In this document: positions 1-64,000 of the stretch, piece by piece
Layout: each line of letters begins with the position of its first letter
Position numbering within the stretch: position 1 is the stretch's first letter
Source of the DNA: Escherichia coli
Lineage (GTDB): Bacteria > Pseudomonadota > Gammaproteobacteria > Enterobacterales > Enterobacteriaceae
Assembly: GCF_024700885.2 (NCBI RefSeq)
Contig: NZ_CP117016.1
Length of the DNA: 64,000 bases
Reading direction: 5' to 3' (one strand)
Made by a program: the position numbers and the translations under genes
The notes under the pieces: generated by a model
What the model was told of the DNA's origin: nothing
Seen by the model: only the letters and a program-made list of their open reading frames with translations
The model's database searches: none

Positions 1-54971: not shown

Positions 54972-55076
54972 ATGAGTGCAATAGAAAATTTCGATGCCCA
55001 TACGCCCATGATGCAGCAGTACCATTTTTCTATGGTTAACCTGTTGAAATTTAGCAATAAAGTGTTTGGTAAGTAG
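54972..55076 (+). pseudogene. mutS: mutS 5' fragment: first 17 codons of DNA mismatch repair protein MutS, then out-of-gene sequence and a stop
   Basis: ATGAGTGCAATAGAAAATTTCGATGCCCATACGCCCATGATGCAGCAGTA encodes MSAIENFDAHTPMMQQY (MutS N-terminus); after 55022 the sequence turns AT-rich and non-MutS (HFSMVNLLKFSNKVFGK-stop). Confidence 0.85.
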
Positions 55077-55365
55077 ACTCTGGTTTACTGATGGTATACA
55101 TAACATATAGTTATGTTAGCCAAGAACTCGAACTTAATGTGCCTAACTACAGAATGAAAAGTAACGTTGCGATACCGAAAAAATTTGGTGGCGTAAGGAA
55201 GGAATTGAAGTTCATTCATCTCCGTGAATATCTAAATCAATTTAATAACCAATTAAATAATTAGCTGGCTACAAATAACATTGATCTAATTCAATAATTT
55301 AGGATTATGTATTGGAGCTATTGAAAAAGTTGTGTTATAAAGGAAAAAAATCAAGGGAGATTAAA

Positions 55366-55635
55366 ATGTCTATCGATATCAATAAGTTAAAATCAAAATT
55401 AATTGAAGATTATAAATTCGCTGACGAGATTAGCGATGATGAAATCAATATAGTTTTAAGTGAAATACACAAAAAGGGTGCCTCAACACCAAAAGAAGTA
55501 GACGAAATTGTCTATACGGTATTAGAGGGTAAAAGGCATTATGCTTTCGAAAGTCTGGATACATCCAATACTACATCCCTTGCATTACAGTTAATTCAGG
55601 CGGCAAAGGTATATGCTCAAACACAAGGAAGATGA
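55366..55635 (+). CDS. hypothetical small acidic protein (89 aa), first gene of island cargo cluster
   Basis: SD agggaga 6 nt upstream of ATG 55366 (track ORF 55312..55635 is the same frame); no recognisable motif. Confidence 0.5.
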   Translation: MSIDINKLKSKLIEDYKFADEISDDEINIVLSEIHKKGASTPKEVDEIVYTVLEGKRHYAFESLDTSNTTSLALQLIQAAKVYAQTQGR

Positions 55636-56401
55636 AAGCATTCACATAGAGAGTAAAAAAAAACTTGATATGGAATTGCAGTTTTTAATAGATGAGATGC
55701 AAGCTGGGAAGGATAAAAACACTATTCTTCCACTGTTGAATAAACTGCAATTACAGTTTTCGATCTATGTTACTGATTTTGAAAATTTCATCGTTCGAGT
55801 TTCAGAAAATGGGTATTATCGTTCAAAAGGTGAAATAAAAGATGTTTTAATTAGCGTAGAAAATTTTTTAAATTCAAATGCAGTTGTTGCAGAAGCAATA
55901 AATACAGTTTCAAGCATATTCAATTTACCCCAATGTTATCAAGAAGGAAATTTCATAACAACTGCTCAAATAATATTAAGAACACATCAGAAAGAAAAAG
56001 CCGAGGAATTATCTCAAATTTATAAGGATAAAGGATTATCAACAAATGGCTTTGATAGTAAAGAAAAAATTTATTTGAACAGACACGGGTTTGATATGAC
56101 CAGATTTATTTCGTTTATATTAGGATTAATTTGTATACTTTATTTTTTATATGAATACAATATAGGCAATATAAACAATGGTATAAGTTGGTTTAATTAT
56201 AGATTGTTTGTTCCAACTGGATTAGGAGCAATAATATTTTCACTATTTCCGACAACCATGCAATTAAAATTTAGAGCAGGAGTGACAGCCACTGGAATTG
56301 TCGCATTTATTATATTTTTTTATACTGTCAATCCAGCAAAAGTTCCTGATTTTCAACTTCATAATATTGATAGCAATCAATCATCAGAAAAAAACAACTG
56401 A
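55613..56401 (+). CDS. hypothetical membrane-anchored protein (262 aa): about 170-aa soluble N-domain plus about 3 C-terminal TM helices
   Basis: ORF overlaps the upstream gene by 23 nt; hydrophobic segments FISFILGLICILYFLY, LGAIIFSLF, GIVAFIIFFYTV; alternative start ATG 55670. Confidence 0.6.
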   Translation: MLKHKEDESIHIESKKKLDMELQFLIDEMQAGKDKNTILPLLNKLQLQFSIYVTDFENFIVRVSENGYYRSKGEIKDVLISVENFLNSNAVVAEAINTVSSIFNLPQCYQEGNFITTAQIILRTHQKEKAEELSQIYKDKGLSTNGFDSKEKIYLNRHGFDMTRFISFILGLICILYFLYEYNIGNINNGISWFNYRLFVPTGLGAIIFSLFPTTMQLKFRAGVTATGIVAFIIFFYTVNPAKVPDFQLHNIDSNQSSEKNN

Positions 56402-56448
56402 TATCCAAGCGGATATCAGTTTAGATCTTAAAAGGAAAAAAATCCAAA

Positions 56449-56943
56449 GTGAAATTTATAGCATATGCGTTCTTGTCATTTACTATCGCACCAATAATTG
56501 GCATAATTATTGGAATTCCATTTGATAAATACTTACTCAAAAACTATCCAGTAGTTCTTTTCACAGTAATAATTATTTTCTCGTCCTTAGGAATCTACTC
56601 TCTTTACTTGTATAAAAAATCATACAAATATGTTAATGATGCTGTTTTAGCTATCTTTACTGGTTGGGTTGCATTGACATACTTACTCACGGGAGAAAAA
56701 ACAAGTGAGATAATCCCCTCGGAGAAACTAATTGAAACACACCCATTAATGTATTATCTAATAATATTAAAATTAACTATTGTTGCAAATGGGCTTTTGG
56801 CTAAGATATTTATTACATTAAACGAATTATATCATGCTCGTAAAGCTGAAAACAAAAGTGGGAAATATACTGATGTTTTAAAAATGACTATTTCCAGCAT
56901 TAAATCTTTTTTTAATTCTCAGAAGGACGGAGTCAAAAAGTAG
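56449..56943 (+). CDS. hypothetical integral membrane protein (164 aa, about 4 TM helices)
   Basis: GTG start; hydrophobic segments throughout; weak RBS. Confidence 0.5.
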   Translation: MKFIAYAFLSFTIAPIIGIIIGIPFDKYLLKNYPVVLFTVIIIFSSLGIYSLYLYKKSYKYVNDAVLAIFTGWVALTYLLTGEKTSEIIPSEKLIETHPLMYYLIILKLTIVANGLLAKIFITLNELYHARKAENKSGKYTDVLKMTISSIKSFFNSQKDGVKK

Positions 56944-57093
56944 AACAACCCCCATAGGAATTATTAATGCATTCATTGAAATAATAGCAGCAAAAACCAC
57001 TGCTAAATAATCATTCTTTGTGTCATAAAACAAAAACACAACAATATTTAAAAATAACACAAAGAGATAAAAAAGCATATCTTTAATATTCAT
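56878..57093 (-). CDS. hypothetical small hydrophobic protein (71 aa, 2 TM helices)
   Basis: Strong SD aaggagg 5 nt upstream of ATG (MNIKDMLFYLFVLFLNIVVFLF...); 3' end overlaps the convergent 56449..56943 ORF by 66 bp. Confidence 0.5.
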   Translation of the reverse strand: MNIKDMLFYLFVLFLNIVVFLFYDTKNDYLAVVFAAIISMNALIIPMGVVLLFDSVLLRIKKRFNAGNSHF

Positions 57094-57689
57094 AACAGCC
57101 TCCTTTTTTCTAATTTGATAATTTACAAATATCTTAATATAACGAAAAGTCAACTTACCCGATAAAAAATAGTTATTAGAACACCTTAAACTGATAATTA
57201 CATTAATAAATGCGAGTGATGAAATTTTTGAGTGAGATCATAAATTGTTGAGGCGTAAAGTTGTTGATATACCTGCTGTTCTGGTAAGTACTGCCATAAT
57301 AAAGGGCTGGTCTCCATCTGGTTTACTGCTTATATTTGTAGCTATGCTACTTAAGTGCTCTGTCGTTATATTGGGTATACATAATGCCCAAAAATCATTA
57401 TCGGATATTATTGAATCATCTAATAAGACGATGATTTTATTCACGAAAGATAATGCCAATGATGATGACGAAGCATTAACCAACCGTATTAATCAGATCA
57501 CAACCGAAGCTTTAACCAAACTCAGTAATAAAAAAGTTGATGCTGAAAAAACCTTGAATAAGCTCTAATGGTTGATTTTCATTGGTGTATCAGTCTGGTC
57601 TATGTTTGTTTTATATCAATTCAAAGATAACATAATCCCAGTTATTGAATTCGCCTATGAGCATATAAAGAGTTTCGTTACTTATTTAT

Positions 57690-57760
57690 TAAGCAAGGGC
57701 TAACTCATCGAAGCTCCGCTTCTTTGAGTTCCCTTGTTTTTCGCCCTTCGGTTGAAAAAG
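57690..57760. promoter_or_regulatory. candidate origin of transfer (oriT): nested inverted repeats upstream of mobC
   Basis: gcaagggctaactc ... gagttcccttg arms flanking the gaagc-tcc-gcttc hairpin, followed by cgcccttcgg; position matches oriT placement in mobC-mobA modules. Confidence 0.4.
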
Positions 57761-57784
57761 AAAGTCAAAGTCTAACCTAACTCA

Positions 57785-57812
57785 TTGACATGAATTGCAT
57801 TTCCACTATAAA
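57785..57812 (+). promoter_or_regulatory. sigma-70-like promoter for mobC-mobA
   Basis: -35 ttgaca (57785-57790), 16-nt spacer, -10 tataaa (57807-57812); strong SD aaaaaggag before mobC ATG. Confidence 0.5.
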
Positions 57813-57876
57813 TATATAATGTGTTGCAAAGGAATTGCTTACTTTAAAGCGAATAAAAATATAAAAAGGAGTTTAT

Positions 57877-58260
57877 ATGGGTAAAATAATAACATTGTCG
57901 TATACAAATAATTTTAAGCCTATTAGCGATAATAAATCTCAATCATTGCGAATACACTGTGTAAGTGTACGATTAAATAAAGAAGAGTTAGAGCTTCTCA
58001 ATGCAAGCCGTGGTGATAAACGCAAAGGTGAATGGCTTCGCATGGCATCACTTCAAAAGCTTCCTCCGACCATTCCTACAATCAATTTAGAAGTTTGGCA
58101 ATCATTGTCTGATATATCTCAAAAGCTAAACCGTCTAATAATCCACCTTGATACTAAAAGCAGTAATAGTGAACTGACGAAAACAGAGATCTTCGCTGTT
58201 AAAAAGCAGATTAAAGAGCTTCGCTCATGTCTTACAGGTTCTGATCCGTCCGTAAGGTAG
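57877..58260 (+). CDS. mobC: MobC-like relaxosome accessory protein
   Basis: 127 aa; segment VSVRLNKEELELLNASRGDKRKGEWLRMASL resembles the conserved MobC core (VRLxxEE...L...A); immediately upstream of the relaxase. Confidence 0.7.
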   Translation: MGKIITLSYTNNFKPISDNKSQSLRIHCVSVRLNKEELELLNASRGDKRKGEWLRMASLQKLPPTIPTINLEVWQSLSDISQKLNRLIIHLDTKSSNSELTKTEIFAVKKQIKELRSCLTGSDPSVR

Positions 58261-58268
58261 TTATTCGC

Positions 58269-59450
58269 ATGAAAGGAATGCAGAAGATCAAAAGGGGTAA
58301 GAGCTTCTCAGGTGTGGTTCTCTATGTGTTAAAGCCAGGCTCACACCATAGAACCGTTCCAGAAGTAATTGGTGGCAACATGACAGGTGATTGCTCACAA
58401 GAGTTAATCGACGAATTTAACCTTACGAAAGAGCTTCGCTCAGATGTGGCAAAACCTGTTTGGCACAATTCACTTCGATTACCCCAGGGAGAATCTCTTA
58501 CCAACGAACAATGGAAACGAATTGCTGACGATTACATGAAGCGAATGGGGTTCGGTGATACACACCTCCGTTGCTATGTTCTTCATGATGATCAGGCTGG
58601 TCAGCACATACACATTATTGCAAGTCGCATAGATCTCAATGGCGGGAAGCTCTACTTGGGTAGGAACGAAAACCTCATCAGCACCCGCATAATCAGTGAA
58701 CTCGAATTCGCTCATGGTCTGACAGTGACCAAGACAGCCTCTTCAATTGCACCAAAGCAACCGAAGCGGAAGAGAATCTCTCGCAACGAACAGATGCTAT
58801 CAGAACGAACTGGTGTTCCCTGCCCCAAGAAGTCCCTTCAACAGATCATAGATAAAAGTTTGGCAGATACACCTGACCTTTTAACTTTTATCAAGAGGCT
58901 GGAAGAAGCAGAAGTAGGCTGGACGGCGAATGTCGCAAGCACAGGTAAAATGAACGGGTTCTCTTTCGAATACACAGGAATAGCTTTCAAAGCTTCCCAG
59001 TTAGCCAAGAGCTATTCATGGGCAAATCTTCAAAAGCAGCTTAACTACAACCCGGATCACTTAGAAGCTCTGCGAAAGGATATACAGACCAAGGAAGTTC
59101 CTGCTCCTGTTCCTGTTCCTGTTCCTGTTCCTGTTCCTGTTCCTGTTCCTGTTCCTGCAGAACCGATAGCAAGAACGGCCGCCCAGATCGAAAGCATAAG
59201 TGAAAAAATTGCCGAACTGGAACTACGACTCAAAGAAGACAGAAGAAACGAAATCGTAGAAAAGATTCTTCAAAAGAATGCAGCCAAACAGCAAAAGCAT
59301 CTCAGGCTCACCGGCTGGATTCCCTTTTTACAACGGCTCATAGAGCTTCTCAGAAAATATGGAAGGAGCATCCTCCACAAGGTTCCTACAAACTTCTTAG
59401 AAGTCTATTCAACCCATCATCTGAAACCTACAAGAAAAATTCGTTTATAG
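58269..59450 (+). CDS. mobA: MobA/VirD2-type HUH relaxase (mobilisation nuclease)
   Basis: 393 aa; N-terminal Tyr region KSFSGVVLYVLK; three-His motif HDDQAGQHIHIIASRID; coiled-coil C-terminus. Confidence 0.85.
   Translation: MKGMQKIKRGKSFSGVVLYVLKPGSHHRTVPEVIGGNMTGDCSQELIDEFNLTKELRSDVAKPVWHNSLRLPQGESLTNEQWKRIADDYMKRMGFGDTHLRCYVLHDDQAGQHIHIIASRIDLNGGKLYLGRNENLISTRIISELEFAHGLTVTKTASSIAPKQPKRKRISRNEQMLSERTGVPCPKKSLQQIIDKSLADTPDLLTFIKRLEEAEVGWTANVASTGKMNGFSFEYTGIAFKASQLAKSYSWANLQKQLNYNPDHLEALRKDIQTKEVPAPVPVPVPVPVPVPVPVPAEPIARTAAQIESISEKIAELELRLKEDRRNEIVEKILQKNAAKQQKHLRLTGWIPFLQRLIELLRKYGRSILHKVPTNFLEVYSTHHLKPTRKIRL
59100..59159 (+). repeat. hexanucleotide tandem repeat: 8 perfect CCTGTT units (59106-59153) flanked by CCTGCT and CCTGCA
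   Basis: Encodes PAPVPVPVPVPVPVPVPVPA linker inside the relaxase. Confidence 0.95.
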
Positions 59451-59702
59451 ACAGCTAGTTATAAACACCTTTCGTAACATAACTTAATTACCTAGTGATA
59501 AATTTGTGTTTAGTCAAGAAAATATTGATCGTTATTACAGATCGATATCAATATTATGATAGCCTAAACCTATCGTAACTTAGACATCGATCGGTACAAG
59601 TGATTTTACTAAAGATAATTATTCATCGAGAATCCCTGAAAAGAGCCTGATGATTTTTAAGCAATAGCAGTATCAGGAACCGATTGTAAAAATGGAGTTA
59701 AT

Positions 59703-59981
59703 ATGAATAACGAAACCATTAAGTGTCCGTTCTGCTTCAAAGAGAGCCAGTTTGGTGTCCGTGTTTGTACCGGCTGTCATTCAACCATCAAATATGGCGA
59801 AGTTTCACCTTGGTTATCTTTACTAATAGGATTTATTTTATTAGCCATTGCTTACATCATACTTTATATAAGTCAAAGTTTTTTAGTAGCTCTCGTTATT
59901 CTTTTAACATTAATGATTTCTACAAGATTGTATATTCGTAAAAAATTTGCACACAGAGCAGTTTTCACTCACCAACATTAA
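59703..59981 (+). CDS. hypothetical zinc-ribbon membrane protein (92 aa)
   Basis: N-terminal CPFC...CTGC zinc-ribbon-like pair then two TM helices; SD tggag before ATG. Confidence 0.55.
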   Translation: MNNETIKCPFCFKESQFGVRVCTGCHSTIKYGEVSPWLSLLIGFILLAIAYIILYISQSFLVALVILLTLMISTRLYIRKKFAHRAVFTHQH

Positions 59982-59999
59982 GAACAAAAGGGATTTAAC

Positions 60000-60314
60000 A
60001 TGAAAGCATATGCTATGCTAACAATCATTCTTTCTACTTTTCTATTAACTGCATGTAATAGTGAACCAAGTCAAGATGATATCTACAATGCATTCAAAAG
60101 TGTTGTAGATAAAACCAATGCCAGCATGAAAGCTTTTGATTCAAGAGTGTCAGAAAAAGACCTTTTAAAAATCGATTATGTAAAAAAAGTAAGCTGTTCG
60201 GAAGAAGCAAACAATGTTTACAACTGCATTGTCGATGCTTCTATTAGCAACAATAAACAGACGAAACCAATTAAATTAGTTAAAGCTGATGGTGTCTGGA
60301 AAGAAGTTCAGTAG
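60000..60314 (+). CDS. hypothetical lipoprotein (104 aa)
   Basis: Signal peptide with lipobox LLTAC (MKAYAMLTIILSTFLLTACNSE); SD aaggga; terminator follows. Confidence 0.6.
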   Translation: MKAYAMLTIILSTFLLTACNSEPSQDDIYNAFKSVVDKTNASMKAFDSRVSEKDLLKIDYVKKVSCSEEANNVYNCIVDASISNNKQTKPIKLVKADGVWKEVQ

Positions 60315-60337
60315 TAGCCTATATCAAGAAGTCTCTT

Positions 60338-60362
60338 TTAGCCCCTGCACAGGGGCTTTTTA
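60338..60362 (+). terminator. rho-independent terminator after the lipoprotein gene
   Basis: agcccctg-caca-ggggct hairpin followed by ttttta. Confidence 0.7.
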
Positions 60363-60366
60363 TTGC

Positions 60367-60801
60367 CTATAACCTGACGGCTCTTACGCGAACTTCATGG
60401 GTTAACTCTTTCTCGATTACTTTCATTTCATATTGTGCTCTGACAGTAGCATAGATTTCTTCTGCCATTTCTTGATTGCTATCGATATAGTTAACGAGAG
60501 AGTTTAGCTCCCTGATAACAGCTTCCTTATTGTTTAATCGTTGTAGTAGATTGCTTGTTAGGCTTTTGTATACAGAGCTAAACATTGCCATGACATTGTC
60601 TATGTTACGATTTGATTTGGAATAAATTTTTTTAGGATAGAAATATTTTAAATGGTATCCCACAAAAATTAAGTAAAGCTGATATGAAAAACTTTTATCA
60701 TGTGGCTGATATCGTTTTGATATGTATTTATCTACAATGATAACAAGCTGTTCTTCCAGTGTCATCACTGAATTATAATTGGTTTTGTTCATAAGTTGCA
60801 T
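60367..60801 (-). CDS. hypothetical protein (144 aa), last gene of recombinase-strand cluster
   Basis: ORF with ATG; no recognisable motif. Confidence 0.5.
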   Translation of the reverse strand: MQLMNKTNYNSVMTLEEQLVIIVDKYISKRYQPHDKSFSYQLYLIFVGYHLKYFYPKKIYSKSNRNIDNVMAMFSSVYKSLTSNLLQRLNNKEAVIRELNSLVNYIDSNQEMAEEIYATVRAQYEMKVIEKELTHEVRVRAVRL

Positions 60802-60894
60802 CCTTGCAAAATTTGATTTTGTCTTCCTGACAATACATATATAATTACCACATATTTAAAAAACATCAATAGACAAAACCTATTGATGTCAAAA

Positions 60895-61278
60895 TTATTT
60901 TTTGTTTTTGGGAAAAATTTGATCTTCTCTAATACATTTACCATATGCAACCATTTGAAGATCTCTAACCATAAGTAGAAGCCTGTTATTTTCACTAACT
61001 AACCTCGAATTTTCTGTTTCTAATTTACTGATTTTATTCGAAGCATAGGCAAGACTTTGAGGACTTTTAATATGCTTAACAGTTTCACCTTTAGTTCTCT
61101 TTTTCTGCTGATATGCATAAGCTATTACTGTATGTCTTGAAAGAGCCTGTCTCGTTGGTTTTTTACCGAAATGATCCTCTACGGAATCACAAAGACTGAC
61201 CCAAGTTAAATCGCCTTCCCAGCCATTTATTTTATCGAGAACGAATTCAATATCTTCCTTGTTAAACTTTTTACTCAT
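60895..61278 (-). CDS. small coiled-coil protein downstream of the recombinases (TnpC-like position)
   Basis: Start at MSKKFNKEDIEF (track ORF starts 10 codons earlier); overlaps the upstream recombinase gene; C-terminal heptad-like region KISKLETENSRLVSENNRLLLMVRDLQ. Confidence 0.55.
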   Translation of the reverse strand: MSKKFNKEDIEFVLDKINGWEGDLTWVSLCDSVEDHFGKKPTRQALSRHTVIAYAYQQKKRTKGETVKHIKSPQSLAYASNKISKLETENSRLVSENNRLLLMVRDLQMVAYGKCIREDQIFPKNKK

Positions 61279-62917
61279 TATGTTCTCCTCTAAGATAATA
61301 ACTAACAATATGATTTATAATTTTACTAACTTCTTGGATTTCCTTTTCAACATAATTCGCTTTCTGTGAATTATATTGGCTTCTGTATAAATTATTCTTT
61401 TCTTCAAGCGTTTGTAAATGGTCTTTAATTTTGCAAATAATATCATCCTTACTCCCTCCACCTAAATCAGAAATCATTTCATCAGCAAATAATACTCTTC
61501 GTTCGTTTTGTCGCAACTCCTCCCAAGTTCGGTTATCATACACATTATTTTGTTCAACATTTTTCCTCCCTGACCAAAAAGCTATTTCTATATCAGAGAG
61601 CATAGCTCTTTGAGCAAGAGTGTTTAAAAGATGTCTTGGCTGATGACTACTAAAAATCTCTTTCATACCATTGGGTTGTAATGTTTTATGTCGTTGAAAA
61701 AAATTTAAGGTAGTTTCTTTTTCTGACCTTTTTTTAAAATCAGCAATAAACATCTTTTTATTTGCGGGTAAGACACAGAATAAATCAATTCCTTTCTTTA
61801 AATGTAATTGATCTTTATTTAGGATTAACAATCTATTACTAAGGTTTATAGATTTTGAAAATTCATCCCAAGATTTTGTTTTATCGCTATAATTAAAAAC
61901 TTCATTCCAAAATTCTTTTGCACTAAGAATCCCACTCTCTACCCTCATTAATATATTTTTAGTTTTAACATTGAAGCAGTCCATACAGTTTAGATTTAAA
62001 AGCTTATACAACTTTGTATGAAAATATCGTCCATTCTCATCAGTCTCTAAACTCTTATAAAACTCCAATTCTCCTTTTTCTCGTAGGGTAGCTATGCACC
62101 TTGCCGTTTGTGATAATACCCTTAATCTTTTAATGGCTAATTTTGCTATTGAATGCATATTCCTTGGAATCCACTTTATACTTTCACCATAGCCTTTTGC
62201 ACTATGATAACGAATGCCATAGGAGCCTTTCCCCTCTATGTCGTTCCCTTCAACTTCACAATCCACCTCAAGACTCAGGACTTCTGATATTCGTGTTGGA
62301 GCACAAAGAAGCAGTGCGATGATAGATGTTGTAAATATATCTCTTTGGCTTTTATCATTAGAACTAAAAACCCTACCAACAAGATCTATGACTTCCTCTT
62401 CTGGTAACTTATTTTTAATTTCTTTTTGCCCTATAAGATCTCTTACAGCTTTATTTCTAATTATTCTAAGCCTGGAGTTAAACTTACTTAATTTTGGATT
62501 TATTATGTTATTTATAGCTAACACTTCTAAAATATTCTTTAATGCCTTTTCAATAGCCCCCGCACGACTATTAGAATATTTCTTTTCTACTTGGAATAAA
62601 ATGTTGTTGATAACCTCAGAATTAATATTAACAATATGTGGTTCTACATTCAAAGTGAAGAATGAACTTTCCATAATTTTTATGACCGCCAAATAAAGTA
62701 ATGATTTACTGAGATTAGGGAAACACTCTCTATATATAATAACCTTTGATAATTGTTGAAAATGCGCTCCCATGTCTTTATCTTTTTTTATATGATTGTT
62801 ATTTTTAAATGAAACCCCTCTACCCCATGACAAATCATCCCAATTTATAATATTTTCTTTTTTTGCCTGTATCCTTACTTCATTAGCTAAAACATCATAA
62901 TTATTATAATGACTCAT
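61271..62917 (-). CDS. tyrosine recombinase, large (548 aa; Tn554 TnpB-like size and position)
   Basis: Catalytic region HQPRHLLNTLAQRAMLSDIEIAFWSGRKNVEQNNVYDNR (HxxR ... Y); box I candidate PTRISEVLSL; 14-nt overlap with upstream recombinase. Confidence 0.8.
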   Translation of the reverse strand: MSHYNNYDVLANEVRIQAKKENIINWDDLSWGRGVSFKNNNHIKKDKDMGAHFQQLSKVIIYRECFPNLSKSLLYLAVIKIMESSFFTLNVEPHIVNINSEVINNILFQVEKKYSNSRAGAIEKALKNILEVLAINNIINPKLSKFNSRLRIIRNKAVRDLIGQKEIKNKLPEEEVIDLVGRVFSSNDKSQRDIFTTSIIALLLCAPTRISEVLSLEVDCEVEGNDIEGKGSYGIRYHSAKGYGESIKWIPRNMHSIAKLAIKRLRVLSQTARCIATLREKGELEFYKSLETDENGRYFHTKLYKLLNLNCMDCFNVKTKNILMRVESGILSAKEFWNEVFNYSDKTKSWDEFSKSINLSNRLLILNKDQLHLKKGIDLFCVLPANKKMFIADFKKRSEKETTLNFFQRHKTLQPNGMKEIFSSHQPRHLLNTLAQRAMLSDIEIAFWSGRKNVEQNNVYDNRTWEELRQNERRVLFADEMISDLGGGSKDDIICKIKDHLQTLEEKNNLYRSQYNSQKANYVEKEIQEVSKIINHIVSYYLRGEHNE

Positions 62918-63881
62918 TATTCATGCCCTCCTTGTTGAGCAATTCGATTATTTTATTTATTTTACATTCTAACATTGTGAATAAGTCCGTTAGGATTTCA
63001 AAGTCTGCTTGCTTCGTATAATCTGCTATTAATACTCCAGTAAGCTTTTTTATGATTATCAAATCGTCAACCAATCTAAGGGTAATGTCGTCACTGTTTT
63101 TTAAAAATGAGGAAATATAAGGGCTTACTAACTCATTTATTGCCTGATCTATTCTGAATGAAAACTCTTCATTGTTTTTTGCATACGACAATACTGATTT
63201 CAAATTGCTATGATCTAAAGCTTTTGCTATCGTACCTAATCCATAACCTTTAAGTGCAAGCCTTGTGGCTAATGTAACCCTAAGTTGCCGAGAGTTAATC
63301 TTTTTATTTTTATCTTTACTTACCCTTTGGCAAATGGCCTGAACCCTACCGGTTATCCTCTTAGAACTCATATGCAAATTGAAGAAGTTATTTTCATATA
63401 ATTTATCAAGTTTGTAAGTCGAGTTAAAAAAACAAGGATCAATAAAGAGGGGTAAATTGTTTAATTCATCTTCACTTAATATATCGCCTACCTCACCCTG
63501 CACAAAAACCTTAACTACTGATTTAAGCTCTGATAGTGAATTGAACAAATTATCCCCTATACGCAATTCGGAAAAATCAGTTCTGAAACTATCTCCTTGT
63601 TTTAATCTGGGTATGTTTAAAAAATTACCATTTTCTTTGATATAAAGATCCTTCCTTTTTAATTGAGCGATCTGCATTGGTCTTCGCCCCGAATATATCA
63701 TCAGCATGACTAAAAGGTAGTCATTCATAGTCATATTTCCATCATTGTATTCCTTTGTCATGCCCCCAATTAGGTTCTTCAGTTCGTATTCAGATAATGG
63801 TCTTAAAGACTCTTTTCGCTCAATATATGCAGTTGTCTTGTTGGGTTTAGTTACTTTCCATTTTAAAATCAAATCCAGCAT
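62904..63881 (-). CDS. tyrosine recombinase, small (325 aa; Tn554 TnpA-like size and position)
   Basis: Box I YSGRRPMQIAQLKRKDL; box II/Tyr region LRVTLATRLALKGYGLGTIAKALDHSNLKSVLSYAKN. Confidence 0.8.
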   Translation of the reverse strand: MLDLILKWKVTKPNKTTAYIERKESLRPLSEYELKNLIGGMTKEYNDGNMTMNDYLLVMLMIYSGRRPMQIAQLKRKDLYIKENGNFLNIPRLKQGDSFRTDFSELRIGDNLFNSLSELKSVVKVFVQGEVGDILSEDELNNLPLFIDPCFFNSTYKLDKLYENNFFNLHMSSKRITGRVQAICQRVSKDKNKKINSRQLRVTLATRLALKGYGLGTIAKALDHSNLKSVLSYAKNNEEFSFRIDQAINELVSPYISSFLKNSDDITLRLVDDLIIIKKLTGVLIADYTKQADFEILTDLFTMLECKINKIIELLNKEGMNNESL

Positions 63882-64000
63882 TTCTTGATCTATGAATTCA
63901 TTATTTAACTCATAATGTTTTATTATAAAATACTTTAAACTTTCAACATGTGTATAGCTTATTTTATAATATGCATTGTAAAATCTATTTAGTAATCCAT

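Follow-up and report, generated by a model that had tools for sequence, protein, structure and literature searches.

What kind of DNA occupies the ygbA–mutS locus of this Escherichia coli genome, and how did it come to lie there? The window, i.e., the whole stretch of 64,000 nucleotides analysed here, has a GC content of 0.5315 from position 1 to 55022 and of 0.3327 from 55023 to 64000. A sequence-only reading had placed a compositional shift at 55023, and this is borne out: the two-segment maximum-likelihood change point on GC falls at 55,024, and the 1-kb tiles agree with a drop from 53.2% to 33.3% (host tiles: mean 0.531, sd 0.033, minimum 0.453; island tiles: 0.29–0.44). The island is internally mosaic, reaching GC values of up to 0.42–0.46 in the relaxase region (58.0–59.5 kb). 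The same reading regarded the segment as foreign and absent from K-12, which also holds, since in K-12 ygbA is directly followed by mutS, without an insert. The exact segment is not part of the E. coli core genome; it is present in 2 of 5,426 complete E. coli genomes, and the family of the integrase IntB, described below, in 133 of them. The flank, taken to be collinear with K-12, is mostly so; the exception is a TOBE-domain gene (53835–54302) between fhlA and ygbA, where the K-12 arrangement differs.

We consider it about 80% probable that 55023–64000 makes up the left-hand 9 kb of one 17.8-kb integrative mobilizable element (IME) inserted in the 5′ end of mutS. According to this explanation, IntB would recombine a 14-bp core in mutS with its identical counterpart on the element in circular form, whose right arm would bring a start like that of mutS and 13 codons as replacement. 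Integration would thus leave a 17-codon mutS stub on the left and a complete 855-aa mutS on the right, the latter presumably read from element DNA and not from the native promoter.

Junctions and the rebuilt mutS gene

Positions 34300–64000 of the window are identical to E. coli MLI114 at 29,701 of 29,701 positions, which makes this strain usable for reading the remainder of the insert. Extension beyond 64000 through MLI114 and a search for direct repeats at both junctions, two checks proposed with the sequence-only reading, revealed the right junction, a full-length mutS, and a 24-nt imperfect repeat with the 14-bp core ATGATGCAGCAGTA. The insert measures 17.8 kb between the copies of the repeat (20723 to 38535 of locus L001); the element had been suspected to run past the window end, and the ~9 kb seen there are indeed only its left half. 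The attL site (54998–55021, plus strand; 83% identity between the repeat copies) contains the core at 55008–55021, corresponding to mutS codons 12–16 and the first two bases of codon 17. The core recurs at attR, 17,837 bp rightward and outside the window; no third copy exists in the 49.7 kb searched, and the same 14 bp are found at both attL and attR in seven E. coli loci. The insertion had been assigned to the ygbA–mutS locus, which is correct as to the locus; the junction, however, does not lie in the spacer but inside the mutS coding sequence, after codon 17.

On the side of the native promoter there remains an orphaned mutS 5′ fragment (54973–55077, plus strand). Compared with K-12 mutS, it starts at the ATG at 54973, keeps 17 native codons (MSAIENFDAHTPMMQQY) and continues into island DNA up to a stop after 34 aa. 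At the right junction mutS is full length, and its start codon and first 13 codons are island-derived; the MutS N-termini supplied by the element in E. coli loci are, for instance, MKESASKDLSDHTP or MNESIDKDLSDHTP. The start of mutS is seen in all seven E. coli loci, and the four that hold the whole gene (L001, L002, L004, and L005) have it annotated as full length (2,568 nt, 855 aa), with no pseudogene flag.

These features bear on the possibility that the main effect of the island is on gene integrity, mutS being switched off or re-tuned in a regulated manner as a reversible mutator switch. A comparable switch is SpyCIM1, found at mutL in Streptococcus pyogenes. Integrase clades targeting mutS are reported from Beta- and Gammaproteobacteria, and Mageeney et al. 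proposed such a role for them (PMC7192596). In agreement with this, 17.8 kb now separate the mutS body from its native promoter and first 17 codons, and the replacement spacer of 147 bp between intB and mutS yielded no promoter of the sigma-70 consensus and is densely occupied by putative arm sites of the integrase. Nonetheless, we hold a mutator switch to be quite unlikely: mutS is uninterrupted and full length, with an in-frame start supplied by the element, in the occupied E. coli loci and in 20 of the 25 loci of a survey of one genome per species (MutS query aligned over residues 1 to 854 or 855), and the replacement N-terminus keeps the HTPMMQQY segment, which argues for selection maintaining a functional MutS. 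As for the proposed IME, it may still be able to excise; the predicted attP junction of the excised circle was looked for as an exact match in metagenome contigs, and none was found.

Integrase, end motifs and the gin operon

The element contains four recombinase-like genes. At its far right end, outside the window and divergent from mutS, lies intB, which encodes a P4-like tyrosine integrase of 487 aa with PF00589 and a weak N-terminal Arm-DNA-bind_3 match; precomputed Pfam hits include PF13356 in some close homologues. In 23 of the 25 species loci, intB is found ~150–220 bp from the divergent mutS, the remaining two being interrupted by contig ends. The genera in which intB adjoins mutS include Dickeya, Citrobacter, Salmonella, Yokenella, Yersinia, Rahnella, Erwinia, Pantoea, Serratia, Pectobacterium, Klebsiella, Brenneria, Tatumella, and Samsonia, as well as the betaproteobacterium Methylotenera; the element family occupies the same mutS site in at least 15 genera.

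Near the left end, an arm-type motif pair, GGTTTAC-N4-GGTATACA, extends over 55079–55102 (no strand assigned) and includes the 9-mer TGTATACCA at 55092–55100 on the minus strand. This 9-mer has four exact copies in 49.7 kb, of which three are in the intB–mutS interval and one is close to the left end. Loci with another integrase subtype (L004 and L006) carry GCTACA/GGCTAC at both ends instead, and the end motifs of L006 differ from those of L001 even though the gin proteins of the two loci are ~98% identical. This covariation with the integrase subtype at both ends points to one integrative mobilizable element.

A GInt-like ginABCD operon appears to be embedded in the backbone, and its genes within the window are on the minus strand. 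The last of the four encodes a ginD-like small protein of 127 aa (60895–61278). Next to it are the gene for a large, divergent ginC-like protein with a recombinase fold (61271–62917, 548 aa) and that for a ginB-like tyrosine recombinase, truncated where the window stops (62904–64000); read from L001, the complete ginB encodes 456 aa and ends at window-equivalent 64274, and ginA lies beyond the window. Two tyrosine recombinases had been proposed in this region. The ginB product is one, with PF00589 (and NF041502 at 2e-65, below that model's cutoff), whereas the ginC-like protein has no Pfam or PDB sequence match, and its tyrosine-recombinase-like motifs, kept in homologues, were recognised by eye: P-(T/S/W)-R-I-(S/T)-E, H-Q-x-R-H-L-(L/I)-N-T, and V-Y-(D/N), of the R…HxxRH…Y type.

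The operon also suggests a different arrangement, in which two elements would lie in tandem, each with its own recombinases: on the left a GInt, comprising ginABCD, p141, the lipoprotein, the mob genes, and the cassette cargo up to the mutS stub, and on the right an intB–Gabija island. In published GInts, ginABCD occupies one end, cargo follows ginD directly, the opposite end is rich in AT, and the 5′ end of a gene can serve as the insertion site (PMC5385486); of Escherichia replicons, 7.5% are reported to carry one (PMC5385486; Idola et al. 2023, PMC10214605). The layout of the island matches this published order if taken on the minus strand (PMC5385486), and with cargo after ginD, as in canonical GInts, the whole part within the window could be GInt cargo. 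Moreover, similar islands at the mutS/ygbA hotspot were typed 'IME__GInt' by Hochhauser et al. (PMC10121019), and divergent gin operons (25–36% identity) occupy the same relative position in eight species loci. Against this, the mutS core has no internal copy, no consistent repeat of 10–12 nt links attL to the ginA-proximal region in five loci, the left-end motif follows the subtype of intB and not the gin type, and gin-less islands (YP3, Salmonella diarizonae, Citrobacter, Yersinia) retain MobC, the relaxase, and p141 together with intB and p214. We therefore regard a tandem as unlikely.

The resemblance to GInts lies in the operon itself, which encodes, in the same order, two recombinases with PF00589, a larger and divergent protein of recombinase-like type, and a small protein (PMC5385486; PMC10214605). 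The differences are that the gin operon of the island is internal to an integrase-bounded IME, that GInt-type flanking repeats were looked for in five island loci and not found, that the ginC-like protein appears to keep R…HxxR…Y, which published GinC proteins are described as lacking in part or entirely (PMC5385486; PMC10214605), and that published GInts are described as non-mobilizable while the island has a relaxase. For a single IME, ginC and ginB are probably not the recombinases that placed the island; the integrase adjacent to mutS fits the end motifs.

Mobilisation module, backbone and cargo

The relaxase and the small membrane proteins announced from the AT-rich segment are both present. 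The former is a MobA/VirD2-type relaxase of 393 aa (58269–59450, plus strand; PF03432, 1e-26) with weak MobP/MobB matches, a C-terminal (PV)n linker whose coding sequence is a hexanucleotide repeat (59097–59162), and 43–56% identity to relaxases of 3.5–20 kb plasmids. Immediately 5′ of it is the gene for a MobC-like relaxosome accessory protein (57877–58260, plus strand, 127 aa), 51–98% identical to homologues in related islands; its Pfam NikA-like match is very weak, and the annotation that accompanies the relaxase match in related plasmids is MobC. About 110–190 bp upstream of mobC there is a conserved 83-nt double hairpin (57689–57771, plus strand), with a DNA fold of -15.9 kcal/mol (z = -3.7), plus-strand matches in 11 loci (including Yersinia, Salmonella diarizonae, and Pectobacterium), and compensatory changes in helix 2 among relatives, some of which have cargo genes inserted on one or the other side of it. 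A T-run comes after the hairpin. Its conservation and position suggest a candidate oriT; alternatively, it may be a terminator or insulator. For transfer, the MobC-like protein and the relaxase would act at oriT, probably this double hairpin. The annotation of the 17.8-kb insert includes no type IV secretion genes, and the element, with no mating-pore genes of its own, would have to borrow the conjugation apparatus of a plasmid or ICE residing in the same cell.

The other genes between the cargo cassette and the gin operon are small. The hypothetical p107 (57245–57568, plus strand; weak match to phrog_6316) lies between the cargo cassette and the hairpin. Kept downstream of the relaxase in related islands, p92 (59703–59981, plus strand) has a CxxC…CxxC motif and, to judge from its hydrophobic segments, may be a membrane protein. 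It is followed by a 104-aa protein that reads as lipoprotein-like (60000–60314, plus strand), a 'SEN1984 family lipoprotein' being annotated in the same region of related islands, and by the conserved p141 (60367–60792, minus strand), which shows 42% identity to its counterpart in the gin-less island of strain YP3 and is also found in those of Salmonella, Citrobacter, and Yersinia. Two tRNA genes are located in the part of the island beyond the window.

Cargo would occupy variable slots between the conserved backbone modules, here filled by Gabija and a three-gene membrane cassette. Gabija lies beyond the window (GajA, 1.8e-240; GajB, 2.6e-198), and the equivalent slots of relatives hold retron Ec48 and Qat, HerA and DUF4297, a TIR protein, or DRT3 with an ABC-three-component system. 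The cassette, on the plus strand, begins with p89 (55366–55635), a small acidic protein with no family matches; small partner proteins beside p262 homologues elsewhere are 40% and 28% identical to it. The overlapping p262 (55613–56401) combines an N-terminal helical domain with C-terminal membrane helices, matches phrog_5814 (2.5e-10), and has homologues in 31 representative clusters among 1.84 billion proteins. Its AlphaFold2 model (pLDDT 79.6) has no match in the PDB and only uncharacterised ones in AFDB, among them a 94% identical Proteus mirabilis protein labelled 'Phage protein'. The third gene, p164 (56449–56943), has about four hydrophobic segments, reads as a membrane protein, and is accompanied by p262 and p89-like genes in a further mobilizable island (L045/L046). 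The cassette gave no match to known defence systems; it may itself be one.

Could the segment instead be a degraded prophage or phage satellite, or DNA received directly from a low-GC (Firmicute-like) organism by illegitimate recombination? The GC of 33% is very low, a few small ORFs have weak PHROG matches, and the label of the Proteus p262 homologue points the same way. However, no capsid, tail, terminase, or satellite markers are annotated in the insert, the junctions are precise and have a duplicated core, and a relaxase is present. The low-GC donor of the sequence-only reading is not supported by the relatives either: named homologues of the backbone integrase, 83–98% identical, come overwhelmingly from Enterobacterales such as Edwardsiella, Serratia, Klebsiella, Salmonella, Yersinia, and Pectobacterium. 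Together with the sharing of one site by so many proteobacterial genera, this indicates that low GC is a property of the mobile gene pool and not the mark of a Firmicute-like donor. This origin is very improbable and already largely refuted.

Comparison with known elements

SXT/R391 ICEs, located in the 5′ end of prfC, and the islands of dusA-specific integrases also use a tyrosine integrase to target the 5′ end of a housekeeping gene, and keep that gene intact by bringing a promoter and a substitute for its 5′ coding end. The mutS island resembles them in targeting and rebuilding such an end. It differs in the target gene, in having a relaxase module only (SXT is self-conjugative), and in being known from sequence alone.

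Other known elements adjoin mutS itself. By their published description, Tn6872, Tn6873, and Tn6874 of Providencia and other Morganellaceae are IMEs with int, oriT, and attL/R beside mutS, and with three variable backbone regions, one with a uvrD-type gene and others with RM systems (PMC9058013). Their 24-bp end repeat, two tandem …CTACA units ~100 bp upstream of mutS (PMC9058013), resembles the island pairs GGCTACA-N5-GCTACA and GGTTTAC-N4-GGTATACA. Their attB, however, was placed 102 bp upstream of mutS (PMC9058013), while the host/element boundary in E. coli lies at mutS codons 12–17; either arm-type repeats were scored as att sites or the crossover points differ between hosts.

The mutS/ygbA interval is also E. 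coli defence hotspot #8, where 27 of 1,322 genomes carry islands typed as IME or IME+GInt (Hochhauser 2023, PMC10121019, S1/S2 tables). The hotspot was defined by its flanking core genes only (PMC10121019). The main text of that study does not mention mutS, so it gives no description of the crossover inside the gene, of its rebuilt 5′ end, or of the end motifs (PMC10121019). The left cassette of the window copy corresponds to no known defence system. In other respects the agreement is close: the flanking genes are the same, occupancy is 2.0% there and 2.5% here, sizes are mostly 10–26 kb (one of 5.9 kb) against 10.4–21.4 kb in our seven E. coli loci, and both have a relaxase and a three-integrase cassette. 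The hotspot cargo comprises Qat, retrons, AbiP2, type I RM, and Her (PMC10121019), and that of the relatives studied here retron Ec48, Qat, HerA/DUF4297, DRT3, and TIR. Both the type of island and its insertion hotspot are already catalogued, and the finding is real and largely ordinary.

Limits of the island and the rebuilt mutS gene

The foreign element is genuine and well delimited. GC content is 53.2% over window positions 1-55022 vs 33.3% over 55023-64000, a two-segment likelihood scan sets the break at 55,024, and 1-kb tiles average 0.531 (sd 0.033) in the host part and span 0.29-0.44 in the island. The compositional shift is thus confirmed at the position given by the sequence-only reading, is far beyond chance, and the open reading frames listed in that reading are found in the window. 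Within the island the GC content is itself a mosaic, with 43% in the mobilization genes and about 30% in the remainder. The left flank, described earlier as collinear with the K-12 map, is not strictly so: a gene for a TOBE-domain (molybdopterin-binding-like) protein lies at window 53835-54302 between fhlA and ygbA, where K-12 has only 36 bp, and this gene is present in some related E. coli loci and missing from others.

As had been proposed, the element continues past the end of the window. Window 54300-64000 is 100% identical to a region of E. coli MLI114 (L001), and over window 34300-64000 the agreement is 29,701/29,701 positions (window coordinate = L001 coordinate + 34,299). The insert occupies L001 20723-38535 (17.8 kb), and the remainder of mutS follows there. 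Direct repeats, which the same reading had suggested looking for at both junctions, are present as a 24-nt imperfect repeat (repeat D15) at each end; its 14-bp core is ATGATGCAGCAGTA, and the copy at the right junction (attR) in L001 carries one mismatch. An exact search of metagenome contigs for the predicted attP junction, ...CACACTCCTATGATGCAGCAGTACCATTTT..., gave 0 matches.

The insertion had been placed in the ygbA-mutS spacer, but the break falls inside the gene. The start codon of mutS is at 54973 and its frame reads MSAIENFDAHTPMMQQY, the same as in K-12, with divergence from 55022/55023; mutS is therefore interrupted after codon 17. On the right, the element itself supplies a start and 13 codons (MKESASKDLSDHTP), which lead into MMQQYL... 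and the remaining mutS, giving an intact rebuilt gene of 855 aa. Seven E. coli loci with differing cargo share this core and have replacement N-termini of the same kind, and the crossover maps to mutS codons 12-17. An alternative in-frame ATG (L001 38489-38503), five codons upstream of the annotated start of the rebuilt gene, would give MSKINMKES..., which resembles the native MSAIEN..., so the right arm of the element has the look of a mutS 5′ region that was captured and then diverged, and not of random sequence. The stretch next to the core (L001 38560-38568 and its equivalents in the other six occupied loci) has the sequence TCTCAAGCTG (Lys19) in 6/7 of the loci and TCTCAGGCTG (Arg19) in K-12, which may reflect a host polymorphism or an exchange reaching past the 14-bp core.

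Since the rebuilt 5′ end leaves mutS intact, simple inactivation of the gene by the island is argued against. A different consequence, that the element would govern mismatch repair because its own DNA stands in for the promoter and first codons of mutS, is judged unlikely. The 147-bp replacement spacer, which lies between the rebuilt mutS start and the integrase gene intB and is common to both genes, is crowded with integrase-type motifs, and a consensus scan found no consensus promoter in it. If such control did exist, repair capacity and the barrier to recombination with foreign DNA would vary with the state of the element.

A probable single integrase-bounded mobilizable unit

The explanation that fits best is that the island is a mutS-targeting integrative mobilizable element (IME) with anti-phage cargo and an embedded GInt-like operon. 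From left to right, it begins with a cassette of three genes (p89, p262 and p164) followed by p107, all without known families (proteins are named by length). An 83-nt double hairpin comes next, upstream of mobC, and then genes for a MobC-like protein and a relaxase (PF03432, 1e-26). Two small proteins after the relaxase are membrane protein-like and lipoprotein-like as read from sequence alone; p141 lies between them and a minus-strand operon of four genes (127, 548, 456 and 430 aa), the 456-aa gene of which is cut by the window end. Beyond the window follow tRNA-Asp, tRNA-Val and a truncated third tRNA, then p191, the Gabija genes, p214, and finally intB, which adjoins attR and is divergent from mutS. 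The 487-aa IntB protein matches PF00589 and, weakly, Arm-DNA-bind_3. Its conserved partner p214 has a very weak HTH_17 match, for which reason calling it an excisionase is a guess.

Several of these features are those of an IME. A PF00589 integrase lies beside attR, with the repeat at both junctions of a defined target, and the PF03432 relaxase has a MobC-like gene directly upstream, while type IV secretion (T4SS) or coupling-protein genes number 0 among the 18 annotated genes. A prophage or satellite identity was rejected because structural and satellite marker genes are absent. The relaxase contains a (PV)n linker encoded by the hexanucleotide tandem repeat (GTTCCT)n at window 59097-59162, and islands that are otherwise nearly identical have relaxases of 393 to 397 aa, a difference that points to slippage of the repeat. 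Eleven loci keep the double hairpin, which shows compensatory substitutions, and related islands carry cargo on either side of it. Since the hairpin adjoins the relaxosome genes, a candidate oriT is the best guess, although its T-run would also suit a terminator. In the same unlikely reading in which the element controls mismatch repair, an oriT integrated 15 kb from mutS could also give rise to Hfr-like transfer of the mutS region. The mosaic phylogeny of mutS alleles in E. coli has long been noted, and transfer of this kind might help to explain it.

The operon has the layout of ginABCD in GInts, elements covered in two papers (PMC5385486; PMC10214605): read from ginA, its co-oriented genes encode 430, 456, 548 and 127 aa and overlap at their ends, and PF00589 is found in the first two. 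This layout is kept in loci of 8 other species. The 548-aa GinC-like protein gave no matches in sequence searches of PDB and Pfam. The presence of two recombinase systems within one island suggested a tandem pair of elements. However, there is no third, internal copy of the mutS core with up to two mismatches, and nothing consistent was found in five loci when 10-12-nt GInt-type repeats linking the left junction (attL) to the ginA-proximal region were sought. A GInt would be delimited by 10-17-nt imperfect direct repeats, with cargo after ginD and an AT-rich 3′ end.

The end motifs also speak against a tandem pair. The 9-mer TGTATACCA has exactly 4 copies in 49.7 kb: a single one at window 55092-55100, which is 70-80 bp in from the left end, and the remaining three in the stretch that separates intB from mutS; loci with the other integrase subtype (E24377A and strain 4/4) have GCTACA/GGCTAC at both ends instead. 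The gin proteins of strain 4/4 are nevertheless about 98% identical to those here, and therefore the left end goes with intB and not with gin. In addition, MobC, relaxase, p141, p214 and intB stay together without gin in E. coli YP3, Salmonella diarizonae, Citrobacter and Yersinia. These comparisons argue for a single integrase-bounded unit. The missing internal att copy and repeat, the covarying ends and the gin-less islands thus make the gin operon a probable internal module of the island. Among E. coli genomes the gin junction region gave 16 matches and none away from the mutS locus: each is a single chromosomal place with the same neighbour genes, and all inspected ones are at mutS.

Other features were noted around the operon. 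A perfect 26-bp palindrome, ATATATTCACCTTAAGGTGAATATAT, upstream of ginA directly adjoins the tRNA block, and no second copy of it was found. The block (about 245 bp; L001 31355-31611, equivalent to 65654-65910 and outside the window) contains tRNA-Asp(GTC), tRNA-Val(TAC) and a third tRNA without acceptor ends (34 bits in Rfam, model positions 8-63). It is present in only 4/16 gin-bearing E. coli genomes, and copies without it retain just an ...ATCCCCC tail. An Rfam scan of the whole island detected no RNA families besides these two tRNAs and the truncated one.

Cargo slots and the left cassette

Pairwise comparisons of islands distinguish conserved modules (the end motifs, hairpin, mob genes, p141, gin, p214 and intB) from variable stretches between them. 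In sister islands the cargo comprises retron Ec48 and Qat, HerA/DUF4297, a TIR protein, a DUF4209 protein, or a nuclease-related-domain protein with an ABC-three-component system and DRT3. The cargo near the right end is a Gabija system: PADLOC identifies adjacent GajB (2.6e-198) and GajA (1.8e-240), whose Pfam domains are consistent with a UvrD-like helicase and an OLD-family ATPase/TOPRIM nuclease, respectively.

The left cassette, p89-p262-p164, fills a slot used by known defence systems in sister islands. It has no matches in PADLOC, NCBIfam or Pfam and a single match in PHROGs, to a family of unknown function. Only 31 representative relatives of p262 occur in 1.84 billion proteins. Its AlphaFold2 model (pLDDT 79.6) has a helical N-terminal domain followed by helices matching hydrophobic C-terminal segments; a fold search of PDB returned nothing significant, and its AFDB matches are all uncharacterised, the best being a Proteus mirabilis protein with 94% identity. 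Elsewhere, a p89-like/p262-like pair (39-40% identity) lies downstream of smpB, the usual place of the tmRNA gene, beside a reverse transcriptase, an STM3845-family protein and an OLD-TOPRIM ATPase, a set that looks retron-like. A p89-like small protein, p262 and a 164-aa protein also recur together in another kind of mobilizable island, on a metagenome contig (L045, 9748-20026): there the three-gene cassette is upstream of MobC/relaxase, the island is bounded by a large serine recombinase in place of intB, and it adjoins an HxsD/radical-SAM cluster. Pectobacterium aroidearum (L038 9754-13250, and L039) has a decayed island remnant upstream of mutS that has no integrase and still has p89, p262, a shortened third gene and the double hairpin, which suggests that the cassette is retained once mobility genes are lost. 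The slot position and these genomic associations make a defence or abortive-infection role plausible. The more specific proposal, a new membrane-acting anti-phage (abortive-infection) system, is a tentative one with the odds somewhat against it; the cassette is a reasonable candidate for phage testing.

Target site, distribution and known systems

The named homologues of intB are from Enterobacterales, with 83-98% identity. In 23/25 loci (one genome per species) intB is about 150-220 bp from divergent mutS, and the other two loci are cut by contig ends. The genera include Dickeya, Citrobacter, Salmonella, Yokenella, Yersinia, Rahnella, Erwinia, Pantoea, Serratia, Pectobacterium, Klebsiella, Brenneria, Tatumella and Samsonia, and the same arrangement is seen at 55% identity in Methylotenera (Betaproteobacteria). 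The homologues and their mutS linkage contradict the low-GC donor proposed from composition, and this conservation of the integrase and its address shows a dedicated mutS-targeting lineage. The integrase family is present in 133/5,426 complete E. coli genomes (2.5%) and the exact window segment in 2/5,426, in agreement with the earlier view that the island lies outside the E. coli core.

The basic classification of the island is already in the literature. The mutS/ygbA site is defence-island hotspot #8, occupied in 27/1,322 E. coli genomes by islands typed as IME or IME+GInt, with cargo including Qat, retrons, AbiP2, type I RM and Her; the GInt label of similar islands was given there from BLAST at E<1e-5 (Hochhauser 2023, PMC10121019). 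The interval from fhlA to mutS is known as a hotspot, too, and is where SPI-1 lies. In the hotspot, integrase-clade, Tn6872 and GInt papers no statement was found of the 14-bp core inside E. coli mutS, the rebuilt 5′ end that keeps the gene intact, the covarying end motifs, or the embedded rather than terminal gin operon. The label 'ygbA-mutS intergenic island' would hide the chimeric 5′ end of mutS, the 17-codon stub at the left junction, and the dependence of mutS expression on island DNA. The island family is useful for defence-system discovery, because its cargo slots are clearly bounded and keep one fixed address in many Enterobacterales, and the P4-like integrase, relaxase module and complete GInt-like operon in one bounded unit offer a convenient case for the function of an embedded gin. 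What is mainly of interest is the left cassette, together with the way in which the rebuilt gene is expressed.

Among known systems, four mutS-targeting integrase clades were described in Beta- and Gammaproteobacteria, and gene inactivation was suggested for them (Mageeney 2020, PMC7192596); in such a clade the integrase gene directly adjoins mutS and the element is inserted ahead of the part encoding the MutS Pfam domains, both of which are found here. The Providencia IMEs Tn6872-6874 are also neighbours of mutS; they contain int, oriT and att sites as well as three variable regions (Providencia study 2022, PMC9058013). The 24-bp att consensus of Tn6872 is AACCTAcAaTTtAACCTACACTTA, and the likeness seen to the present island is an architectural one, in the tandem ...CTACA end motifs.

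Follow-up and report, generated by a model that had tools for sequence, protein, structure and literature searches.

The left end of a mobilizable island in Escherichia coli mutS as a probable integrase-distal attachment arm

Introduction

The attachment sites used by lambda Int, with their P and P' arms, and by the P4-family integrase of the Yersinia high-pathogenicity island (HPI) combine a short core common to attB, attL and attR with arm-type repeats on both sides. A different plan was described in 2017 for the GInt elements, which carry a ginABCD block followed by cargo and by a short, poorly conserved AT-rich 3' end, insert at the 5' end of a gene and lie between imperfect repeats of 10–11 nt (PMC5385486). 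Some E. coli islands were classed as 'IME__GInt' in a survey of 2023.

The mutS/ygbA locus of E. coli is known as defence hotspot #8, occupied in 27 of 1,322 genomes, or 2.0% (Hochhauser et al. 2023, PMC10121019). The TIGER survey found integrase clades that target mutS upstream of its Pfam matches and suggested that the gene might be inactivated (Mageeney et al. 2020, PMC7192596). Mobile elements have also been reported in mismatch-repair genes elsewhere: SpyCI occupies the 5' end of Streptococcus pyogenes mutL (PMC3430984) and a prophage-like element lies in Vibrio splendidus mutS (PMC5296598). In a non-exhaustive literature search we found no account of the attachment site described below or of the replacement of the mutS 5' end that goes with it.

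Here, we analyzed the left end of an island inserted in mutS within a 64,000-nucleotide stretch of E. coli DNA (the window). An earlier note, made from the letters of the window, had proposed that the 343 bp between the junction and the first island gene (55023–55365) hold an element end, recombinase-binding sites and a cargo promoter.

Results

The junction and its distribution

The window matches E. coli strain MLI114 (NZ_CP117013.1) at 100% identity, and positions in the full MLI114 locus (L001) are converted to window positions by adding 34299. The left flank, made of fhlA, a TOBE gene, ygbA and the mutS promoter, is matched by 5,419 of 5,426 complete E. coli genomes, and all except two of these diverge after position 55021 and then carry an intact mutS. 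Base 55022 is the first to differ from native mutS, and the GC content drops at the AT-rich island. The junction had been placed at 55023, which is right to 1–2 nt, and island-derived DNA probably begins slightly to the left of 55022. The MLI114 island has two carriers among the 5,426 genomes compared, and a 487-aa integrase gene adjoins mutS in 133 of them (about 2.5% occupied).

The core repeat and the rebuilt mutS

The island is 17.8 kb long and lies in mutS codons 13–17. It is bounded by a 24-nt imperfect direct repeat (D15) whose two copies, CCATACGCCCATGATGCAGCAGTA and CCACACTCCTATGATGCAGCAATA, are 17,837 bp apart and both fall in the N-terminal coding region of mutS. The core or common sequence ATGATGCAGCAGTA (55008–55021, + strand) covers mutS codons M13–Y17 and has its copy at the other end of the island. 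In the form ATGATGCAGCA(G/A)TA it occurs in the empty site and at the two junctions of each island extracted (12/12, with L004 and L001 being one and the same island), and it adjoins the integrase gene in 22 of the 24 relatives compared from other species of Enterobacterales. We compared attL, attR and the empty site L003. At attL the sequence is native to the left of ATGATG and island DNA to the right of CAGCA, while at attR it is island-encoded to the left of ATGATG and host DNA to the right of CAGCA. Because the flanking polymorphisms switch origin on either side, strand exchange would fall inside ATGATGCAGCA (window 55008–55018).

The left end retains a displaced 5' fragment of the native gene (mutS', 54972–55076, + strand), identical to the empty-site mutS up to 55021. 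Its reading frame consists of the native start and codons 1–17 fused to 17 island codons and a stop, 34 aa in all, and it reaches 55 nt into a region that had been taken as non-coding, a detail that adds to the earlier description. The native mutS promoter sits upstream of this fragment; it has no terminator after it and is aimed at the first defence cargo slot. At the right end, mutS receives a new start and 19 island codons (MKESASKDLSDHTPMMQQY...) that re-encode HTPMMQQY, and the rebuilt gene is annotated as intact beyond the island (855 aa). The MutS_I Pfam domain is complete in both proteins, starting at residue 13 in the rebuilt MutS and at residue 11 in the native one. Insertion targets the DNA encoding the conserved TPMMQQY motif and swaps solely the variable N-terminal tail and the promoter. 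As the island-encoded surrogate 5' end is joined to the rest of mutS, mismatch repair should be kept.

A conserved layout in the first 80 bp

Left ends were sampled from 14 of the approximately 450 family members. The comparison included 12 E. coli mutS islands with different cargos, whose integrases are 75–100% identical at the DNA level, and far ends were also taken from Serratia quinivorans, Brenneria and Pectobacterium fontis. A single layout, made of the core, an IHF-like box and a tandem pair of arm-type sites, was found in 10 different E. coli islands as well as in Serratia, Brenneria and Pectobacterium; beyond it the left ends have nothing in common. In the MLI114 island the IHF-like box is TAACCTGTTGAAA (55037–55049, + strand), one mismatch from YAANNNNTTGATW, and lies between the core and the arm-type sites. 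Most left ends have a YAAnnnnTTGAWW box at about +16 to +40 from the core, which is perfect in L013 (TAACTAATTGATA) and has one or two mismatches in the other islands. This position and this match suggest that IHF may bind there.

The tandem sites are of the type G(G/C)nATACA and lie at +61 and +72 from the core, a spacing of 11 bp. Site 1, GGTTTAC (55082–55088, + strand), is a degenerate copy 11 bp upstream of site 2 that is found at the same offset in all left ends. Site 2 is TGGTATACA (55092–55100, + strand; motif GGTATACA at 55093–55100), identical to three copies at the right end. This exact 9-mer occurs four times in the 42-kb locus, each time within about 200 bp of an island end; the three right-end copies occupy the 150 bp that separate the start codons of the integrase gene and of the rebuilt mutS, at about 135–185 bp from the core on the integrase side. 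When the two ends were aligned with each other, as had been advised, the core and the recurring GGTATACA motif proved common to both. Any base (T, C, G or A) can be found at position 3 of site 2 among left ends, while in most islands the copies at the right end remain GGTATACA. The island-borne mutS 5' region immediately adjoins the arm-type sites of the integrase and its divergent promoter.

In the left-end alignment, information content drops to background at distances from the core greater than about +86. The stretches that separate the motifs have drifted apart to near background level, while the positions of the motifs and their 11-bp spacing are kept across four genera. The idea of an element end with recombinase-binding sites therein was correct as to the end and very probably as to the sites, which are located in the first 80 bp or so, and not at the palindrome or the AT-rich repeats that had been put forward as candidates.

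The arm motif varies together with the integrase N-terminus

The 487-aa tyrosine integrase is encoded at the opposite end of the island, adjoining mutS and divergent from it. In E. coli 4/4 (L008), both ends carry a class-C motif, GGCTAC(A), in place of the GGTATACA type. The right-end repeats of this island are TTTGTAGCC, GGCTACAAG and AGCTACAAA, and its left end reads GGTTACA...GGCTAC at the same offsets as the MLI114 sites. GGCTAC has four copies in the 21.4 kb of L008, found at +87 and at the right end. Residues 1–100 of the L008 and MLI114 integrases are 54–63% identical, and the remainder 78–100%; identity is about 100% in the neighbouring 214-aa protein and about 90% in the DNA that runs from the trio block (see below) to the right end. 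Class-C right-end repeats are paired with the same variant N-terminus in 10 further species, namely of Yokenella, Citrobacter/Pseudocitrobacter (four species), Yersinia, Rahnella and Erwinia, and Serratia nevei and Klebsiella michiganensis. The class switch is thus seen in many species, at the right end. Co-variation of left and right ends rests essentially on one class switch, since site 1 is degenerate and position 3 of site 2 is free. Taken together, the sequences indicate that arm-site specificity follows the N-terminal domain of the integrase.

Residues 1–135 of the integrase are modeled confidently (pLDDT 85.5, pTM 0.78). Foldseek and PDB sequence searches with the N-terminal domain were negative. 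Pfam Arm-DNA-bind_3 matches the MLI114 integrase below threshold (E 0.0097) and is called on two relatives that are 83–84% identical. The fold of this separate N-terminal domain is that expected of an arm-type DNA-binding domain.

The islands of the commonest class (about 76–77% identity) bear on which recombinase the left end belongs to. In the three sampled (L007, L015 and L016, from strains D217-5, UPEC132 and SCU-124), the left end, the mobilization (MOB) module and the integrase are present and the recombinase trio is absent. The left end therefore appears to track the mutS-adjacent integrase and not the trio, so that 'the recombinases', in the plural, of the earlier note become a single integrase. 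'Minimal' islands of Serratia and Brenneria were considered as a test of which genes suffice and were dropped: IS elements interrupt the integrases of the S. quinivorans and Brenneria relatives, which makes these islands uninformative.

The stretch between the left end and the first cargo gene

In the RefSeq annotation, no CDS lies in the interval from the junction to 55366, where the first island gene starts. The sole sizeable ORF (55091–55264, 57 aa) has no match in Pfam, PADLOC or NCBIfam, and an Rfam search of 55023–55365 gave no match; that no credible ORF is present here is thus borne out. The imperfect palindrome singled out in this stretch, ACATAAC-atata-GTTATGT (55098–55116, no strand assigned), does exist, with a 7-bp stem and a 5-nt loop. 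It starts right where left-end conservation stops, and arm site 2 overlaps the first 3 nt of its left arm. A perfect stem of at least 7 bp is found in 54% of 2,000 composition-matched (Markov) randomisations of the 343 bp, which are about 30% GC, and the palindrome is therefore at chance level. A second one with an equally good 7-bp stem lies at 55240–55258, and the first has no counterpart in any related island compared. As a recombinase site or an oriT it was ruled out, being a chance-level stem that is not conserved. The AT-rich direct repeats are also present, as one 12-mer pair with one mismatch, ATCTAAATCAAT and ATCTAATTCAAT, at 55230 and 55284; they are weak and restricted to this cargo variant, which argues against them as candidate sites.

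A cargo promoter had been expected in the same region. One sigma-70-like match, TTTACT-16-TATAGT (55084–55111), was found, a weak one that overlaps the palindrome, and the shuffled sequences have more (mean 3.1 against 1). A terminator scan of the region and a promoter scan of the right end of the island found none. Read-through from the displaced native mutS promoter into the cargo is at least as plausible as a local cargo promoter. Positions 55102–55365 (+ strand), which include a ribosome-binding site AAGGGAG at 55353–55359, are 100% identical in CFSAN061761 only, which has the same island, and have no homology elsewhere. These approximately 260 bp, with the weak AT-rich repeats and the small palindrome at 55240–55258, are best read as an unconserved, variant-specific leader of cargo slot 1, in which the palindrome and the repeats have no detectable role. 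The general idea of an element end was right, and the features that had been highlighted to support it are noise.

Content of the island

Cargo slot 1 holds three genes (55366–56943, + strand) for proteins of 89, 262 and 164 aa, the last two being membrane proteins, with no family in Pfam, PADLOC or NCBIfam. In other islands this slot is occupied by retron Ec48, ABC-3C, HerA/DUF4297 or HNH systems. The slot-1 genes of MLI114 point in the same direction as the displaced mutS promoter, and such co-orientation is seen in 9 of the 11 islands that have annotated slot-1 genes. The slot is followed by the MOB module (57877–59450, + strand), made of a 127-aa accessory gene and a MobA/VirD2-type relaxase gene (Pfam Relaxase, E = 5e-27), which is kept in all islands examined. 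A segment conserved between islands, at about 57683–57876, lies just upstream of the MOB genes. Then come small lipoproteins with a 141-aa gene, the ginABCD-like block, tRNA-Asp and tRNA-Val, a Gabija system (GajA, E = 1.8e-240; GajB, E = 2.6e-198), a 214-aa HTH-like gene and the integrase. Neither the 141-aa protein nor the 214-aa neighbour of the integrase has a family in Pfam, PADLOC or NCBIfam; the latter is missing from some islands, and its N-terminal HTH half is conserved. The annotation of the 17.8 kb lists no type IV secretion genes. With an integrase, a relaxase, flanking att repeats and no mating-pore genes, the island is by its gene content an integrative mobilizable element.

The recombinase trio module

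An optional, nested module with a ginABCD-like recombinase trio lies at 60895–64000 (– strand), as judged from gene order and sizes, and the window ends inside it. The part in the window comprises a ginD-like 127-aa gene, a ginC-like 548-aa gene and the start of a ginB-like gene; the full ginABCD-like block encodes proteins of 430, 456, 548 and 127 aa, with Pfam Phage_integrase in the two upstream genes. The 'gin-like' naming refers to gene order, gene sizes and generic Phage_integrase/NCBIfam matches alone, and the ginC-like and ginD-like proteins have no family in Pfam, PADLOC or NCBIfam. In CFSAN061761 an IS1 interrupts the ginC-like gene.

The trio is not terminal. About 7 kb separate it from the right end, with the tRNAs (in MLI114 only), defence cargo and the 487-aa integrase gene. 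The boundaries of the module were not definable by comparing trio-less with trio-bearing islands, the trio-less class being too diverged. An invariant 24-bp palindrome, TATATTCAC-CTTAAG-GTGAATATA, lies upstream of ginA in 9/9 trio-bearing islands and in 0/3 trio-less ones, and its half-sites do not recur at the left ends. The sequence GTGAATATC at about 55224 was considered as such a half-site and set aside, as each island has about 14 one-mismatch matches, none of which is repeated at another left end. We found no third core copy or arm-type motif between the trio and the integrase module, and no core-like sequence (up to 3 mismatches) just upstream of ginA.

The core together with an 81-bp copy of the arm (82% identical) also occurs in a non-mutS island in seven E. 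coli genomes. In GmM066, the one of the seven that was examined, this copy belongs to a tRNA-Thr island that has a recombinase trio and a relaxase and lacks a 487-aa-type integrase. To the left of the core, GmM066 has no similarity to the mutS islands and a faint one (E 0.099) to the C-terminus of a P4-type integrase.

Discussion

We propose, with a probability of about 0.8, that positions 55008–55101 represent the integrase-distal att arm (attL as integrated) of an integrative mobilizable element of about 17.8 kb that uses a heterobivalent integrase of the lambda/P4/HPI type. According to this model, the catalytic and core-binding domains of the 487-aa integrase would act on the 11–14-bp core in mutS codons 13–17, and its N-terminal arm domain would bind the G(G/C)nATACA repeats, three by its own gene and two at the left end (+61 and +72). 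A bend at the IHF-like box, which lies between them, would allow a single integrase molecule to bridge core and arm sites. Recombination between attP and attB would take place in ATGATGCAGCA and leave the native mutS promoter and 17 codons stranded at the left end; the expected attP junction is ...GACCACACTCCT-ATGATGCAGCAGTA-CCATTTTTCTATGG... Excision would probably need an accessory factor, a role for which the 214-aa neighbour is a candidate by virtue of its conserved N-terminal HTH half. Unrelated E. coli isolates from Mali, Egypt and the UK, whose flanks differ, carry nearly identical islands, and the family has many different cargos, which points to ongoing transfer. The element may be active at present.

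One alternative starts from the palindrome and the AT-rich repeats (55098–55295) and makes them functional, as a cargo operator or promoter, an oriT or sites for accessory proteins. Both are really present, the sigma-70-like match overlaps the palindrome and the first cargo gene requires some upstream promoter. We consider it very unlikely: stems of that length arise in 54% of randomisations, promoter-like matches are below those of shuffles, and past about +86 from the core there is no conservation in any other island. The conserved segment by the transfer genes is that at about 57683–57876, upstream of MOB, the usual place of an oriT. The similarity of the first 80 bp could also be attributed to shared ancestry of a decaying, immobile remnant devoid of functional sites. 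Some relatives have indeed decayed, by IS elements in the integrase (S. quinivorans, Brenneria) or IS1 in the ginC-like gene (CFSAN061761). Such a remnant would not be expected to hold motif positions and an 11-bp spacing over four genera while the sequence in between drifts to near background, nor to switch motif class coordinately at both ends, and near-identical copies with different flanks and about 2.5% occupancy with many cargos fit it poorly; we regard this explanation as highly improbable.

The remaining alternative reads the left end as the short AT-rich 3' end of a GInt-type element that is recognised by the ginABCD-like trio, with the mutS-adjacent integrase belonging to a second element in tandem. 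The GInt plan outlined above (PMC5385486) agrees with insertion at the 5' end of a gene and imperfect repeats, the trio is directed away from the left end with cargo in between, and in GmM066 the same 81-bp end and core accompany a trio and a relaxase in the absence of the 487-aa integrase. Against it, the three sampled islands of the commonest class keep the left-end layout and have no trio. The end repeats match those beside the 487-aa integrase and co-vary with its N-terminal domain, in islands whose trio-to-right-end DNA is about 90% identical, and the trio has its own conserved 24-bp palindrome upstream of ginA, with half-sites absent from the left ends. There is no tandem junction, because neither a third core nor an arm-type motif lies between the trio and the integrase module, and a GInt placed beside an integrase island was ruled out on this ground. 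We thus judge the GInt-type reading unlikely, and favour an att arm of the 487-aa integrase, a model that does not explain the relocated copy in GmM066.

A further proposal, which we hold as rather doubtful, is that integration swaps the control of mutS, with cargo slot 1 being transcribed from the captured native promoter and MutS being expressed from the island-borne 5' region. If this were true, the level and the N-terminus of MutS, hence the mutation and recombination rate, would be coupled to the state of the element, and integrase bound to the left-arm sites, which overlap the promoter-like match at 55084–55111, could modulate read-through into the cargo.

What was vaguely an 'island end' can now be described as a defined attachment site, with a core, a putative bend site and arm repeats matched to an integrase domain, and the roles of four co-resident recombinases can be separated. 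The exact boundaries obtained for defence hotspot #8 should help to delimit cargo in defence-system mining, and the three unassigned genes beside the left end are candidates for defence. For this Enterobacterales-wide family, found in about 2.5% of E. coli, the published suspicion of mutS inactivation is corrected.

Comparison with known systems

The locus is that of hotspot #8, with similar occupancy (2.0% in that survey, and 133/5,426, or 2.5%, here), and the cargo of the hotspot and of the mutS-integrase clades is likewise defensive: Gabija, DRT3, retron Ec48, Qat, ToxN and ABC-3C. The integration point of the TIGER clades is also at the very start of the MutS domains. That survey suggested a possible inactivation of mutS, whereas the island described here rebuilds the gene intact; the anatomy of the att site is described in neither of the two surveys. 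SpyCI and the V. splendidus element also sit in the 5' region of a mismatch-repair gene, but they block its expression and produce a mutator until excision. Here no loss of MutS is expected, because the island supplies a replacement 5' end.

The likeness to GInt elements includes two tyrosine recombinases followed by proteins of 548 and 127 aa (a likeness of order and size only), insertion at the 5' end of a gene, imperfect flanking repeats and a short AT-rich end. In contrast to GInt, in which ginABCD is terminal, is preceded by a short imperfect att repeat and is essential for recombination, the trio is here internal and optional and has its own 24-bp palindrome, and the ends match a fourth integrase.

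The closest parallel is with lambda Int and the HPI integrase. As in their att sites, a short core is common to attB, attL and attR, arm-type repeats stand on both sides of it (here three near the integrase gene and a tandem pair on the distal side) and an IHF-like box, putative in our case, lies between core and arm sites. The target differs, being mutS codons 13–17 instead of a tRNA gene (HPI, P4) or an intergenic site (lambda), and since it is the 5' coding end of a protein gene the element carries a surrogate promoter, start codon and N-terminus. The integrase is also long (487 aa), with an arm-binding domain that is marginal by sequence, and, unlike lambda, the element is a relaxase-bearing mobilizable island and not a phage. 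With these differences, the left end is probably a conventional arm of a heterobivalent-integrase att site, and the mechanism is not of a new kind.

Palindrome and tRNA cluster of the recombinase module

The ginABCD-like recombinase module (the trio), an optional component of the mutS islands, is accompanied by a perfect 24-bp palindrome, TATATTCAC-CTTAAG-GTGAATATA, located upstream of the ginA-like gene at a distance of about 125 bp, beyond the window end (31329-31352 of the MLI114 locus, L001). With a 6-bp centre between 9-bp inverted arms, it is shaped like the core site of a tyrosine recombinase. The palindrome is invariant in all nine mutS islands possessing the trio and missing from the three that lack it (L007, L015 and L016), and it lies at the edge of the second, variable slot for defence cargo (Gabija, DRT3, Qat, ToxN). 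In E. coli GmM066 the equivalent place is occupied by a different palindrome, TTATTTGACGTCAAATAA. The 24-bp palindrome could be the gin operator or a site of cassette exchange.

Immediately after this palindrome lies a 245-bp indel, carried by MLI114, CFSAN061761 and E. coli 4/4, that corresponds to an island-encoded tRNA cluster with tRNA-Asp(GTC) and tRNA-Val(TAC) (L001 31382-31620, also beyond the window end). A third tRNA-like stretch of the cluster received no ARAGORN call. The motif ATCCCCC, which is kept in islands devoid of the tRNA cluster, looks like the 3' tail of this third tRNA-like sequence.

Integrase side and right end

The gene adjoining the integrase (L001 36246-36890), missing in some islands (L011, L014), encodes a 214-amino-acid protein without family match in Pfam, PADLOC or NCBIfam. 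Its N-terminal ~100 residues, which contain an HTH-like motif (LGISIKTLARYRQNGGGPPYIQ), share 60-100% identity across island classes, and its C-terminal half differs according to the neighbouring cargo. The N-terminal part is possibly an excisionase or regulator domain.

Upstream of the start of the rebuilt mutS, a stretch of ~85 bp at the right end (L001 38420-38503) is strongly conserved over all integrase classes and genera, with the consensus ...GGGTTTAAAGxGGTTTCACxTGGGGCCACxTGAGTAC...GACTTAAAAAAxGAGTAAAATCAATATG. This stretch is presumably the surrogate promoter and leader of mutS; a search for a match to the sigma-70 consensus within it found none.

Apparent stacking, an IS1 insertion and copies of the end outside mutS

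In Pectobacterium fontis (L035), a second core was found at reverse-complement coordinate 6373, with a surrogate mutS 5' end of the island type before it and a left-end arm after it. It resembles a junction between tandem elements or the remnant of one, indicating that elements of the mutS-island family can stack at this site. In the CFSAN061761 copy of the MLI114 island, an IS1 insertion splits the ginC-like gene (27313-28010 of that locus, L004); the left end remains 100% identical.

Copies of the mutS core with its 81-bp arm, 82-84% identical, also occur at non-mutS loci in GmM066 and six other genomes (H23-H29). In the one copy examined, at 14987-15081 (L005) in a tRNA-Thr island of GmM066, core and arm adjoin a relaxase module and a recombinase trio that has diverged, and to the left of the core lies DNA with no relation to mutS; this island is without a mutS-type integrase.

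Relaxase and first cargo slot

The relaxase of the mutS islands varies from 385 to 420 amino acids, and in MLI114 its gene contains a GTTCCT tandem repeat (window 59097-59162, L001 24798-24863) encoding a (Val-Pro)n linker, VPAPVPVPVPVPVPVPVPVP. The three genes adjoining the left end (window 55366-56943) encode proteins of 89, 262 and 164 amino acids, the last two predicted to be membrane proteins, with no family match in Pfam or PADLOC. They are candidates for an undescribed defence system; in sister islands the same slot is occupied by retron Ec48, ABC-3C, HerA/DUF4297 or HNH systems.

What the first reader, a model, noticed from the sequence alone, without database searches (positions are those of the whole stretch)
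55366..57093. Uncharacterised cargo cluster of four small and membrane proteins: best candidate for an undescribed system
At the mutS-proximal end of the island, three co-directional ORFs are tightly packed: an 89-aa acidic protein; a 262-aa protein with a soluble N-domain and C-terminal TM helices, overlapping the first by 23 nt; and a 164-aa four-TM protein. A convergent 71-aa two-TM ORF with a strong SD follows. I recognise no catalytic or family motif in any of them. A soluble domain fused or paired to membrane-spanning partners on a mobile element resembles many abortive-infection, exclusion or toxin-immunity modules, but the function is unknown.
Basis: inference. Interest (0 to 1): 0.75.

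Follow-up and report, generated by a model that had tools for sequence, protein, structure and literature searches.

The report
Unnamed two-gene membrane module, likely defence
The cluster is real. Its conserved core is an uncharacterised gene pair, a small soluble protein plus a three-pass inner-membrane protein, that recurs in phage-defence islands and in prophage accessory sites of distant bacteria, so it is a good but untested candidate for a new anti-phage system.

Summary
All four ORFs exist as described: A 55366-55635, B 55613-56401 (23-nt overlap with A), C 56449-56943, and D 56878-57093 on the minus strand. All four are under purifying selection.

They are not one four-gene unit. The conserved unit is A+B. 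An A-family gene of 80-109 aa lies directly upstream of a B-family gene of 230-430 aa in 14 of 14 loci examined, from E. coli, Pectobacterium, Proteus, Pseudomonas, Salinivibrio and Campylobacter. C and D occur only beside the closest A-B relatives, and each is frameshifted in some of them.

A and B match no Pfam, NCBIfam, PADLOC or PDB family. B matches only PHROG 5814, which has no known function. B is predicted to have a cytoplasmic helical-bundle N-domain, three TM helices, and a conserved NP(A) motif with a periplasmic tail.

The window copy sits in the cargo slot of a mobilisable, recombinase-trio island inserted in the 5' end of mutS. Sister islands carry retron Ec48, a ThiF/JAB system, an HNH nuclease or DUF4760/Hxs/Gabija-like genes in that slot. 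Other A-B pairs sit next to Hachiman+DarT or a type II-A retron. Others sit between the tail-fibre-assembly and sheath genes of a P2-like phage, in a Campylobacter prophage, and at the end of a filamentous prophage.

Best reading: a new MGE-borne anti-phage or exclusion module with a membrane effector. This rests on context only. Function is untested.

The parts
54973..55024 (+). First 17 codons of mutS (MSAIENFDAHTPMMQQY), followed by island sequence. The left junction of the low-GC island lies at about 55021.
   Evidence: Sequence read. Genomes without the island match the query only up to window position about 55021, and mutS is annotated there. GC content drops from about 0.5 to about 0.3 at 55000.
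55084..55111 (+). Promoter-like site (TTTACT-16-TATAGT) inside the island, upstream of A. This is a weak consensus match only.
   Evidence: The region holds fewer promoter-like sites than its shuffles, so this is only a candidate.
55366..55635 (+). Gene A: 89 aa, acidic in this lineage (pI 5.06), soluble, predicted four-helix protein. Conserved partner of B.
   Evidence: dN/dS 0.07-0.26; 23 sequence clusters; AF2 pLDDT 74, four helices; upstream of B in 14 of 14 loci.
55613..56401 (+). Gene B: 262 aa. About 155 aa of cytoplasmic helical-bundle domain, three TM helices (about 162-184, 190-211, 224-242), a conserved Y..NP(A) motif and a periplasmic tail. Putative membrane effector.
   Evidence: PHROG 5814, E 2.5e-10; 37 representatives; invariant G146, G171, P241; nearly invariant E57, F147, R197, A226, G228, Y237, N240; AF2 pLDDT 84; positive-inside pattern.
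56396..56421 (-). 11-bp-stem hairpin overlapping B's stop codon, followed by T7 on the minus strand. Terminator-like for transcripts coming from D, which would be antisense to all of C.
   Evidence: Only partly conserved in relatives.
56449..56943 (+). Gene C: 164 aa, GTG start, multi-pass membrane protein with a basic C-terminal tail. Lineage-specific accessory gene.
   Evidence: dN/dS 0.19; only 4 clusters; frameshifted in Pectobacterium L004/L005; no Pfam match.
56878..57093 (-). Gene D: 71 aa, two-TM protein, convergent with C, strong Shine-Dalgarno. Lineage-specific accessory gene not annotated by PGAP.
   Evidence: dN/dS 0.19-0.31 in frame; shifted control frames 0.32-2.3 (five of six >=1); intact in the window, L009 and L004/5; frameshifted in L007/8.
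57245..57703 (+). Two ORF fragments (107 aa and 43 aa) forming the 3' remnant of a 419-aa gene. In related elements that gene is intact and follows an NA37-family gene. Pseudogene, not part of the module.
   Evidence: tblastn (matches L007 13630-14079, inside the 419-aa gene).
57877..59450 (+). Mobilisation genes of the carrier island: a 127-aa accessory protein and a MobP-type relaxase. The cargo slot lies between the left junction and these genes.
   Evidence: TraI/MobA(P) relaxase model, E 1.8e-18; homologues in sister elements.

Best explanation
The functional unit is the translationally coupled pair A+B. It is a previously undescribed cassette carried by MGEs and prophages that most likely protects the host against incoming phage, or other invading DNA, by acting at the inner membrane.

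Shown by computation: B is an inner-membrane protein with a cytoplasmic N-terminal helical-bundle domain, three TM helices and a periplasmic C-terminus. A is a small soluble helical protein that is always encoded immediately upstream.

Inferred mechanism: A binds the cytoplasmic domain of B and acts as its sensor or inhibitor. An infection cue changes the A-B interaction. B then oligomerises through its conserved TM region (R197, the ITAxG motif, Y..NP(A)) and makes the membrane leaky, giving abortive infection as with RexB, the retron Ec48 2TM effector or JukB. A less likely alternative is that B blocks DNA entry without killing the cell.

C and D are accessory membrane proteins of one sublineage, possibly modulators. 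They are not required parts.

My probability for a defence or exclusion function of any kind is about 0.6. For the specific 'A-controlled membrane-permeabilising effector' version it is about 0.4.
For: (1) Strict linkage. An A-family gene lies directly upstream of a B-family gene in 14 of 14 loci, from a 23-nt overlap to a 25-nt gap. B identity across these loci falls to about 20-28%.

(2) Cargo-slot exchange. In sister islands, the slot upstream of the mobilisation genes holds retron Ec48 (RT plus a type IV 2TM effector), a 447-aa HNH nuclease, a ThiF+JAB cassette, or DUF4760 with HxsABCD and Gabija-like genes.

(3) Neighbours of distant A-B pairs:
- Hachiman HamA/HamB plus DarT in Pseudomonas.
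- A type II-A retron (RT+NDT) plus an OLD/AriA-like ATPase in Proteus.
- A methyltransferase and PIN/MazE.
- An integrase island in Salinivibrio.

(4) Prophage accessory sites:
- Between the tail-fibre-assembly and sheath genes of a P2-like phage.
- Between the regulatory region and the tape-measure gene of a Campylobacter prophage.
- At the end of a filamentous prophage, next to its replication gene, present in 22 of 5426 complete E. coli genomes.

(5) Membrane architecture. AF2 pLDDT is 84 with hydrophobic helices. The positive-inside pattern across 36 homologues fits N-in, three TM, C-out. One homologue carries a C-terminal CarboxypepD_reg-like extension.

(6) The strongest conservation is in the juxtamembrane and TM region. 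The first 40 residues of B are the most variable. That pattern fits a conserved effector with a variable recognition surface.

Against: - No functional data exist. The argument is guilt by association.
- Neither protein matches any of the 5027 PADLOC models at E<=1.
- The JukB resemblance is weak. Designed helical bundles score almost as high. Foldseek finds nothing significant (best E 2.6) and does not list JukB.
- The family is rare: 37 representatives among 1.84 billion.
- No interaction between A and B was modelled.
- A is acidic only in some lineages (pI 4.6-9.8).
- The window-type cassette was not found in IMG/VR viral contigs.
Confidence: 0.4

Rival explanations
1. Non-lethal superinfection exclusion or entry block. 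B sits in the inner membrane and prevents genome injection or uptake. It might do this by occluding an inner-membrane channel or a pilus or secretion component used by incoming phage or by the conjugative machinery. A would act as its chaperone or assembly factor. The cell survives.
For: - The cassette sits in prophage accessory positions expressed in lysogens: a P2-like phage, a Campylobacter prophage and a filamentous prophage.
- Classic Sie proteins are small inner-membrane proteins encoded by prophages (established knowledge).
- B has a periplasmic tail and a conserved periplasm-facing loop with R197.
Against: - The cassette is also found in non-phage islands among cytoplasm-acting defence systems.
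- B has a large conserved cytoplasmic domain, and its soluble partner is strictly conserved. Known single-gene Sie proteins have neither.
- There are no functional data.
Confidence: 0.2
2. A toxin-antitoxin-like addiction module that stabilises its mobile element. B is a membrane toxin and A is a labile antitoxin encoded upstream. There is no dedicated anti-phage role.
For: - The gene order and the overlap of a small upstream gene with a larger downstream gene resemble type II TA operons.
- The cassette is always on MGEs or in islands.
- The window island and its decayed Pectobacterium relative retain A-B even where neighbouring genes have decayed.
Against: - A shows no DNA-binding fold of the kind typical of type II antitoxins, and no TA family matches it.
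- The cassette occupies the same exchangeable slot as defence systems rather than a fixed maintenance position.
- Many TA-like modules are themselves defence systems, so this rival overlaps with the best explanation.
Confidence: 0.15
3. A lysogenic-conversion or fitness factor unrelated to defence, for example an envelope, transport or host-interaction function. This would resemble the fitness effects reported for CUS-1/YpfPhi-type filamentous prophages.
For: - A-B homologues are carried by a filamentous prophage of E. coli and Salmonella.
- The YpfPhi/CUS-1 review reports two ORFs of unknown function at that end of these phages. It also reports a modest in-vivo fitness contribution of the prophage (PMC4266046).
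- B carries an NP(A) motif at a helix end, which is reminiscent of channel proteins. This is a resemblance from memory, not a test.
Against: - The defence-island neighbourhoods and the slot exchange with retron and ThiF/JAB cassettes are not expected for a transport or virulence factor.
- No transporter family matches.
- Identity of the L017 pair with the published YPO2271/2272 or orf1/orf1a ORFs was not verified by sequence.
Confidence: 0.1
4. One reading: A, B, C and D together form one four-component system.
For: - The four genes are packed within 1.73 kb.
- C and D are under purifying selection.
- The order A-B-C(-D) is kept in close relatives in three different elements.
- An identical 14-mer lies upstream of both the A and C start codons.
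Against: - C and D are absent from all A-B loci with B identity of 64% or lower.
- C is frameshifted in Pectobacterium while A, B and D are intact. D is frameshifted in L007/8 while A, B and C are intact.
- C has only four sequence clusters.
Confidence: 0.1

Closest known systems
JukAB (jumbo phage killer) of Pseudomonas aeruginosa
   Same: - Both are two-gene operons with a soluble partner encoded upstream of an effector of about 260 aa.
- JukB is described as recruited by JukA and forming pores on the early phage infection vesicle (PMC13282480).
   Different: - A is unrelated to JukA/YaaW (hhalign probability 0.5%; no Pfam match).
- PADLOC-DB contains Juk models: K-12 YaaW hits its JukA models. 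Neither A nor B hits any PADLOC model.
- Foldseek does not recover JukB.
- B has three predicted TM helices and is probably a constitutive membrane protein.
Retron Ec48 (type IV retron with 2TM effector)
   Same: It occupies the same cargo slot in a sister island: ygbA junction, then cargo, then the mobilisation genes. It also pairs a cytoplasmic sensing component with a small inner-membrane effector that causes abortive infection (established knowledge).
   Different: There is no reverse transcriptase and no retron ncRNA (Rfam). B shows no similarity to the Ec48 effector (BLASTP E 33).
RexA/RexB of phage lambda
   Same: Both are prophage-borne two-gene exclusion systems pairing a soluble partner with a multi-pass inner-membrane protein. 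In Rex the membrane protein depolarises the cell on infection (established knowledge). This is the closest functional analogy.
   Different: There is no sequence match to any PADLOC model. The size relation is reversed: here the soluble protein is the small one and the membrane protein carries the large cytoplasmic domain.
PHROG 5814 (phage protein family of unknown function)
   Same: B residues 116-243 match profile positions 106-229 of 230 at E 2.5e-10. The 230-aa filamentous-prophage protein P0035/P0061 aligns over the same range.
   Different: The family has no annotated function. The N-terminal half of B is not covered by the match.
Gamma-Mobile-Trio (GMT) islands (carrier element, not the cassette)
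   Same: - The window island ends in three consecutive genes: two tyrosine recombinases plus a third large protein. It has a variable, defence-rich cargo.
- It is inserted inside a gene (mutS), leaving a 17-codon 5' remnant at the left junction.
- The GMT paper describes intragenic insertions with a homologue of the disrupted gene, and defence-rich cargo (10.1101/2023.03.28.534373).
   Different: Membership was not tested with GmtX/Y/Z profiles. The third protein (548 aa) has no Pfam or NCBIfam match. This island also carries a relaxase, and the GMT paper does not mention one.

Membership tests
JukAB | Sensor of the JukA/YaaW family | tested here: not met
   The A-family profile against E. coli YaaW gives hhalign probability 0.5%. 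No PADLOC hit for A at E<=1, although the library's JukA models recognise YaaW. No Pfam family for 24 A homologues.
JukAB | Effector homologous to JukB | tested here: inconclusive
Retron (type IV, Ec48-like) | Reverse transcriptase plus msr/msd ncRNA plus 2TM effector | tested here: not met
   No RT ORF in 55022-57877. No Rfam match at E<=1. B against the Ec48 effector gives BLASTP E 33.
Any system in PADLOC-DB v2.0.0 (a 2023 library of known and candidate anti-phage systems) | Profile match of at least one component | tested here: not met
   Zero families at E<=1 for A, B, C, D and the 57245-57568 ORF.
Type II toxin-antitoxin module | Small upstream gene overlapping a larger downstream gene, co-transcribed | tested here: met
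   A 23-nt overlap in the window. Overlap or a gap of at most 25 nt in 14 of 14 loci.
Type II toxin-antitoxin module | Toxicity of the downstream protein, neutralised by the upstream protein; antitoxin with a DNA-binding domain | not testable with these tools
PHROG 5814 | Significant match to the family profile | tested here: met
   E 2.5e-10, 41.4 bits. B residues 116-243 match profile positions 106-229 of 230.
Defence-island gene (operational criterion: recurrent neighbourhood of known defence genes or an MGE hotspot) | Homologues repeatedly adjacent to known defence systems, or in variable MGE slots | tested here: met
   Adjacent to Hachiman+DarT, to a type II-A retron with an OLD-like ATPase, and to PIN/MazE. 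Sister-island slots hold Ec48, ThiF/JAB, HNH and Gabija-like genes. Also in accessory sites of a P2-like phage, a Campylobacter prophage and a filamentous prophage. This is a small, non-random sample of 12 lookups, not a statistical enrichment test.
GMT island (carrier element) | GmtY, GmtZ and GmtX in tandem | not tested
   Only the gene order was seen: two tyrosine recombinases plus a third protein. One integrase model matched. No GMT profiles were available.

The most novel reading that the evidence does not exclude
A+B is a previously undescribed two-protein immune system with no homology to any catalogued defence family. Its three-TM effector, with an NP(A)-capped last helix, forms a regulated inner-membrane pore controlled by a four-helix partner of about 90 aa. 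The same cassette is shuttled between filamentous phages, P2-like and other myovirus prophages, mobilisable recombinase-trio islands and chromosomal defence islands across Gammaproteobacteria and Campylobacter. It may also account for one of the pairs of 'no predicted function' ORFs at the ends of CUS-1/YpfPhi-type prophages.
Probability: 0.4. Interest if true: 0.7.

Novelty: new variant of a known kind. Interest (0 to 1): 0.6.

Why it matters
If the pair is an anti-phage or exclusion system, it adds a new effector/partner family to the catalogue. It is small (about 1.05 kb), easy to clone and has a clear testable core. Its spread would show direct cassette exchange between very different mobile elements: inoviruses, P2-like and Campylobacter prophages, mobilisable islands and defence islands. 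It would also assign a function to accessory ORFs of filamentous prophages of pathogenic E. coli and Salmonella that have stayed unexplained. Finally, the result shows that the slot between the mutS junction and the mobilisation genes of this island family is a defence-cargo hotspot worth mining.

Tried and rejected
- PADLOC, NCBIfam and Pfam scans of A, B, C and D, and PADLOC/NCBIfam scans of the 57245-57568 ORF, found nothing. Only PHROG 5814 matched B.
- PDB sequence-profile searches returned only low-complexity helical or designed proteins, judged meaningless.
- B against the Ec48 effector shows no similarity.
- The search for related loci with the family alignments failed because no stretch was conserved enough. 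The window-type B is absent from IMG/VR. The P2-type gave only three identical loci.
- Plasmid collection: one marginal hit only. Phage collection: no hit for the window B. The filamentous prophage is not in the phage collection.
- Literature searches by WP accession gave nothing. The ygbA/mutS hotspot search gave nothing relevant. The P2/P4 hotspot papers do not describe this pair. Rousset's P2 hotspot is the old/tin locus, not the site found here.
- Rfam found no RNA family in 54600-58300.
- The PGAP ORF at 57245-57568 was rejected as a fifth member. It is a gene remnant.
Full report
**1. Setting**

The window is an E. coli chromosome running hyc-hyp-fhlA, then a TOBE-domain gene, then ygbA. 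At about 55000 the GC content falls from about 0.5 to about 0.3 and stays low to the end of the window.

Positions 54973-55024 encode the first 17 residues of MutS (MSAIENFDAHTPMMQQY), followed by unrelated sequence. E. coli genomes without the island match the query only up to window position about 55021, where mutS is annotated. The low-GC DNA is therefore an island inserted in the 5' end of mutS, and the cluster lies at its left, ygbA-side end.

The island carries:
- a 127-aa mobilisation accessory gene and a MobP-type relaxase (57877-59450);
- several small genes;
- on the minus strand, a 548-aa protein and two tyrosine recombinases.

The whole region is 100% identical in E. coli MLI114. 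Only 2 of 5426 complete E. coli genomes hold the cluster. The exact B protein is nevertheless recorded on 126 contigs in the larger collection, and close relatives occur in Klebsiella variicola and Proteus.

**2. The observation**

| Gene | Coordinates | Strand | Length | Notes |
|---|---|---|---|---|
| A | 55366-55635 | + | 89 aa | pI 5.06 |
| B | 55613-56401 | + | 262 aa | overlaps A by 23 nt |
| C | 56449-56943 | + | 164 aa | GTG start |
| D | 56878-57093 | - | 71 aa | AAGGAGG 5 nt before its ATG |

Comparison with relatives at 64-89% protein identity gives dN/dS of 0.07-0.26 (A), 0.10-0.19 (B) and 0.19 (C). For the part of D that does not overlap C it is 0.19-0.31. The shifted control frames gave 0.32-2.3, with five of six comparisons >=1. 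All four are therefore real coding genes, including D, which PGAP does not annotate.

The ORF that PGAP does annotate after C (57245-57568), together with the next 43-aa ORF, matches the C-terminal third of a 419-aa gene. In related elements that gene is intact and follows an NA37-family gene. It is a deletion remnant.

**3. What is conserved**

A word-indexed search found only six close B relatives. A full HMMER profile search of 1.84 billion representatives found 37 at E<=1e-3. Nearly all are 230-280 aa and align over their full length.

I looked up or located 14 loci representing about 12 lineages. In every one, a gene of 80-109 aa belonging to the same A family lies immediately upstream of B. 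The spacing runs from a 23-nt overlap to a 25-nt gap. The A family itself has 23 sequence clusters.

C, by contrast, has only four clusters, all next to close A-B relatives. In detail:
- C is frameshifted in Pectobacterium, where A, B and D are intact.
- C is replaced by an unrelated 193-aa protein in L010.
- C is absent from all more distant loci.
- D is intact in the window, L009 and Pectobacterium, but frameshifted in L007/L008.

The unit under selection is therefore A+B. C and D are accessory genes of one sublineage.

**4. The proteins**

Neither A nor B matches Pfam, NCBIfam, PADLOC or any PDB sequence in a meaningful way. B residues 116-243 match PHROG 5814, a family of unknown function, at E 2.5e-10.

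AlphaFold2 with a 36-sequence alignment gives a confident B model (pLDDT 84):
- three long helices (3-30, 35-64, 72-102);
- short helices up to residue 148;
- hydrophobic helices at 162-184 and 190-211;
- a small hairpin, then a last helix at 229-239.

Across the family, net charge is +2.1 before TM1, -0.1 in loop 1, +2.1 in loop 2 and -0.8 in the tail. By the positive-inside rule this gives an N-in, three-TM, C-out topology. One homologue has a C-terminal CarboxypepD_reg-like extension, a domain usually found outside the cytoplasm. That fits the predicted topology.

Invariant or nearly invariant residues are E57, G146/F147 (the LPxxGF motif just before TM1), G171, R197, A226/G228 (ITAxG) and Y237/N240/P241 (Y..NP(A)). 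The first 40 residues are the least conserved.

**5. The JukB lead**

This lead is weak for four reasons:
- Designed helical bundles score 9-9.7 in the same list.
- Foldseek finds nothing significant (best E 2.6) and does not list JukB.
- PADLOC-DB does contain Juk models: K-12 YaaW hits its JukA models at E 1e-57. Neither A nor B hits any PADLOC model.
- The A profile is unrelated to YaaW (hhalign probability 0.5%).

The pair is therefore not a Juk system. At most, B shares a generic helical-bundle resemblance with pore formers.

**6. Context**

Context is the main evidence for function.

(a) Sister islands share the window's mobilisation genes and recombinases but differ in the slot upstream of the mobilisation genes. 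That slot holds one of the following:
- retron Ec48, with its RT and a 2TM effector that matches the PADLOC 2TM_IV model;
- a 447-aa HNH endonuclease;
- a ThiF adenylyltransferase plus a JAB/MPN protein;
- DUF4760, HxsABCD and a Gabija-like nuclease/helicase pair.

In MLI114, a Gabija GajB homologue also lies just beyond the island.

(b) Distant A-B pairs have these neighbours:
- Pseudomonas: next to Hachiman HamA/HamB and DarT/NADAR.
- Proteus/Morganellaceae: next to a type II-A retron (RT+NDT) and an OLD/AriA-like ATPase-TOPRIM. This occurs at an smpB island or beside a prophage integrase.
- One metagenomic contig: next to a methyltransferase and PIN/MazE.
- Salinivibrio/Vibrio: near an integrase.

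(c) Prophage accessory sites:
- A P2-like phage carries the pair between the tail-fibre-assembly gene and the sheath gene FI. From my own knowledge this is the Z/fun accessory position of P2. It is not the old/tin hotspot analysed by Rousset et al..
- A Campylobacter myovirus prophage carries it between the regulatory region and the tape-measure gene.
- A filamentous prophage of E. coli and Salmonella carries a 91-aa/230-aa pair at the end next to its replication gene. It is recognised by its Zot, G3P, G8P, G5P and CRI genes and often occurs in tandem copies. It is present in 22 of 5426 complete E. coli genomes.

A review of YpfPhi/CUS-1 states that these phages carry, at each end, two ORFs without predicted function (PMC4266046). 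The position of the L017 pair corresponds to the attL-side pair. I could not verify that identity by sequence.

**7. Mechanism**

Shown by computation:
- a strictly linked, translationally coupled pair;
- B is membrane-anchored with a large cytoplasmic domain;
- conservation is highest in the TM and juxtamembrane part;
- the cassette lies in defence-type contexts.

Inferred: A binds the cytoplasmic bundle of B and gates it. An infection cue releases or activates B. B then oligomerises and permeabilises or depolarises the inner membrane, giving abortive infection as with RexB, the Ec48 2TM protein, CBASS/Pycsar TM effectors or JukB.

My estimates:

| Reading | Probability |
|---|---|
| Any defence or exclusion role | about 0.6 |
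| Gated membrane-damage version | about 0.4 |
| Non-lethal entry block | about 0.2 |
| Addiction-only toxin-antitoxin | about 0.15 |
| Unrelated conversion or fitness function | about 0.1 |

The first row contains the next two. The four-gene version is unlikely (about 0.1).

One local detail concerns C and D. An 11-bp hairpin overlaps B's stop codon and is followed by T7 on the minus strand (56396-56421). It would terminate transcripts starting at D after they have run antisense through all of C. The hairpin is only partly conserved. C and D may regulate each other, but this is speculative.

**8. Novelty and limits**

No library available here names these families, and no paper in the searchable corpus cites their accessions. 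PADLOC-DB here dates from 2023, so a later description cannot be excluded.

The concept, an MGE-borne sensor or partner with a membrane effector, is a known kind. The protein families and the architecture are new: a tiny soluble partner, and an effector carrying its own large cytoplasmic domain and an NP(A)-capped third TM helix. I therefore rate it a new variant of a known kind. It is a solid but purely contextual candidate, with interest 0.6.

Noticed in passing
window 57245-57703: The ORF that PGAP annotates as a 107-aa hypothetical protein, plus the adjacent 43-aa ORF, is the 3' remnant of a 419-aa gene. In related elements (L007, L009) that gene follows an NA37 nucleoid-associated-protein gene. 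The window island has lost NA37 and about two thirds of the 419-aa gene.
   Followed up: yes
window 54973-55024: The first 17 codons of mutS are left as a stub at the island's left junction, so the island is inserted inside the 5' end of mutS. The intact mutS must lie beyond the island, outside the window.
   Followed up: partly
L002, L003, L032, L033 (sister islands), slot upstream of the mobC-like gene: The same slot holds retron Ec48, a 447-aa HNH endonuclease with no PADLOC match, a ThiF+JAB/MPN cassette, or DUF4760 with HxsABCD and a Gabija-like pair. It is a defence-cargo hotspot of a mobilisable island family found at mutS and at ssrA.
   Followed up: partly
window 61271-64000 and L001 18296-22909: The island ends in three consecutive large genes: a 548-aa protein without any Pfam or NCBIfam match, then two tyrosine recombinases. 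A gene of about 127 aa lies next to them. The layout, the intragenic insertion and the defence-rich cargo resemble Gamma-Mobile-Trio islands. Membership was not tested.
   Followed up: partly
window 55339-55352 and 56431-56444: An identical 14-mer, AAAGGAAAAAAATC, lies just upstream of the start codons of both A and C. It could be a shared translational or regulatory element, or a chance match in AT-rich DNA.
   Followed up: no
window 56396-56421: A perfect 11-bp-stem hairpin overlaps B's stop codon, with T7 on the minus strand. It would end a D transcript that is antisense to the whole of C. It is only partly conserved in relatives.
   Followed up: partly
window about 59050-59130 (inside the relaxase gene 58269-59450): The relaxase contains a run of (Val-Pro) repeats (PAPVPVPVPVPVPVPVPVPVPAEP). 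This dinucleotide-codon repeat is likely to vary in length between strains.
   Followed up: no
window 53835-54302: A TOBE-domain (molybdate-binding type) gene lies between fhlA and ygbA in this strain. It is absent from the corresponding position in the genomes of L002 and L003.
   Followed up: no
L001 23082-27701 (E. coli MLI114, beyond the window): Directly after the island's recombinases come tRNA-Asp and tRNA-Val genes and a Gabija-like pair (ATP-dependent nuclease plus a GajB helicase). This suggests a second island, or an extended defence region, before mutS.
   Followed up: no
L017-L020 (E. coli/Salmonella filamentous prophage), 5714-6693: A 91-aa/230-aa A-B homologue pair sits at the end of a CUS-1/YpfPhi-like inovirus, often in tandem prophage copies. 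Its position matches the 'two ORFs of unknown function' reported for these phages. Some database entries mislabel the small protein as S-(hydroxymethyl)glutathione dehydrogenase.
   Followed up: partly
window 59703-60314: Two small island genes lie downstream of the relaxase. One is a 92-aa protein with an N-terminal Cys-rich (CxxC...CxxC) motif and hydrophobic segments. The other is a 104-aa lipoprotein-like protein. A differently sized protein at the corresponding position in L003 is annotated as a SEN1984-family lipoprotein.
   Followed up: no

Follow-up and report, generated by a model that had tools for sequence, protein, structure and literature searches.

Sequence conservation points to an unannotated gene for a small two-helix membrane protein, convergent with a 164-aa membrane-protein gene, in a rare Escherichia coli island

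The convergent gene pair and its start signals

The window under study, a stretch of 64,000 nucleotides of Escherichia coli contig NZ_CP117016.1, contains 9 kb of an AT-rich island in which two genes for hydrophobic proteins of 71 and 164 amino acids run towards each other and share their 3' ends (coordinates of all features are listed in Table 1). The minus-strand ORF of the 71-aa protein, with its AAGGAGG motif and 5-nt spacer, had been proposed in an initial annotation and was confirmed from the sequence and the ORF list, as was the 66-bp convergent overlap of the two 3' ends; the description of its ribosome-binding site as the best in the cluster is fair, AAGGAGG occurring just twice in these 9 kb, both times on the minus strand.

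Table 1. Coordinates of genes and sequence features at the locus (numbering of the window).
Feature	Position	Strand	Details
Conserved upstream pair	55366..56401	plus	89-aa gene 55366-55635 and 262-aa gene 55613-56401
Terminator-like hairpin	56396..56421	minus	11-bp stem, then T7; shortly before the GTG of the 164-aa gene
164-aa protein gene, convergent partner	56449..56943	plus	GTG start; RefSeq WP_032230115.1
Overlap, read on both strands	56878..56943	both	66 bp; last 22 codons of each gene
71-aa protein CDS	56878..57093	minus	ATG 57093-57091, stop 56880-56878
Shine-Dalgarno motif AAGGAGG	57099..57105	minus	spacer CTGTT (5 nt), then ATG
Conserved -35-like box TTGACT	57148..57153	minus	54 nt 5' of the small-ORF ATG
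107-aa 'hypothetical protein'	57245..57568	plus	3' remnant of a 419-aa gene

The 71-aa protein (MNIKDMLFYLFVLFLNIVVFLFYDTKNDYLAVVFAAIISMNALIIPMGVVLLFDSVLLRIKKRFNAGNSHF) shows two hydrophobic segments in Kyte-Doolittle windows (approximately residues 6-24 and 29-53), in agreement with the two transmembrane (TM) helices predicted initially, and ends in a basic C-terminal tail (RIKKRF). It is predicted to be a small inner-membrane protein that forms a hairpin of two TM helices, with cytoplasmic N- and C-termini and a short periplasmic loop; the loop motif KNDY and the TM2 residues S39, N41 and P46 are invariant in the homologues. The locus is single-copy, and an internal duplication as the origin of the protein was ruled out by its lack of similarity to the 164-aa and 262-aa proteins.

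A Shine-Dalgarno (SD) motif and the ATG were retained in the lineages with an intact 71-aa ORF; purine-rich equivalents of the motif in relatives read AAGGAG in Proteus, AGGAG in Pectobacterium and GGTGG in locus L005. Further upstream, the alignment of seven loci revealed that TTGAC of the -35-like box was kept amid diverging flanks; no convincing -10 partner was found for this box, and no promoter 5' of the small ORF passed the consensus promoter scan. The 5' region of the ORF folded no better than its shuffles (z=0.28), which indicates that the SD motif is not sequestered; a structured 5' UTR that hides it was ruled out on the same grounds. An upstream ORF of 45 aa is common to L005 and L013 and was not retained in the other lineages.

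The convergent 164-aa protein has three strong hydrophobic segments and one weaker segment (Kyte-Doolittle windows) and is predicted to contain four TM helices; its AF2 model consists of helices at low confidence (mean pLDDT 48.5). A weak Ion_trans match, which reached i-E 7e-4 at best in a single member, was attributed to composition and rejected. The dN/dS ratio of the 164-aa frame (0.08-0.25) and the distribution of variable sites over the three codon positions (40/19/69, p=4e-7) identify this ORF, as far as substitution patterns can, as a real gene.

RefSeq/PGAP lists the 164-aa gene alone of the pair and omits the 71-aa gene; among five assemblies with byte-identical DNA either the 164-aa or the 71-aa call is present, never both. 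The omission of the small gene by standard annotation is explained by the overlap of its 3' end with that of the neighbouring gene.

Genomic context and distribution

The gene pair, hereafter termed the cassette, lies in the accessory region of rare, integrative and mobilisable islands of Enterobacterales; the cassette-bearing island was present in 2 of 5,426 complete E. coli genomes. In every related locus the cassette is preceded by the 89-aa/262-aa gene pair, and the resulting four-gene module was found in E. coli, Klebsiella, Proteus and Pectobacterium. The 262-aa protein has a C-terminal TM region and matches the functionally uncharacterised family phrog_5814 at E=2.5e-10; its AF2 model (mean pLDDT 45.5), like that of the 164-aa protein, is too poor to support a fold comparison. 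The 89-aa protein has been labelled 'phage protein' by some submitters. On the other side of the cassette, a deletion scar at approximately 57268-57273 marks the removal of an NA37-family gene that is normally divergent to the small ORF; this scar and the adjoining gene remnant were recognised by blastn of the window against L005-L008 and by comparison of gene maps. The cassette survives the deletion of its neighbours in the window, L010 and L002.

The 71-aa and 164-aa genes co-occur in every lineage that has either of them. Loci L015 and L016, whose 262-aa homologue has 64% identity, carry in place of the two cassette genes an unrelated 193-aa gene and, convergent to it, a 51-aa ORF; the argument from such a cassette swap draws on this one divergent locus type.

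When 1.84 billion representative proteins were searched with a profile, only two clusters were recovered, both of the 71-aa family; the protein is not part of a larger one. The degenerate DNA pattern devised for the conserved core KNDYLAV..FAAI.SMNALI matched the window and 13 loci, among them L017 from a JGI metagenome; against genome_contigs and metagenome_contigs the pattern had no match, in a scan that also missed L017. With tblastn, the 71-aa protein gave no match in 50,697 phage records and none in plasmids (the 262-aa protein had one weak plasmid match); scans of viral_contigs and genome_contigs for 262-aa relatives were empty, the former yielding no relatives of the module in IMG/VR. 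The above-mentioned phrog_5814 was the only significant match of the 71-, 164-, 262- and 89-aa proteins in NCBIfam, PHROGs, PADLOC and Pfam, PADLOC thus assigning none of the four to known anti-phage defence; the sequence search against solved structures gave no credible match, and no Rfam family matched positions 54900-58000 at E<=1. A literature search on the island family (PmGRI1, nucleoid-associated, relaxase) yielded no relevant work. The 71-aa gene accordingly represents a tiny orphan family tied to a four-gene module in mobilisable islands.

Coding evidence for the 71-codon ORF

The length of the ORF is not significant in itself, since an ATG-initiated ORF of at least 71 codons arose in 27% of the shuffles of the local 3-kb AT-rich stretch; its conservation in relatives, however, places it beyond chance. 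The frame is open in homologues with 96%, 65% and 63% identity, the more diverged of which (63-65% protein identity) are those of L005/L014 and Pectobacterium. Within the 50 codons outside the overlap, the dN/dS ratio of the 71-aa frame was 0.20-0.34, and pairwise differences by codon position amounted to 15/2/18, 14/6/25 and 12/6/21; the variable sites (20/7/29, p=0.0014) likewise spared the second codon position. The five other frames over the small ORF had worse scores or stops, and the strand opposite its non-overlapping part contains no open frame. On the basis of these substitution patterns, the 71 codons form a real gene, rare but conserved, whose product is a tiny membrane protein with two helices. 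The initial suggestion that only one of the two ORFs might be real was consequently rejected: both are under purifying selection in their non-overlapping parts.

An untranslated ORF, whether it arose by chance in AT-rich DNA or owes its conservation to an RNA or regulatory element, would be in keeping with the frequency of equally long ORFs in the shuffles, the missing PGAP call and the frameshifts observed in several lineages (see below); the three-base periodicity of substitutions, the low dN/dS solely in the 71-aa frame opposite a strand devoid of an open frame, the SD motif and ATG retained in intact lineages and the invariant polar residues of TM2 render this explanation very improbable. 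The locus thus provides a clean, evolution-backed case of a real small membrane-protein gene that was lost from RefSeq through overlap with its neighbour.

The 3' overlap and convergent transcription

The shared stretch encodes the basic tails of both proteins, which are predicted to be cytoplasmic. Its length differs between lineages (66 bp in the window, 90 bp in L005/L014, approximately 54 bp in Pectobacterium), and synonymous/nonsynonymous changes within it sum to 15.7/24.3 for the frame of the small gene and to 9/28 for that of the 164-aa gene. In the comparison of the window with L010, no synonymous and five nonsynonymous changes fall in the 164-aa tail, and three and two, respectively, in the 71-aa frame. 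The weak constraint on the 164-aa tail and the variable length make the overlap appear incidental, and we infer that the 66 bp as such are not a functional device. The 4-TM frame would simply continue into the complement of the small gene as far as the first stop, a read-through that is easy because lysine codons are the antisense of phenylalanine and leucine codons. Antisense-overlapping gene pairs of E. coli backed by ribosome profiling (PMC9927249) are comparable in that both strands of the shared DNA are coding and annotation keeps one of them; those overlaps are long and embedded, whereas here the last 22 codons of each gene are concerned, and both genes of the cassette have independent evolutionary support outside the overlap.

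The opposing transcripts would be expected to overlap to a much larger extent. In the consensus scan no plus-strand intrinsic terminator was found between the stop codon of the 164-aa gene and position 57710, nor, in relatives that retain the next gene, ahead of that gene. On the minus strand, a weak AT-rich hairpin just 3' of the small-ORF stop is not conserved, and the next terminator-like hairpin follows approximately 460 nt beyond the small ORF (56396-56421); a minus-strand transcript begun at the small gene could end at this hairpin. Its counterparts in the relatives have a shorter stem and retain the T-run, with compensatory changes in 2 of 7 pairs; in L019 none was called by the scan. 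According to these scans, the two transcripts would share far more than 66 bp, and as neither gene apparently possesses a terminator of its own, polymerases and transcripts from both sides would have to meet. Antisense or convergent transcriptional interference between the two genes, which had been implied by the initial annotation, is thus plausible: high expression of either gene would lower that of the other by polymerase collision and by cleavage of double-stranded RNA.

Excludons are defined by long antisense UTRs observed in RNA-seq data, whereas the overlap at the present locus is predicted from DNA; common to these and other cases of convergent interference are the opposed genes, between which no terminator was called here. 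Collision-type interference has been reported to be frequent in bacteria (PMC10349824). If expression of the two membrane proteins is indeed mutually exclusive, the cassette would offer a simple system for the study of transcriptional interference.

Intact and broken states across lineages

The two genes have been inactivated in different combinations. In L017 and L018, which derive from two independent samples, the small ORF is frameshifted and the 164-aa gene is intact, while both cassette genes are broken in Proteus and L013. In Pectobacterium the reading frame of the 4-TM gene is lost at a C-tract; the small ORF remains open there, the aligned start position reading ATT and an ATG following two codons later; this lineage is an ambiguous case, and a clear instance of a broken 164-aa gene alongside an intact 71-aa gene was not found among the six lineages. 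The state of L017/L018 fits, as circumstantial evidence, a small product that may be harmful. The frameshifts in four of six lineages could equally mean that the small gene is simply dispensable, and some of them, located in homopolymer runs of short metagenomic contigs, could be sequencing errors.

Proposed role of the pair and alternative explanations

The best explanation for the locus as a whole, tentatively held and given somewhat less than an even chance, is a genuine 71-aa gene in a tail-to-tail cassette in which the overlap is incidental, the transcripts interfere and the products contribute to one membrane process. Of the two, the small protein would then be the one that is harmful or sensitive to dosage, with the 4-TM protein serving as its target, its receptor or its protector; a physical or functional interaction of the two may be supposed purely by inference. 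AcrZ, MgtS, KdpF and CydX are small regulators of the inner membrane that bind larger membrane proteins; most of them have a single helix and are encoded co-directionally with the partner, in many cases within one operon. The 71-aa protein resembles them in being small, hydrophobic and missed by annotation, and in the position of its gene next to a co-occurring gene for a larger membrane protein; it differs in its two helices and convergent orientation, and contact with its partner is putative.

Alternatively, the cassette might consist of two unrelated, abutting membrane-protein genes with low, independent expression and without any functional or regulatory link, the overlap having arisen as the stop codon drifted in AT-rich DNA. 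The variable length of the overlap and the poorly constrained 164-aa tail are consistent with this, as are the separate losses of the 71-aa frame in L017/L018 and of the 164-aa frame at the Pectobacterium C-tract; the two genes are, however, always found together and were jointly replaced in L015/L016, and fully independent transcription is physically unlikely given that no terminator was called between them. Such an unlinked pair therefore appears doubtful, though it deserves serious consideration.

The initial annotation had likened the layout to that of small membrane toxins, a comparison that found support in none of the membership tests (among them size, TM count and family matches). Characterised type I toxins are usually shorter than 60 aa with one TM helix, as opposed to the 71 aa and two hydrophobic segments observed here, and searches of Pfam, NCBIfam, PHROGs and PADLOC revealed no match to known toxin families (Hok, Ldr, Ibs, Sho, TisB, Fst, TxpA, BsrG and others). 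Convergent 3' overlap is a property of the type I loci bsrG/SR4, txpA/RatA and Enterococcus par (Fst/RNAII). A small, hydrophobic product encoded on a mobile element is common to the cassette, to these loci and to yonT/SR6 of Bacillus subtilis, the species that also harbours bsrG/SR4 and txpA/RatA; a transcript of the opposite strand would pair with the 3' part of the ORF, and degradation of the paired RNAs would be expected, as for yonT/SR6 and in the general definition (PMC5848175, PMC6563280).

A type-I-like function, in which the 71-aa protein damages the membrane and its production is repressed either by the complementary 3' region of the 164-aa transcript or by a small antisense RNA of that strand that has escaped recognition, the whole serving the island as an addiction or abortive-infection module, would account for the small size, pronounced hydrophobicity and strong SD motif of the ORF, for its convergent partner in a stretch without a called terminator on either side, for its location in a mobile island with retention in decayed remnants, and for the recurrent frameshift inactivation, once with the partner intact; toxin-antisense pairs that overlap at their 3' ends are known from Bacillus (yonT/SR6, PMC5848175; general definition in PMC6563280). 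The size and number of TM helices deviate from the type I norm even when compared with the 58 aa of yonT (PMC5848175), and the strand opposite the ORF carries a conserved protein gene under purifying selection instead of a recognised small RNA of 100-200 nt. In addition, the cassette is without a match to toxin sequences or RNA families, its SD motif is strong and unsequestered, the locus is single-copy, and in Pectobacterium the small ORF has stayed open opposite an out-of-frame partner. A toxin of this kind is thus unlikely.

Lower still is the probability of a new type of membrane toxin-protector pair, in which a two-helix toxin would be silenced by the protein-coding mRNA of its partner via convergent transcription and the 4-TM protein would also neutralise or receive it. 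If true, this would bring together RNA control akin to type I systems and immunity at the protein level, possibly in the service of island addiction or phage exclusion, and the cassette might prove to be a new module of either kind; at present its main value lies in the corrected annotation and a testable hypothesis rather than in surprise.

Class II holins and pinholins (phage 21 S68/S71) as well as T4 Imm comprise approximately 70-83 aa, span the membrane with two helices and end in a charged cytoplasmic tail, and the 71-aa protein is of similar size and, by prediction only, shares the class II topology (two TM helices, N-in/C-in, charged and basic C-terminus). Such a holin-like, pinholin-like or phage-derived superinfection-exclusion protein, suggested also by M1 and M6 with K4 between them, which superficially resemble a dual start, by the 'phage protein' label of the 89-aa neighbour and by the PHROG match of the 262-aa protein, is scarcely credible: no holin or lysis PHROG was matched (the best match, at E=0.54, is to a family of unknown function), phage records, plasmids and IMG/VR lacked relatives as described above, and the gene is not part of a lysis cassette, its neighbours being the 164-aa gene and the remnant of an NA37 operon, without endolysin or spanin nearby. 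The dual-start motif was ruled out, as M6 is not conserved (I in L005, A in Pectobacterium). Unlike the TM1 of class II holins, that of the 71-aa protein is strongly hydrophobic and not rich in small residues.

Evidence that the small ORF is a gene

The 71-aa ORF, its AAGGAGG motif at a spacing of 5 nt and the 66-bp overlap with the 164-aa ORF, as described in the initial annotation, are all present in the sequence. When the local 3 kb is shuffled, 27% of the shuffled sequences contain an ATG-initiated ORF of at least 71 codons, and the length of the small ORF taken alone is weak evidence for a gene; AAGGAGG has only two occurrences in the 9 kb of island inside the window. According to hydropathy, the small protein possesses two membrane-spanning segments; its charge distribution (N-terminus MNIKD, loop DTKND, tail RIKKRF) places both ends, by prediction, in the cytoplasm.

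Coordinates of features at the convergent gene pair
Feature	Position	Strand	Remark
71-aa ORF	ATG 57093 to stop 56878	minus	
AAGGAGG	5 nt upstream of the 71-aa ATG	minus	
164-aa ORF	56449-56943	plus	GTG start
Overlap of the two 3' ends	56878-56943	both	66 bp
AT-rich hairpin	56849-56879		directly past the small-ORF stop
Terminator-like element	56396-56421	minus	11-bp stem and T7 run; directly upstream of the 164-aa start; next past 56849-56879

RefSeq/PGAP lists only the 164-aa protein and leaves the 71-aa ORF unannotated; the exact 71-aa sequence is present on 128 E. coli contigs in public protein sets (labels: "putative membrane protein" or "hypothetical protein"), and a search of 5.8 billion proteins yielded relatives of 96% (Klebsiella variicola), 92%, 77% and 63% identity. 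The loci of these relatives were fetched and their DNA aligned: the ORF is free of indels in three deep lineages, i.e. the E. coli/Klebsiella group, the lineage of loci L005/L014, and Pectobacterium (L002/L003). Over the 50 non-overlapping codons, pairwise differences per codon position amounted to 15/2/18, 14/6/25 and 12/6/21, with Nei-Gojobori dN/dS values of 0.34, 0.22 and 0.20; variable sites across the three lineages were distributed as 20/7/29 (chi-square p=0.0014), and the other five frames gave worse scores or stops. Conservation was densest in the loop and second helix (N27 D28 Y29 L30, S39, N41, P46) and in the tail (R63 F64, G67 N68). Judged from the alignments, this pattern is the mark of a translated, functional membrane protein, and the 71-aa gene is very probably real. 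That the ORF is a piece of a larger protein was ruled out: a profile search of 1.84 billion representative proteins with the 71-aa family gave two clusters only, both of the same family.

Among five E. coli assemblies identical over positions 3781-4745, one (L019) carries the 164-aa call, four (L020-L023) the 71-aa call, and none both; each time, the handling of overlaps by annotation pipelines conceals a real gene. What results is chiefly a correction of the annotation, together with a hypothesis on a rare orphan cassette.

The partner gene and the shared 3' ends

The 164-aa protein comprises four membrane segments (three strong, one weaker, by hydropathy). Outside the overlap its gene shows dN/dS of 0.08-0.25, with variable sites distributed as 40/19/69 over the three codon positions (p=4e-7); by these measures the 164-aa ORF is a gene. 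The alternative raised initially, that only one of the two ORFs is real, is therefore rejected.

The tail-to-tail overlap is present in every lineage and differs in length (66 bp in E. coli, Klebsiella and Proteus, 90 bp in L005/L014, approximately 54 bp in Pectobacterium). Between the window and the Klebsiella locus L010, it contains 0 synonymous and 5 nonsynonymous differences in the 164-aa tail, and 3 and 2, respectively, in the 71-aa frame; summed over three comparisons, the values are 9/28 and 15.7/24.3. On these counts the 164-aa tail is free to change within the overlap. The 4-TM (164-aa) gene would extend into the antisense of the small gene as far as the first stop codon it meets, with little obstacle, since TTT/CTT (Phe/Leu) reads on the opposite strand as AAA/AAG (Lys). 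Both proteins have their predicted basic cytoplasmic tails encoded in the shared DNA. The overlap itself is probably no functional device. A near-palindrome inside it, AGCATTAAATCTTTTTTTAATTCT (56896-56919), gives the motif I-K-x-x-F-N in both proteins (IKKRFN in the 71-aa, IKSFFN in the 164-aa protein) and could form a weak AU hairpin in both RNAs.

Exchange and decay of the cassette

The gene order is constant in E. coli, Klebsiella, Proteus, Pectobacterium and metagenomic contigs: the 89-aa, 262-aa and 164-aa genes share a strand and are followed by the convergent 71-aa gene, after which usually come a divergent gene of the NA37 (YejK-like nucleoid-associated protein) family and a 419-aa gene. 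In the window, a deletion of approximately 2 kb at ~57270 (junction ~57268-57273), also found in Klebsiella L010, took out the NA37 gene; the RefSeq "107-aa hypothetical protein" (WP_175091074.1, 57245-57568) is the 3'/C-terminal remnant of the 419-aa gene.

In the most distant type (L015/L016; 262-aa homologue 64% identical), both the 164-aa and the 71-aa gene are replaced by an unrelated gene for a soluble 193-aa product and, convergent to it with an 8-bp overlap, a 51-aa non-membrane ORF (L015 3155-3884, also L016). The two genes therefore act as one exchangeable cassette, and it is rather probable that the 71-aa gene forms such a unit with the 4-TM gene. The position of the pair is occupied in L015/L016 by another tail-to-tail pair. 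In L005 (2342-2479) and L013 (2647-2784), the small ORF is preceded on its own strand by a hydrophobic 45-aa ORF (MSTIL.FN.YDLCQKMH...); the window retains shortened similarity only (minus-strand ORF 57198-57317), and other lineages lack an open frame for it.

Integrity of the two cassette genes in each lineage
Lineage	164-aa gene	71-aa gene
E. coli/Klebsiella group	intact	intact
L005/L014	intact	intact
L017/L018 (two samples)	intact	frameshifted
Proteus mirabilis (45+ contigs)	disrupted by deletions of 12 bp and 1 bp	disrupted by two deletions of 1 bp
L013	disrupted	disrupted
Pectobacterium	out of frame at C-tract	ORF open; aligned start is ATT, with an ATG two codons on

The neighbouring 89-aa and 262-aa genes are intact throughout, and the cassette is broken in some lineages, which makes it the more expendable part. 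The C-tract of the Pectobacterium 4-TM gene comprises 10 C in L002 (6416-6425) and 12 C in L003 (2564-2575; gene's strand), which shift the frame in opposite directions; with 11 C the ORF would be complete. Purifying selection still acts on the C-terminal part (dN/dS 0.08 versus the window). The tract could represent phase variation or an assembly error. Among the six lineages there is no clear case of a fully intact small gene with a destroyed partner. These states would fit the small protein as the harmful partner, six lineages proving nothing. In the small-ORF homologue of L013, the 9-bp unit TTATTCTTT is present in three tandem copies (2860-2900), which adds six residues in TM1, and a T-run near the 3' end holds a frameshift; the contig being short and metagenomic, sequencing error is possible.

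Transcription signals and predicted convergent interference

The 89-aa, 262-aa, 164-aa, NA37, 419-aa, MobC and relaxase genes all point in the same direction, the small gene being the only opposing unit in the block. In a consensus scan, no plus-strand terminator was called from the 164-aa stop to 57710, nor, in relatives keeping the next plus-strand gene, ahead of that gene. Past the small-ORF stop, the AT-rich hairpin is not conserved among relatives (DNA alignment); of the terminator-like element, relatives retain a shorter hairpin and a T-run, with compensatory changes in 2 of 7 pairs. A TTGACT box 54 nt upstream of the small-ORF ATG is conserved in seven loci; no full promoter upstream of this ORF passed the scan, and its 5' region folds no better than shuffled sequence (z=0.28). 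Were both sides transcribed, the meeting of polymerases and RNAs would span far more than 66 bp, from which mutual interference is predicted; transcriptional interference of this sort has been reported to be frequent in bacteria (PMC10349824). The antisense interference proposed in the initial annotation would accordingly extend beyond the overlap, and we give it an even chance for this gene pair.

In Proteus, the short gap that separates the small ORF from the divergent NA37 gene contains tandem repeats of the 8-bp unit TATAATTT (six copies in L006 6443-6490, four in L008 1707-1738, three in L004 4-27); L007 and the window have a single copy (equivalent site ~57115-57130). Each unit holds a perfect plus-strand -10 hexamer, and the repeat may be a variable promoter spacer.

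Comparison with known systems

The small gene belongs to no known family in NCBIfam, PHROGs, PADLOC, Pfam, PDB sequences or Rfam. A real gene, in a cassette with its partner, subject to interference and encoding the dosage-sensitive or harmful component, is jointly the best explanation, held at slightly below even confidence. As to the small membrane toxin suggested by the layout, the arrangement does resemble type I toxin-antitoxin loci with transcripts overlapping at their 3' ends (PMC5848175, PMC6563280), whereas their testable defining features are missing: the protein is 71 aa long with two helices, its antisense partner codes for a protein, and no family matches. A toxin function is possible, at a fairly low probability. 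Class II holins are alike in size and predicted topology only; a lysis cassette, a phage homologue and a conserved dual start are lacking here. Just as well, the small protein may serve the 4-TM protein as a small subunit or modulator.

Genomic setting

The window is E. coli chromosome (hyc/hyp, fhlA at 51715-53829, a TOBE-domain gene, ygbA) followed by an AT-rich segment, GC falling from ~52% to ~30% near 54950. E. coli MLI114 (NZ_CP117013) and CFSAN061761 are identical to the window; in MLI114 the segment is an island of ~18 kb between ygbA and mutS with a MobC-like gene, a relaxase, several tyrosine recombinases, two tRNA genes and a nuclease/helicase pair. The studied stretch was found in 2 of 5,426 complete E. 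coli genomes, one copy each.

Eight perfect CCTGTT copies (59106-59153) in the relaxase gene (58269-59450) encode a (Pro-Val)8 linker. From 60895-64000 onward (L001 20896-25509), minus-strand 137-aa and 548-aa genes precede two adjoining tyrosine recombinase genes, an arrangement that recalls multi-recombinase (GInt/RIT-like) island modules; NCBIfam holds no match to the 548-aa protein, and the first recombinase matches "integrase_1" at E=1.5e-47, under that model's cut-off. Past the window, in the same island (L001 25682-32656), tRNA-Asp and tRNA-Val genes are followed by a pair annotated as ATP-dependent nuclease and UvrD-like helicase (Gabija-like by annotation) and another integrase adjoining mutS. 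In L010 (8243-12216), L014 (2589-6226) and L017 (1-3906), the four-gene module adjoins an HxsD-like gene, two radical-SAM genes (His-Xaa-Ser type) and a DUF6119 gene, a cluster whose place beside the module in Klebsiella and related loci suggests a hotspot for accessory cargo.

Follow-up and report, generated by a model that had tools for sequence, protein, structure and literature searches.

A conserved relaxase module with a candidate oriT on a chromosomal island of Escherichia coli that carries GInt-type recombinase genes

Introduction

GInts and related multi-recombinase islands are without conjugation genes according to papers of 2017, 2023 and 2024, which leave their transfer route unknown, and in E. 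coli such islands are known carriers of anti-phage defence systems. How might one of them pass from cell to cell? The question is raised by two adjacent genes and the non-coding region in front of them, at positions 57,690 to 59,450 of a 64,000-nucleotide stretch of an E. coli chromosome (contig NZ_CP117016.1), which is referred to here as the window. A sequence-only reading had taken this region for a self-contained mobilisation module; it had left out the GInt-type recombinase-trio backbone and the mutS defence-island setting.

We consider it likely that the module is the DNA-processing (MOB) part of an integrative mobilisable element (IME), and it is otherwise of the conventional IME type, a kind that is already known. 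Its interest is that a whole enterobacterial clade of GInt-type islands carries an intact and conserved module of MobC, relaxase and candidate oriT. The module offers a concrete and testable transfer route for enterobacterial GInts, together with a defined 80-nt site, and new defence genes might be sought in the variable slot that adjoins the candidate oriT.

The island and its setting

The part of the window outside the island consists of core genes, from nrdEF to ygbA, and the mob module is carried by an AT-rich island of 17.8 kb that interrupts the 5' end of mutS. At the left island junction (54972..55021, + strand) the first 50 nt of mutS are orphaned and close with a 14-nt direct repeat, ATGATGCAGCAGTA, at 55008-55021. 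The second copy lies outside the window, 17.8 kb away (30804-30860 of the extended locus, L001), where a replacement mutS start codon is found and mutS resumes, so that the island is flanked by the imperfect direct repeat ATGATGCAGCA(G/A)TA. No third copy of the mutS repeat was found at the inner boundary between the ginA side of the recombinase cassette and the further genes; the island may be composite. The insertion site is a catalogued defence hotspot (Hochhauser et al.).

From the left island end to the candidate oriT extends a variable cargo slot (55022..57690, + strand) with four small ORFs of unassigned function. Sister islands inserted at this site have retron Ec48, DUF4297-HerA, TIR or HNH genes in the corresponding slot; for the cargo-slot ORFs here PADLOC gave no matches. 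Three further small ORFs belong to the backbone and lie between the relaxase gene and the recombinase cassette (59703..60801), at 59703-59981 (+), 60000-60314 (+) and 60367-60801 (-), and homologues of these are found in the same order in many loci. PADLOC, PHROGs and NCBIfam together provided no functional assignment for the cargo or the small backbone ORFs.

The gene content bears out the earlier statement that no type IV secretion (T4SS) or coupling protein (T4CP) genes are visible in the window, and none were found in the part of the island beyond it. The sequence features by which an IME is recognised are all present: an integrated island, recombinases, flanking repeats, a relaxase with a candidate oriT, and no MPF or T4CP genes. 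The description of the element as mobilisable in trans fits this gene content, the transfer itself being a prediction from sequence.

The relaxase

We identify the 393-aa protein encoded at 58269..59450 (+ strand) as an intact HUH relaxase of the MOBP/MOBQ superfamily, with predicted catalytic activity. Its gene and that of the 127-aa protein before it are both annotated CDS in the identical RefSeq record. An HMM search had been put forward as the check on the relaxase claim, and Pfam PF03432 indeed matches residues 19-151 over the full model (positions 1-132 of 132; i-E 1e-26). The three-histidine motif HDDQAGQHIHII occupies residues 106-117 (58584-58619) and the N-terminal tyrosine is Y19 (58323-58325), both as the sequence-only reading had described them. 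In an alignment with 20 homologues, down to 36% identity, Y19, H66, H106, H113 and H115 are invariant.

The nuclease domain (residues 19-151) is followed by a second conserved domain (~172-257), a PV-repeat linker and a long C-terminal helix. The linker, (PV)n, is encoded by an in-frame hexanucleotide repeat, GTTCCT x 10.2 (59097..59157, + strand), and homologues have PA or PV runs of varying length in its place; beside relatives of 376-397 aa the protein is full length. The top PDB match in Foldseek to an AF2 model of the protein (pLDDT 80.7) is the minimal relaxase of R1162 MobA, 2NS6 (prob 1.00, E 3.7e-3), although the target-normalised TM of 0.43 over 185 columns is modest and identity in the structural alignment is ~13%. 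A phmmer search against PDB sequences gave only low-complexity matches to the PV repeat and no PDB relaxase.

The protein is related to several named NCBIfam families and a member of none, since it falls far short of the equivalog cut-offs of TraI_MobP_relax NF041893 (66.8 bits against 250, a partial match with E 1.8e-18), Bacteroid_MobB NF041325 (71 against 400 bits) or MbpB NF041420 (41.7 against 400 bits). More than 3000 homologues were found, mostly on enterobacterial chromosomes. Two Pseudomonas plasmids with homologous relaxases are typed as 'non-mobilizable' (MOB-suite, per PLSDB), which suggests that this relaxase family can be missed by MOB-suite typing.

The accessory protein and the promoter

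The 127-aa protein (57877..58260, + strand) is encoded 8 bp upstream of the relaxase gene on the same strand, the gene order that had been claimed, and the accessory gene stands directly upstream of the relaxase gene in 51 of 55 species loci. That the protein is MobC-like, as had also been proposed, proved right in kind but weaker than stated. Its own best Pfam match, to NikA-like (PF21983), is not significant (i-E 0.64). By tblastn, residues 25-92 are 46% identical to the annotated MobC of IncQ2-type plasmids (E 1e-10), and among 21 aligned homologues, at a Pfam threshold of E <= 0.001, five match NikA-like (best 4.1e-10) and two match MobC PF05713 (best 1.7e-6). In the AF2 monomer model an extended conserved segment, R.HCVSVRLN, is followed by helices at 35-45 and 50-58 and then by two long helices, and no strand is present; Foldseek returned no match to this model at E <= 0.001. 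The putative assignment as a relaxosome accessory protein of the MobC/NikA type (RHH-type by its relatives) is thus made only by transitive homology.

The operon is preceded by a sigma-70-type promoter (57785..57812, + strand), with TTGACA at 57785-57790, a spacer of 16 nt and TATAAA at 57807-57812. Read from the sequence, it matches 11 of 12 consensus positions, so that it is near-consensus as had been noted, and TTGACA-16-TATAAA also stands upstream of mobC in loci of Erwinia, Pantoea, Brenneria, Pectobacterium, Klebsiella and Citrobacter. A promoter scan tool did not list 57785-57812 because it accepts a -10 hexamer only with T as the sixth base. An inverted repeat, GCAAAGGAATTGC (57826..57838, + strand), lies between the promoter and the ribosome-binding site. 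The homologous position reads AGCATAAGGAATATGCT or AGCATATGGATTTGCT elsewhere, and therefore the palindrome is kept while its arms have changed. This repeat may be an operator for the putative RHH accessory protein, or else a 5'-UTR hairpin.

The candidate oriT

Upstream of the promoter lies a block, 57691-57770, made up of a covarying hairpin and TTTTTCGCCCTTCGGTTGAAAAAG. Nested inverted repeats had been reported in this region, and they are found as hairpin 1 at 57694-57736 and hairpin 2 at 57737-57759. Hairpin 1 (candidate oriT feature 57691..57736, + strand) is recognised by its fold, conservation and covariation. Its outer stem with the bulge, AAGCAAGGGCTAAC / CCCTTG, is nearly invariant, though CAAGG/CCTTG is replaced by CCAGG/CCTGG in Pseudomonas plasmids. 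The inner stem, ACTCA..GAAGC / GCTTC..TGAGT, covaries, with ACTCA/TGAGT, ACCAA/TTGGT, ACTGA/TCAGT and ACTTA/TAAGT exchanged for one another among more than 40 loci. The candidate nick region, TTTTTCGCCCTTCGGTTGAAAAAGAAAG (57737..57770, + strand), within which nic is presumed to lie, includes the small second hairpin TTTTTC/GAAAAA and is kept 3' of hairpin 1 in most loci; a second allele, TTTTCTTCCTTnnAGTCAGAAAA, also occurs, and the small stem covaries. RNAalifold on a MAFFT alignment of the block did not recover the hairpin because short-stem and long-stem variants were misaligned, and covariation was read from folding each block sequence singly.

As DNA the block folds with -15.9 kcal/mol, compared with -7.9 +/- 2.2 for shuffled sequences (z = -3.6; 2 of 200 shuffles fold as well). 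Taken from one window, this statistic alone is moderate, and it is the comparative evidence that decides against chance. Among 53 species loci, 43 have this block of ~80 nt upstream of the relaxase gene, in the same orientation. The block is not universal, being absent from a sub-clade of homologous modules (L005, L016-L019, L052, L060). Two complete Pseudomonas plasmids without a gin cassette have it in front of a homologous mobC-relaxase pair, and the site is therefore tied to the mob genes and not to the recombinases. The layout is that of an oriT: an inverted repeat with a conserved flank, adjacent to the relaxase operon and maintained along with the relaxase family. The placement of oriT by the sequence-only reading is thus strongly supported by conservation across genera, but the extent given to it was too short, and 57691-57770 describes it better. 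As for known nick sites, the published MOBQ oriT consensus is NWACCNNTAAGTGCGCCCTYNN, with the core CGCCCTY (PMC3832669), of which only CGCCCTT (7 nt) aligns with the block, and inspection by eye revealed no MOBP nick motif of the ATCCTG type in 57691-57770.

With the T-run that follows it, hairpin 1 is also shaped like an intrinsic terminator. The mob genes could then be real and the block an intrinsic terminator or insulator against read-through from the cargo, with oriT elsewhere, for example at 57785-57838. The hairpin is G+C-rich and is followed by 4-7 T, the upstream cargo genes of the E. coli islands run in the same direction and stop just short of it, and an RNA stem would show covariation too. 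However, the sequence of the 5' arm AAGCAAGGGCTAAC and of the 3' flank CGCCCTTCGGTTGAAAAAG is conserved across genera whose relaxases are ~47-50% identical, and a terminator needs no such conservation. In one of the Pseudomonas plasmids (L064) the upstream gene is divergent, which leaves nothing to terminate, and the hairpin is ~30 bp away from the start of mobC and seems to follow a promoter-like TTGACA recognised by eye. We think this explanation unlikely, and the functions of terminator and oriT are not mutually exclusive. The block 57691-57770 is our best candidate for oriT, and nicking and a role in cis are predicted for it.

The recombinase cassette and the spread of the element

The GInt-type recombinase cassette (60895..64000, - strand) begins with a ginD-like gene at 60895-61278 and a ginC-like gene at 61271-62917, and a ginB-like gene from 62904 onwards runs off the window end, beyond which a ginA-like gene follows. 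By annotation the ginA-, B-, C- and D-like genes encode 430, 456, 548 and 127 aa and are arranged head to tail. Four genes on the island are annotated as recombinase-type, and two of these, the ginA-like and the ginB-like gene, match tyrosine-recombinase models. The ginC-like protein, a putative recombinase, has no Pfam or NCBIfam match; divergence is a described feature of published GinC proteins. Of the 36 loci with enough flank, 21 have two or more of the four gin genes downstream of the relaxase gene. To the ginC and ginD products here, those of one sister island (L003) show 63% and 79% identity. Both proteins of L003, together with ginD of locus L063, appear in the ginC-ginD blocks of Additional file 10 of Idola et al. 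(2023); in the portion of that file covered here, the accessions of the window's own gin genes do not occur.

Of 5426 complete E. coli genomes, 716 are matched by a 1.36-kb query made up of the hairpin block, the accessory gene and the larger part of the relaxase gene, and every match is chromosomal. A megablast search of the module against plasmids gave no match, and plasmid relatives were found only at the protein level. Near-identical elements occur in different genera (98.8% over 16.4 kb for L037 and L038; 90-95% for L030 and L031), which indicates recent horizontal transfer. This bears on the idea that relaxase and hairpin serve mainly for maintenance inside the cell, as a rolling-circle start or for complementary-strand priming of the excised island. 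Among plasmids the nearest relatives are fusions of relaxase and primase on IncQ-type replicons, the primase part having been lost here, and there are ICE relaxases that also promote replication of the element once it is excised. Against this idea stand the recent transfer between genera and the canonical relaxosome layout, with a MobC/NikA-type partner and a hairpin followed by a conserved flank, and we consider it very improbable.

The insertion site is occupied in only 27 of 1322 genomes (Hochhauser et al.), so that the island is rare there, and the exact island is present in only two complete genomes. The module here could be an inactive relic, inherited with the island and without a compatible helper or excision function; no helper is visible, and an orphan copy of the block beside an IS fragment elsewhere indicates that such modules decay. 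Yet neither ORF is damaged, promoter, ribosome-binding site and block are intact, no invariant catalytic residue has been lost and the recombinase genes are full length, which makes a relic highly doubtful. A functional mobilisation module of an IME is the reading that we prefer.

In 13 of 13 boundaries examined, homology between sister elements starts at the 5' edge of the hairpin or no more than ~10 nt from it, and for this reason the block was considered as a GInt terminus. This was rejected as the main reading, since the block accompanies mobC and the relaxase gene in plasmids and islands without gin genes, the element shared by L037 and L038 runs 8 kb beyond the block, and the other element end is an unrelated palindrome with no related sequence. 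Relaxase-mediated recombination between two oriT copies was also discarded as the source of the breakpoints, which are at the block edges and not at the presumed nick.

Proposed mechanism of transfer

The sigma-70 promoter would drive a two-gene operon for the MobC/NikA-type accessory protein and the MOBP/MOBQ-superfamily relaxase. The island would excise as a circle, probably by means of the adjacent Gin-type trio and/or the mutS-proximal integrase. Accessory protein and relaxase would assemble on the hairpin block (57691-57770), and the relaxase would cut one strand, presumably just 3' of the hairpin, with Y19 as the predicted nucleophile and H106, H113 and H115 holding the metal. The relaxase would stay on the 5' end and be exported by the T4CP and T4SS of a co-resident conjugative plasmid or ICE, which would act as the helper. 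The hairpin on the trailing end would be recognised for re-joining, and the recombinases would then integrate the element. One point does not sit easily with this scheme: a nic placed 3' of the hairpin on the + strand would send the mob genes into the recipient ahead of the rest. This order of entry would be the reverse of the RP4 arrangement.

It is also conceivable, if improbable, that the enterobacterial GInt-type elements are true mobilisable GInts that hijack conjugative plasmids and that the hairpin block is in addition a fixed junction for the exchange of cargo. The conserved unit would then be the hairpin oriT, mobC, the relaxase gene, the small ORFs and ginDCBA, and cargo might be swapped, for example, via single-stranded intermediates made by the relaxase and used by strand-biased Gin-type recombinases. 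A junction of this kind would explain why homology starts at the hairpin edge in all 13 boundaries and why cargo is found to either side of a block of 80 nt that is otherwise intact.

Comparison with known systems

Among described elements, the chromosomal relaxase-only IMEs termed iMOB (Ares-Arroyo et al. 2026, bioRxiv) resemble the island in having a relaxase without MPF on an E. coli chromosomal island, an oriT candidate in the first large upstream intergenic region, and defence genes that adjoin oriT; the same work catalogued 52 new oriT-region families.

The IncQ2-type plasmids (pGNB2 and the 7.6-9 kb qnrS2 plasmids of Aeromonas, Klebsiella and Salmonella) also have mobC followed by the relaxase gene and a non-coding region upstream of mobC. 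The MobA of this group (pGNB2, typed MOBP by MOB-suite) is 42-43% identical to the relaxase over residues 6-256, and a second conserved domain after the nuclease domain is common to both. The IncQ2-type relaxases are fused to a primase and are carried on replicons, whereas the relaxase here has a PV linker and a helical tail and is chromosomal, and the region upstream of mobC in pGNB2 is without the conserved block.

The closest solved structure, 2NS6, is that of the MobA of R1162 (RSF1010), the MOBQ prototype. The R1162 oriT is similar in having an inverted repeat, a few bases and then a C-rich nick core, but the MOBQ consensus ends in GCGCCCTY where the block reads TCGCCCTT, and only 7 of its 22 nt match here. 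In RSF1010, mobC is divergent from mobA. NikA/NikB of R64 and TraJ/TraI of RP4 pair an RHH accessory protein with a Y...HxDx(n)HxH relaxase, a pairing that the putative accessory protein and the relaxase here resemble. The Pfam NikA-like family is matched by homologues of the accessory protein, and the relaxase gives a partial match to TraI_MobP_relax, its 66.8 bits being well under the 250-bit equivalog cut-off.

GInts, as described in 2017, share with this island the ginA-B-C-D-like operon, cargo after ginD, and insertion in the end of a host gene with imperfect repeats of 10-17 nt. In a GInt the gin operon is at the element end, next to attL, whereas here ginA is not at the island edge and ~7 kb separate it from the mutS junction, with tRNA genes, a Gabija-like pair and the fourth recombinase gene in between; the putative Gabija-like nuclease-helicase pair is named from its annotated products only. 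Published GInts are described as non-mobilisable and without conjugative determinants, and it is in this that the clade to which the island belongs differs from them, since it carries a relaxase module.

Relaxase and probable accessory protein

The module consists of two ORFs lying head to tail on the + strand, one of 127 aa (57877-58260) and one of 393 aa (58269-59450), and both are annotated as CDSs in a 100%-identical RefSeq record from E. coli MLI114. A sequence-only reading had described the larger product as a relaxase with a three-histidine motif and an N-terminal tyrosine; the motif is HDDQAGQHIHII (residues 106-117), and a tyrosine stands at residue 19. The HMM search that it proposed bears this out: the full length of the Pfam PF03432 model (MobA/VirD2-like nuclease) aligns with the 393-aa protein (E 1e-26). 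When 20 homologues with identity down to 36% are aligned, Y19, H66, H106, H113 and H115 never vary. Matches to the NCBIfam models Bacteroides MobB, TraI/MobA(P) and MbpB were all sub-threshold. The top PDB match of the AlphaFold model (pLDDT 80.7) is 2NS6, the R1162 MobA relaxase domain (prob 1.0, E 3.7e-3). A second domain, at about residues 172-257, is also present in the plasmid relatives, and the C-terminus is formed by a (PV)n linker followed by a long helix. The linker is encoded by ten copies of the hexanucleotide GTTCCT (59097-59157); PA or PV runs vary in length among the homologues, which suggests in-frame slippage polymorphism. The G+C content of the relaxase gene is about 44% (58001-59000) versus 29-32% in the remaining island (55001-64000), a difference that points to a separate origin of the gene or to tighter constraint on its composition.

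The 127-aa product had been called MobC-like. Its own Pfam search gave nothing significant, so that the label stands on its relatives: residues 25-92 are 46% identical to annotated MobC proteins of IncQ2-type plasmids, and among 21 aligned accessory proteins five have significant matches to NikA-like and two to MobC. The motifs R.HCVSVRLN..EL..L...RG...KGEWLR and QKLN are common to this protein and 20 homologues. Its predicted model has two short helices, as expected for an RHH domain, and a structural-neighbour search with the model found none. Among 55 surveyed loci encoding relaxase relatives, one per different species genome, the accessory gene is directly upstream of the relaxase in 51.

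Candidate oriT and upstream region

Inverted repeats had been reported where an oriT would be expected, and two adjacent hairpins (57694-57736 and 57737-57759) are indeed found upstream of the promoter and mob genes. The region folds as DNA at -15.9 kcal/mol versus -7.9 +/- 2.2 for shuffled sequences (z -3.6). A block of about 80 nt with the layout AAGCAAGGGCTAAC-(stem-loop)-CCTTG(C)-TTTTTCGCCCTTCGGTTGAAAAAG precedes the relaxase gene in the same orientation at 43 of 53 loci, at 31 of them within 700 bp of the relaxase start, and every copy forms the hairpin when folded. The inner stem shows compensatory changes (ACTCA/TGAGT, ACCAA/TTGGT, ACTGA/TCAGT, ACTTA/TAAGT), and in Pseudomonas the outer stem has CCAGG/CCTGG in place of CAAGG/CCTTG; unlike these covarying stems, the bulged 5' arm and the 3' flank keep their sequence. 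In ten loci cargo genes lie between the block and the mobC promoter.

Such a block could also be a terminator or the end of a recombinase unit. Related element pairs in different genomes are homologous from the 5' edge of the hairpin to past the recombinase gene ginA. However, two complete Pseudomonas plasmids without the gin cassette also have the block upstream of their homologous genes. In L064, one of the two, it occupies the intergenic region between divergent genes, about 30 bp from the start of the accessory-protein gene. These positions favour a relaxase-associated DNA site, that is, a putative oriT, over either alternative. Only CGCCCTY is common to the block flank and the published MOBQ oriT consensus NWACCNNTAAGTGCGCCCTYNN (PMC3832669), and for this reason any nick position assigned here is inferred.

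The predicted near-consensus sigma-70 promoter, TTGACA (57785-57790) and TATAAA (57807-57812) on the + strand, was read from the sequence, and its hexamers and 16-nt spacing recur upstream in other genera. A promoter scan tool did not list it, because the tool demands T at the last -10 position. Between promoter and ribosome-binding site is the inverted repeat GCAAAGGAATTGC (57826-57838); a palindrome is kept at this position in other genera with changed arms (AGCATAAGGAATATGCT), and the repeat may act as an operator for autoregulation or as a hairpin in the 5' UTR.

The block is absent upstream of the mobC homologue in loci L005, L016-L019, L052 and L060. This sub-clade, whose relaxase is 52-57% identical in six full-length matches, shares another conserved stretch upstream, marked by GGTATAC...GTATACC, which could be a second type of oriT.

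A 1.36-kb query (57690-59050, hairpin block into relaxase gene) matched 716 of 5426 complete E. coli genomes, at 969 places that were all chromosomal, with none on plasmids. Some matches cover the block alone. An orphan copy in E. coli AR24.2b (locus L067, 9001-9081), with similar short matches in other strains, belongs to an island that also encodes integrases, ParB-like proteins and a type I R-M system; mobC and relaxase genes were not found within 9 kb, and an IS fragment is 320 bp downstream. This copy is what remains of a decayed module, or else an oriT-only hitcher.

Island and recombinase backbone

In the window, E. coli chromosomal genes from nrdE to ygbA give way to an island of 31% GC. 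Comparison with an empty site places a 17.8-kb insertion, flanked by ATGATGCAGCA(G/A)TA, within the first 50 nt of mutS. The original 50 nt are stranded beside ygbA (54972-55021), and in their place the far end of the island provides mutS with a start codon and 19 N-terminal codons that differ from the native ones (MKESASKDLSDHTPMMQQY versus the original MSAIENFDAHTPMMQQY; 30804-30860 of island record L001, outside the window). Hochhauser et al. 2023 list this site as hotspot #8 (mutS-ygbA) and found it occupied in 27 of 1322 genomes. Left of the block, a slot at 55312-57703 contains four small ORFs (107, 262, 164 and 107 aa); some of the products look hydrophobic by eye, and PADLOC and NCBIfam gave no assignment to any. 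At the same site, sister islands fill this slot with retron Ec48, DUF4297-HerA, TIR or HNH genes, so that here it may hold an undescribed defence cassette.

Beyond the relaxase, three conserved small ORFs are followed on the opposite strand by genes of 127, 548, 456 and 430 aa, the last two encoding tyrosine recombinases. This order is the ginD-C-B-A arrangement of GInts, and ginC/ginD proteins from sister islands appear among the ginC-ginD blocks of Idola et al. 2023. Of 36 loci with enough flank, 21 have two or more of the four gin genes downstream of the relaxase. Near-identical elements occur across genera, such as L037 and L038 (98.8% over 16.4 kb).

Beyond ginA, outside the window, a perfect palindrome, ATATATTCACCTTAAGGTGAATATAT, ends the conserved backbone unit (L001 23611-23654); the Erwinia elements L035 and L043 have a different palindrome at the equivalent end. 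Just past ginA the island carries tRNA-Asp(GTC), tRNA-Val(TAC) and a tRNA-like fragment (L001 23682-23837, window-equivalent about 65681-65836). They are also annotated in strain 4/4, are absent from the NCTC8623 annotation, and are reduced to their last few bases in the mussel-strain island. Between the gin cassette and mutS (L001 24714-30656) are an ATP-dependent nuclease and a UvrD-helicase, whose product annotations make the pair look Gabija-like, and, adjoining mutS, a fourth tyrosine recombinase. Given these additions the island may be composite. Strain G47-1 (L063) has a similar nuclease-helicase-integrase set with the mob-gin backbone at another chromosomal site.

Comparison with known elements

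The features reported by the sequence-only reading (ORFs, motif, tyrosine, promoter and inverted repeats) are all present, and its interpretation as a mobilisation module agrees with the PF03432 relaxase, the MobC-related protein and the conserved block. Most probably the module is a conventional MobC/relaxase/oriT unit of a helper-dependent IME. Its closest plasmid counterparts come from pGNB2-like IncQ2 plasmids, whose mobC-mobA pairs have the same gene order and relaxases 42-43% identical to the one in the window; those of two Pseudomonas plasmids are 47-50% identical. Both Pseudomonas plasmids (L064, NZ_CP077984.1; L065, NZ_CP118679.1) are typed 'non-mobilizable' by MOB-suite via PLSDB despite their homologous mobC-relaxase pair and hairpin block, and it appears that the typing misses this relaxase family.

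GInts have been described as being without conjugative determinants, their transfer was not reproduced, and a relaxase goes unmentioned in the original GInt paper and its supplement. Hochhauser et al. place GInts among defence islands 'with unclear mechanisms of mobilization', and their supplementary tables give some islands the automatic label 'IME__GInt'. According to a 2017 review, a canonical relaxase-only IME had not been described in Proteobacteria; a 2026 preprint that covers E. coli and five other species catalogues many such islands, named 'iMOB', and 52 new families of oriT regions, to one of which the present block may belong. What the analysis adds is, first, the conserved linkage of the mob module with a recombinase backbone of the GInt type, here on a defence island, and, second, a sharply defined oriT candidate; both are directly testable.

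Follow-up and report, generated by a model that had tools for sequence, protein, structure and literature searches.

The window, by which we mean the whole 64-kb stretch of Escherichia coli DNA that was analysed, carries at 58269..59450 (+ strand) a gene for a 393-aa MobA/VirD2-like HUH nuclease, a relaxase, as judged from Pfam, alignment, and fold. The relaxase identity given in the preliminary description was borne out by the score against Pfam PF03432 (95.2 bits against a cut-off of 24.6, E 5.1e-27, residues 19-151, with the full profile covered) and by the conserved residues Y19 and H106-x6-H113-x-H115. The translation reads H106-D-D-Q-A-G-Q-H113-I-H115; in an alignment of 114 sequences, Y19 and H115 never vary, and conservation of H106 and H113 is 90% or higher. 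By sequence, Y19 is the predicted catalytic tyrosine, and H106, H113, and H115 are the predicted metal-binding histidines of an HxDx5HxH site. An identical gene in RefSeq is annotated as "relaxase/mobilization nuclease domain-containing protein" (WP_220527501.1). The best PDB matches found by Foldseek were MobA of R1162 (2ns6, probability 1.00, E 1.6e-3) and MobM (4lvm, probability 1.00), with modest E-values; together with a confident AlphaFold domain, these matches identify the predicted structure as a relaxase fold. The NCBIfam models for TraI/MobA(P) and Bacteroides MobB matched weakly, under their cut-offs. For the IncP-type TraI/MobA(P) equivalog (NF041893), the score was 66.8 bits against a cut-off of 250, and the protein is related to that family but is not a member.

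Relatives are found on small plasmids. By tblastn, residues 6-256 share 42-50% identity with the relaxases of small MobC-bearing mobilizable plasmids, for example IncQ-2-like or qnrS2 plasmids with MobC, such as pGNB2 (DQ460733) and 7.6-kb Aeromonas/Salmonella plasmids. Plasmid relaxases of the MobA/TraI type (MOBP/MOBQ, PF03432), for example that of pGNB2 (DQ460733), have the same catalytic Tyr and HxDx(5)HxH motif, and the fold is common to the window relaxase, the IncQ-2-like/qnrS2 plasmid relaxases, and MobA of R1162. The small MobC-bearing plasmids also share with the window a small accessory gene directly 5' of the relaxase gene. However, the plasmid enzymes continue into a C-terminal primase or a long extension, where the window relaxase has a Pro-X microsatellite and a 96-aa helical module instead, and the window relaxase gene, unlike those of the plasmids, is chromosomal.

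The surroundings of the gene are those of an island. Beyond about 54 kb in the window, GC content drops from about 52% to 30-40%, and in an annotated genome this low-GC island lies between ygbA and mutS on the E. coli chromosome. It contains a small ORF followed by the relaxase gene, small hypothetical genes, and a run of overlapping recombinase genes. The small ORF (57877..58260, + strand, 127 aa) lies 8 bp 5' of the relaxase gene, and its position, along with the MobC genes beside homologous plasmid relaxases, points to a probable MobC/NikA-like relaxosome accessory protein. Its sole direct match was a weak NikA-like Pfam hit (E 0.13), and the MobC assignment was unsupported by Pfam and NCBIfam. 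In the intergenic DNA 5' of this ORF, a long imperfect inverted repeat (57691..57739, no strand assigned) may be an oriT hairpin.

At the end of the island, two tyrosine recombinases (Pfam), a large protein without annotation, and a small one are encoded by consecutive, overlapping genes on one strand, and cargo follows. Two of these genes have Pfam Phage_integrase matches, and the NCBIfam matches of the recombinase genes were under cut-off. The 548-aa gene had no Pfam match and no similarity to its neighbour by BLASTP (E 0.037), and a small ORF follows it. By layout alone, this end of the island can be likened to the ginABCD arrangement described for GInt (Tn6571-family) islands (PMC5385486), where an operon for three tyrosine recombinases and a small protein marks one island end. 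For the GInts described so far, a transfer route is not known and mention of a relaxase is lacking (PMC5385486), whereas a relaxase module is present in the window island. The ginABCD layout has also been reported to carry defence genes in E. coli hotspots (PMC10121019).

Of 5426 complete E. coli genomes, 128 (approximately 2%) have a match to the relaxase region, and all 134 places are chromosomal. A near-identity search of PLSDB gave no plasmid match to the region, and the idea that the element is a known plasmid was dropped; OX345050, a 3.6-kb "plasmid" record, is a short linear contig and probably not a plasmid. Because the places are chromosomal and the protein resembles the relaxases of mobilizable plasmids, the gene is, as far as sequence can tell, the relaxase of a putative integrative mobilizable island present in E. 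coli and other Enterobacterales.

Within the relaxase gene lies a hexamer microsatellite of 10 units and 60 bp (59100..59159, + strand), which encodes PA(PV)8PA, residues 278-297 of the relaxase, and is polymorphic in relatives. Direct reading of the sequence gives CCTGCT (59100-59105), a perfect core of (CCTGTT)x8 that encodes (Pro-Val)x8 (59106..59153, + strand), and CCTGCA (59154-59159), in exact agreement with the eight perfect CCTGTT hexamers, ten with their flanking variants, reported earlier. Position 59100 is base 1 of codon 278 in the ORF 58269-59450 (+), and the translation runs ...KEV-PA-(PV)8-PA-EPIAR.... Tandem Repeats Finder (TRF) placed the array at 59097-59157 (period 6, 10.2 copies, 96% matches, score 115) and found no second comparable array in the 64-kb window, where all others have at most 2.7 copies. 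An 18-mer probe of three units, with up to one mismatch allowed, gave seven overlapping matches in the window, every one inside the array, and no match in 100 dinucleotide-preserving shuffles of the sequence. The array had been called rare by chance, and the shuffles agree with that; direct reading, TRF, shuffles, and relatives all show a pure tandem array of short units beyond chance. A PV unit differs from a PA unit by a single C/T transition, and PA units stand on both flanks of the PV block in the window. Such flanks would be expected if a mutated unit had expanded inside a PA array.

The array lies between two parts of the protein that differ in conservation and in predicted structure. 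The N-terminal relaxase domain (residues 1-274, 58269..59090, + strand) was delimited by Pfam, alignment, extent of homology, AlphaFold, and Foldseek. For the extent of homology we used the 150 best 50%-cluster representatives from a library of 1.84 billion proteins. Most of their alignments start at residue 1 and stop at residues ~257-275 (about 265), and beyond that point these homologues have unrelated extensions or low-complexity linkers. An AlphaFold2 model of the relaxase built on that homologue alignment had a mean pLDDT of 83.6, with residues 1-274 confident and mostly above 90, and residues 278-303 below 50 and devoid of secondary structure. The C-terminal module (residues 298-393, 59160..59447, + strand) is modelled as a single long helix at 308-363 (nt 59190-59357, pLDDT ~77), a short helix at 376-382, and a basic, disordered, poorly predicted tail. 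The long helix holds the motif W-I/L-P-F/Y...L..L...G.S-I/L-L, which is kept in relatives that are only 50-60% identical and that carry long non-repetitive linkers without the repeat.

Since the homologues end at about residue 265 and AlphaFold confidence drops at 274, the array can be placed at a domain boundary, and on sequence and model together it sits exactly where the nuclease domain meets a small helical module at the C terminus. In other words, PA(PV)8PA (278-297) sits as a Pro-X spacer between domain 1-274 and helix 308-363. The preliminary description had put the array between an N-terminal nuclease domain and a C-terminal coiled coil. Homology and AlphaFold uphold the nuclease boundary, but the coiled coil is the weaker part, as heptad-like spacing in helix 308-363, read from the sequence, is confined to short stretches. 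The low AlphaFold confidence at the array is best read as "not a folded domain", rather than as a "polyproline-II rod". A PDB sequence search with the stretch returned low-complexity matches only, to (Ala-Pro)n-type spacers, and these were weak (E 0.2-1).

Differences in copy number were seen within the window's own element. At the ygbA-mutS site, there are 8 PV units in the window (L001), 5 in an E. coli draft genome (L002), and 4 in each of two metagenome contigs (L003 and L004). Carriers of the element include CFSAN061761, MLI114, GCA_017085225.1, and SRR16099336. Over positions 55,000-64,000, comparison of the window with L002 shows a single SNP, a 1-bp indel, and an 18-bp gap in the array, and comparison with L004 shows a single SNP and a 24-bp gap in the array. 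No other site of the element changes nearly as fast as the array, which gains and loses whole 6-bp units. Frame-preserving gain and loss of units, as proposed from the sequence, is therefore what is found, with 4, 5, or 8 PV units against a background of about one SNP per 9 kb. A comparison of copy number among relatives had also been suggested, with invariance as the outcome that would count against a slippage-prone repeat; the copy number is variable.

The same holds across the family, for which we read 23 arrays at the DNA level, 18 of them from E. coli complete genomes and including the window's own. Units were counted only at the DNA level. Gene length is a valid proxy only within one allele group and is unusable across groups, because other indels precede the linker. 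The E. coli complete-genome arrays (n = 18) have 5-35 units: 5, 7, 8, 11, 12, 21, and 35 units were each seen in one array, 9, 14, and 19 units in two, and 10 and 15 units in three. Differences arise between sequences that are otherwise (nearly) identical, as expected of a variable-number tandem repeat (VNTR). For example, an array of 35 units (L014, 210 bp) and one of 8 units (L015) differ by 27 units and have no mismatch over 2.1 kb, arrays of 19 and 10 units (L017 and L018) are accompanied by 3 mismatches, and genes at least 99.3% identical have 5, 5, 10, 11, and 19 units. Change in the array thus far outpaces point substitution, and it occurs in whole units.

Most of the arrays are also pure. 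Of the 18 from E. coli complete genomes, 16 consist of CCTGCT or of CCTGTT units throughout, closed by a CCTGCA or CCTGTA, and single-unit runs with a terminal variant account for 21 of the 23 read at the DNA level, a purity that indicates rapid turnover. The two exceptions are L013, in which an extra C breaks the run, and L021, in which one CCTGCG interrupts it. The frame is kept in 22 of the 23 arrays, and the lone frameshift (L013) is a 1-base insertion and not a unit change. As the 6-bp unit is a multiple of three and preserves the frame, a phase-variable on/off locus was rejected. At the protein level, three or more PA or PV units in a row occupy the array site in 113 of the 120 closest protein clusters, which span E. 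coli, Klebsiella, Salmonella, Citrobacter, Enterobacter, Raoultella, and Lelliottia; the remaining 7 have 1-2 units. Compound arrays exist among these clusters, such as PVPVPAPAPAPA. Proteins derived from short reads reach down to 1 unit, for an overall range in relatives of 1-35, but short-read assemblies are biased towards short arrays, and the length distribution is accordingly uncertain.

The array also leaves its mark on draft assemblies. Many entries that databases call "relaxase, partial" represent one half of the relaxase gene, cut at the array, and the same 90% clusters contain both N-terminal pieces of 273-287 aa and C-terminal pieces of ~95-103 aa. Four independent Klebsiella-type contigs end in "...CTT CCTGTT CCTG", approximately 85 of the 98 clusters retrieved with the C-terminal module begin at the array end or a few residues from it, and one contig of the window's own element begins at the last base of the array. 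These breaks fit arrays that exceed the assembler k-mer or that are of mixed length. Logan contigs are built with short k-mers, and breaks in them are expected. The array had been put forward as a polymorphic marker, and it is usable as one, with the caveat that drafts often break at it.

We consider the array to be an in-frame hexanucleotide microsatellite that encodes a slippage-prone, length-tolerant Pro-X spacer at a domain junction, and we put the probability of this reading at roughly 80%. Gains and losses of units would come from slipped-strand mispairing at replication or else from unequal recombination between arrays. In E. coli, MutS-dependent repair is inefficient at recognising six-base loops. 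The (Pro-Val/Ala)n peptide may form an extended, non-globular, polyproline-II-like spacer at ~3 Å per residue, which would amount to ~60 Å for the 20 residues here and ~30-220 Å over 5-35 units. In structural terms, such a spacer would tether the nuclease domain, bound at oriT, to any partner of the C-terminal module. Selection appears to maintain a spacer of the Pro-X type here and to permit lengths that vary very widely, and the copy number in any one isolate, such as the 8 PV units here, would be largely a product of mutation and drift. It is the intact ORFs over 1-35 units, and these only, that suggest the wide length tolerance.

Several other explanations need to be weighed against the slippage-prone spacer. 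One is that the copy number in the window was collapsed or mis-called. Draft assemblies frequently stop in or at the array, one contig of the window's element included, and the 1-base insertion in one genome's array may be a sequencing error. However, positions 57800-59500 of the window (1701 bp) are 100% identical in E. coli CFSAN061761 and MLI114, both at RefSeq "complete genome" level, so the 60-bp array is the same in two independent complete genomes, and wherever assemblies differ, they do so by whole units in DNA that is otherwise identical. A 60-bp array is also shorter than typical reads. An assembly artefact, which had been named as a way to refute the observation, is therefore rejected for the window, and we give a collapsed or mis-called copy number next to no weight. 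The same slight weight goes to the idea that the hexamers are a DNA-level element, such as protein-binding iterons, a piece of oriT, or an opposite-strand signal, which merely overlaps the coding sequence. The hexamers are ten in number and directly repeated, and repeats are common in oriT and iteron regions, but the likely oriT region sits 5' of the accessory gene, and PA and PV versions of the unit interchange. More telling is a 56%-identical homologue on a short Salmonella contig, which has (GTGCCA)x11, or (Val-Pro)11, at the site matching the window array, in codons and a phase that differ from those of the window. Because the peptide is alike and the codons are different in this homologue, the constraint appears to act on the protein, as a Pro-X spacer, and not on the DNA motif; by the same comparison, the array of each lineage would be a young, homogenised microsatellite, and the Pro-X spacer the conserved part. 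In a scan of contigs, (CCTGYT) arrays of at least 5 units were present at no fewer than 120 unrelated loci in other bacteria, and tblastn did not find this relaxase among the at least 120 (CCTGYT)x5 loci listed, which shows that the unit is not specific to the relaxase family but gives no information on copy number. A DNA-level cis element was rejected on the GTGCCA homologue and these relaxase-free loci.

Two further possibilities grant that the array encodes a spacer but assign it another role. Linker length could itself be selected as an adaptive setting for mobilisation efficiency or for the fit of the relaxase to helper conjugative systems, in which case the microsatellite would act as a graded contingency locus of a hitchhiking element. 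Pure, highly mutable arrays are maintained in many lineages, arrays have been re-created with other codons in the distant homologue, the ORF stays intact over 1-35 units, and the element is helper-dependent, since conjugation genes are absent from the island. However, the non-repetitive linkers of distant relatives, with their very different lengths, fit simple tolerance equally well, and six-base units are unable to switch a gene on and off, so we regard selected length as unlikely. A more specific form of it, in which variants with the module 30-220 Å away keep subpopulations matched to the helper coupling protein that is present, we regard as decidedly doubtful. Alternatively, the repeat may serve mainly as a patch of homology for the swapping of N-terminal domains and C-terminal modules between elements. 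Identities of the N part (1-260) and the C part (300-393) are poorly correlated among 121 proteins (r = 0.24), several pairs turn from divergent to identical exactly at the repeat, and 705 of 1270 significant pairwise best breakpoints fall at residues 240-284, with 112 of 1270 exactly across the repeat; the protein pairs behind these counts are non-independent. Against this, the whole gene is a mosaic. Adjusted mutual information between adjacent 15-residue segments is mostly below 0.3 and, at 0.37 across the repeat, is no lower there than elsewhere, and clear breakpoints lie far off, for example near residue 339 between the window relaxase and P0005. The association between segments rules out the repeat as a special recombination hotspot, and we keep a junction for domain swapping as a minor and improbable rival.

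The Pro-X spacer has precedents in other proteins. Stretches of 10-70 residues in which prolines alternate with small or hydrophobic ones, between or beside folded modules, are found in the (Ala-Pro)n extension of myosin essential light chain 1 and in PKS/FAS linkers, both of which were weak PDB matches to the array stretch. Other Pro-X spacers include the (Glu-Pro)n(Lys-Pro)n region of TonB and the Ala/Pro-rich linkers of 2-oxo-acid dehydrogenase E2 chains, and known Pro-X dipeptide spacers behave as extended, fairly stiff spacers. Where the relaxase spacer differs from these is that it is encoded by a pure hexanucleotide microsatellite, with a length that varies between near-identical strains. 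In this respect, it resembles in-frame VNTRs such as the 6-bp MLVA loci of E. coli and Salmonella, which likewise have perfect units, whole-unit polymorphism, presumed slippage, and use in typing. Unlike the 6-bp MLVA loci, the relaxase array is on an accessory island and hence in ~2% of complete E. coli genomes; unlike simple-sequence contingency loci, it is no on/off switch, as the 6-bp unit keeps the frame. A search of one paper library for a Pro-Ala/Pro-Val repeat or VNTR in a relaxase found no description. No new mechanism is involved, as in-frame repeat-encoded proline-rich linkers and their slippage are already known.

For the enterobacterial mobilizable islands, which are widespread and many of which have anti-phage cargo, the array discriminates strongly as a marker. 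In draft genomes, it also repeatedly causes broken contigs and "partial relaxase" annotations. If spacer length does keep relaxases matched to the helper coupling protein at hand, the array would be a graded, non-frameshifting contingency locus governing horizontal transfer. Moreover, the 1-35 Pro-X units found in otherwise identical proteins form a natural allelic series, in which the spacing between nuclease and module can be set against mobilisation by helpers.

Array length varies among other E. coli carrying a relaxase of this family. The longest array seen, 35 units over 210 bp in E. coli 401656 (locus L014:1446–1655), lies in a relaxase of 439 aa, and arrays of 8 units (EcPF5, L015) and 19 units (MS15046, L021) occur in the same allele, the 19-unit array being interrupted by one CCTGCG. 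In E. coli 2020CK-00188 (L013:1595–1700), (CCTGCT)x15 is followed by a single additional C, and the annotation treats the relaxase gene as a frameshifted pseudogene; the additional C could be either a true inactivation or a homopolymer sequencing error. The array is also a point at which contigs of Enterobacterales draft assemblies end (ends of the Klebsiella-type contigs L005–L008; L149:1–20 and L150:1–20), and one contig broken there carries the window's own element. Because draft assemblies break at the array, many proteins are recorded as “relaxase, partial”, with lengths of ~275–287 aa and ~95–103 aa (protein clusters of P0025, P0088, and P0299–P0396).

A scan of genome contigs found at least 120 loci with (CCTGYT) arrays of 5–18 units in unrelated bacteria, including Burkholderiales, Streptomyces, Pseudomonas, and others (L029–L148). 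Among the loci listed, no array adjoined the relaxase described here. Six of the unrelated arrays were translated in the CCTGYT frame, and every one contained stop codons; these six may therefore be in other frames or outside genes.

The relaxase gene belongs to a low-GC island flanked by ygbA and mutS (window ~54900–64000; L001:16900–35700 in another copy of the element). A long imperfect hairpin with nested inverted repeats (57691–57739), in the intergenic sequence upstream of the 127-aa accessory ORF, is a candidate oriT. At the right end, a recombinase-trio-like run of genes that overlap one another occupies the minus strand of the window from 60895 to 64000 (L002:12609–17261 in a further copy). 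It comprises a small ORF (60895–61308, minus strand), a 548-aa ORF without a family match (61271–62917, minus strand), which is split by IS1A in CFSAN061761, and an integrase (62904 onward, minus strand) that is truncated by the window end and has a full length of 456 aa in L002; the third recombinase lies outside the window. By its gene layout, this end of the island appears GInt-like, with a recombinase-trio arrangement. No transfer route is known for the GInts described so far, and a relaxase is not mentioned (PMC5385486), whereas the window's island contains a relaxase module.

Past the window end, the island in L001 also carries tRNA-Asp and tRNA-Val genes, a UvrD-helicase and ATP-dependent (OLD/TOPRIM) nuclease pair that may resemble the Gabija defence system, and an additional tyrosine recombinase adjoining mutS. 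The region between ygbA and mutS may be two tandem islands. Elsewhere in the window, four tRNA-Arg(ACG) genes and a tRNA-Ser(GCT) gene form a cluster that has a tandem period of 178 bp (15337–16120). This is an ordinary tRNA operon of E. coli, and the overlapping opposite-strand tRNA-Arg(TCG) also called by ARAGORN is probably spurious.

Related relaxase modules are adjoined, upstream of the accessory gene, by varied anti-phage-type cargo (L010, L011, L012, L013, and L005–L008): a retron Ec48 effector, a TIR-domain protein, an HNH endonuclease, DUF4760, and PP2C with two kinases, a methyltransferase, and an AAA ATPase. In the Klebsiella-type element, a single P4-like integrase takes the place of the recombinase trio. 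When the whole relaxase gene (58269–59450) was compared with the 120 closest clusters (P0001–P0120), the family proved strongly mosaic. Short segments, notably residues 255–277, 298–312, and 339–393, form discrete cassettes that have been recombined in many combinations among Enterobacterales.

Follow-up and report, generated by a model that had tools for sequence, protein, structure and literature searches.

The 252-bp spacer between a relaxase gene and a pair of small genes (positions 59451-59702 of the window, by which we mean the whole 64,000-nucleotide stretch of an Escherichia coli chromosome analysed here) contains a conserved core scaffold (59527-59605), which is probably a Dam-methylation/OxyR phase-variation switch of the gtr/opvAB/agn43 kind that would drive the two genes at 59703-60314 (Table 1). 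This reading is carried by the architecture of the sequence, by its conservation, by its collinearity with characterised switches and by the fixed position of the predicted promoter next to it. The spacer lies within a horizontally acquired island inserted between ygbA and mutS, and strains MLI114 and CFSAN061761 are identical over the length of the query. On its upstream side, the relaxase keeps its catalytic motifs (Tyr19 and H-D-QHIHI) across 41 homologues and is preceded by a gene that we call mobC-like on the basis of its position, the slot of a mobilization accessory gene. On the downstream side, a GGAG motif (59694-59697) stands just 5' of the first gene of the unit and, farther to the right, the opposite strand carries an operon for two tyrosine recombinases together with a 548-aa and a small protein. 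The downstream proteins returned no meaningful family in Pfam, NCBIfam or PADLOC and only weak matches in PHROGs (E about 0.002-0.004); the sole PHROGs match of the 92-aa zinc-ribbon protein (E 0.004) is to a family of unknown function.

Table 1. Coordinates of the features discussed in the text (positions in the window)
Feature	Positions	Strand	Description
Alternative oriT candidate	57691-57754		Strong interrupted hairpin then TTTTTCGCCCTTCGG; single-strand fold z -4.6
mobC-like gene	57877-58260		127 aa; precedes the relaxase gene; usual position of a mobilization accessory gene
MobA/VirD2-type relaxase gene	58269-59450	+	393 aa; PF03432, E 5e-27; upstream neighbour of the spacer
Half-site 1 (GATC type, putative OxyR)	59527-59543		GATCGTTATTACAGATC; Dam sites 59527-59530 and 59540-59543
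Unconstrained positions	59547-59585		V1 59547-59556; half-site 2 spacer 59563-59569; V3 59575-59585
Half-site 2 (no GATC, putative OxyR)	59557-59574		TGATAG-N7-CTATC
Half-site 3 (GATC type, putative OxyR)	59589-59605		GATCGGTACAAGTGATT; Dam site 59589-59592, decayed GATT 59602-59605
Predicted weak promoter	59605-59633	+	-35 TTTACT 59605-59610, 17-nt spacer, -10 GAGAAT 59628-59633
First gene of the unit	59703-59981	+	92 aa; N-terminal CxxC...CxxC zinc ribbon, C-terminal half hydrophobic; predicted membrane protein
Second gene of the unit	60000-60314	+	104-aa predicted lipoprotein; signal peptide end LLTAC
Terminator-like hairpin	60340-60357	+	AGCCCCTGCACAGGGGCT then TTTTATT; closes the two-gene unit

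The scaffold is about 80 bp long and free of gaps, and it reads GATC-N9-GATC, 15 nt, ATAG-N7-CTAT, 15 nt, GATCGGTACAAGTGATT. Its defining pattern, GATC-N9-GATC-N15-ATAG-N7-CTAT-N15-GATC, has a single occurrence in the 64-kb window and is absent from all of 100 shuffles. With blastn, relatives of the spacer were recovered from 319 of 5426 complete E. coli genomes (~6%), and the part that they share narrows to about 59511-59633, or to 59524-59606 in the weakest matches, even where the flanking genes are unmatched. One of the carriers is strain IAI1, with its copy at NC_011741 4587767-4587971. An alignment of 16 E. coli loci resolves into invariant blocks (ATTGATCGTT, GATCGATA, TGATAG, CTATC and ATCGATCGGTACAAG) that are separated by variable segments of fixed length, again with no gaps. 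A pattern placed on the right half retrieved the element from about 40 Enterobacterales species spanning five enterobacterial families, with two further matches in Paenibacillus and Dyella that are due to chance, while a pattern on the left half retrieved more than 120 metagenome contigs carrying it. Such search patterns force part of the conservation statistics and scores, and each half was confirmed with the pattern on the other half: GATCGGT is in place in 104 of 114 unique metagenome sequences found with a pattern devoid of it, and the two GATC sites of the left half are present in 50/53 and 51/53 sequences found with a pattern devoid of them. A blastn search of the core against plasmids (72,556 records) and phages yielded nothing comparable except one doubtful 3.6-kb contig. 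The element is confined to the Enterobacterales, which have Dam, and we count this distribution in favour of a Dam/OxyR switch. String searches with the box sequences in the literature outside subscription journals retrieved only the gtr sites, and an earlier description may exist.

The surroundings of the element combine a near-constant upstream side with a variable downstream side. All the annotated E. coli loci that were inspected have a relaxase gene as the immediate upstream neighbour of the element. So do all species-representative genomes whose sequence extends far enough upstream, and 96 of the 104 metagenome and viral-contig loci that likewise reach that far. At least four unrelated families supply the first downstream gene; the zinc-ribbon type is the first ORF at 55 of 151 loci, and 53 of 125 metagenome and viral-contig loci encode a homologue of the lipoprotein on that side of the element. 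In one divergent subfamily (locus L108) the order is permuted: the element is followed by the lipoprotein gene, the zinc-ribbon gene and a strong terminator, a hairpin equivalent to the one at 60340-60357 that closes the unit, and only then by the mobC-like and relaxase genes. This permutation indicates that the element travels with the small membrane-protein genes, and the strong terminator after them led us to reject the core as a control of the relaxase operon in this subfamily. In viral contigs, the same architecture is found 5' of gtrA, of two acyltransferase-like proteins, of a 184-aa membrane protein and of a protein with a fimbrial-subunit-like N-terminus. Its recurrence in front of such varied envelope genes shows what appears, from these sequences, to be a portable regulatory cassette.

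The scaffold accommodates three putative OxyR half-sites. When each is counted, on the model of opvAB site B, as a 15-mer whose first letter is the A of GATC, they cover 59528-59542, 59559-59573 (ATAGCCTAAACCTAT) and 59590-59604, and their centres (59535, 59566 and 59597) fall at about -105, -74 and -43 from the predicted transcription start near 59640. The distance between the centres of half-sites 2 and 3 is 31 bp in 146 of 157 sequences, and the spacing is 31 bp on both sides in about 95%. Compared with the OxyR consensus ATAGnTnnnAnCTAT in 157 sequences, the central half-site matches at 8-10 of 10 positions and half-site 1 at 7-8; half-site 3 matches at 7-8 in 149 of the 157, and a score of at least 7 is reached by 0.8% of the 15-mers of the island. 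In the window itself half-sites 1 and 3 match at only 7 of the 10 positions, where the proven opvAB sites B and D match at 8 and 7, and experimentally proven opvAB sites as a whole at 7-10 of the same consensus. The GATAG and CTATC arms of the central half-site are invariant in 16 E. coli sequences gathered on similarity alone. Only two positions of its 7-nt spacer are constrained, position 2 to a pyrimidine and position 6 to a purine, as is predicted from the OxyR consensus nTnnnAn. Half-site 1 resembles the published gtr OxyR sites GATCGTTTATATCGATC and GATCGGTAACAACGATC, the former being also present in the K-12 agn43 regulatory region, and half-site 2 shares the form of opvAB sites A and C (ATAGTTTATATCTAT). 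Between them, these published sites (PMC7708049 Table 2) have the same forms as the three half-sites, the two gtr sites corresponding to half-sites 1 and 3 and the opvAB site to half-site 2.

Immediately after half-site 3 comes a predicted promoter that matches the consensus at 8 of 12 positions and was left unlisted by a stricter scan. Measured from the third GATC, the best sigma-70-like match has a constant offset (+15/16 and +38 to +40) in 147 of 157 sequences, and the hexamers differ between subfamilies despite this.

The link with characterised switches came from a sub-threshold Rfam match to IS102/IsrC (16.5 bits, E 2.5) which, together with the three GATC sites, pointed to the region upstream of flu (agn43) in K-12. 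This region, aaaacGATCaatatctattttatcGATCgtttatatcGATCgataagctaat, is from its second GATC on nearly the left blocks of the island relatives, and the K-12 string ATCGATCGTTTATATCGATCGATAAGCTAAT matches ATCGATCGTTTATATAGATCGATAAACTAGT of one relative (L040) at 28 of 31 positions. The regulatory region of P22 gtr, read toward gtrA, contains the same blocks in the same order (ATTGATCGGTAACAACGATCAAT...ATAGATAAAAACTATCA...ATTGATCGCTTGTATCGATC) and is collinear with the window and its relatives. We also derived a profile from 54 island sequences and ran it on the 1.2-kb flu locus of K-12 and on P22 segments of 5 kb and 8 kb. It matched only the regulatory regions of agn43 (E 2e-5) and gtr (E 4e-5 to 3e-4), and the very small size of this search space has to be borne in mind for the E-values.

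Among these systems, gtr of P22 and Salmonella resembles the island element in the number and nature of the half-sites. OxyR binds its half-sites A, B and C in one of two pairs, AB or BC (Broadbent et al. 2010, PMC2909390), and two self-perpetuating states arise as GATC methylation abolishes OxyR binding and binding prevents methylation (PMC2909390). As predicted for the island element, there are three OxyR half-sites of which the outer ones contain GATC and the central one does not, and the GATC pairs of gtr are 13 bp apart, like that of island half-site 1. Block order and much of the sequence are also shared (ATTGATCGGT...CGATCAAT...ATAG-N7-CTATCA...ATTGATCG), island half-site 3 being collinear with the GATC3/GATC4 block of P22 gtr, and both elements are located on mobile DNA directly 5' of the promoter (predicted in the island) of membrane-protein genes. 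The two nevertheless differ in several respects. The promoter-proximal half-site of gtr has two GATC whereas that of the island has one, the second having decayed to GATT, so that the symmetric two-plus-two arrangement of gtr is not found; half-site spacings differ by 1 bp; and the genes that would be controlled in the island are unrelated to gtrABC. In addition, the distance from the last GATC to the -10 hexamer is 4-5 bp longer in the island than in gtr. Half-site 3 consequently abuts the -35 hexamer instead of overlapping it, and the ON/OFF polarity may be reversed.

In promoter geometry, the island element resembles opvAB, where sites C and D have their centres at -75 and -43 and D directly adjoins the -35 hexamer on its 5' side (Cota et al. 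2016, PMC4856963); the corresponding predicted centres in the island are -74 and -43. Adjacent opvAB sites are 32 bp apart, a distance called canonical for reduced OxyR (PMC4856963). Both systems alternate consensus ATAG-N7-CTAT sites with weaker sites that contain GATC, and the products are small in both cases, inner-membrane proteins for opvAB and predicted membrane proteins or lipoproteins for the island. Unlike the island element with its three half-sites, opvAB comprises four, and of its four GATC only one lies inside each weak site; a 41-bp gap separates its two site pairs, and it is chromosomal in Salmonella and away from mobilization genes. As for agn43, its OxyR site in K-12 (ATCGATCGTTTATATCGATCGATAAGC) has nearly the same sequence as island half-site 1, and both elements sit on horizontally acquired islands. 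However, OxyR only represses at agn43, where it has one binding site, with three GATC (PMC2909390). In our own reading, this site begins at the annotated 5' end of IsrC, i.e., downstream of the transcription start. In contrast to the island element, agn43 comes without a central GATC-free consensus dyad and without alternative binding sites. The island element is thus best read, from its sequence, as a new Dam/OxyR phase-variation switch which combines three half-sites like those of gtr with a promoter geometry like that of opvAB.

Part of the same evidence could be claimed for an operator of another kind, recognised by an island-encoded or other non-OxyR protein (another LysR-type regulator or the MobC-like protein) that would read TGATAG-N7-CTATCA and the GATC boxes, with GATC as a part of the motif and not as a Dam target. 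Invariant half-sites around a variable spacer and a fixed position beside the predicted promoter would suit such a protein, as would the fact that the conserved dyad TGATAG...CTATCA runs two bases past the OxyR consensus on each side. We consider this unlikely, as the likeness to experimentally defined OxyR sites covers all three half-sites as well as the 31-bp spacing. Moreover, what is invariant in each outer box is the palindrome GATC itself, the adjacent bases being variable (a Photorhabdus relative, L058, is without the first GATC), and no regulator gene is consistently linked to the element except the mobC-like gene, which is itself apart from it in the permuted loci. The earlier note on this DNA had suggested an operator for the downstream pair of small genes. 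This suggestion survives insofar as a conserved element of regulatory type lies directly upstream of a conserved promoter position and keeps company with small membrane-protein genes in the permuted loci, but the motifs on which it had been built are unconserved, and the likely binder is host OxyR together with Dam methylation rather than an island-encoded protein.

From this architecture and from the behaviour of its relatives, we infer OxyR binding, differential methylation, bistable expression and a polarity for the switch, along the following lines. Three OxyR half-sites would be spaced 31 bp apart, the outer two carrying Dam targets (two GATC in one and a single GATC in the other) and the central one being devoid of them. 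An OxyR tetramer would occupy either half-sites 1 and 2 or half-sites 2 and 3. The occupied outer site would be shielded from Dam and stay unmethylated, and the free outer site would become methylated, which would block OxyR there. With OxyR on half-sites 1 and 2, the GATC at 59589 would be methylated and OxyR kept off the promoter-proximal site; with OxyR on half-sites 2 and 3, methylation would fall on the GATC at 59527 and 59540. Each state would reproduce itself after replication, with rare switching between the two. Since half-site 3 ends where the -35 hexamer begins, occupancy of half-sites 2 and 3 would set the activity of the promoter, and the unit under control would consist of the two small envelope-protein genes as far as the terminator at 60340. 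We favour activation, with half-sites 2 and 3 occupied in the ON state, because half-site 3 abuts the -35 hexamer at -43 like opvAB site D and because the promoter is weak; repression in that state, as at gtr, would be the alternative.

A further property of the scaffold is the speed at which its unconstrained positions change, which exceeds that of the flanks by more than 10 times. In 66 pairs of sequences with near-identical flanks, the difference per site amounts to 0.34 in the half-site 2 spacer, 0.16 in V1 and 0.09 in V3, compared with 0.002-0.03 elsewhere. The spacer already differs by 0.16 per site between loci whose relaxase genes differ by less than 0.5% over 600 nt (11 pairs), and by 0.30 per site at 0.5-2% divergence of the relaxase gene (13 pairs). 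Altogether, 141 sequences hold 120 distinct half-site 2 spacers, which are linked through single-base steps inside clusters. In opvAB and gtrABC, hot-spot variation between the conserved GATC and promoter boxes has been linked to the tuning of switching (PMC12902445), and the island element has the same pattern in a stronger form. The fast turnover may be caused by selection on switching rates or by local hypermutability. Two other accounts of the variable segments were rejected. As specificity determinants of the relaxase, they would be expected to follow its divergence, with which they correlate poorly (Spearman rho 0.08-0.2) while being near saturation. A tyrosine-recombinase core site with a 7-bp overlap region fits badly with variation that is point-wise and that obeys the nTnnnAn constraint of OxyR.

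The near-constant position after the relaxase gene is unexplained by the switch model, in which it is attributed only to the conserved gene order of the island backbone, and it can be claimed for a transfer origin. In this alternative, the core would be the oriT of the island, where the relaxase and the MobC-like protein would bind the nested inverted repeat and nick next to ATCGATCGGTACAAG. A conserved spacer near a relaxase gene is indeed the logic used for predicting the oriT of integrative elements (Ares-Arroyo et al. 2026 preprint). The core is the most conserved non-coding DNA near the relaxase gene, while the downstream genes vary. It also contains a nested inverted repeat, TAC.GATCGAT / ATCGATC.GTA around TGATAG / CTATCA, which 88.5% of cells can form, its single-strand fold has a z of about -2, and left and right flank types occur in all four combinations. 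Like MOBQ and MOBP oriTs, among which we count the candidate oriT regions of integrative elements, it is conserved, non-coding, adjacent to a relaxase gene, endowed with inverted repeats and specific to chromosomal islands, with the differences that it lies downstream and not upstream of the relaxase operon and that it has no nick-site consensus. The MOBP nick motif is ATCCTG; inspection of the core by eye revealed neither this motif nor any string like the MOBQ oriT consensus NWACCNNTAAGTGCGCCCTYNN.

Several observations make us regard a transfer origin in the core as a decidedly poor prospect, and it was dropped as the main explanation on the match to agn43 and gtr, on the permuted loci and on a better candidate elsewhere. 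Collinearity with the switches of gtr, agn43 and opvAB explains every conserved block. The stems do not covary but are invariant, which speaks against an oriT, although the lack of covariation that results from this invariance is in itself neutral on pairing. In the permuted loci, two genes and a terminator separate the core from the mobC-like and relaxase genes. Finally, the better candidate (57691-57754) lies where an oriT is canonically expected, 5' of the mobC-like gene. Of 181 loci of the family, 102 have it; it is partly common to a Pseudomonas plasmid encoding a 50%-identical relaxase, and resembles the end of the MOBQ consensus (...GCGCCCTY), although its hairpin could equally be the terminator of the preceding gene. 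Among the plasmids with the closest relaxases (pGNB2-type, 43% identity, typed MOBP, and the Pseudomonas plasmid, 50%), no similar core lies adjacent to the relaxase gene.

The dyad could also be viewed as part of an RNA element, be it a small RNA, a leader or a 3' structure on the transcript of the relaxase gene. It is hairpin-like with a variable loop, and the stretch from the relaxase stop codon to the core has no predicted terminator. Yet no Rfam family matches, even at E up to 10, the stems never covary, and the fold energy is unremarkable on either strand (z about -1.9), all of which make an RNA element very improbable.

What had drawn attention to this spacer in the earlier note was an imperfect inverted repeat and a duplicated TCGTAAC motif, and both exist as sequence. 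The arms AATATTGAT (59521-59529) and ATCAATATT (59547-59555) are perfect complements of each other across a 17-nt spacer, and the longer arms that had been proposed pair only with a 2-nt bulge; the two TCGTAAC copies (59472-59478 and 59573-59579) are 101 bp apart and lie inside a 15-nt repeat of 87% identity. When the 252-bp region was shuffled 2000 times with its dinucleotides preserved, 124 shuffles gave a perfect inverted repeat of at least 9 bp with a spacer of 3-40 nt, which makes the former marginal, and 1400 gave at least as many exact 7-mer direct repeats, which places the latter at chance level. The inverted repeat (59521-59555) is unconserved, only 43% of cells being pairable in 54 homologous sequences, no better than the 27-62% of slid controls, and its right arm falls, like both TCGTAAC copies, in freely varying segments. 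Both repeats are incidental, confirmed as sequence and not as functional signals, and the span of the inverted repeat owes its interest to the invariant GATC at 59527 and 59540, where it overlaps the real element. That they are at or near chance level and unconserved would suit a spacer with no function, in which repeats are chance features of AT-rich DNA. For the scaffold, this hardly credible reading is already refuted by gap-free conservation across five enterobacterial families and hundreds of sequences and by a defining pattern that never occurs in shuffles; its validity is limited to the two repeats themselves. A recombination- or replication-related site, which had been the other suggestion, found no support, and the related idea of a transfer origin has given way to the better explanation of a Dam/OxyR switch.

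To our knowledge, few loci possess a Dam/OxyR switch (agn43, gtr, opvAB and phage Mu mom), and all of them alter the cell surface or phage sensitivity. Against this background, we tentatively propose a wider role for the island element, as one possibility among others: mobilizable islands that carry defence systems and a three-recombinase (GInt-like) integration module, and that together form a large family, would have a portable Dam/OxyR cassette as a regular component of their backbone. This cassette would set a pair of small envelope proteins heritably ON or OFF in subpopulations, and these proteins might act at the surface, e.g., in the exclusion of phages or of incoming conjugative DNA. 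Such a device could serve as bet-hedging on a costly phenotype, and the fast turnover of its unconstrained positions would then reflect selection for a lineage-wise tuning of switching rates.

To conclude, a conserved spacer beside a relaxase gene, which is a current signal for oriT prediction, may be something else, and this calls for caution. If the switch is real, its natural series of more than 150 variants, in which protein and methylation sites are invariant and spacers change fast, could be used for testing how sequence relates to switching rate. It would also add to the known Dam/OxyR systems a family that is found in dozens of Enterobacterales species and, within E. coli, in ~6% of the complete genomes, located on mobilizable islands that carry anti-phage systems, and controlling proteins that are as yet unstudied.

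Within the proposed Dam-methylation/OxyR phase-variation switch, the sequence that separates the invariant boxes is highly variable. The unconstrained positions of 59547-59585, which sit between these boxes, and their counterparts in homologous loci evolve at more than 10 times the rate seen in the relaxase gene and the flanking DNA, and the 141 sequences contain as many as 120 distinct versions of the 7-nt spacer. A particular case is found in strain CMZE087 (locus L007, 2624-2636), where the ATCAAT present in the window (59544-59556) reads ATTGAT, an exact 6-bp inversion in a short palindromic context that possibly arose by a template-switch mutation. The inverted repeat pointed out in the earlier note (arms 59521-59529 and 59547-59555) therefore becomes a direct repeat in this strain.

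Variation also affects the number of switch units and their gene context. In a divergent subfamily (the metagenome contig Ga0308165_1006953, or L108, together with L076, L083, L097, L102, L124 and L165), the unit is tandemly duplicated: ~50 bp downstream, the GATC box and the TGATAG-N7-CTATCA dyad each occur once more. L108 and L124, at least, also have a permuted gene order, namely switch, lipoprotein, zinc-ribbon protein, further genes, mobC-like gene and relaxase. A terminator follows the zinc-ribbon gene in L108, the sole locus checked for this feature.

Upstream of the mobC-like gene, a conserved element (Table) forms a hairpin with an interrupted 17-bp stem (CAAGGG..AACTCA..GAAGC/GCTTC..TGAGTT CCCTTG), followed by TTTTTCGCCCTTCGG. 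Its fold z-score is -4.6; it is found in 102 of the 181 family loci, and a Pseudomonas plasmid carries part of it. Because its end resembles the MOBQ consensus GCGCCCTY, this element is a candidate transfer origin, or the hairpin may simply be the terminator of the preceding gene. Inside the relaxase gene, a hexanucleotide repeat codes for a Pro-Val repeat linker (VPAPVPVPVPVPVPVPVPVP), which is likely variable in length. As a side observation, a 3.6-kb linear Salmonella record labelled as a plasmid (OX345050.1) contains the mobC-like gene, the relaxase and the switch, along with the beginning of the zinc-ribbon gene, and has the appearance of a chromosomal island fragment. Its source strain, SV10194, belongs to the isolate set of the 2026 opvAB variability study (PMC12902445).

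Features located in the window and in L003, a locus that continues the same island beyond the window end
Feature	Window	L003	Remarks
MicA small RNA; array of four tRNA-Arg genes and tRNA-Ser	12444-12515 and 15356-16120		
Conserved hairpin element	57691-57754		~125-185 bp 5' of the mobC-like start codon
Canonical promoter	TTGACA 57786-57791, TATAAA 57809-57814		3' of the hairpin element
Tandem repeat GTTCCT	59097-59157		within the relaxase gene; 10.2 copies, 96% matches
Operon of two tyrosine recombinases, 548-aa protein and small protein	60895-63881, on past the window end	17596-22209	minus strand
tRNA-Asp and tRNA-Val genes within the island, then OLD-family ATP-dependent nuclease and UvrD-like helicase pair		22382-29356	beyond the window end

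The recombinase operon, whose 548-aa product has no recognisable domains, is arranged in the same order as the ginABCD genes of GInt elements. GInts have been termed putatively non-mobilizable (PMC10214605). The operon described here adjoins the mobC-like and relaxase genes, in the window as in many related loci. Further along the island, the nuclease-helicase pair is Gabija-like and a further integrase lies directly beside mutS, a makeup that suggests two tandem elements. Elsewhere in the window, MicA and the tRNA-Arg/tRNA-Ser array are ordinary core-genome features.

Finally, the generic pattern GATC-N9-GATC ... ATAG-N7-CTAT ... GATC is not confined to this family. In IMG/VR contigs (L201-L213), it is found ahead of gtrA as well as of two acyltransferase-like proteins, a membrane protein of 184 aa and a 181-aa protein whose N-terminus is fimbrial-subunit-like, as judged by the N-terminal sequences. 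Such occurrences suggest that prophage-like elements may carry more unstudied envelope genes under Dam/OxyR control.

Follow-up and report, generated by a model that had tools for sequence, protein, structure and literature searches.

Two small genes lie next to each other on the plus strand of the window, the 64,000-nucleotide stretch of Escherichia coli DNA analyzed here. The first, ORF A (59703..59981), encodes a 92-aa protein, hereafter ZnTM, from an ATG start with a GGAG 7 nt upstream; the second, ORF B (60000..60314), encodes a 104-aa lipoprotein precursor and is preceded by AAGGGA. The genes are 18 nt apart, each has its own Shine-Dalgarno sequence, and on the same strand they are followed by an intrinsic terminator at 60340..60366 (AGCCCCTG-CACA-CAGGGGCT with TTTTTATTG). 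The terminator probably acts bidirectionally, because it is also faced by a convergent gene on the minus strand (60367..60801) that ends at 60367 and encodes a conserved 144-aa backbone protein. This convergent gene has no Pfam or NCBIfam family match and shows 78-92% identity in sister elements with a dN/dS of 0.07. A MicA-like Rfam match over the terminator was sub-threshold and was rejected. Upstream, 252 nt separate ORF A from the stop codon of a relaxase gene (58269..59450, plus strand). The layout proposed in an earlier, sequence-only reading of this DNA, with the lipoprotein gene 18 bp downstream of the first gene, a terminator after the pair and the relaxase gene before it, is thereby borne out.

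Homologues of ORF A form 103 clusters at 90% identity and those of ORF B 319 to 377, and pairwise dN/dS values are low (0.21 for ORF A, 0.11 for ORF B and 0.20 for the relaxase). Thus, both are genuine genes rather than chance open reading frames, and both are under purifying selection comparable in strength to that acting on the relaxase. Together, they constitute an operon of two genes that belongs to the conserved backbone of an element of the GInt/Tn6571 type.

The host island and its mobilization genes

The pair resides in a low-GC E. coli island inserted after ygbA, one end of which is occupied by a recombinase operon with a small fourth gene. On the minus strand of the window, this operon comprises a ginB-like tyrosine recombinase gene (62904..64000; PF00589, E 2e-13), the frame of which runs to the window edge; a 548-aa ginC-like gene (61271..62917), the homologue of which is named 'integrase' or 'DNA-binding protein' in sister loci; and a small ginD-like gene (60895..61308) in the position of the fourth GInt gene (PMC5385486, PMC10121019). 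The full copy of the element (L001) contains genes of 548, 456 (ginB-like) and 430 aa, the last being the third recombinase, together with a 127-aa CDS (ginD-like); the 548-aa ginC-like gene is split by IS1 (strain CFSAN061761). Three tyrosine-recombinase-type genes plus a small fourth one place the island in the GInt/Tn6571 type, an assignment made by gene architecture.

In addition to the recombinases, this GInt/Tn6571-type element contains a mobilization operon on the plus strand that opens with a MobC-like relaxosome accessory gene (57877..58260, 127 aa), directly 5' of the relaxase gene. The MobC-like protein has no Pfam match of its own; its gene is kept in sister elements, and in tblastn searches the small-plasmid matches to the relaxase region overlap genes named 'plasmid mobilization relaxosome protein MobC'. 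The 393-aa relaxase contains a MobA/VirD2 nuclease domain (PF03432, E 5.1e-27) and a (Pro-Val)8 linker (59106-59153), and gave sub-threshold NCBIfam matches to TraI_MobP and MobB. No T4SS genes were found either in the part of the element within the window or in the full L001 copy; the element combines a relaxase and a candidate oriT with the absence of such genes, and is thus a candidate integrative mobilizable element (IME).

No other non-coding part of the locus is as well conserved as the candidate oriT (59515..59640, assigned to no strand), a block that consists of a nested inverted repeat with 27-nt arms and promoter-like hexamers. Stretches of it are invariant in 8 elements that share 57-99% identity in their coding DNA. 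On Salmonella contig OX345050, a 67%-identical relaxase has the same block beside it. No covariation was seen in the block; therefore, we interpret it as a conserved DNA site and reject an RNA. Judging from these sequence features, it is a candidate oriT and/or a candidate operator-promoter of the ORF A-ORF B operon. The 3.6-kb Salmonella 'plasmid' that contains this relaxase and block resembles a fragment of an assembly more than a genuine plasmid and hence provides no basis for a decision on oriT.

Predicted architecture of the two proteins

ORF A is predicted to begin with a cytoplasmic Cys4 zinc ribbon, to enter the membrane as a hairpin of two helices and to end in a basic tail that includes a conserved strand (AVFT). 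The cysteines are arranged in two CxxC motifs, CPFC at residues 8-11 and CTGC at residues 22-25, both of which are kept in at least 90% of 24 homologues; the conserved positions of the alignment are C8, P9, F10, C11, C22, C25, Y31, G32 and F88. The AlphaFold2 model (pLDDT 82.5) contains short strands around both CxxC knuckles and helices at 36-57 and 60-81, and the Kyte-Doolittle hydrophobic windows span 31-49 and 50-68; all of this agrees with the description in the sequence-only reading of a 92-aa protein with CPFC, CTGC and two transmembrane helices. Cys4 zinc ribbons are recognized by two CxxC knuckles on β-hairpins, separated by approximately 10-20 residues, and ORF A fits this pattern; the predicted ribbon would be located on the cytoplasmic side because zinc sites of the Cys4 kind require that compartment.

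Substrates of signal peptidase II have an n-region that is basic, an h-region that is hydrophobic and, within approximately 15-35 residues of the start, a lipobox of the form [LVI][ASTVI][GAS]C. ORF B shows this pattern, which indicates a lipoprotein: the signal peptide ends in MKAYAMLTIILSTFLL-TAC19, with the lipobox L-T-A-C19, and Cys19 is invariant among 14 divergent homologues. Since the +2 residue is Asn and not Asp, the +2 rule predicts that the protein is probably sorted to the outer membrane. The same features predict just a lipid-anchored periplasmic protein, which falls short of the surface exposure assumed in the sequence-only reading. The 86-aa mature domain is modeled with high confidence (pLDDT 91.7) as a minimal cystatin/NTF2-like fold, in which one long helix packs on a 4-stranded antiparallel sheet. 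Two invariant cysteines, mature residues 48 and 58, lie on the neighboring strands 40-50 and 55-64, an arrangement that fits a periplasmic disulfide and makes such a bond likely in the model.

The statement of the earlier reading that neither protein is recognizable stood up to a wide range of searches. ORF A yielded nothing in Pfam at E <= 0.1, no significant match in NCBIfam, PHROG or PADLOC, and none when its profile was compared to PDB sequences; its homologues in one GInt (L010) and in phage AUS531phi matched Zn_ribbon_3 (E 5.7e-5) and DZR (E 8.7e-4), but in neither case was the gathering score reached. ORF B had no significant match in Pfam, NCBIfam, PHROG or PADLOC, and its profile retrieved just spurious designed-helix matches from the PDB sequences; a PHROG match to an Rz-like spanin is weak (E 0.0015) and confined to the signal peptide. 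An exhaustive HMMER search with ORF B among 1.84 billion proteins recovered 15 representatives at 50% identity; a profile search added few homologues, and a scan of genome contigs gave 7 loci. In the source annotations, PGAP names ORF B homologues 'cell wall-binding protein'. No peptidoglycan-binding domain (LysM, SPOR, OmpA_C or PG_binding) was found in ORF B with Pfam or NCBIfam, and the label is unsupported and probably wrong; the one conceivable connection is a weak fold similarity (Foldseek E 0.04) to PBP2a, in its NTF2-like N-terminal domain. VirB8-like T4SS proteins have an N-terminal transmembrane helix followed by a periplasmic NTF2-like domain of ~140 aa and are encoded in a T4SS locus, a combination that ORF B lacks. 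Cystatin, NTF2-like and VirB8-like α+β rolls are among the closest counterparts of ORF B, and the similarity to VirB8 is no better than that to cystatins or generic NTF2 proteins. Given that the element has no T4SS, a VirB7 or VirB8 role for ORF B is unlikely.

Pairing of ZnTM with lipoproteins across mobile elements

The pair is present in 13 of the 13 GInt-type loci examined, in environmental, food and clinical strains alike, and hence belongs to the backbone. The cargo, in contrast, varies between loci and includes unknown membrane proteins, ThiF/Mov34, HxsBD, TIR, a nucleotide-binding protein and RexAB; the defense cargo is located on the opposite side of the mob genes from the pair. The variants of ORF A are not tied to those of ORF B, nor either of them to the relaxase, but reassort independently, and one GInt without a relaxase (L010) also has a ZnTM-lipoprotein pair. 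Given this free reassortment, a specific complex between ORF A and ORF B is unlikely. In many GInt-type elements, a gene for a SEN1984/BamE-like lipoprotein is inserted between the two.

In every locus examined (~29), the ZnTM gene adjoins a lipoprotein gene, with gaps of 5-30 nt, and the partner lipoproteins fall into at least 6 families, between which no similarity could be detected. Besides the GInt-type elements, the settings include ROD21-like islands (SEN1981A/SEN1982), plasmids with DotA/TraY and pilin genes, and one Pseudomonas phage. In the TraY plasmids, the pair lies ~16 kb from traY, and another gene occupies the slot right after traY, which is the slot of excA in IncI plasmids. 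Of 5,426 complete E. coli genomes, ~500 contain a match to the start of the ORF A-type gene. Among 72,556 plasmids, no ORF B homologue was found, and ORF A-type proteins are encoded by only 49 plasmids, of which 48 are typed as non-mobilizable. The 50,697 phage genomes contain no match to ORF A or ORF B and a single one to other ZnTM types; the phage locus L033 is such a ZnTM-lipoprotein pair.

In the ROD21 island of S. Enteritidis and the EARL/CFT073 tcpC island, the SEN1981A-type proteins are homologues of ORF A (36-38% identical, with a near-identical zinc-ribbon N-terminus) that are likewise paired with a lipoprotein near a relaxase. These islands differ in that the partner is a SEN1982-family lipoprotein of 176-184 aa, the relaxase is MobQ, there is a single integrase and the gene order is reversed, with the lipoprotein first and ZnTM second. 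The module is found 0.1-3 kb from the MobQ relaxase, close to TraD and pilin genes (PMC3198454); unrelated cargo lies between the pair and mobQ, and the two are convergent. None of SEN1981A, SEN1982 and SEN1984 has a demonstrated function (PMC10655114). A remote homology of ORF B to SEN1982 is not supported: the hhalign probability of 76% extends over the signal peptide and first helix only, beyond which BLAST detected nothing significant. A similar LVKTxxGW motif stands at the C-terminus in both families.

Possible envelope exclusion and the competing explanations

By analogy with TraS/TraT of F or EexC/Sfx of IncC, we tentatively favor the possibility that the pair is a two-layer envelope exclusion module. 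We infer that both genes would be expressed in a cell already carrying the element and that their products would form a barrier to incoming DNA in different layers of the envelope. ORF A would insert in the inner membrane as a helical hairpin, with the zinc ribbon and the basic tail toward the cytoplasm, and from that side would prevent the translocation of DNA. ORF B would be exported, lipid-modified at Cys19 and folded in the periplasm as a small disulfide-stabilized cystatin/NTF2-like domain that, at the outer membrane or in the periplasm, may hinder mating-pair formation or the incoming transfer apparatus. This scheme follows the mode of action of F TraT/TraS and IncC Sfx/EexC.

Consistent with exclusion, the pair is part of the backbone and not of the cargo, with purifying selection about as strong as that on the relaxase; ZnTM is always paired with a lipoprotein (~29 loci), often on transfer-linked elements; the pair is nearly absent from the 50,697 phage genomes; and the predicted compartments differ, with a cytoplasmic zinc site in ORF A and a periplasmic disulfide in ORF B. 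Furthermore, exclusion pairs of an inner-membrane protein and an outer-membrane lipoprotein are known, with the TraS and Eex determinants being cytoplasmic, and orphan exclusion lipoproteins, such as Sfx, are carried by IMEs (PMC11493245). A mobilizable plasmid, ColE1, effects exclusion through an accessory mob gene, mbeD (PMC2831885). On the other side, the element has no cognate T4SS target, ORF B is absent from plasmids, ORF A-type proteins are few there and nearly all on non-mobilizable ones, the variants of both genes reassort independently, L010 and L033 carry a ZnTM-lipoprotein pair too, and in the TraY plasmids the expected excA slot holds another gene. ORF B has no plasmid homologue, in contrast to the Sfx proteins of IMEs, which are homologues of the Sfx of the helper plasmid. 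Exclusion genes are stated to lie beside the gene for their donor target, namely VirB6/TraG, TraN or TraY (PMC11493245), and no such neighbor is present here. No Pfam or NCBIfam family, those of TraT, TraS, TrbK, Eex and ExcA included, matched either protein at threshold. The suggestion of the earlier reading, that small lipoproteins next to transfer genes often act in entry, surface exclusion or immunity, is partly supported: the link to transfer genes is strengthened by the position in the backbone of a mobilizable island and by the recurrence of such pairs near relaxase and pilin genes, whereas no homology to known exclusion, superinfection-exclusion or immunity proteins came to light.

A broader version of the exclusion reading, which we consider doubtful, is that ZnTM with a swappable lipoprotein represents an unrecognized, widespread two-gene exclusion system, an 'envelope gatekeeper', of elements that hitch on conjugation, namely GInt-type IMEs, ROD21/EARL islands and TraY/pilin satellite plasmids. 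ZnTM would be the inner-membrane block and the lipoprotein would set the specificity group, and jointly they would decide entry independently of helper-encoded exclusion genes.

Rather unlikely, in our view, is a role in anti-phage superinfection exclusion, in which the lipoprotein would shield or obstruct a receptor, or else inhibit a periplasmic phage tail enzyme, and the hairpin would either prevent the injection of the genome or serve as a pore-forming effector. This explanation draws on T4 Imm/Sp and T5 Llp or Cor, small hairpin inner-membrane proteins or small lipoproteins that are encoded by mobile elements and block DNA entry. However, superinfection-exclusion genes are normally common in prophages, whereas ORF A and ORF B are missing from all 50,697 phage genomes and the phage-type ZnTM occurs in just one of them. 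Neither protein matches any PADLOC family, the defense cargo lies across the mob genes from the pair, and selection is overall purifying, not diversifying. As for resemblance to T4 Imm/Sp, T5 Llp and Cor, the sole match to Cor (phrog_1119, E 0.013) is to the signal peptide of the SEN1984-like lipoprotein; apart from the spanin match of the ORF B signal peptide, no PHROG of known function matches ORF A or ORF B, all PHROG matches of the two being at the signal-peptide level or at E > 1e-3.

We regard as unlikely that the pair is a donor-side accessory of mobilization, in which the cytoplasmic zinc ribbon of ORF A would tether relaxosome or relaxase to the inner membrane, near the coupling protein of the helper, and the lipoprotein would assist envelope passage or docking to the transfer apparatus of the helper. 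The L010 pair occurs without a relaxase, the ROD21-like pair is split from mobQ by unrelated cargo and is convergent with it, interchangeable lipoproteins are hard to fit to such a role, and the similarity of ORF B to VirB8 exceeds neither that to cystatins nor that to NTF2 proteins.

It is quite improbable that the pair is envelope cargo for fitness or host interaction, conferring serum or complement resistance (as TraT and lambda Bor do), or acting in envelope stress or virulence, with a benefit to the host and not to transfer. Small outer-membrane lipoproteins on mobile elements often have roles of this kind. Moreover, SEN1982 is transcribed in culture, and its transposon mutants are under-represented in mouse liver and spleen, according to Silva 2012 as cited in PMC6968874 and PMC10655114. 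However, that phenotype comes from a screen and pertains to a different lipoprotein family, and neither the constant pairing with a cytoplasm-facing zinc-ribbon protein nor the backbone position across environmental, food and clinical strains would be explained.

Least of all, and with very little probability, could the pair be an addiction or lysis module that stabilizes the element or releases DNA, with ORF A as a holin-like membrane-damaging protein and the lipoprotein as its partner or antidote: ORF A shares its size and N-in/C-in two-helix topology with class II holins and pinholins, the ROD21-type ZnTM has a glycine-rich second helix (GMSTGMAGA) and the ORF B signal peptide gave the weak spanin match, but no endolysin accompanies the pair, which resembles neither holins nor toxin-antitoxin systems in sequence, the lipoproteins and ZnTM reassort freely, unlike toxin-antidote pairs, and the module is stably carried in about 500 of the 5,426 complete E. 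coli genomes, as matched by the start of the ORF A-type gene.

GInts and ROD21-like defense-carrying islands are common in Enterobacterales, and their movement and competition are poorly understood. One GInt subfamily appears to possess a complete mobilization module and, like the ROD21-like islands, is seen to keep ZnTM beside a lipoprotein, which offers a two-gene target for studies of DNA-entry control. If the exclusion reading is true, it would add a new protein family to this function and a further case of exclusion by elements without their own transfer machinery; if the pair is a mobilization accessory or a phage barrier, a role would be assigned to families now annotated as 'hypothetical', 'membrane protein', 'SEN1982 family lipoprotein' or 'cell wall-binding protein'.

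We know of no exclusion protein with a zinc ribbon like that of ORF A. F TraT consists of ~244 aa. ORF B, with 104 aa, contrasts with Sfx, with ~286 aa (PMC11493245). No Pfam or NCBIfam match links F TraS/TraT and IncC EexC/Sfx to the pair, and the element has no VirB6, TraG or TraN gene. These systems share with it the arrangement of adjacent small genes on a transferable element, one for a protein of the inner membrane and the other for a lipoprotein of the outer membrane (PMC11493245). With the published GInts, the present island shares the three tandem tyrosine-recombinase-type genes with a small fourth gene, site-specific insertion and defense cargo (PMC5385486; PMC10121019). Those GInts were described without relaxases (no relaxase is mentioned in PMC5385486), whereas the present subfamily has, in addition, MobC and a relaxase, a candidate oriT, and ZnTM with the lipoprotein.

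The ORF A and ORF B genes and their products

Two small plus-strand genes follow the relaxase gene (58269..59450; PF03432, E 5e-27), which ends 252 nt upstream of the first of them. ORF A (59703..59981; start MNNETIKCPFCFKESQFGVRVCTGC) encodes a 92-aa protein with two CxxC knuckles followed by two hydrophobic helices, and ORF B (60000..60314), 18 nt further on, encodes a 104-aa protein whose lipoprotein signal peptide ends in L-T-A-C19. The genes are preceded by the Shine-Dalgarno sequences GGAG and AAGGGA, respectively, and a terminator consisting of a GC-rich hairpin and a T-run (60340-60366), located 3' of ORF B, faces a convergent 144-aa gene. The sequence-only reading had placed both ORFs at exactly these coordinates, and its descriptions of a CxxC pair with two transmembrane (TM) helices in ORF A, of a lipoprotein (the ORF B signal peptide is a typical one) and of the terminator are all borne out. 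Its remark that neither protein is recognisable also stands after the homology check that it proposed: neither has a significant match in Pfam, NCBIfam, PHROG, PADLOC or PDB sequences.

Both ORFs are real genes. Their homologs form 103 (ORF A) and 319 to 377 (ORF B) clusters at 90% identity, nearly all from Enterobacterales, and comparison of 12 to 14 sister loci gives a pairwise Nei-Gojobori dN/dS of 0.21 (ORF A) and 0.11 (ORF B), next to 0.20 for the relaxase and 0.07 to 0.09 for neighbouring backbone genes. The residues of ORF A conserved among homologs are C8-P-F-C11, E14, G18, V21, C22, C25, Y31-G32 and the C-terminal F88; in the AF2 model (pLDDT 82.5), helices 36-57 and 60-81, joined by a turn of 2 residues, form a hairpin between the short strands of the zinc ribbon and a last strand near the C-terminus (86-89). 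Given the basic tail (RKKFAHR) and the requirement for reduced cysteines, both termini are predicted to reside in the cytoplasm, with almost no periplasmic exposure.

The host island and its relatives

The GC content of the E. coli chromosome drops from 0.53 to 0.33 at ~54.7 kb, directly after ygbA, and strains CFSAN061761 and MLI114 share the region at 100% identity. In the annotated CFSAN061761 copy (L001), inserted after hyc-hyp-fhlA-ygbA, ~3 kb of small unknown genes precede a 127-aa gene, the relaxase, ORF A and ORF B; beyond ORF B lie two small minus-strand genes and three large tandem tyrosine-recombinase-type genes. This is the architecture of the GInts or Tn6571-family, islands with three integrases and a small fourth gene, which Hochhauser et al. 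described as defence carriers in E. coli hotspots (PMC5385486; PMC10121019). Because relaxases are not mentioned in the GInt paper (PMC5385486), we regard the present island as a member of a mobilizable GInt subfamily. At 15857-16554 of L001, an IS1 lies within a 548-aa gene of the recombinase operon, so that this otherwise identical copy is probably immobilised; its third recombinase is followed by genes for tRNA-Asp and tRNA-Val and by a second island, which encodes another integrase, an OLD-type nuclease and a UvrD helicase (the latter two Gabija-like).

The block mobC-relaxase-ORF A-ORF B-144 aa-recombinases is preserved in the E. coli sister elements, and the cargo upstream of mobC varies (ThiF/Mov34, HxsBD, a TIR protein, a nucleotide-binding protein); a metagenomic element with a ~34%-identical ORF B has the same backbone and RexAB cargo. 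Since ORF A, often uncalled by PGAP, is found in all these elements, the pair belongs to the backbone rather than to the cargo. The corresponding cargo region of the window (~54700-57700) contains five small ORFs of very high AT content (GC 0.26-0.35), and TM helices are predicted in four of them; the ORFs scanned, all except a 91-aa one on the minus strand, have no significant Pfam or PADLOC match. In view of the TIR, ThiF/Mov34, HxsBD or RexAB genes found in that position in sister elements, the region may encode a defence or membrane system not yet described. Within the relaxase, (CCTGTT)x8 at 59106-59153 encodes a (Pro-Val)8 linker, and in homologous relaxases the run is of PV or PA and differs in length, so that this hexanucleotide repeat looks length-variable.

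In many sister elements (L002 5171-5557, L004 5201-5587, L012-L014, L016 and L020), ORF A is separated from ORF B by the gene for a 128-aa SEN1984/BamE-like lipoprotein, and in L004 ORF B is shortened to 87 aa, lacking the second half of the helix region. L009, the most divergent mobilizable GInt examined, has no zinc-ribbon protein; a 93-aa two-TM protein devoid of Cys knuckles (8385-8666) is encoded 3' of its ORF B homolog, so that the pairing of a small inner-membrane hairpin with lipoproteins persists without the zinc ribbon.

Distribution and reassortment of the pair

A search of 72,556 plasmids and 50,697 phages found no match to ORF B; for ORF A it found 49 plasmids, 48 of them typed non-mobilizable, and no phage. 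The SEN1984-like lipoprotein (phrog_3135) is present in 7 temperate phages. By this distribution, the module is characteristic of integrative or satellite elements that rely on the conjugation machinery of others.

Some 500 of 5,426 complete E. coli genomes match the short DNA stretch coding for the ORF A zinc-ribbon N-terminus; the genes matched encode 91-aa homologs (36-38% identity) and belong to elements of quite different kinds. In CFT073, the gene for such a zinc-ribbon hairpin protein (ZnTM) lies in the tcpC island, immediately 3' of a 176-aa lipoprotein gene and in the vicinity of Macro, TIR, TcpC, MobQ relaxase, TraD and type IV pilin genes, and comparable arrangements occur in E. coli ATCC 43896, O111:NM strain 08-4377, isolate AHB18 and IMG/VR locus L027. 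The excisable island ROD21 of Salmonella Enteritidis encodes the membrane protein SEN1981A, the lipoprotein SEN1982 and the BamE-like lipoprotein SEN1984 next to the MobQ gene SEN1980 (PMC3198454; PMC10655114). No function has been demonstrated for the three (PMC10655114), and the only data on them are SEN1982 transcription and a colonisation defect in a transposon screen (PMC6968874). Plasmids of Klebsiella and Citrobacter (~31 kb) and one of Salmonella encode ZnTM homologs of ~30% identity, each 3' of a 95-99-aa lipoprotein gene, together with DotA/TraY and pilins. Plasmids of ~31 kb that bear the pair and are typed 'non-mobilizable' (L006, L028 (CP052179, K. pneumoniae) and L007 (CP082686, Salmonella)) encode, besides DotA/TraY and two pilins, H-NS, ParA, a DUF927 protein and ankyrin-repeat proteins; they resemble satellites of a transfer system of the IncI type (MPF_I).

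In every locus, by script and manual checks, a lipoprotein gene adjoins the ZnTM gene, usually on the same strand and at 5-30 nt. The partners in Enterobacterales fall into five families with no detectable similarity between their mature parts: ORF B (long and short forms), SEN1982, SEN1984/BamE-like, 95-99-aa and ~193-aa proteins; a sixth, a phage lipoprotein, was set apart by its SPOR domain, outside that comparison. Lipoproteins account for only a few percent of enterobacterial genes, so repeated adjacency to unrelated families is not due to chance. A given ZnTM subtype is not tied to one lipoprotein family: in L023 a ROD21-type ZnTM is paired with the 95-aa lipoprotein, and among GInt-type elements an ORF A of 38% identity may accompany an ORF B of 82%, or vice versa. 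Such free reassortment argues against a specific ORF A-ORF B complex, which we consider unlikely.

Spacer DNA, possible functions and known systems

The most conserved DNA of the locus (59515-59640) lies within the relaxase-ORF A spacer: an invariant nested inverted repeat with 27-nt arms, GTTATTACAGATCGAT...TGATAG...CTATC...ATCGATCGGTACAAG, followed 3' by ATTTTACTAAAG and TCATCGAGAATC(C/T)CT (the latter block also written TCATCGAGAATCCCTG). This block is retained in elements devoid of the conserved region upstream of mobC, and Salmonella contig OX345050 has it adjacent to a relaxase of 67% identity. The absence of covariation in the aligned elements suggests a DNA site, and TTTACT-17-GAGAAT falls within the invariant blocks; the block is a candidate oriT, an ORF A-B operator-promoter, or both. 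Were it the oriT, a plus-strand nick on the 3' side of the repeat would bring ORF A and ORF B into the recipient ahead of all other genes; speculatively, such early entry would fit a role in establishment or exclusion. A further block (57691-57800), situated upstream of the MobC-like gene and missing from two sister elements (L004, L005), contains a hairpin (AACTCATCGAAGC / GCTTCTTTGAGTT) followed by a T-run, with compensatory changes in both arms in L003 and L017 and a TTGACA-17-TATAAA promoter on its 3' side.

The present analysis establishes a recurrent, co-located and conserved pair, on elements that hitch on conjugation, of a predicted cytoplasm-facing zinc-ribbon hairpin protein and a predicted periplasmic lipid-anchored domain. 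By analogy, we tentatively propose that the two might hinder the entry of DNA, each in a different layer of the envelope. Among working systems, the nearest analogues are TraS (inner membrane) and TraT (outer-membrane lipoprotein) of F, and EexC and Sfx of IncC. [quoted passage not shown] This proposal is weakened by the lack of homology to known exclusion proteins (Pfam, NCBIfam, PHROG), of a target gene in the element and of a helper-plasmid homolog, which Sfx has and ORF A-B was not found to have, as well as by free reassortment and by the presence of the pair in one GInt devoid of a relaxase and in one phage. In that GInt (L010), the genes for a 98-aa ZnTM and a lipoprotein resembling ORF B are convergent. 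The sole phage among 50,697 with a ZnTM match, Pseudomonas phage AUS531phi (MN585195; L033, 2992-4145), has an unannotated 103-aa ZnTM ORF followed by the gene of a lipoprotein with a C-terminal SPOR domain, in a moron-like position between tail assembly genes K and I. The foremost rival reading, albeit an unlikely one, is superinfection exclusion of phages or defence against them. Still less probable is a donor-side mobilization accessory anchoring the relaxosome, and envelope or virulence fitness cargo appears somewhat less plausible again. That a two-helix hairpin protein and a lipoprotein constitute a holin-like addiction or lysis module is highly improbable. The remaining probability falls to some other function.

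Databases already contain both proteins under the label 'hypothetical', and the ROD21 relatives have been catalogued without study; in a limited search of the literature, the ZnTM-lipoprotein module was nowhere described as a unit. Every homology-based test of membership in known exclusion, superinfection-exclusion and defence families was negative, and the suggested likeness to TraS/TraT or EexC/Sfx is purely one of architecture and context. The module is not surprising in kind; it is a well-defined, widespread and testable two-gene unit on medically relevant islands.

Follow-up and report, generated by a model that had tools for sequence, protein, structure and literature searches.

A four-gene recombinase operon, probably of the GInt/Tn6571 type, within a mobilizable island in mutS of Escherichia coli

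Among the described systems closest to the operon studied here are the GInts (Tn6571-type elements), whose gin operon stands at the element 5′ end beside attL and is followed, immediately after ginD, by cargo (Bardaji et al. 2017, PMC5385486; Idola et al. 2023, PMC10214605). In the characterised GInts, all four genes are needed to form a circle from the two ends of the element and for site-specific integration, and one published target is the end of the RNR alpha gene. These elements are flanked by 10–17-nt imperfect direct repeats, have a short and AT-rich 3′ end, and are described as non-mobilizable. Their large recombinase-fold protein, GinC, is described as lacking catalytic residues, and ginC–ginD blocks have been reported in 7.5% of Escherichia replicons. 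[quoted passage not shown] In addition, the recombinase-in-trio (RIT) elements combine three recombinases of ~315–410 aa with 34-bp terminal inverted repeats and have no small fourth gene.

The chromosomal site considered here has its own literature. Chu et al. 2017 (mBio, PMC5296598) found hundreds of mutS elements through an adjacent integrase and detected excision in E. coli 536, a strain that is not among the matches listed for the island analysed below. Furthermore, Hochhauser et al. 2023 (PLoS Genet, PMC10121019, Table S2) labelled the islands of hotspot #8 (mutS/ygbA) as 'IME__GInt' or 'IME', the GInt label being assigned by BLAST.

The window analysed here is a 64,000-nt stretch of E. 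coli contig NZ_CP117016.1; positions beyond its end were read in the 100%-identical NZ_CP117013 (island L001) and are given as window-equivalents. Its recombinase operon sits inside an island of ~17.8 kb that interrupts mutS at the HTPMMQQY motif (Table 1). The interruption of mutS reported in the initial annotation is real, with the ATG at 54973 and the break after codon 17 at 55021, and the proposed inspection of the junctions for a short core recovered the crossover core CATACGCCCATGATGCAGCAGTA at both outer junctions of the insert and only there. Two tandem elements at mutS were rejected, as there is no internal copy of this core. At the right end, the element supplies a replacement mutS start (MKESASKDLSDHTPMMQQY...), and a 487-aa integrase gene ends 147 bp from it. 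This architecture matches the class described by Chu et al. 2017 (PMC5296598), with an integrase within 300 bp of mutS, insertion in HTPMMQQ(Y), an orphaned native 5′ end and an element-supplied new start, whereas that class is defined by the adjacent integrase alone and the gin trio is not described in it. The island likewise occupies the hotspot of Hochhauser et al. 2023 (PMC10121019), combines a relaxase island with a GInt-type trio and carries anti-phage systems, whereas the published catalogue gives class labels that do not resolve the recombinase roles.

Table 1. Features of the island and of its recombinase operon (window coordinates, except where marked as window-equivalent).
Feature	Coordinates	Strand	Details
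Orphaned native mutS 5′ end (MSAIENFDAHTPMMQQY), left junction	54973..55021	+	ends in crossover core CATACGCCCATGATGCAGCAGTA
Variable cargo region 1	55022..57690	+	four small ORFs, two with membrane-like C-termini
GGTATAC site	55090..55099	.	~70 bp inside the left end
Long imperfect hairpin, candidate oriT	57691..57786	.	upstream of the mob genes
127-aa ORF, MobC-like by position only	57877..58260	+	kept with the relaxase in all islands; no family match
Relaxase, MOBP/Q-like	58269..59450	+	NCBIfam TraI_MobP_relax 1.8e-18, MobB 9e-20; RefSeq annotation
~141-aa ORF, no family match	60367..60801	-	after ginD in most trio-bearing islands examined
Intrinsic-terminator-like hairpin	60862..60890	-	13-pair stem and T-run; closes the four-gene operon (terminator scan, sequence)
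ginD-like small protein	60895..61278	-	127 aa from ATG 61278; matches the PGAP call
ginC-like large tyrosine-recombinase-fold protein	61271..62917	-	548 aa
ginB-like tyrosine recombinase, 3′ part	62904..64000	-	365 of 456 codons inside the window
ginA-like recombinase, beyond the window	window-equivalent 64216-65508	same orientation, upstream of ginB	430 aa

From the orphan mutS 5′ end, the island presents variable cargo, the candidate oriT, the MobC-like gene, the relaxase, small ORFs and ginD-C-B-A, followed after ginA by a tRNA cassette, Gabija, a 214-aa ORF, the integrase and the resumed mutS. The left cargo region gave no PADLOC match and weak PHROG matches only, none with known function; the same position in sibling islands is held by DUF4297-HerA, retron Ec48, Pycsar-like genes or ThiF/JAB, and Gabija is the known defence system of this island. 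The hairpin upstream of the mob genes is the sole non-coding DNA common to otherwise diverged islands, its palindrome being kept while its sequence changes, and it may be an oriT. The relaxase contains a (PV)8 repeat and has homologs in all related islands. With its integrase, relaxase and candidate oriT, the island is an integrative mobilizable element, and T4SS genes were not found among its 20 annotated CDSs. The ~141-aa ORF beyond ginD showed 75–81% tblastn identity in L002 and L005 and 42% in the trio-less island L004, with no tblastn match in L003; an ORF of ~140 aa occupies the equivalent position in L003, L006, L007, L015, L020 and L021.

The three ORFs on which the initial annotation was built (62904–63881, 61271–62917 and 60895–61308, all on the minus strand) are present, and the 14-nt overlap that it gave for the two recombinase genes (62904–62917) is real. 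By contrast, the length of 325 aa that it gave for the first gene is an artefact of where the window ends, as the 62904 frame runs without a stop up to base 63998 and reaches 456 aa in NZ_CP117013, to window-equivalent 64274. The suggested look for further operon genes past position 64000 was made in NZ_CP117013 and recovered a 430-aa recombinase gene that precedes in the same orientation; the operon therefore has four genes and not three, and what had been described as two recombinases and a small protein becomes three recombinase-fold genes, including a ginA-like one upstream, and a small gene. These genes, of 430, 456, 548 and 127 aa, are co-directional, overlap at their ends and finish on a terminator. 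The small ORF does overlap the 548-aa gene as claimed, by 8 nt if it begins with the ATG at 61278, which is preceded by a GAGGAG Shine-Dalgarno sequence, and by 38 nt from the initially chosen TTG start. RefSeq labels two of the four operon genes as 'hypothetical'. The terminator is also the boundary of a swappable gin module: DNA similarity to islands that carry another gin lineage stops at about position 60859 of the window; read from ginD, it resumes at this point, ~36 bp past the ginD stop and just beyond the terminator.

The A and B proteins are integrases by Pfam and PHROG. The ginB-like protein matches Pfam Phage_integrase at 5.6e-13 and NCBIfam NF041502 at 2.2e-65, the latter under that model's cutoff. 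It displays R198...R329-x-x-R332...H355...Y364, with R198, K225, R332, H355 and Y364 invariant across the ginB family. The R...HxxR...Y signature that had been read in both recombinases thus holds for the 548-aa protein (R209...H425-x-x-R428...Y460) and is altered in the 456-aa protein, where the first His is an Arg. The profile search proposed for both gave a match for the ginB-like protein and not for the 548-aa protein, which had no significant match in Pfam (queried alone and with 32 homologs), NCBIfam or PHROGs, nor in PDB by sequence or profile, nor by hhalign against the neighbouring recombinases; its profile–profile alignments kept the register but scored weakly (E 0.077 and 0.0022). 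Its tyrosine-recombinase fold is settled by structure, and its ginC family keeps the full R-K-H-R-R-Y set, conserved near-universally. The AF2 model of the small protein (pLDDT 82) predicts a 41-residue helix at residues 73–113 (pLDDT >90), which fits the heptad-like C-terminus noticed earlier. This model suggests a helical N-terminal domain, probably DNA-binding, followed by a long C-terminal helix that would form a coiled-coil tail; the neighbours of the protein in AFDB are ~130-aa proteins, some of them labelled 'Transposase' or 'KfrA N-terminal DNA-binding'. It is unlikely that a protein of the trio is a relaxase of the MOB_M type, a group distantly related to tyrosine recombinases, because a conventional relaxase is encoded in the island and cargo-less elements carry these four genes with no mob function. 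Gene content, homology, fold, conserved residues, junction anatomy and comparative distribution are shown directly; every catalytic activity, as well as the assignment of enzymes to sites, is predicted, and by homology this operon would likewise need all four products to form a circle and to integrate.

We conclude that the three genes of the window are probably ginB (truncated where the window ends), ginC and ginD from an operon of four genes of the GInt/Tn6571 type that is internal to the mutS island. Insertion and excision at mutS are most likely carried out by the 487-aa integrase, acting on the outer junctions; the gin proteins most likely act on separate sites of their own and may give a second recombination route or mobilise a sub-element. 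The initial annotation was right in kind in proposing a site-specific mobile-element recombination operon, as tandem tyrosine recombinases and a small accessory protein are indeed present, and the relatedness to phage integrases with an excisionase and attP that would have counted against it was not seen for the trio itself. Its Tn554 tnpABC-like layout gives way, with the third recombinase-fold gene, to the ginABCD layout of GInt/Tn6571. The placement draws first on the homology of each gene to its counterpart in four-gene elements located at the nrdA/RNR target. A cargo-less Pseudomonas element located between nrdA and nrdB (L018) is matched position-specifically by BLASTP (A 5e-17, B 1e-8, C 1e-20, D 1e-11), a four-gene element after an RNR gene in Sphingobium is also matched position by position (B at 1.6e-12), and the small protein aligns over its whole length with the small proteins of L008 and L018. 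In addition, three co-directional genes for tyrosine-recombinase-fold proteins are followed by one for a ~130-aa helical protein, and other DNA begins directly after ginD, past the terminator. This sequence-level membership would run through elements that have the published hallmark arrangement and target rather than through the type GInts of P. stutzeri DSM 4166 and P. syringae 1448A. The locus differs from GInts as described in that the operon is internal instead of lying at the element 5′ end, that the mutS island has its own relaxase whereas GInts are non-mobilizable, and that the C protein carries a full R-K-H-R-R-Y set whereas GinC is non-catalytic by description; either earlier accounts overlooked these catalytic residues, or the proteins found here belong to a distinct subfamily. 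As for the flanking imperfect direct repeats, comparing the ginA-upstream region with the rest of the AT-rich insert returned only chance-level word matches. The outcome, as it stands, is to assign genes that lacked annotation to a described family, the island type and the mutS hotspot being already published.

Two other families share part of this organization. SE have four core genes, encoding three recombinase-fold proteins and a small protein, and are found in Gammaproteobacteria, but their second gene, tfp, is non-catalytic, whereas here all three recombinases keep catalytic sets; judged by the SE description, the second protein, which keeps R, K, R, H and Y, is therefore not Tfp-like. 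RIT elements differ in the sizes of their recombinases (430, 456 and 548 aa here) and in lacking the conserved fourth gene, and the terminal inverted repeats that are their hallmark were not seen in repeat searches of the insert.

Within the GInt placement, the gin module could itself be a GInt that moves independently and lies either nested in the mutS island or in tandem with it, a reading that we regard as possible if rather doubtful. It is a sub-case of the best explanation, opposed to one in which the module is a co-opted part of the backbone. Its ginA-proximal end would lie at the palindrome/tRNA-fragment junction ~120–145 bp upstream of ginA, and its cargo would extend leftwards from ginD over small ORFs, mob genes and perhaps the left variable region. 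A minimal cargo-less four-gene element does exist (L018), the boundary of the module coincides exactly with the ginD terminator, in line with the descriptions of GInts, and at a fixed distance upstream of ginA stands a perfect palindrome that is kept from lineage to lineage and that the trio-less L004 lacks. Moreover, the variable tRNA cassette has this palindrome as its one fixed endpoint, and identity between L001 and L005 falls from 91% to 77% across the palindrome point. On the other hand, none of the candidate distal ends yielded a partner site or a direct repeat, and the mob genes and the 141-aa ORF also occur in the trio-less island, so they are not exclusive gin cargo. Across 5,426 E. 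coli genomes, no within-lineage polymorphism for presence or absence of the trio was detected; always present or always absent in a given E. coli lineage, the trio thus gives no direct sign of autonomous movement, and no copy of the module was found on plasmids. No second copy of the tRNA-like fragments beside the palindrome occurs in the rest of the insert, and the best candidate for a gin terminal repeat, TAACTCATTGA (L001 positions 14879 and 23029), overlaps promoter-like -35 boxes. Four DNA matches, taken at first as trio-less relatives, were rejected as empty sites since they carry a different trio lineage, and L001 and the trio-less L004 are too diverged for empty-site mapping by DNA comparison.

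A more speculative idea, which we consider improbable, sees in the gin trio no hitchhiking transposon but a dedicated second recombination system that would capture or exchange cargo at the ginA palindrome, making of the island an integron-like platform for anti-phage genes with three catalytically competent recombinases, GinC among them. The palindrome beside ginA is the fixed end of the variation in tRNA-fragment cassettes and borders a Gabija/DRT3/Hachiman-like variable region.

That the operon itself made the precise and oriented insertion in mutS, as the initial annotation had supposed, appears very unlikely. Some GInts do lie at the 5′ end of a target gene with an outward promoter restoring its expression, which resembles the replacement mutS start, and the 548-type trio lineage was found only in mutS islands, across four genera. 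However, the end of ginD lies 5.9 kb from the left mutS junction and the start of ginA 7.3 kb from the right one, and the gene adjoining mutS is another integrase, the feature through which the elements of Chu et al. 2017 (PMC5296598), with their excision in E. coli 536, were found. Furthermore, the trio-less L004 occupies the same mutS site and shares the integrase (86% identity), the structure of the junctions and the GTATAC-type repeats, while L003 combines a 92%-identical integrase with a trio only 33–35% identical at the same site. Related trios are also found at ssrA and further sites, in islands that share this backbone and have other integrases; trio-less islands at this site and related trios elsewhere leave the link between the operon and the mutS insertion unsupported. 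The end repeats follow the integrase variant and not the trio. The GGTATAC motif is repeated 3–4 times beside the integrase gene at the right end, L004 included, and in L002 the left and right repeat sites co-vary with the integrase variant (GTATAC to GCTAC). These repeats were considered as gin sites, like the clusters at the ends of the minimal Pseudomonas element, and were assigned to the integrase because the trio-less island has them too and they change together with the integrase; the left GGTATAC site is probably an arm-type binding site of this enzyme.

It is highly improbable that the gin module is inactive, a remnant of an earlier insertion that the island carries along passively. 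Such a relic would be consistent with the lack of evidence for independent movement and of recognisable ends, but the four ORFs are intact in every island examined, down to 30–35% identity, with invariant catalytic residues, preserved overlapping start and stop codons and terminator, and an exactly conserved upstream palindrome. Membership of the Tn554 family is extremely improbable: the tandem of an ordinary and a large tyrosine recombinase followed by a small accessory protein is the in-window order expected of it, and the literature gives low GinD–TnpC identity and a structural similarity of the families, but Tn554, here compared by description, has three genes in Firmicute hosts (related elements are known from Staphylococcus and Enterococcus) against four here, published sequence similarity is limited or undetectable, the third recombinase gene upstream of the window pair has no counterpart, each of the four proteins has its match at the corresponding position of proteobacterial four-gene elements, and Tn554 TnpC is absent from the top 50 structural neighbours of the small protein in AFDB.

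Our results place a GInt-type trio in the conserved backbone of widespread enterobacterial mobilizable defence islands that also carry an ordinary integrase. The complete GinC catalytic set, contrary to the descriptions of GinC, bears on how multi-recombinase machines work, and the perfect palindrome, specific to each lineage and always equally far upstream of ginA, provides a concrete candidate site. Finally, as the island replaces the mutS promoter and the first 17 codons, its excision could alter mismatch-repair expression, an effect discussed by Chu et al. (PMC5296598).

Up to mutS, the gene content of the window (hyc/hyp genes, fhlA, a TOBE-domain gene and ygbA) is that of the E. coli chromosome. 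Near 54.7-55.0 kb the G+C content drops from about 55% to about 31%, and mutS, which starts at 54973 (MSAIENFDAHTPMMQQY), is interrupted at 55021, past its 17th codon; from there AT-rich foreign DNA runs to the window end. The sequence beyond was read from the complete genome of E. coli MLI114 (NZ_CP117013; locus L001), which matches the region at 100% identity (window = L001 + 42899) and in which the foreign DNA amounts to 17.8 kb; E. coli CFSAN061761 is another carrier. Its left part begins with the orphaned 5' end of mutS and four small ORFs of unknown function, followed by the mob section (a conserved hairpin, a MobC-like ORF and a relaxase gene) and three small ORFs; the middle carries the recombinase genes D, C, B and A, followed by tRNA-Asp, tRNA-Val, a truncated tRNA and a 191-aa ORF; the right part comprises Gabija (GajB, GajA), a 214-aa ORF, a 487-aa integrase gene, 147 bp and mutS in full length, its N-terminus now reading MKESASKDLSDHTPMMQQYLKL...

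The initial annotation had described a Tn554 tnpABC-like operon at 60895-63881, and its three minus-strand ORFs, with their 14-nt overlap, are present there. The 325-aa length assigned to one of them is an effect of the window edge, to which the frame stays open: in L001 this gene encodes 456 aa, and a 430-aa recombinase gene lies directly upstream in the same orientation. At the opposite end, the most likely start of the small gene is the ATG at 61278, which has a GAGGAG ribosome-binding site and yields a 127-aa protein with an 8-nt overlap. The unit therefore counts four overlapping, co-directional genes: A (430 aa), B (456 aa), C (548 aa) and D (127 aa).

The recombinase signatures and coiled-coil tail read from the sequence were essentially right. 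A and B are ordinary tyrosine recombinases according to Pfam, NCBIfam and PHROGs; in eight-ortholog alignments, the invariant catalytic positions are R217, K256, H334, R337, W370 and Y380 in A, and R198, K225, R332, H355 and Y364 in B, in which the first catalytic His is replaced by Arg. In C, residues R209, K241, H425, R428, R451 and Y460 are invariant in 32 homologs and retained in 134-140 of 140 representatives sharing at most about 50% identity, in a family that counts 2,055 representative clusters. In the structural model, K241 is placed on a predicted beta-hairpin and H425/R428 at a helix start, as in known recombinases, and weak profile-profile alignments put boxes I and II of C in register with those of A and B. 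Finally, D is predicted to have an N-terminal domain of four helices and, after it, a single helix of 41 residues (pLDDT 82), and its structural neighbours are uncharacterised proteins of ~130 aa, some of them named 'Transposase' or 'KfrA N-terminal DNA-binding domain'.

An order in which the gene of a small helical protein comes after three recombinase-fold genes is that of the ginABCD operon defining the GInts, or Tn6571-family elements (PMC5385486, PMC10214605), which in P. aeruginosa have the RNR alpha gene end as one reported target. Distant C homologs show this arrangement in textbook form: they belong to a cargo-less four-gene element inserted exactly between nrdA and nrdB in Pseudomonas sp. 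CR3202, and to the same four genes downstream of an RNR large-subunit gene in Sphingobium. Each of A, B, C and D matches only the protein at the same position in these elements (E-values of 5e-17, 1e-8, 1e-20 and 1e-11 for Pseudomonas; 2.5e-15, 1.6e-12, 7e-32 and 7e-4 for Sphingobium), and the small proteins align end to end. The Tn554 analogy was a near miss, since a GinD-TnpC relationship is noted in the GInt literature; Tn554, known from Firmicutes, lacks a third recombinase-fold gene. Since SEs also differ in gene set by a non-catalytic second gene, whereas B keeps its catalytic positions, and RITs by lacking the small gene, we file the operon as GInt-type, by its likeness to elements that show the published GInt arrangement and target. 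In the Pseudomonas element, six of the seven GTATAC hexamers found in 18 kb cluster within ~200 bp at each element end, and these clusters are likely its terminal recombinase-binding sites.

The precise insertion in mutS had been read as fitting this operon, an explanation that the island comparison makes very unlikely. A trio-less island (L004), in which tblastn detected no A-D remnants, has an 86% identical integrase, mob genes and the same junction structure. The GGTATAC/TGTATACC repeats at the island ends are also found there, and in L002, where the integrase is a variant, both ends have changed together to GCTAC; the repeats are probably arm-type sites of the integrase. In L003, the integrase is 92% identical to that of L001 and the trio only 33-35%, while related trios occur in the same backbone at ssrA and other sites with other integrases. 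These comparisons place the outer junctions with the 487-aa integrase and not with the trio, so that the link between the operon and the mutS insertion is unsupported. Only the two outer junctions contain the 23-nt core CAYACNCCNATGATGCARCARTA.

The island further conforms to the class described by Chu et al. 2017 (PMC5296598), with an integrase less than 300 bp from mutS (147 bp here), insertion at HTPMMQQ, an orphaned native start and an element-supplied one; excision was reported by PCR in E. coli 536. The ~150-bp segment before the replacement mutS start is kept in all islands. Since the island supplies both this segment and the start, mutS would be expressed from island sequence, its native promoter and first 17 codons being orphaned at 54973-55021. 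Island type and location are already catalogued, though not dissected, since Hochhauser et al. 2023 (PMC10121019) list hotspot #8 (mutS/ygbA) as occupied in 27 of 1,322 genomes by islands classed 'IME__GInt' or 'IME'. The operon is of GInt type and lies in a defence island of the catalogued IME/GInt kind, one that belongs to the Chu-type mutS class.

Features of the mutS island and of the compared Pseudomonas element (L018); positions are window coordinates unless a locus is named
Feature	Position	Remarks
GGTATAC/TGTATACC repeat (one)	55090-55099	~70 bp inside left end
GGTATAC/TGTATACC repeats (three)	L001 29761-29818	beside integrase gene
Four small ORFs (107, 262, 164, 107 aa)	55312-57568	cargo slot; two with membrane-like segments
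Long imperfect hairpin (GCAAGGGCTAACTCATCGAAGC...GCTTCTTTGAGTTCCCTTG)	57691-57786	upstream of MobC-like and relaxase genes; candidate oriT
Terminator-like hairpin, 13 pairs	60890-60862	3' of D stop codon
Perfect 26-bp palindrome ATATATTCACCTTAAGGTGAATATAT	L001 22728-22753 (window-equivalent 65627-65652)	120-145 bp upstream of ginA
tRNA cassette	L001 22755-23024, outside window	3'-end-like fragment, tRNA-Asp(GTC), tRNA-Val(TAC), truncated third tRNA (Rfam 34 bits)
Gabija, complete	L001 23814-27643, outside window	between trio and 487-aa integrase
Replacement mutS start (MKESASKDLSDHTPMMQQY)	L001 29904-29960, outside window	
GTATAC clusters of L018 element	5184-5301 and 10648-10759 (L018)	

Across E. 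coli, Enterobacter, Yersinia, Pantoea and Citrobacter, these islands share a constant order: a site-specific integrase at one end, then the 191-aa ORF or DUF6387 and AlpA, ginA-B-C-D, a ~140-aa ORF and small ORFs, relaxase and MobC-like ORF, and variable cargo. This cargo is usually anti-phage, including Gabija, DRT3, Hachiman-like HamA and helicase, retron Ec48, DUF4297-HerA, Pycsar-like genes and ThiF/JAB. The Gabija slot (GajB of 615 aa and GajA of 660 aa here, PADLOC E-values of 1e-198 and 1e-240) holds DRT3, Hachiman-like genes, ToxN/AbiQ or H-NS in sibling islands. Known anti-phage systems also occupy there the slot of the four small ORFs, which gave no PADLOC match and only weak PHROG matches; these are possible uncharacterised defence genes. 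The long hairpin is the sole non-coding DNA kept across otherwise diverged islands, with two copies in L005. The relaxase gene contains, at ~59127-59190, a GT/CA-rich dinucleotide-like tract encoding a perfect (Pro-Val)8 repeat, which could change length by slippage.

Upstream of ginA, the palindrome core is exact in every trio-bearing mutS island, in four genera, including L003, where the flanks cannot be aligned; L004, without the trio, lacks it. Among other gin lineages, L020, L021 and L008 have a perfect palindrome of different sequence at an equal distance and the Pseudomonas element one with a single mismatch, against a background of only 0.09 such palindromes per kb in these loci. Directly next to it in each island lie a fragment resembling a tRNA 3' end and a tRNA cassette that varies, being shorter in sibling islands; of its breakpoints, one is always at the palindrome and the other falls in a T-arm; no second copy of the fragment was found elsewhere in the insert. 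The palindrome could be an operator of the gin operon or its ginA-proximal recombination site.

From its anatomy, the island comparison and Chu et al., the 487-aa integrase would integrate and excise the whole island at the mutS core, and the relaxase and candidate oriT would allow mobilisation by a helper conjugative element. GinA, GinB and GinC probably form a multi-recombinase machine, with GinD as DNA-binding and architectural partner, acting on sites of its own; if the analogy with GInts holds, circle formation by attL x attR recombination and integration would both require all four genes. That this machine is kept as a backbone function is plausible, if short of likely. That it mobilises a nested sub-element is somewhat less probable. 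The gin block is swapped as a module bounded by the ginD terminator: a trio only about 30% identical to that of L001 is found in islands that share about 80% identity with it in the mob block. Direct signs of independent movement are lacking, as no E. coli lineage mixes islands with and without the trio and a plasmid search did not find it. A relic is most improbable, because the reading frames, the catalytic residues and the overlaps between genes persist even where identity falls to about 30%. The interest of the island lies in its two coexisting recombination systems, in the catalytic conservation of GinC and in the conserved palindrome upstream of ginA.
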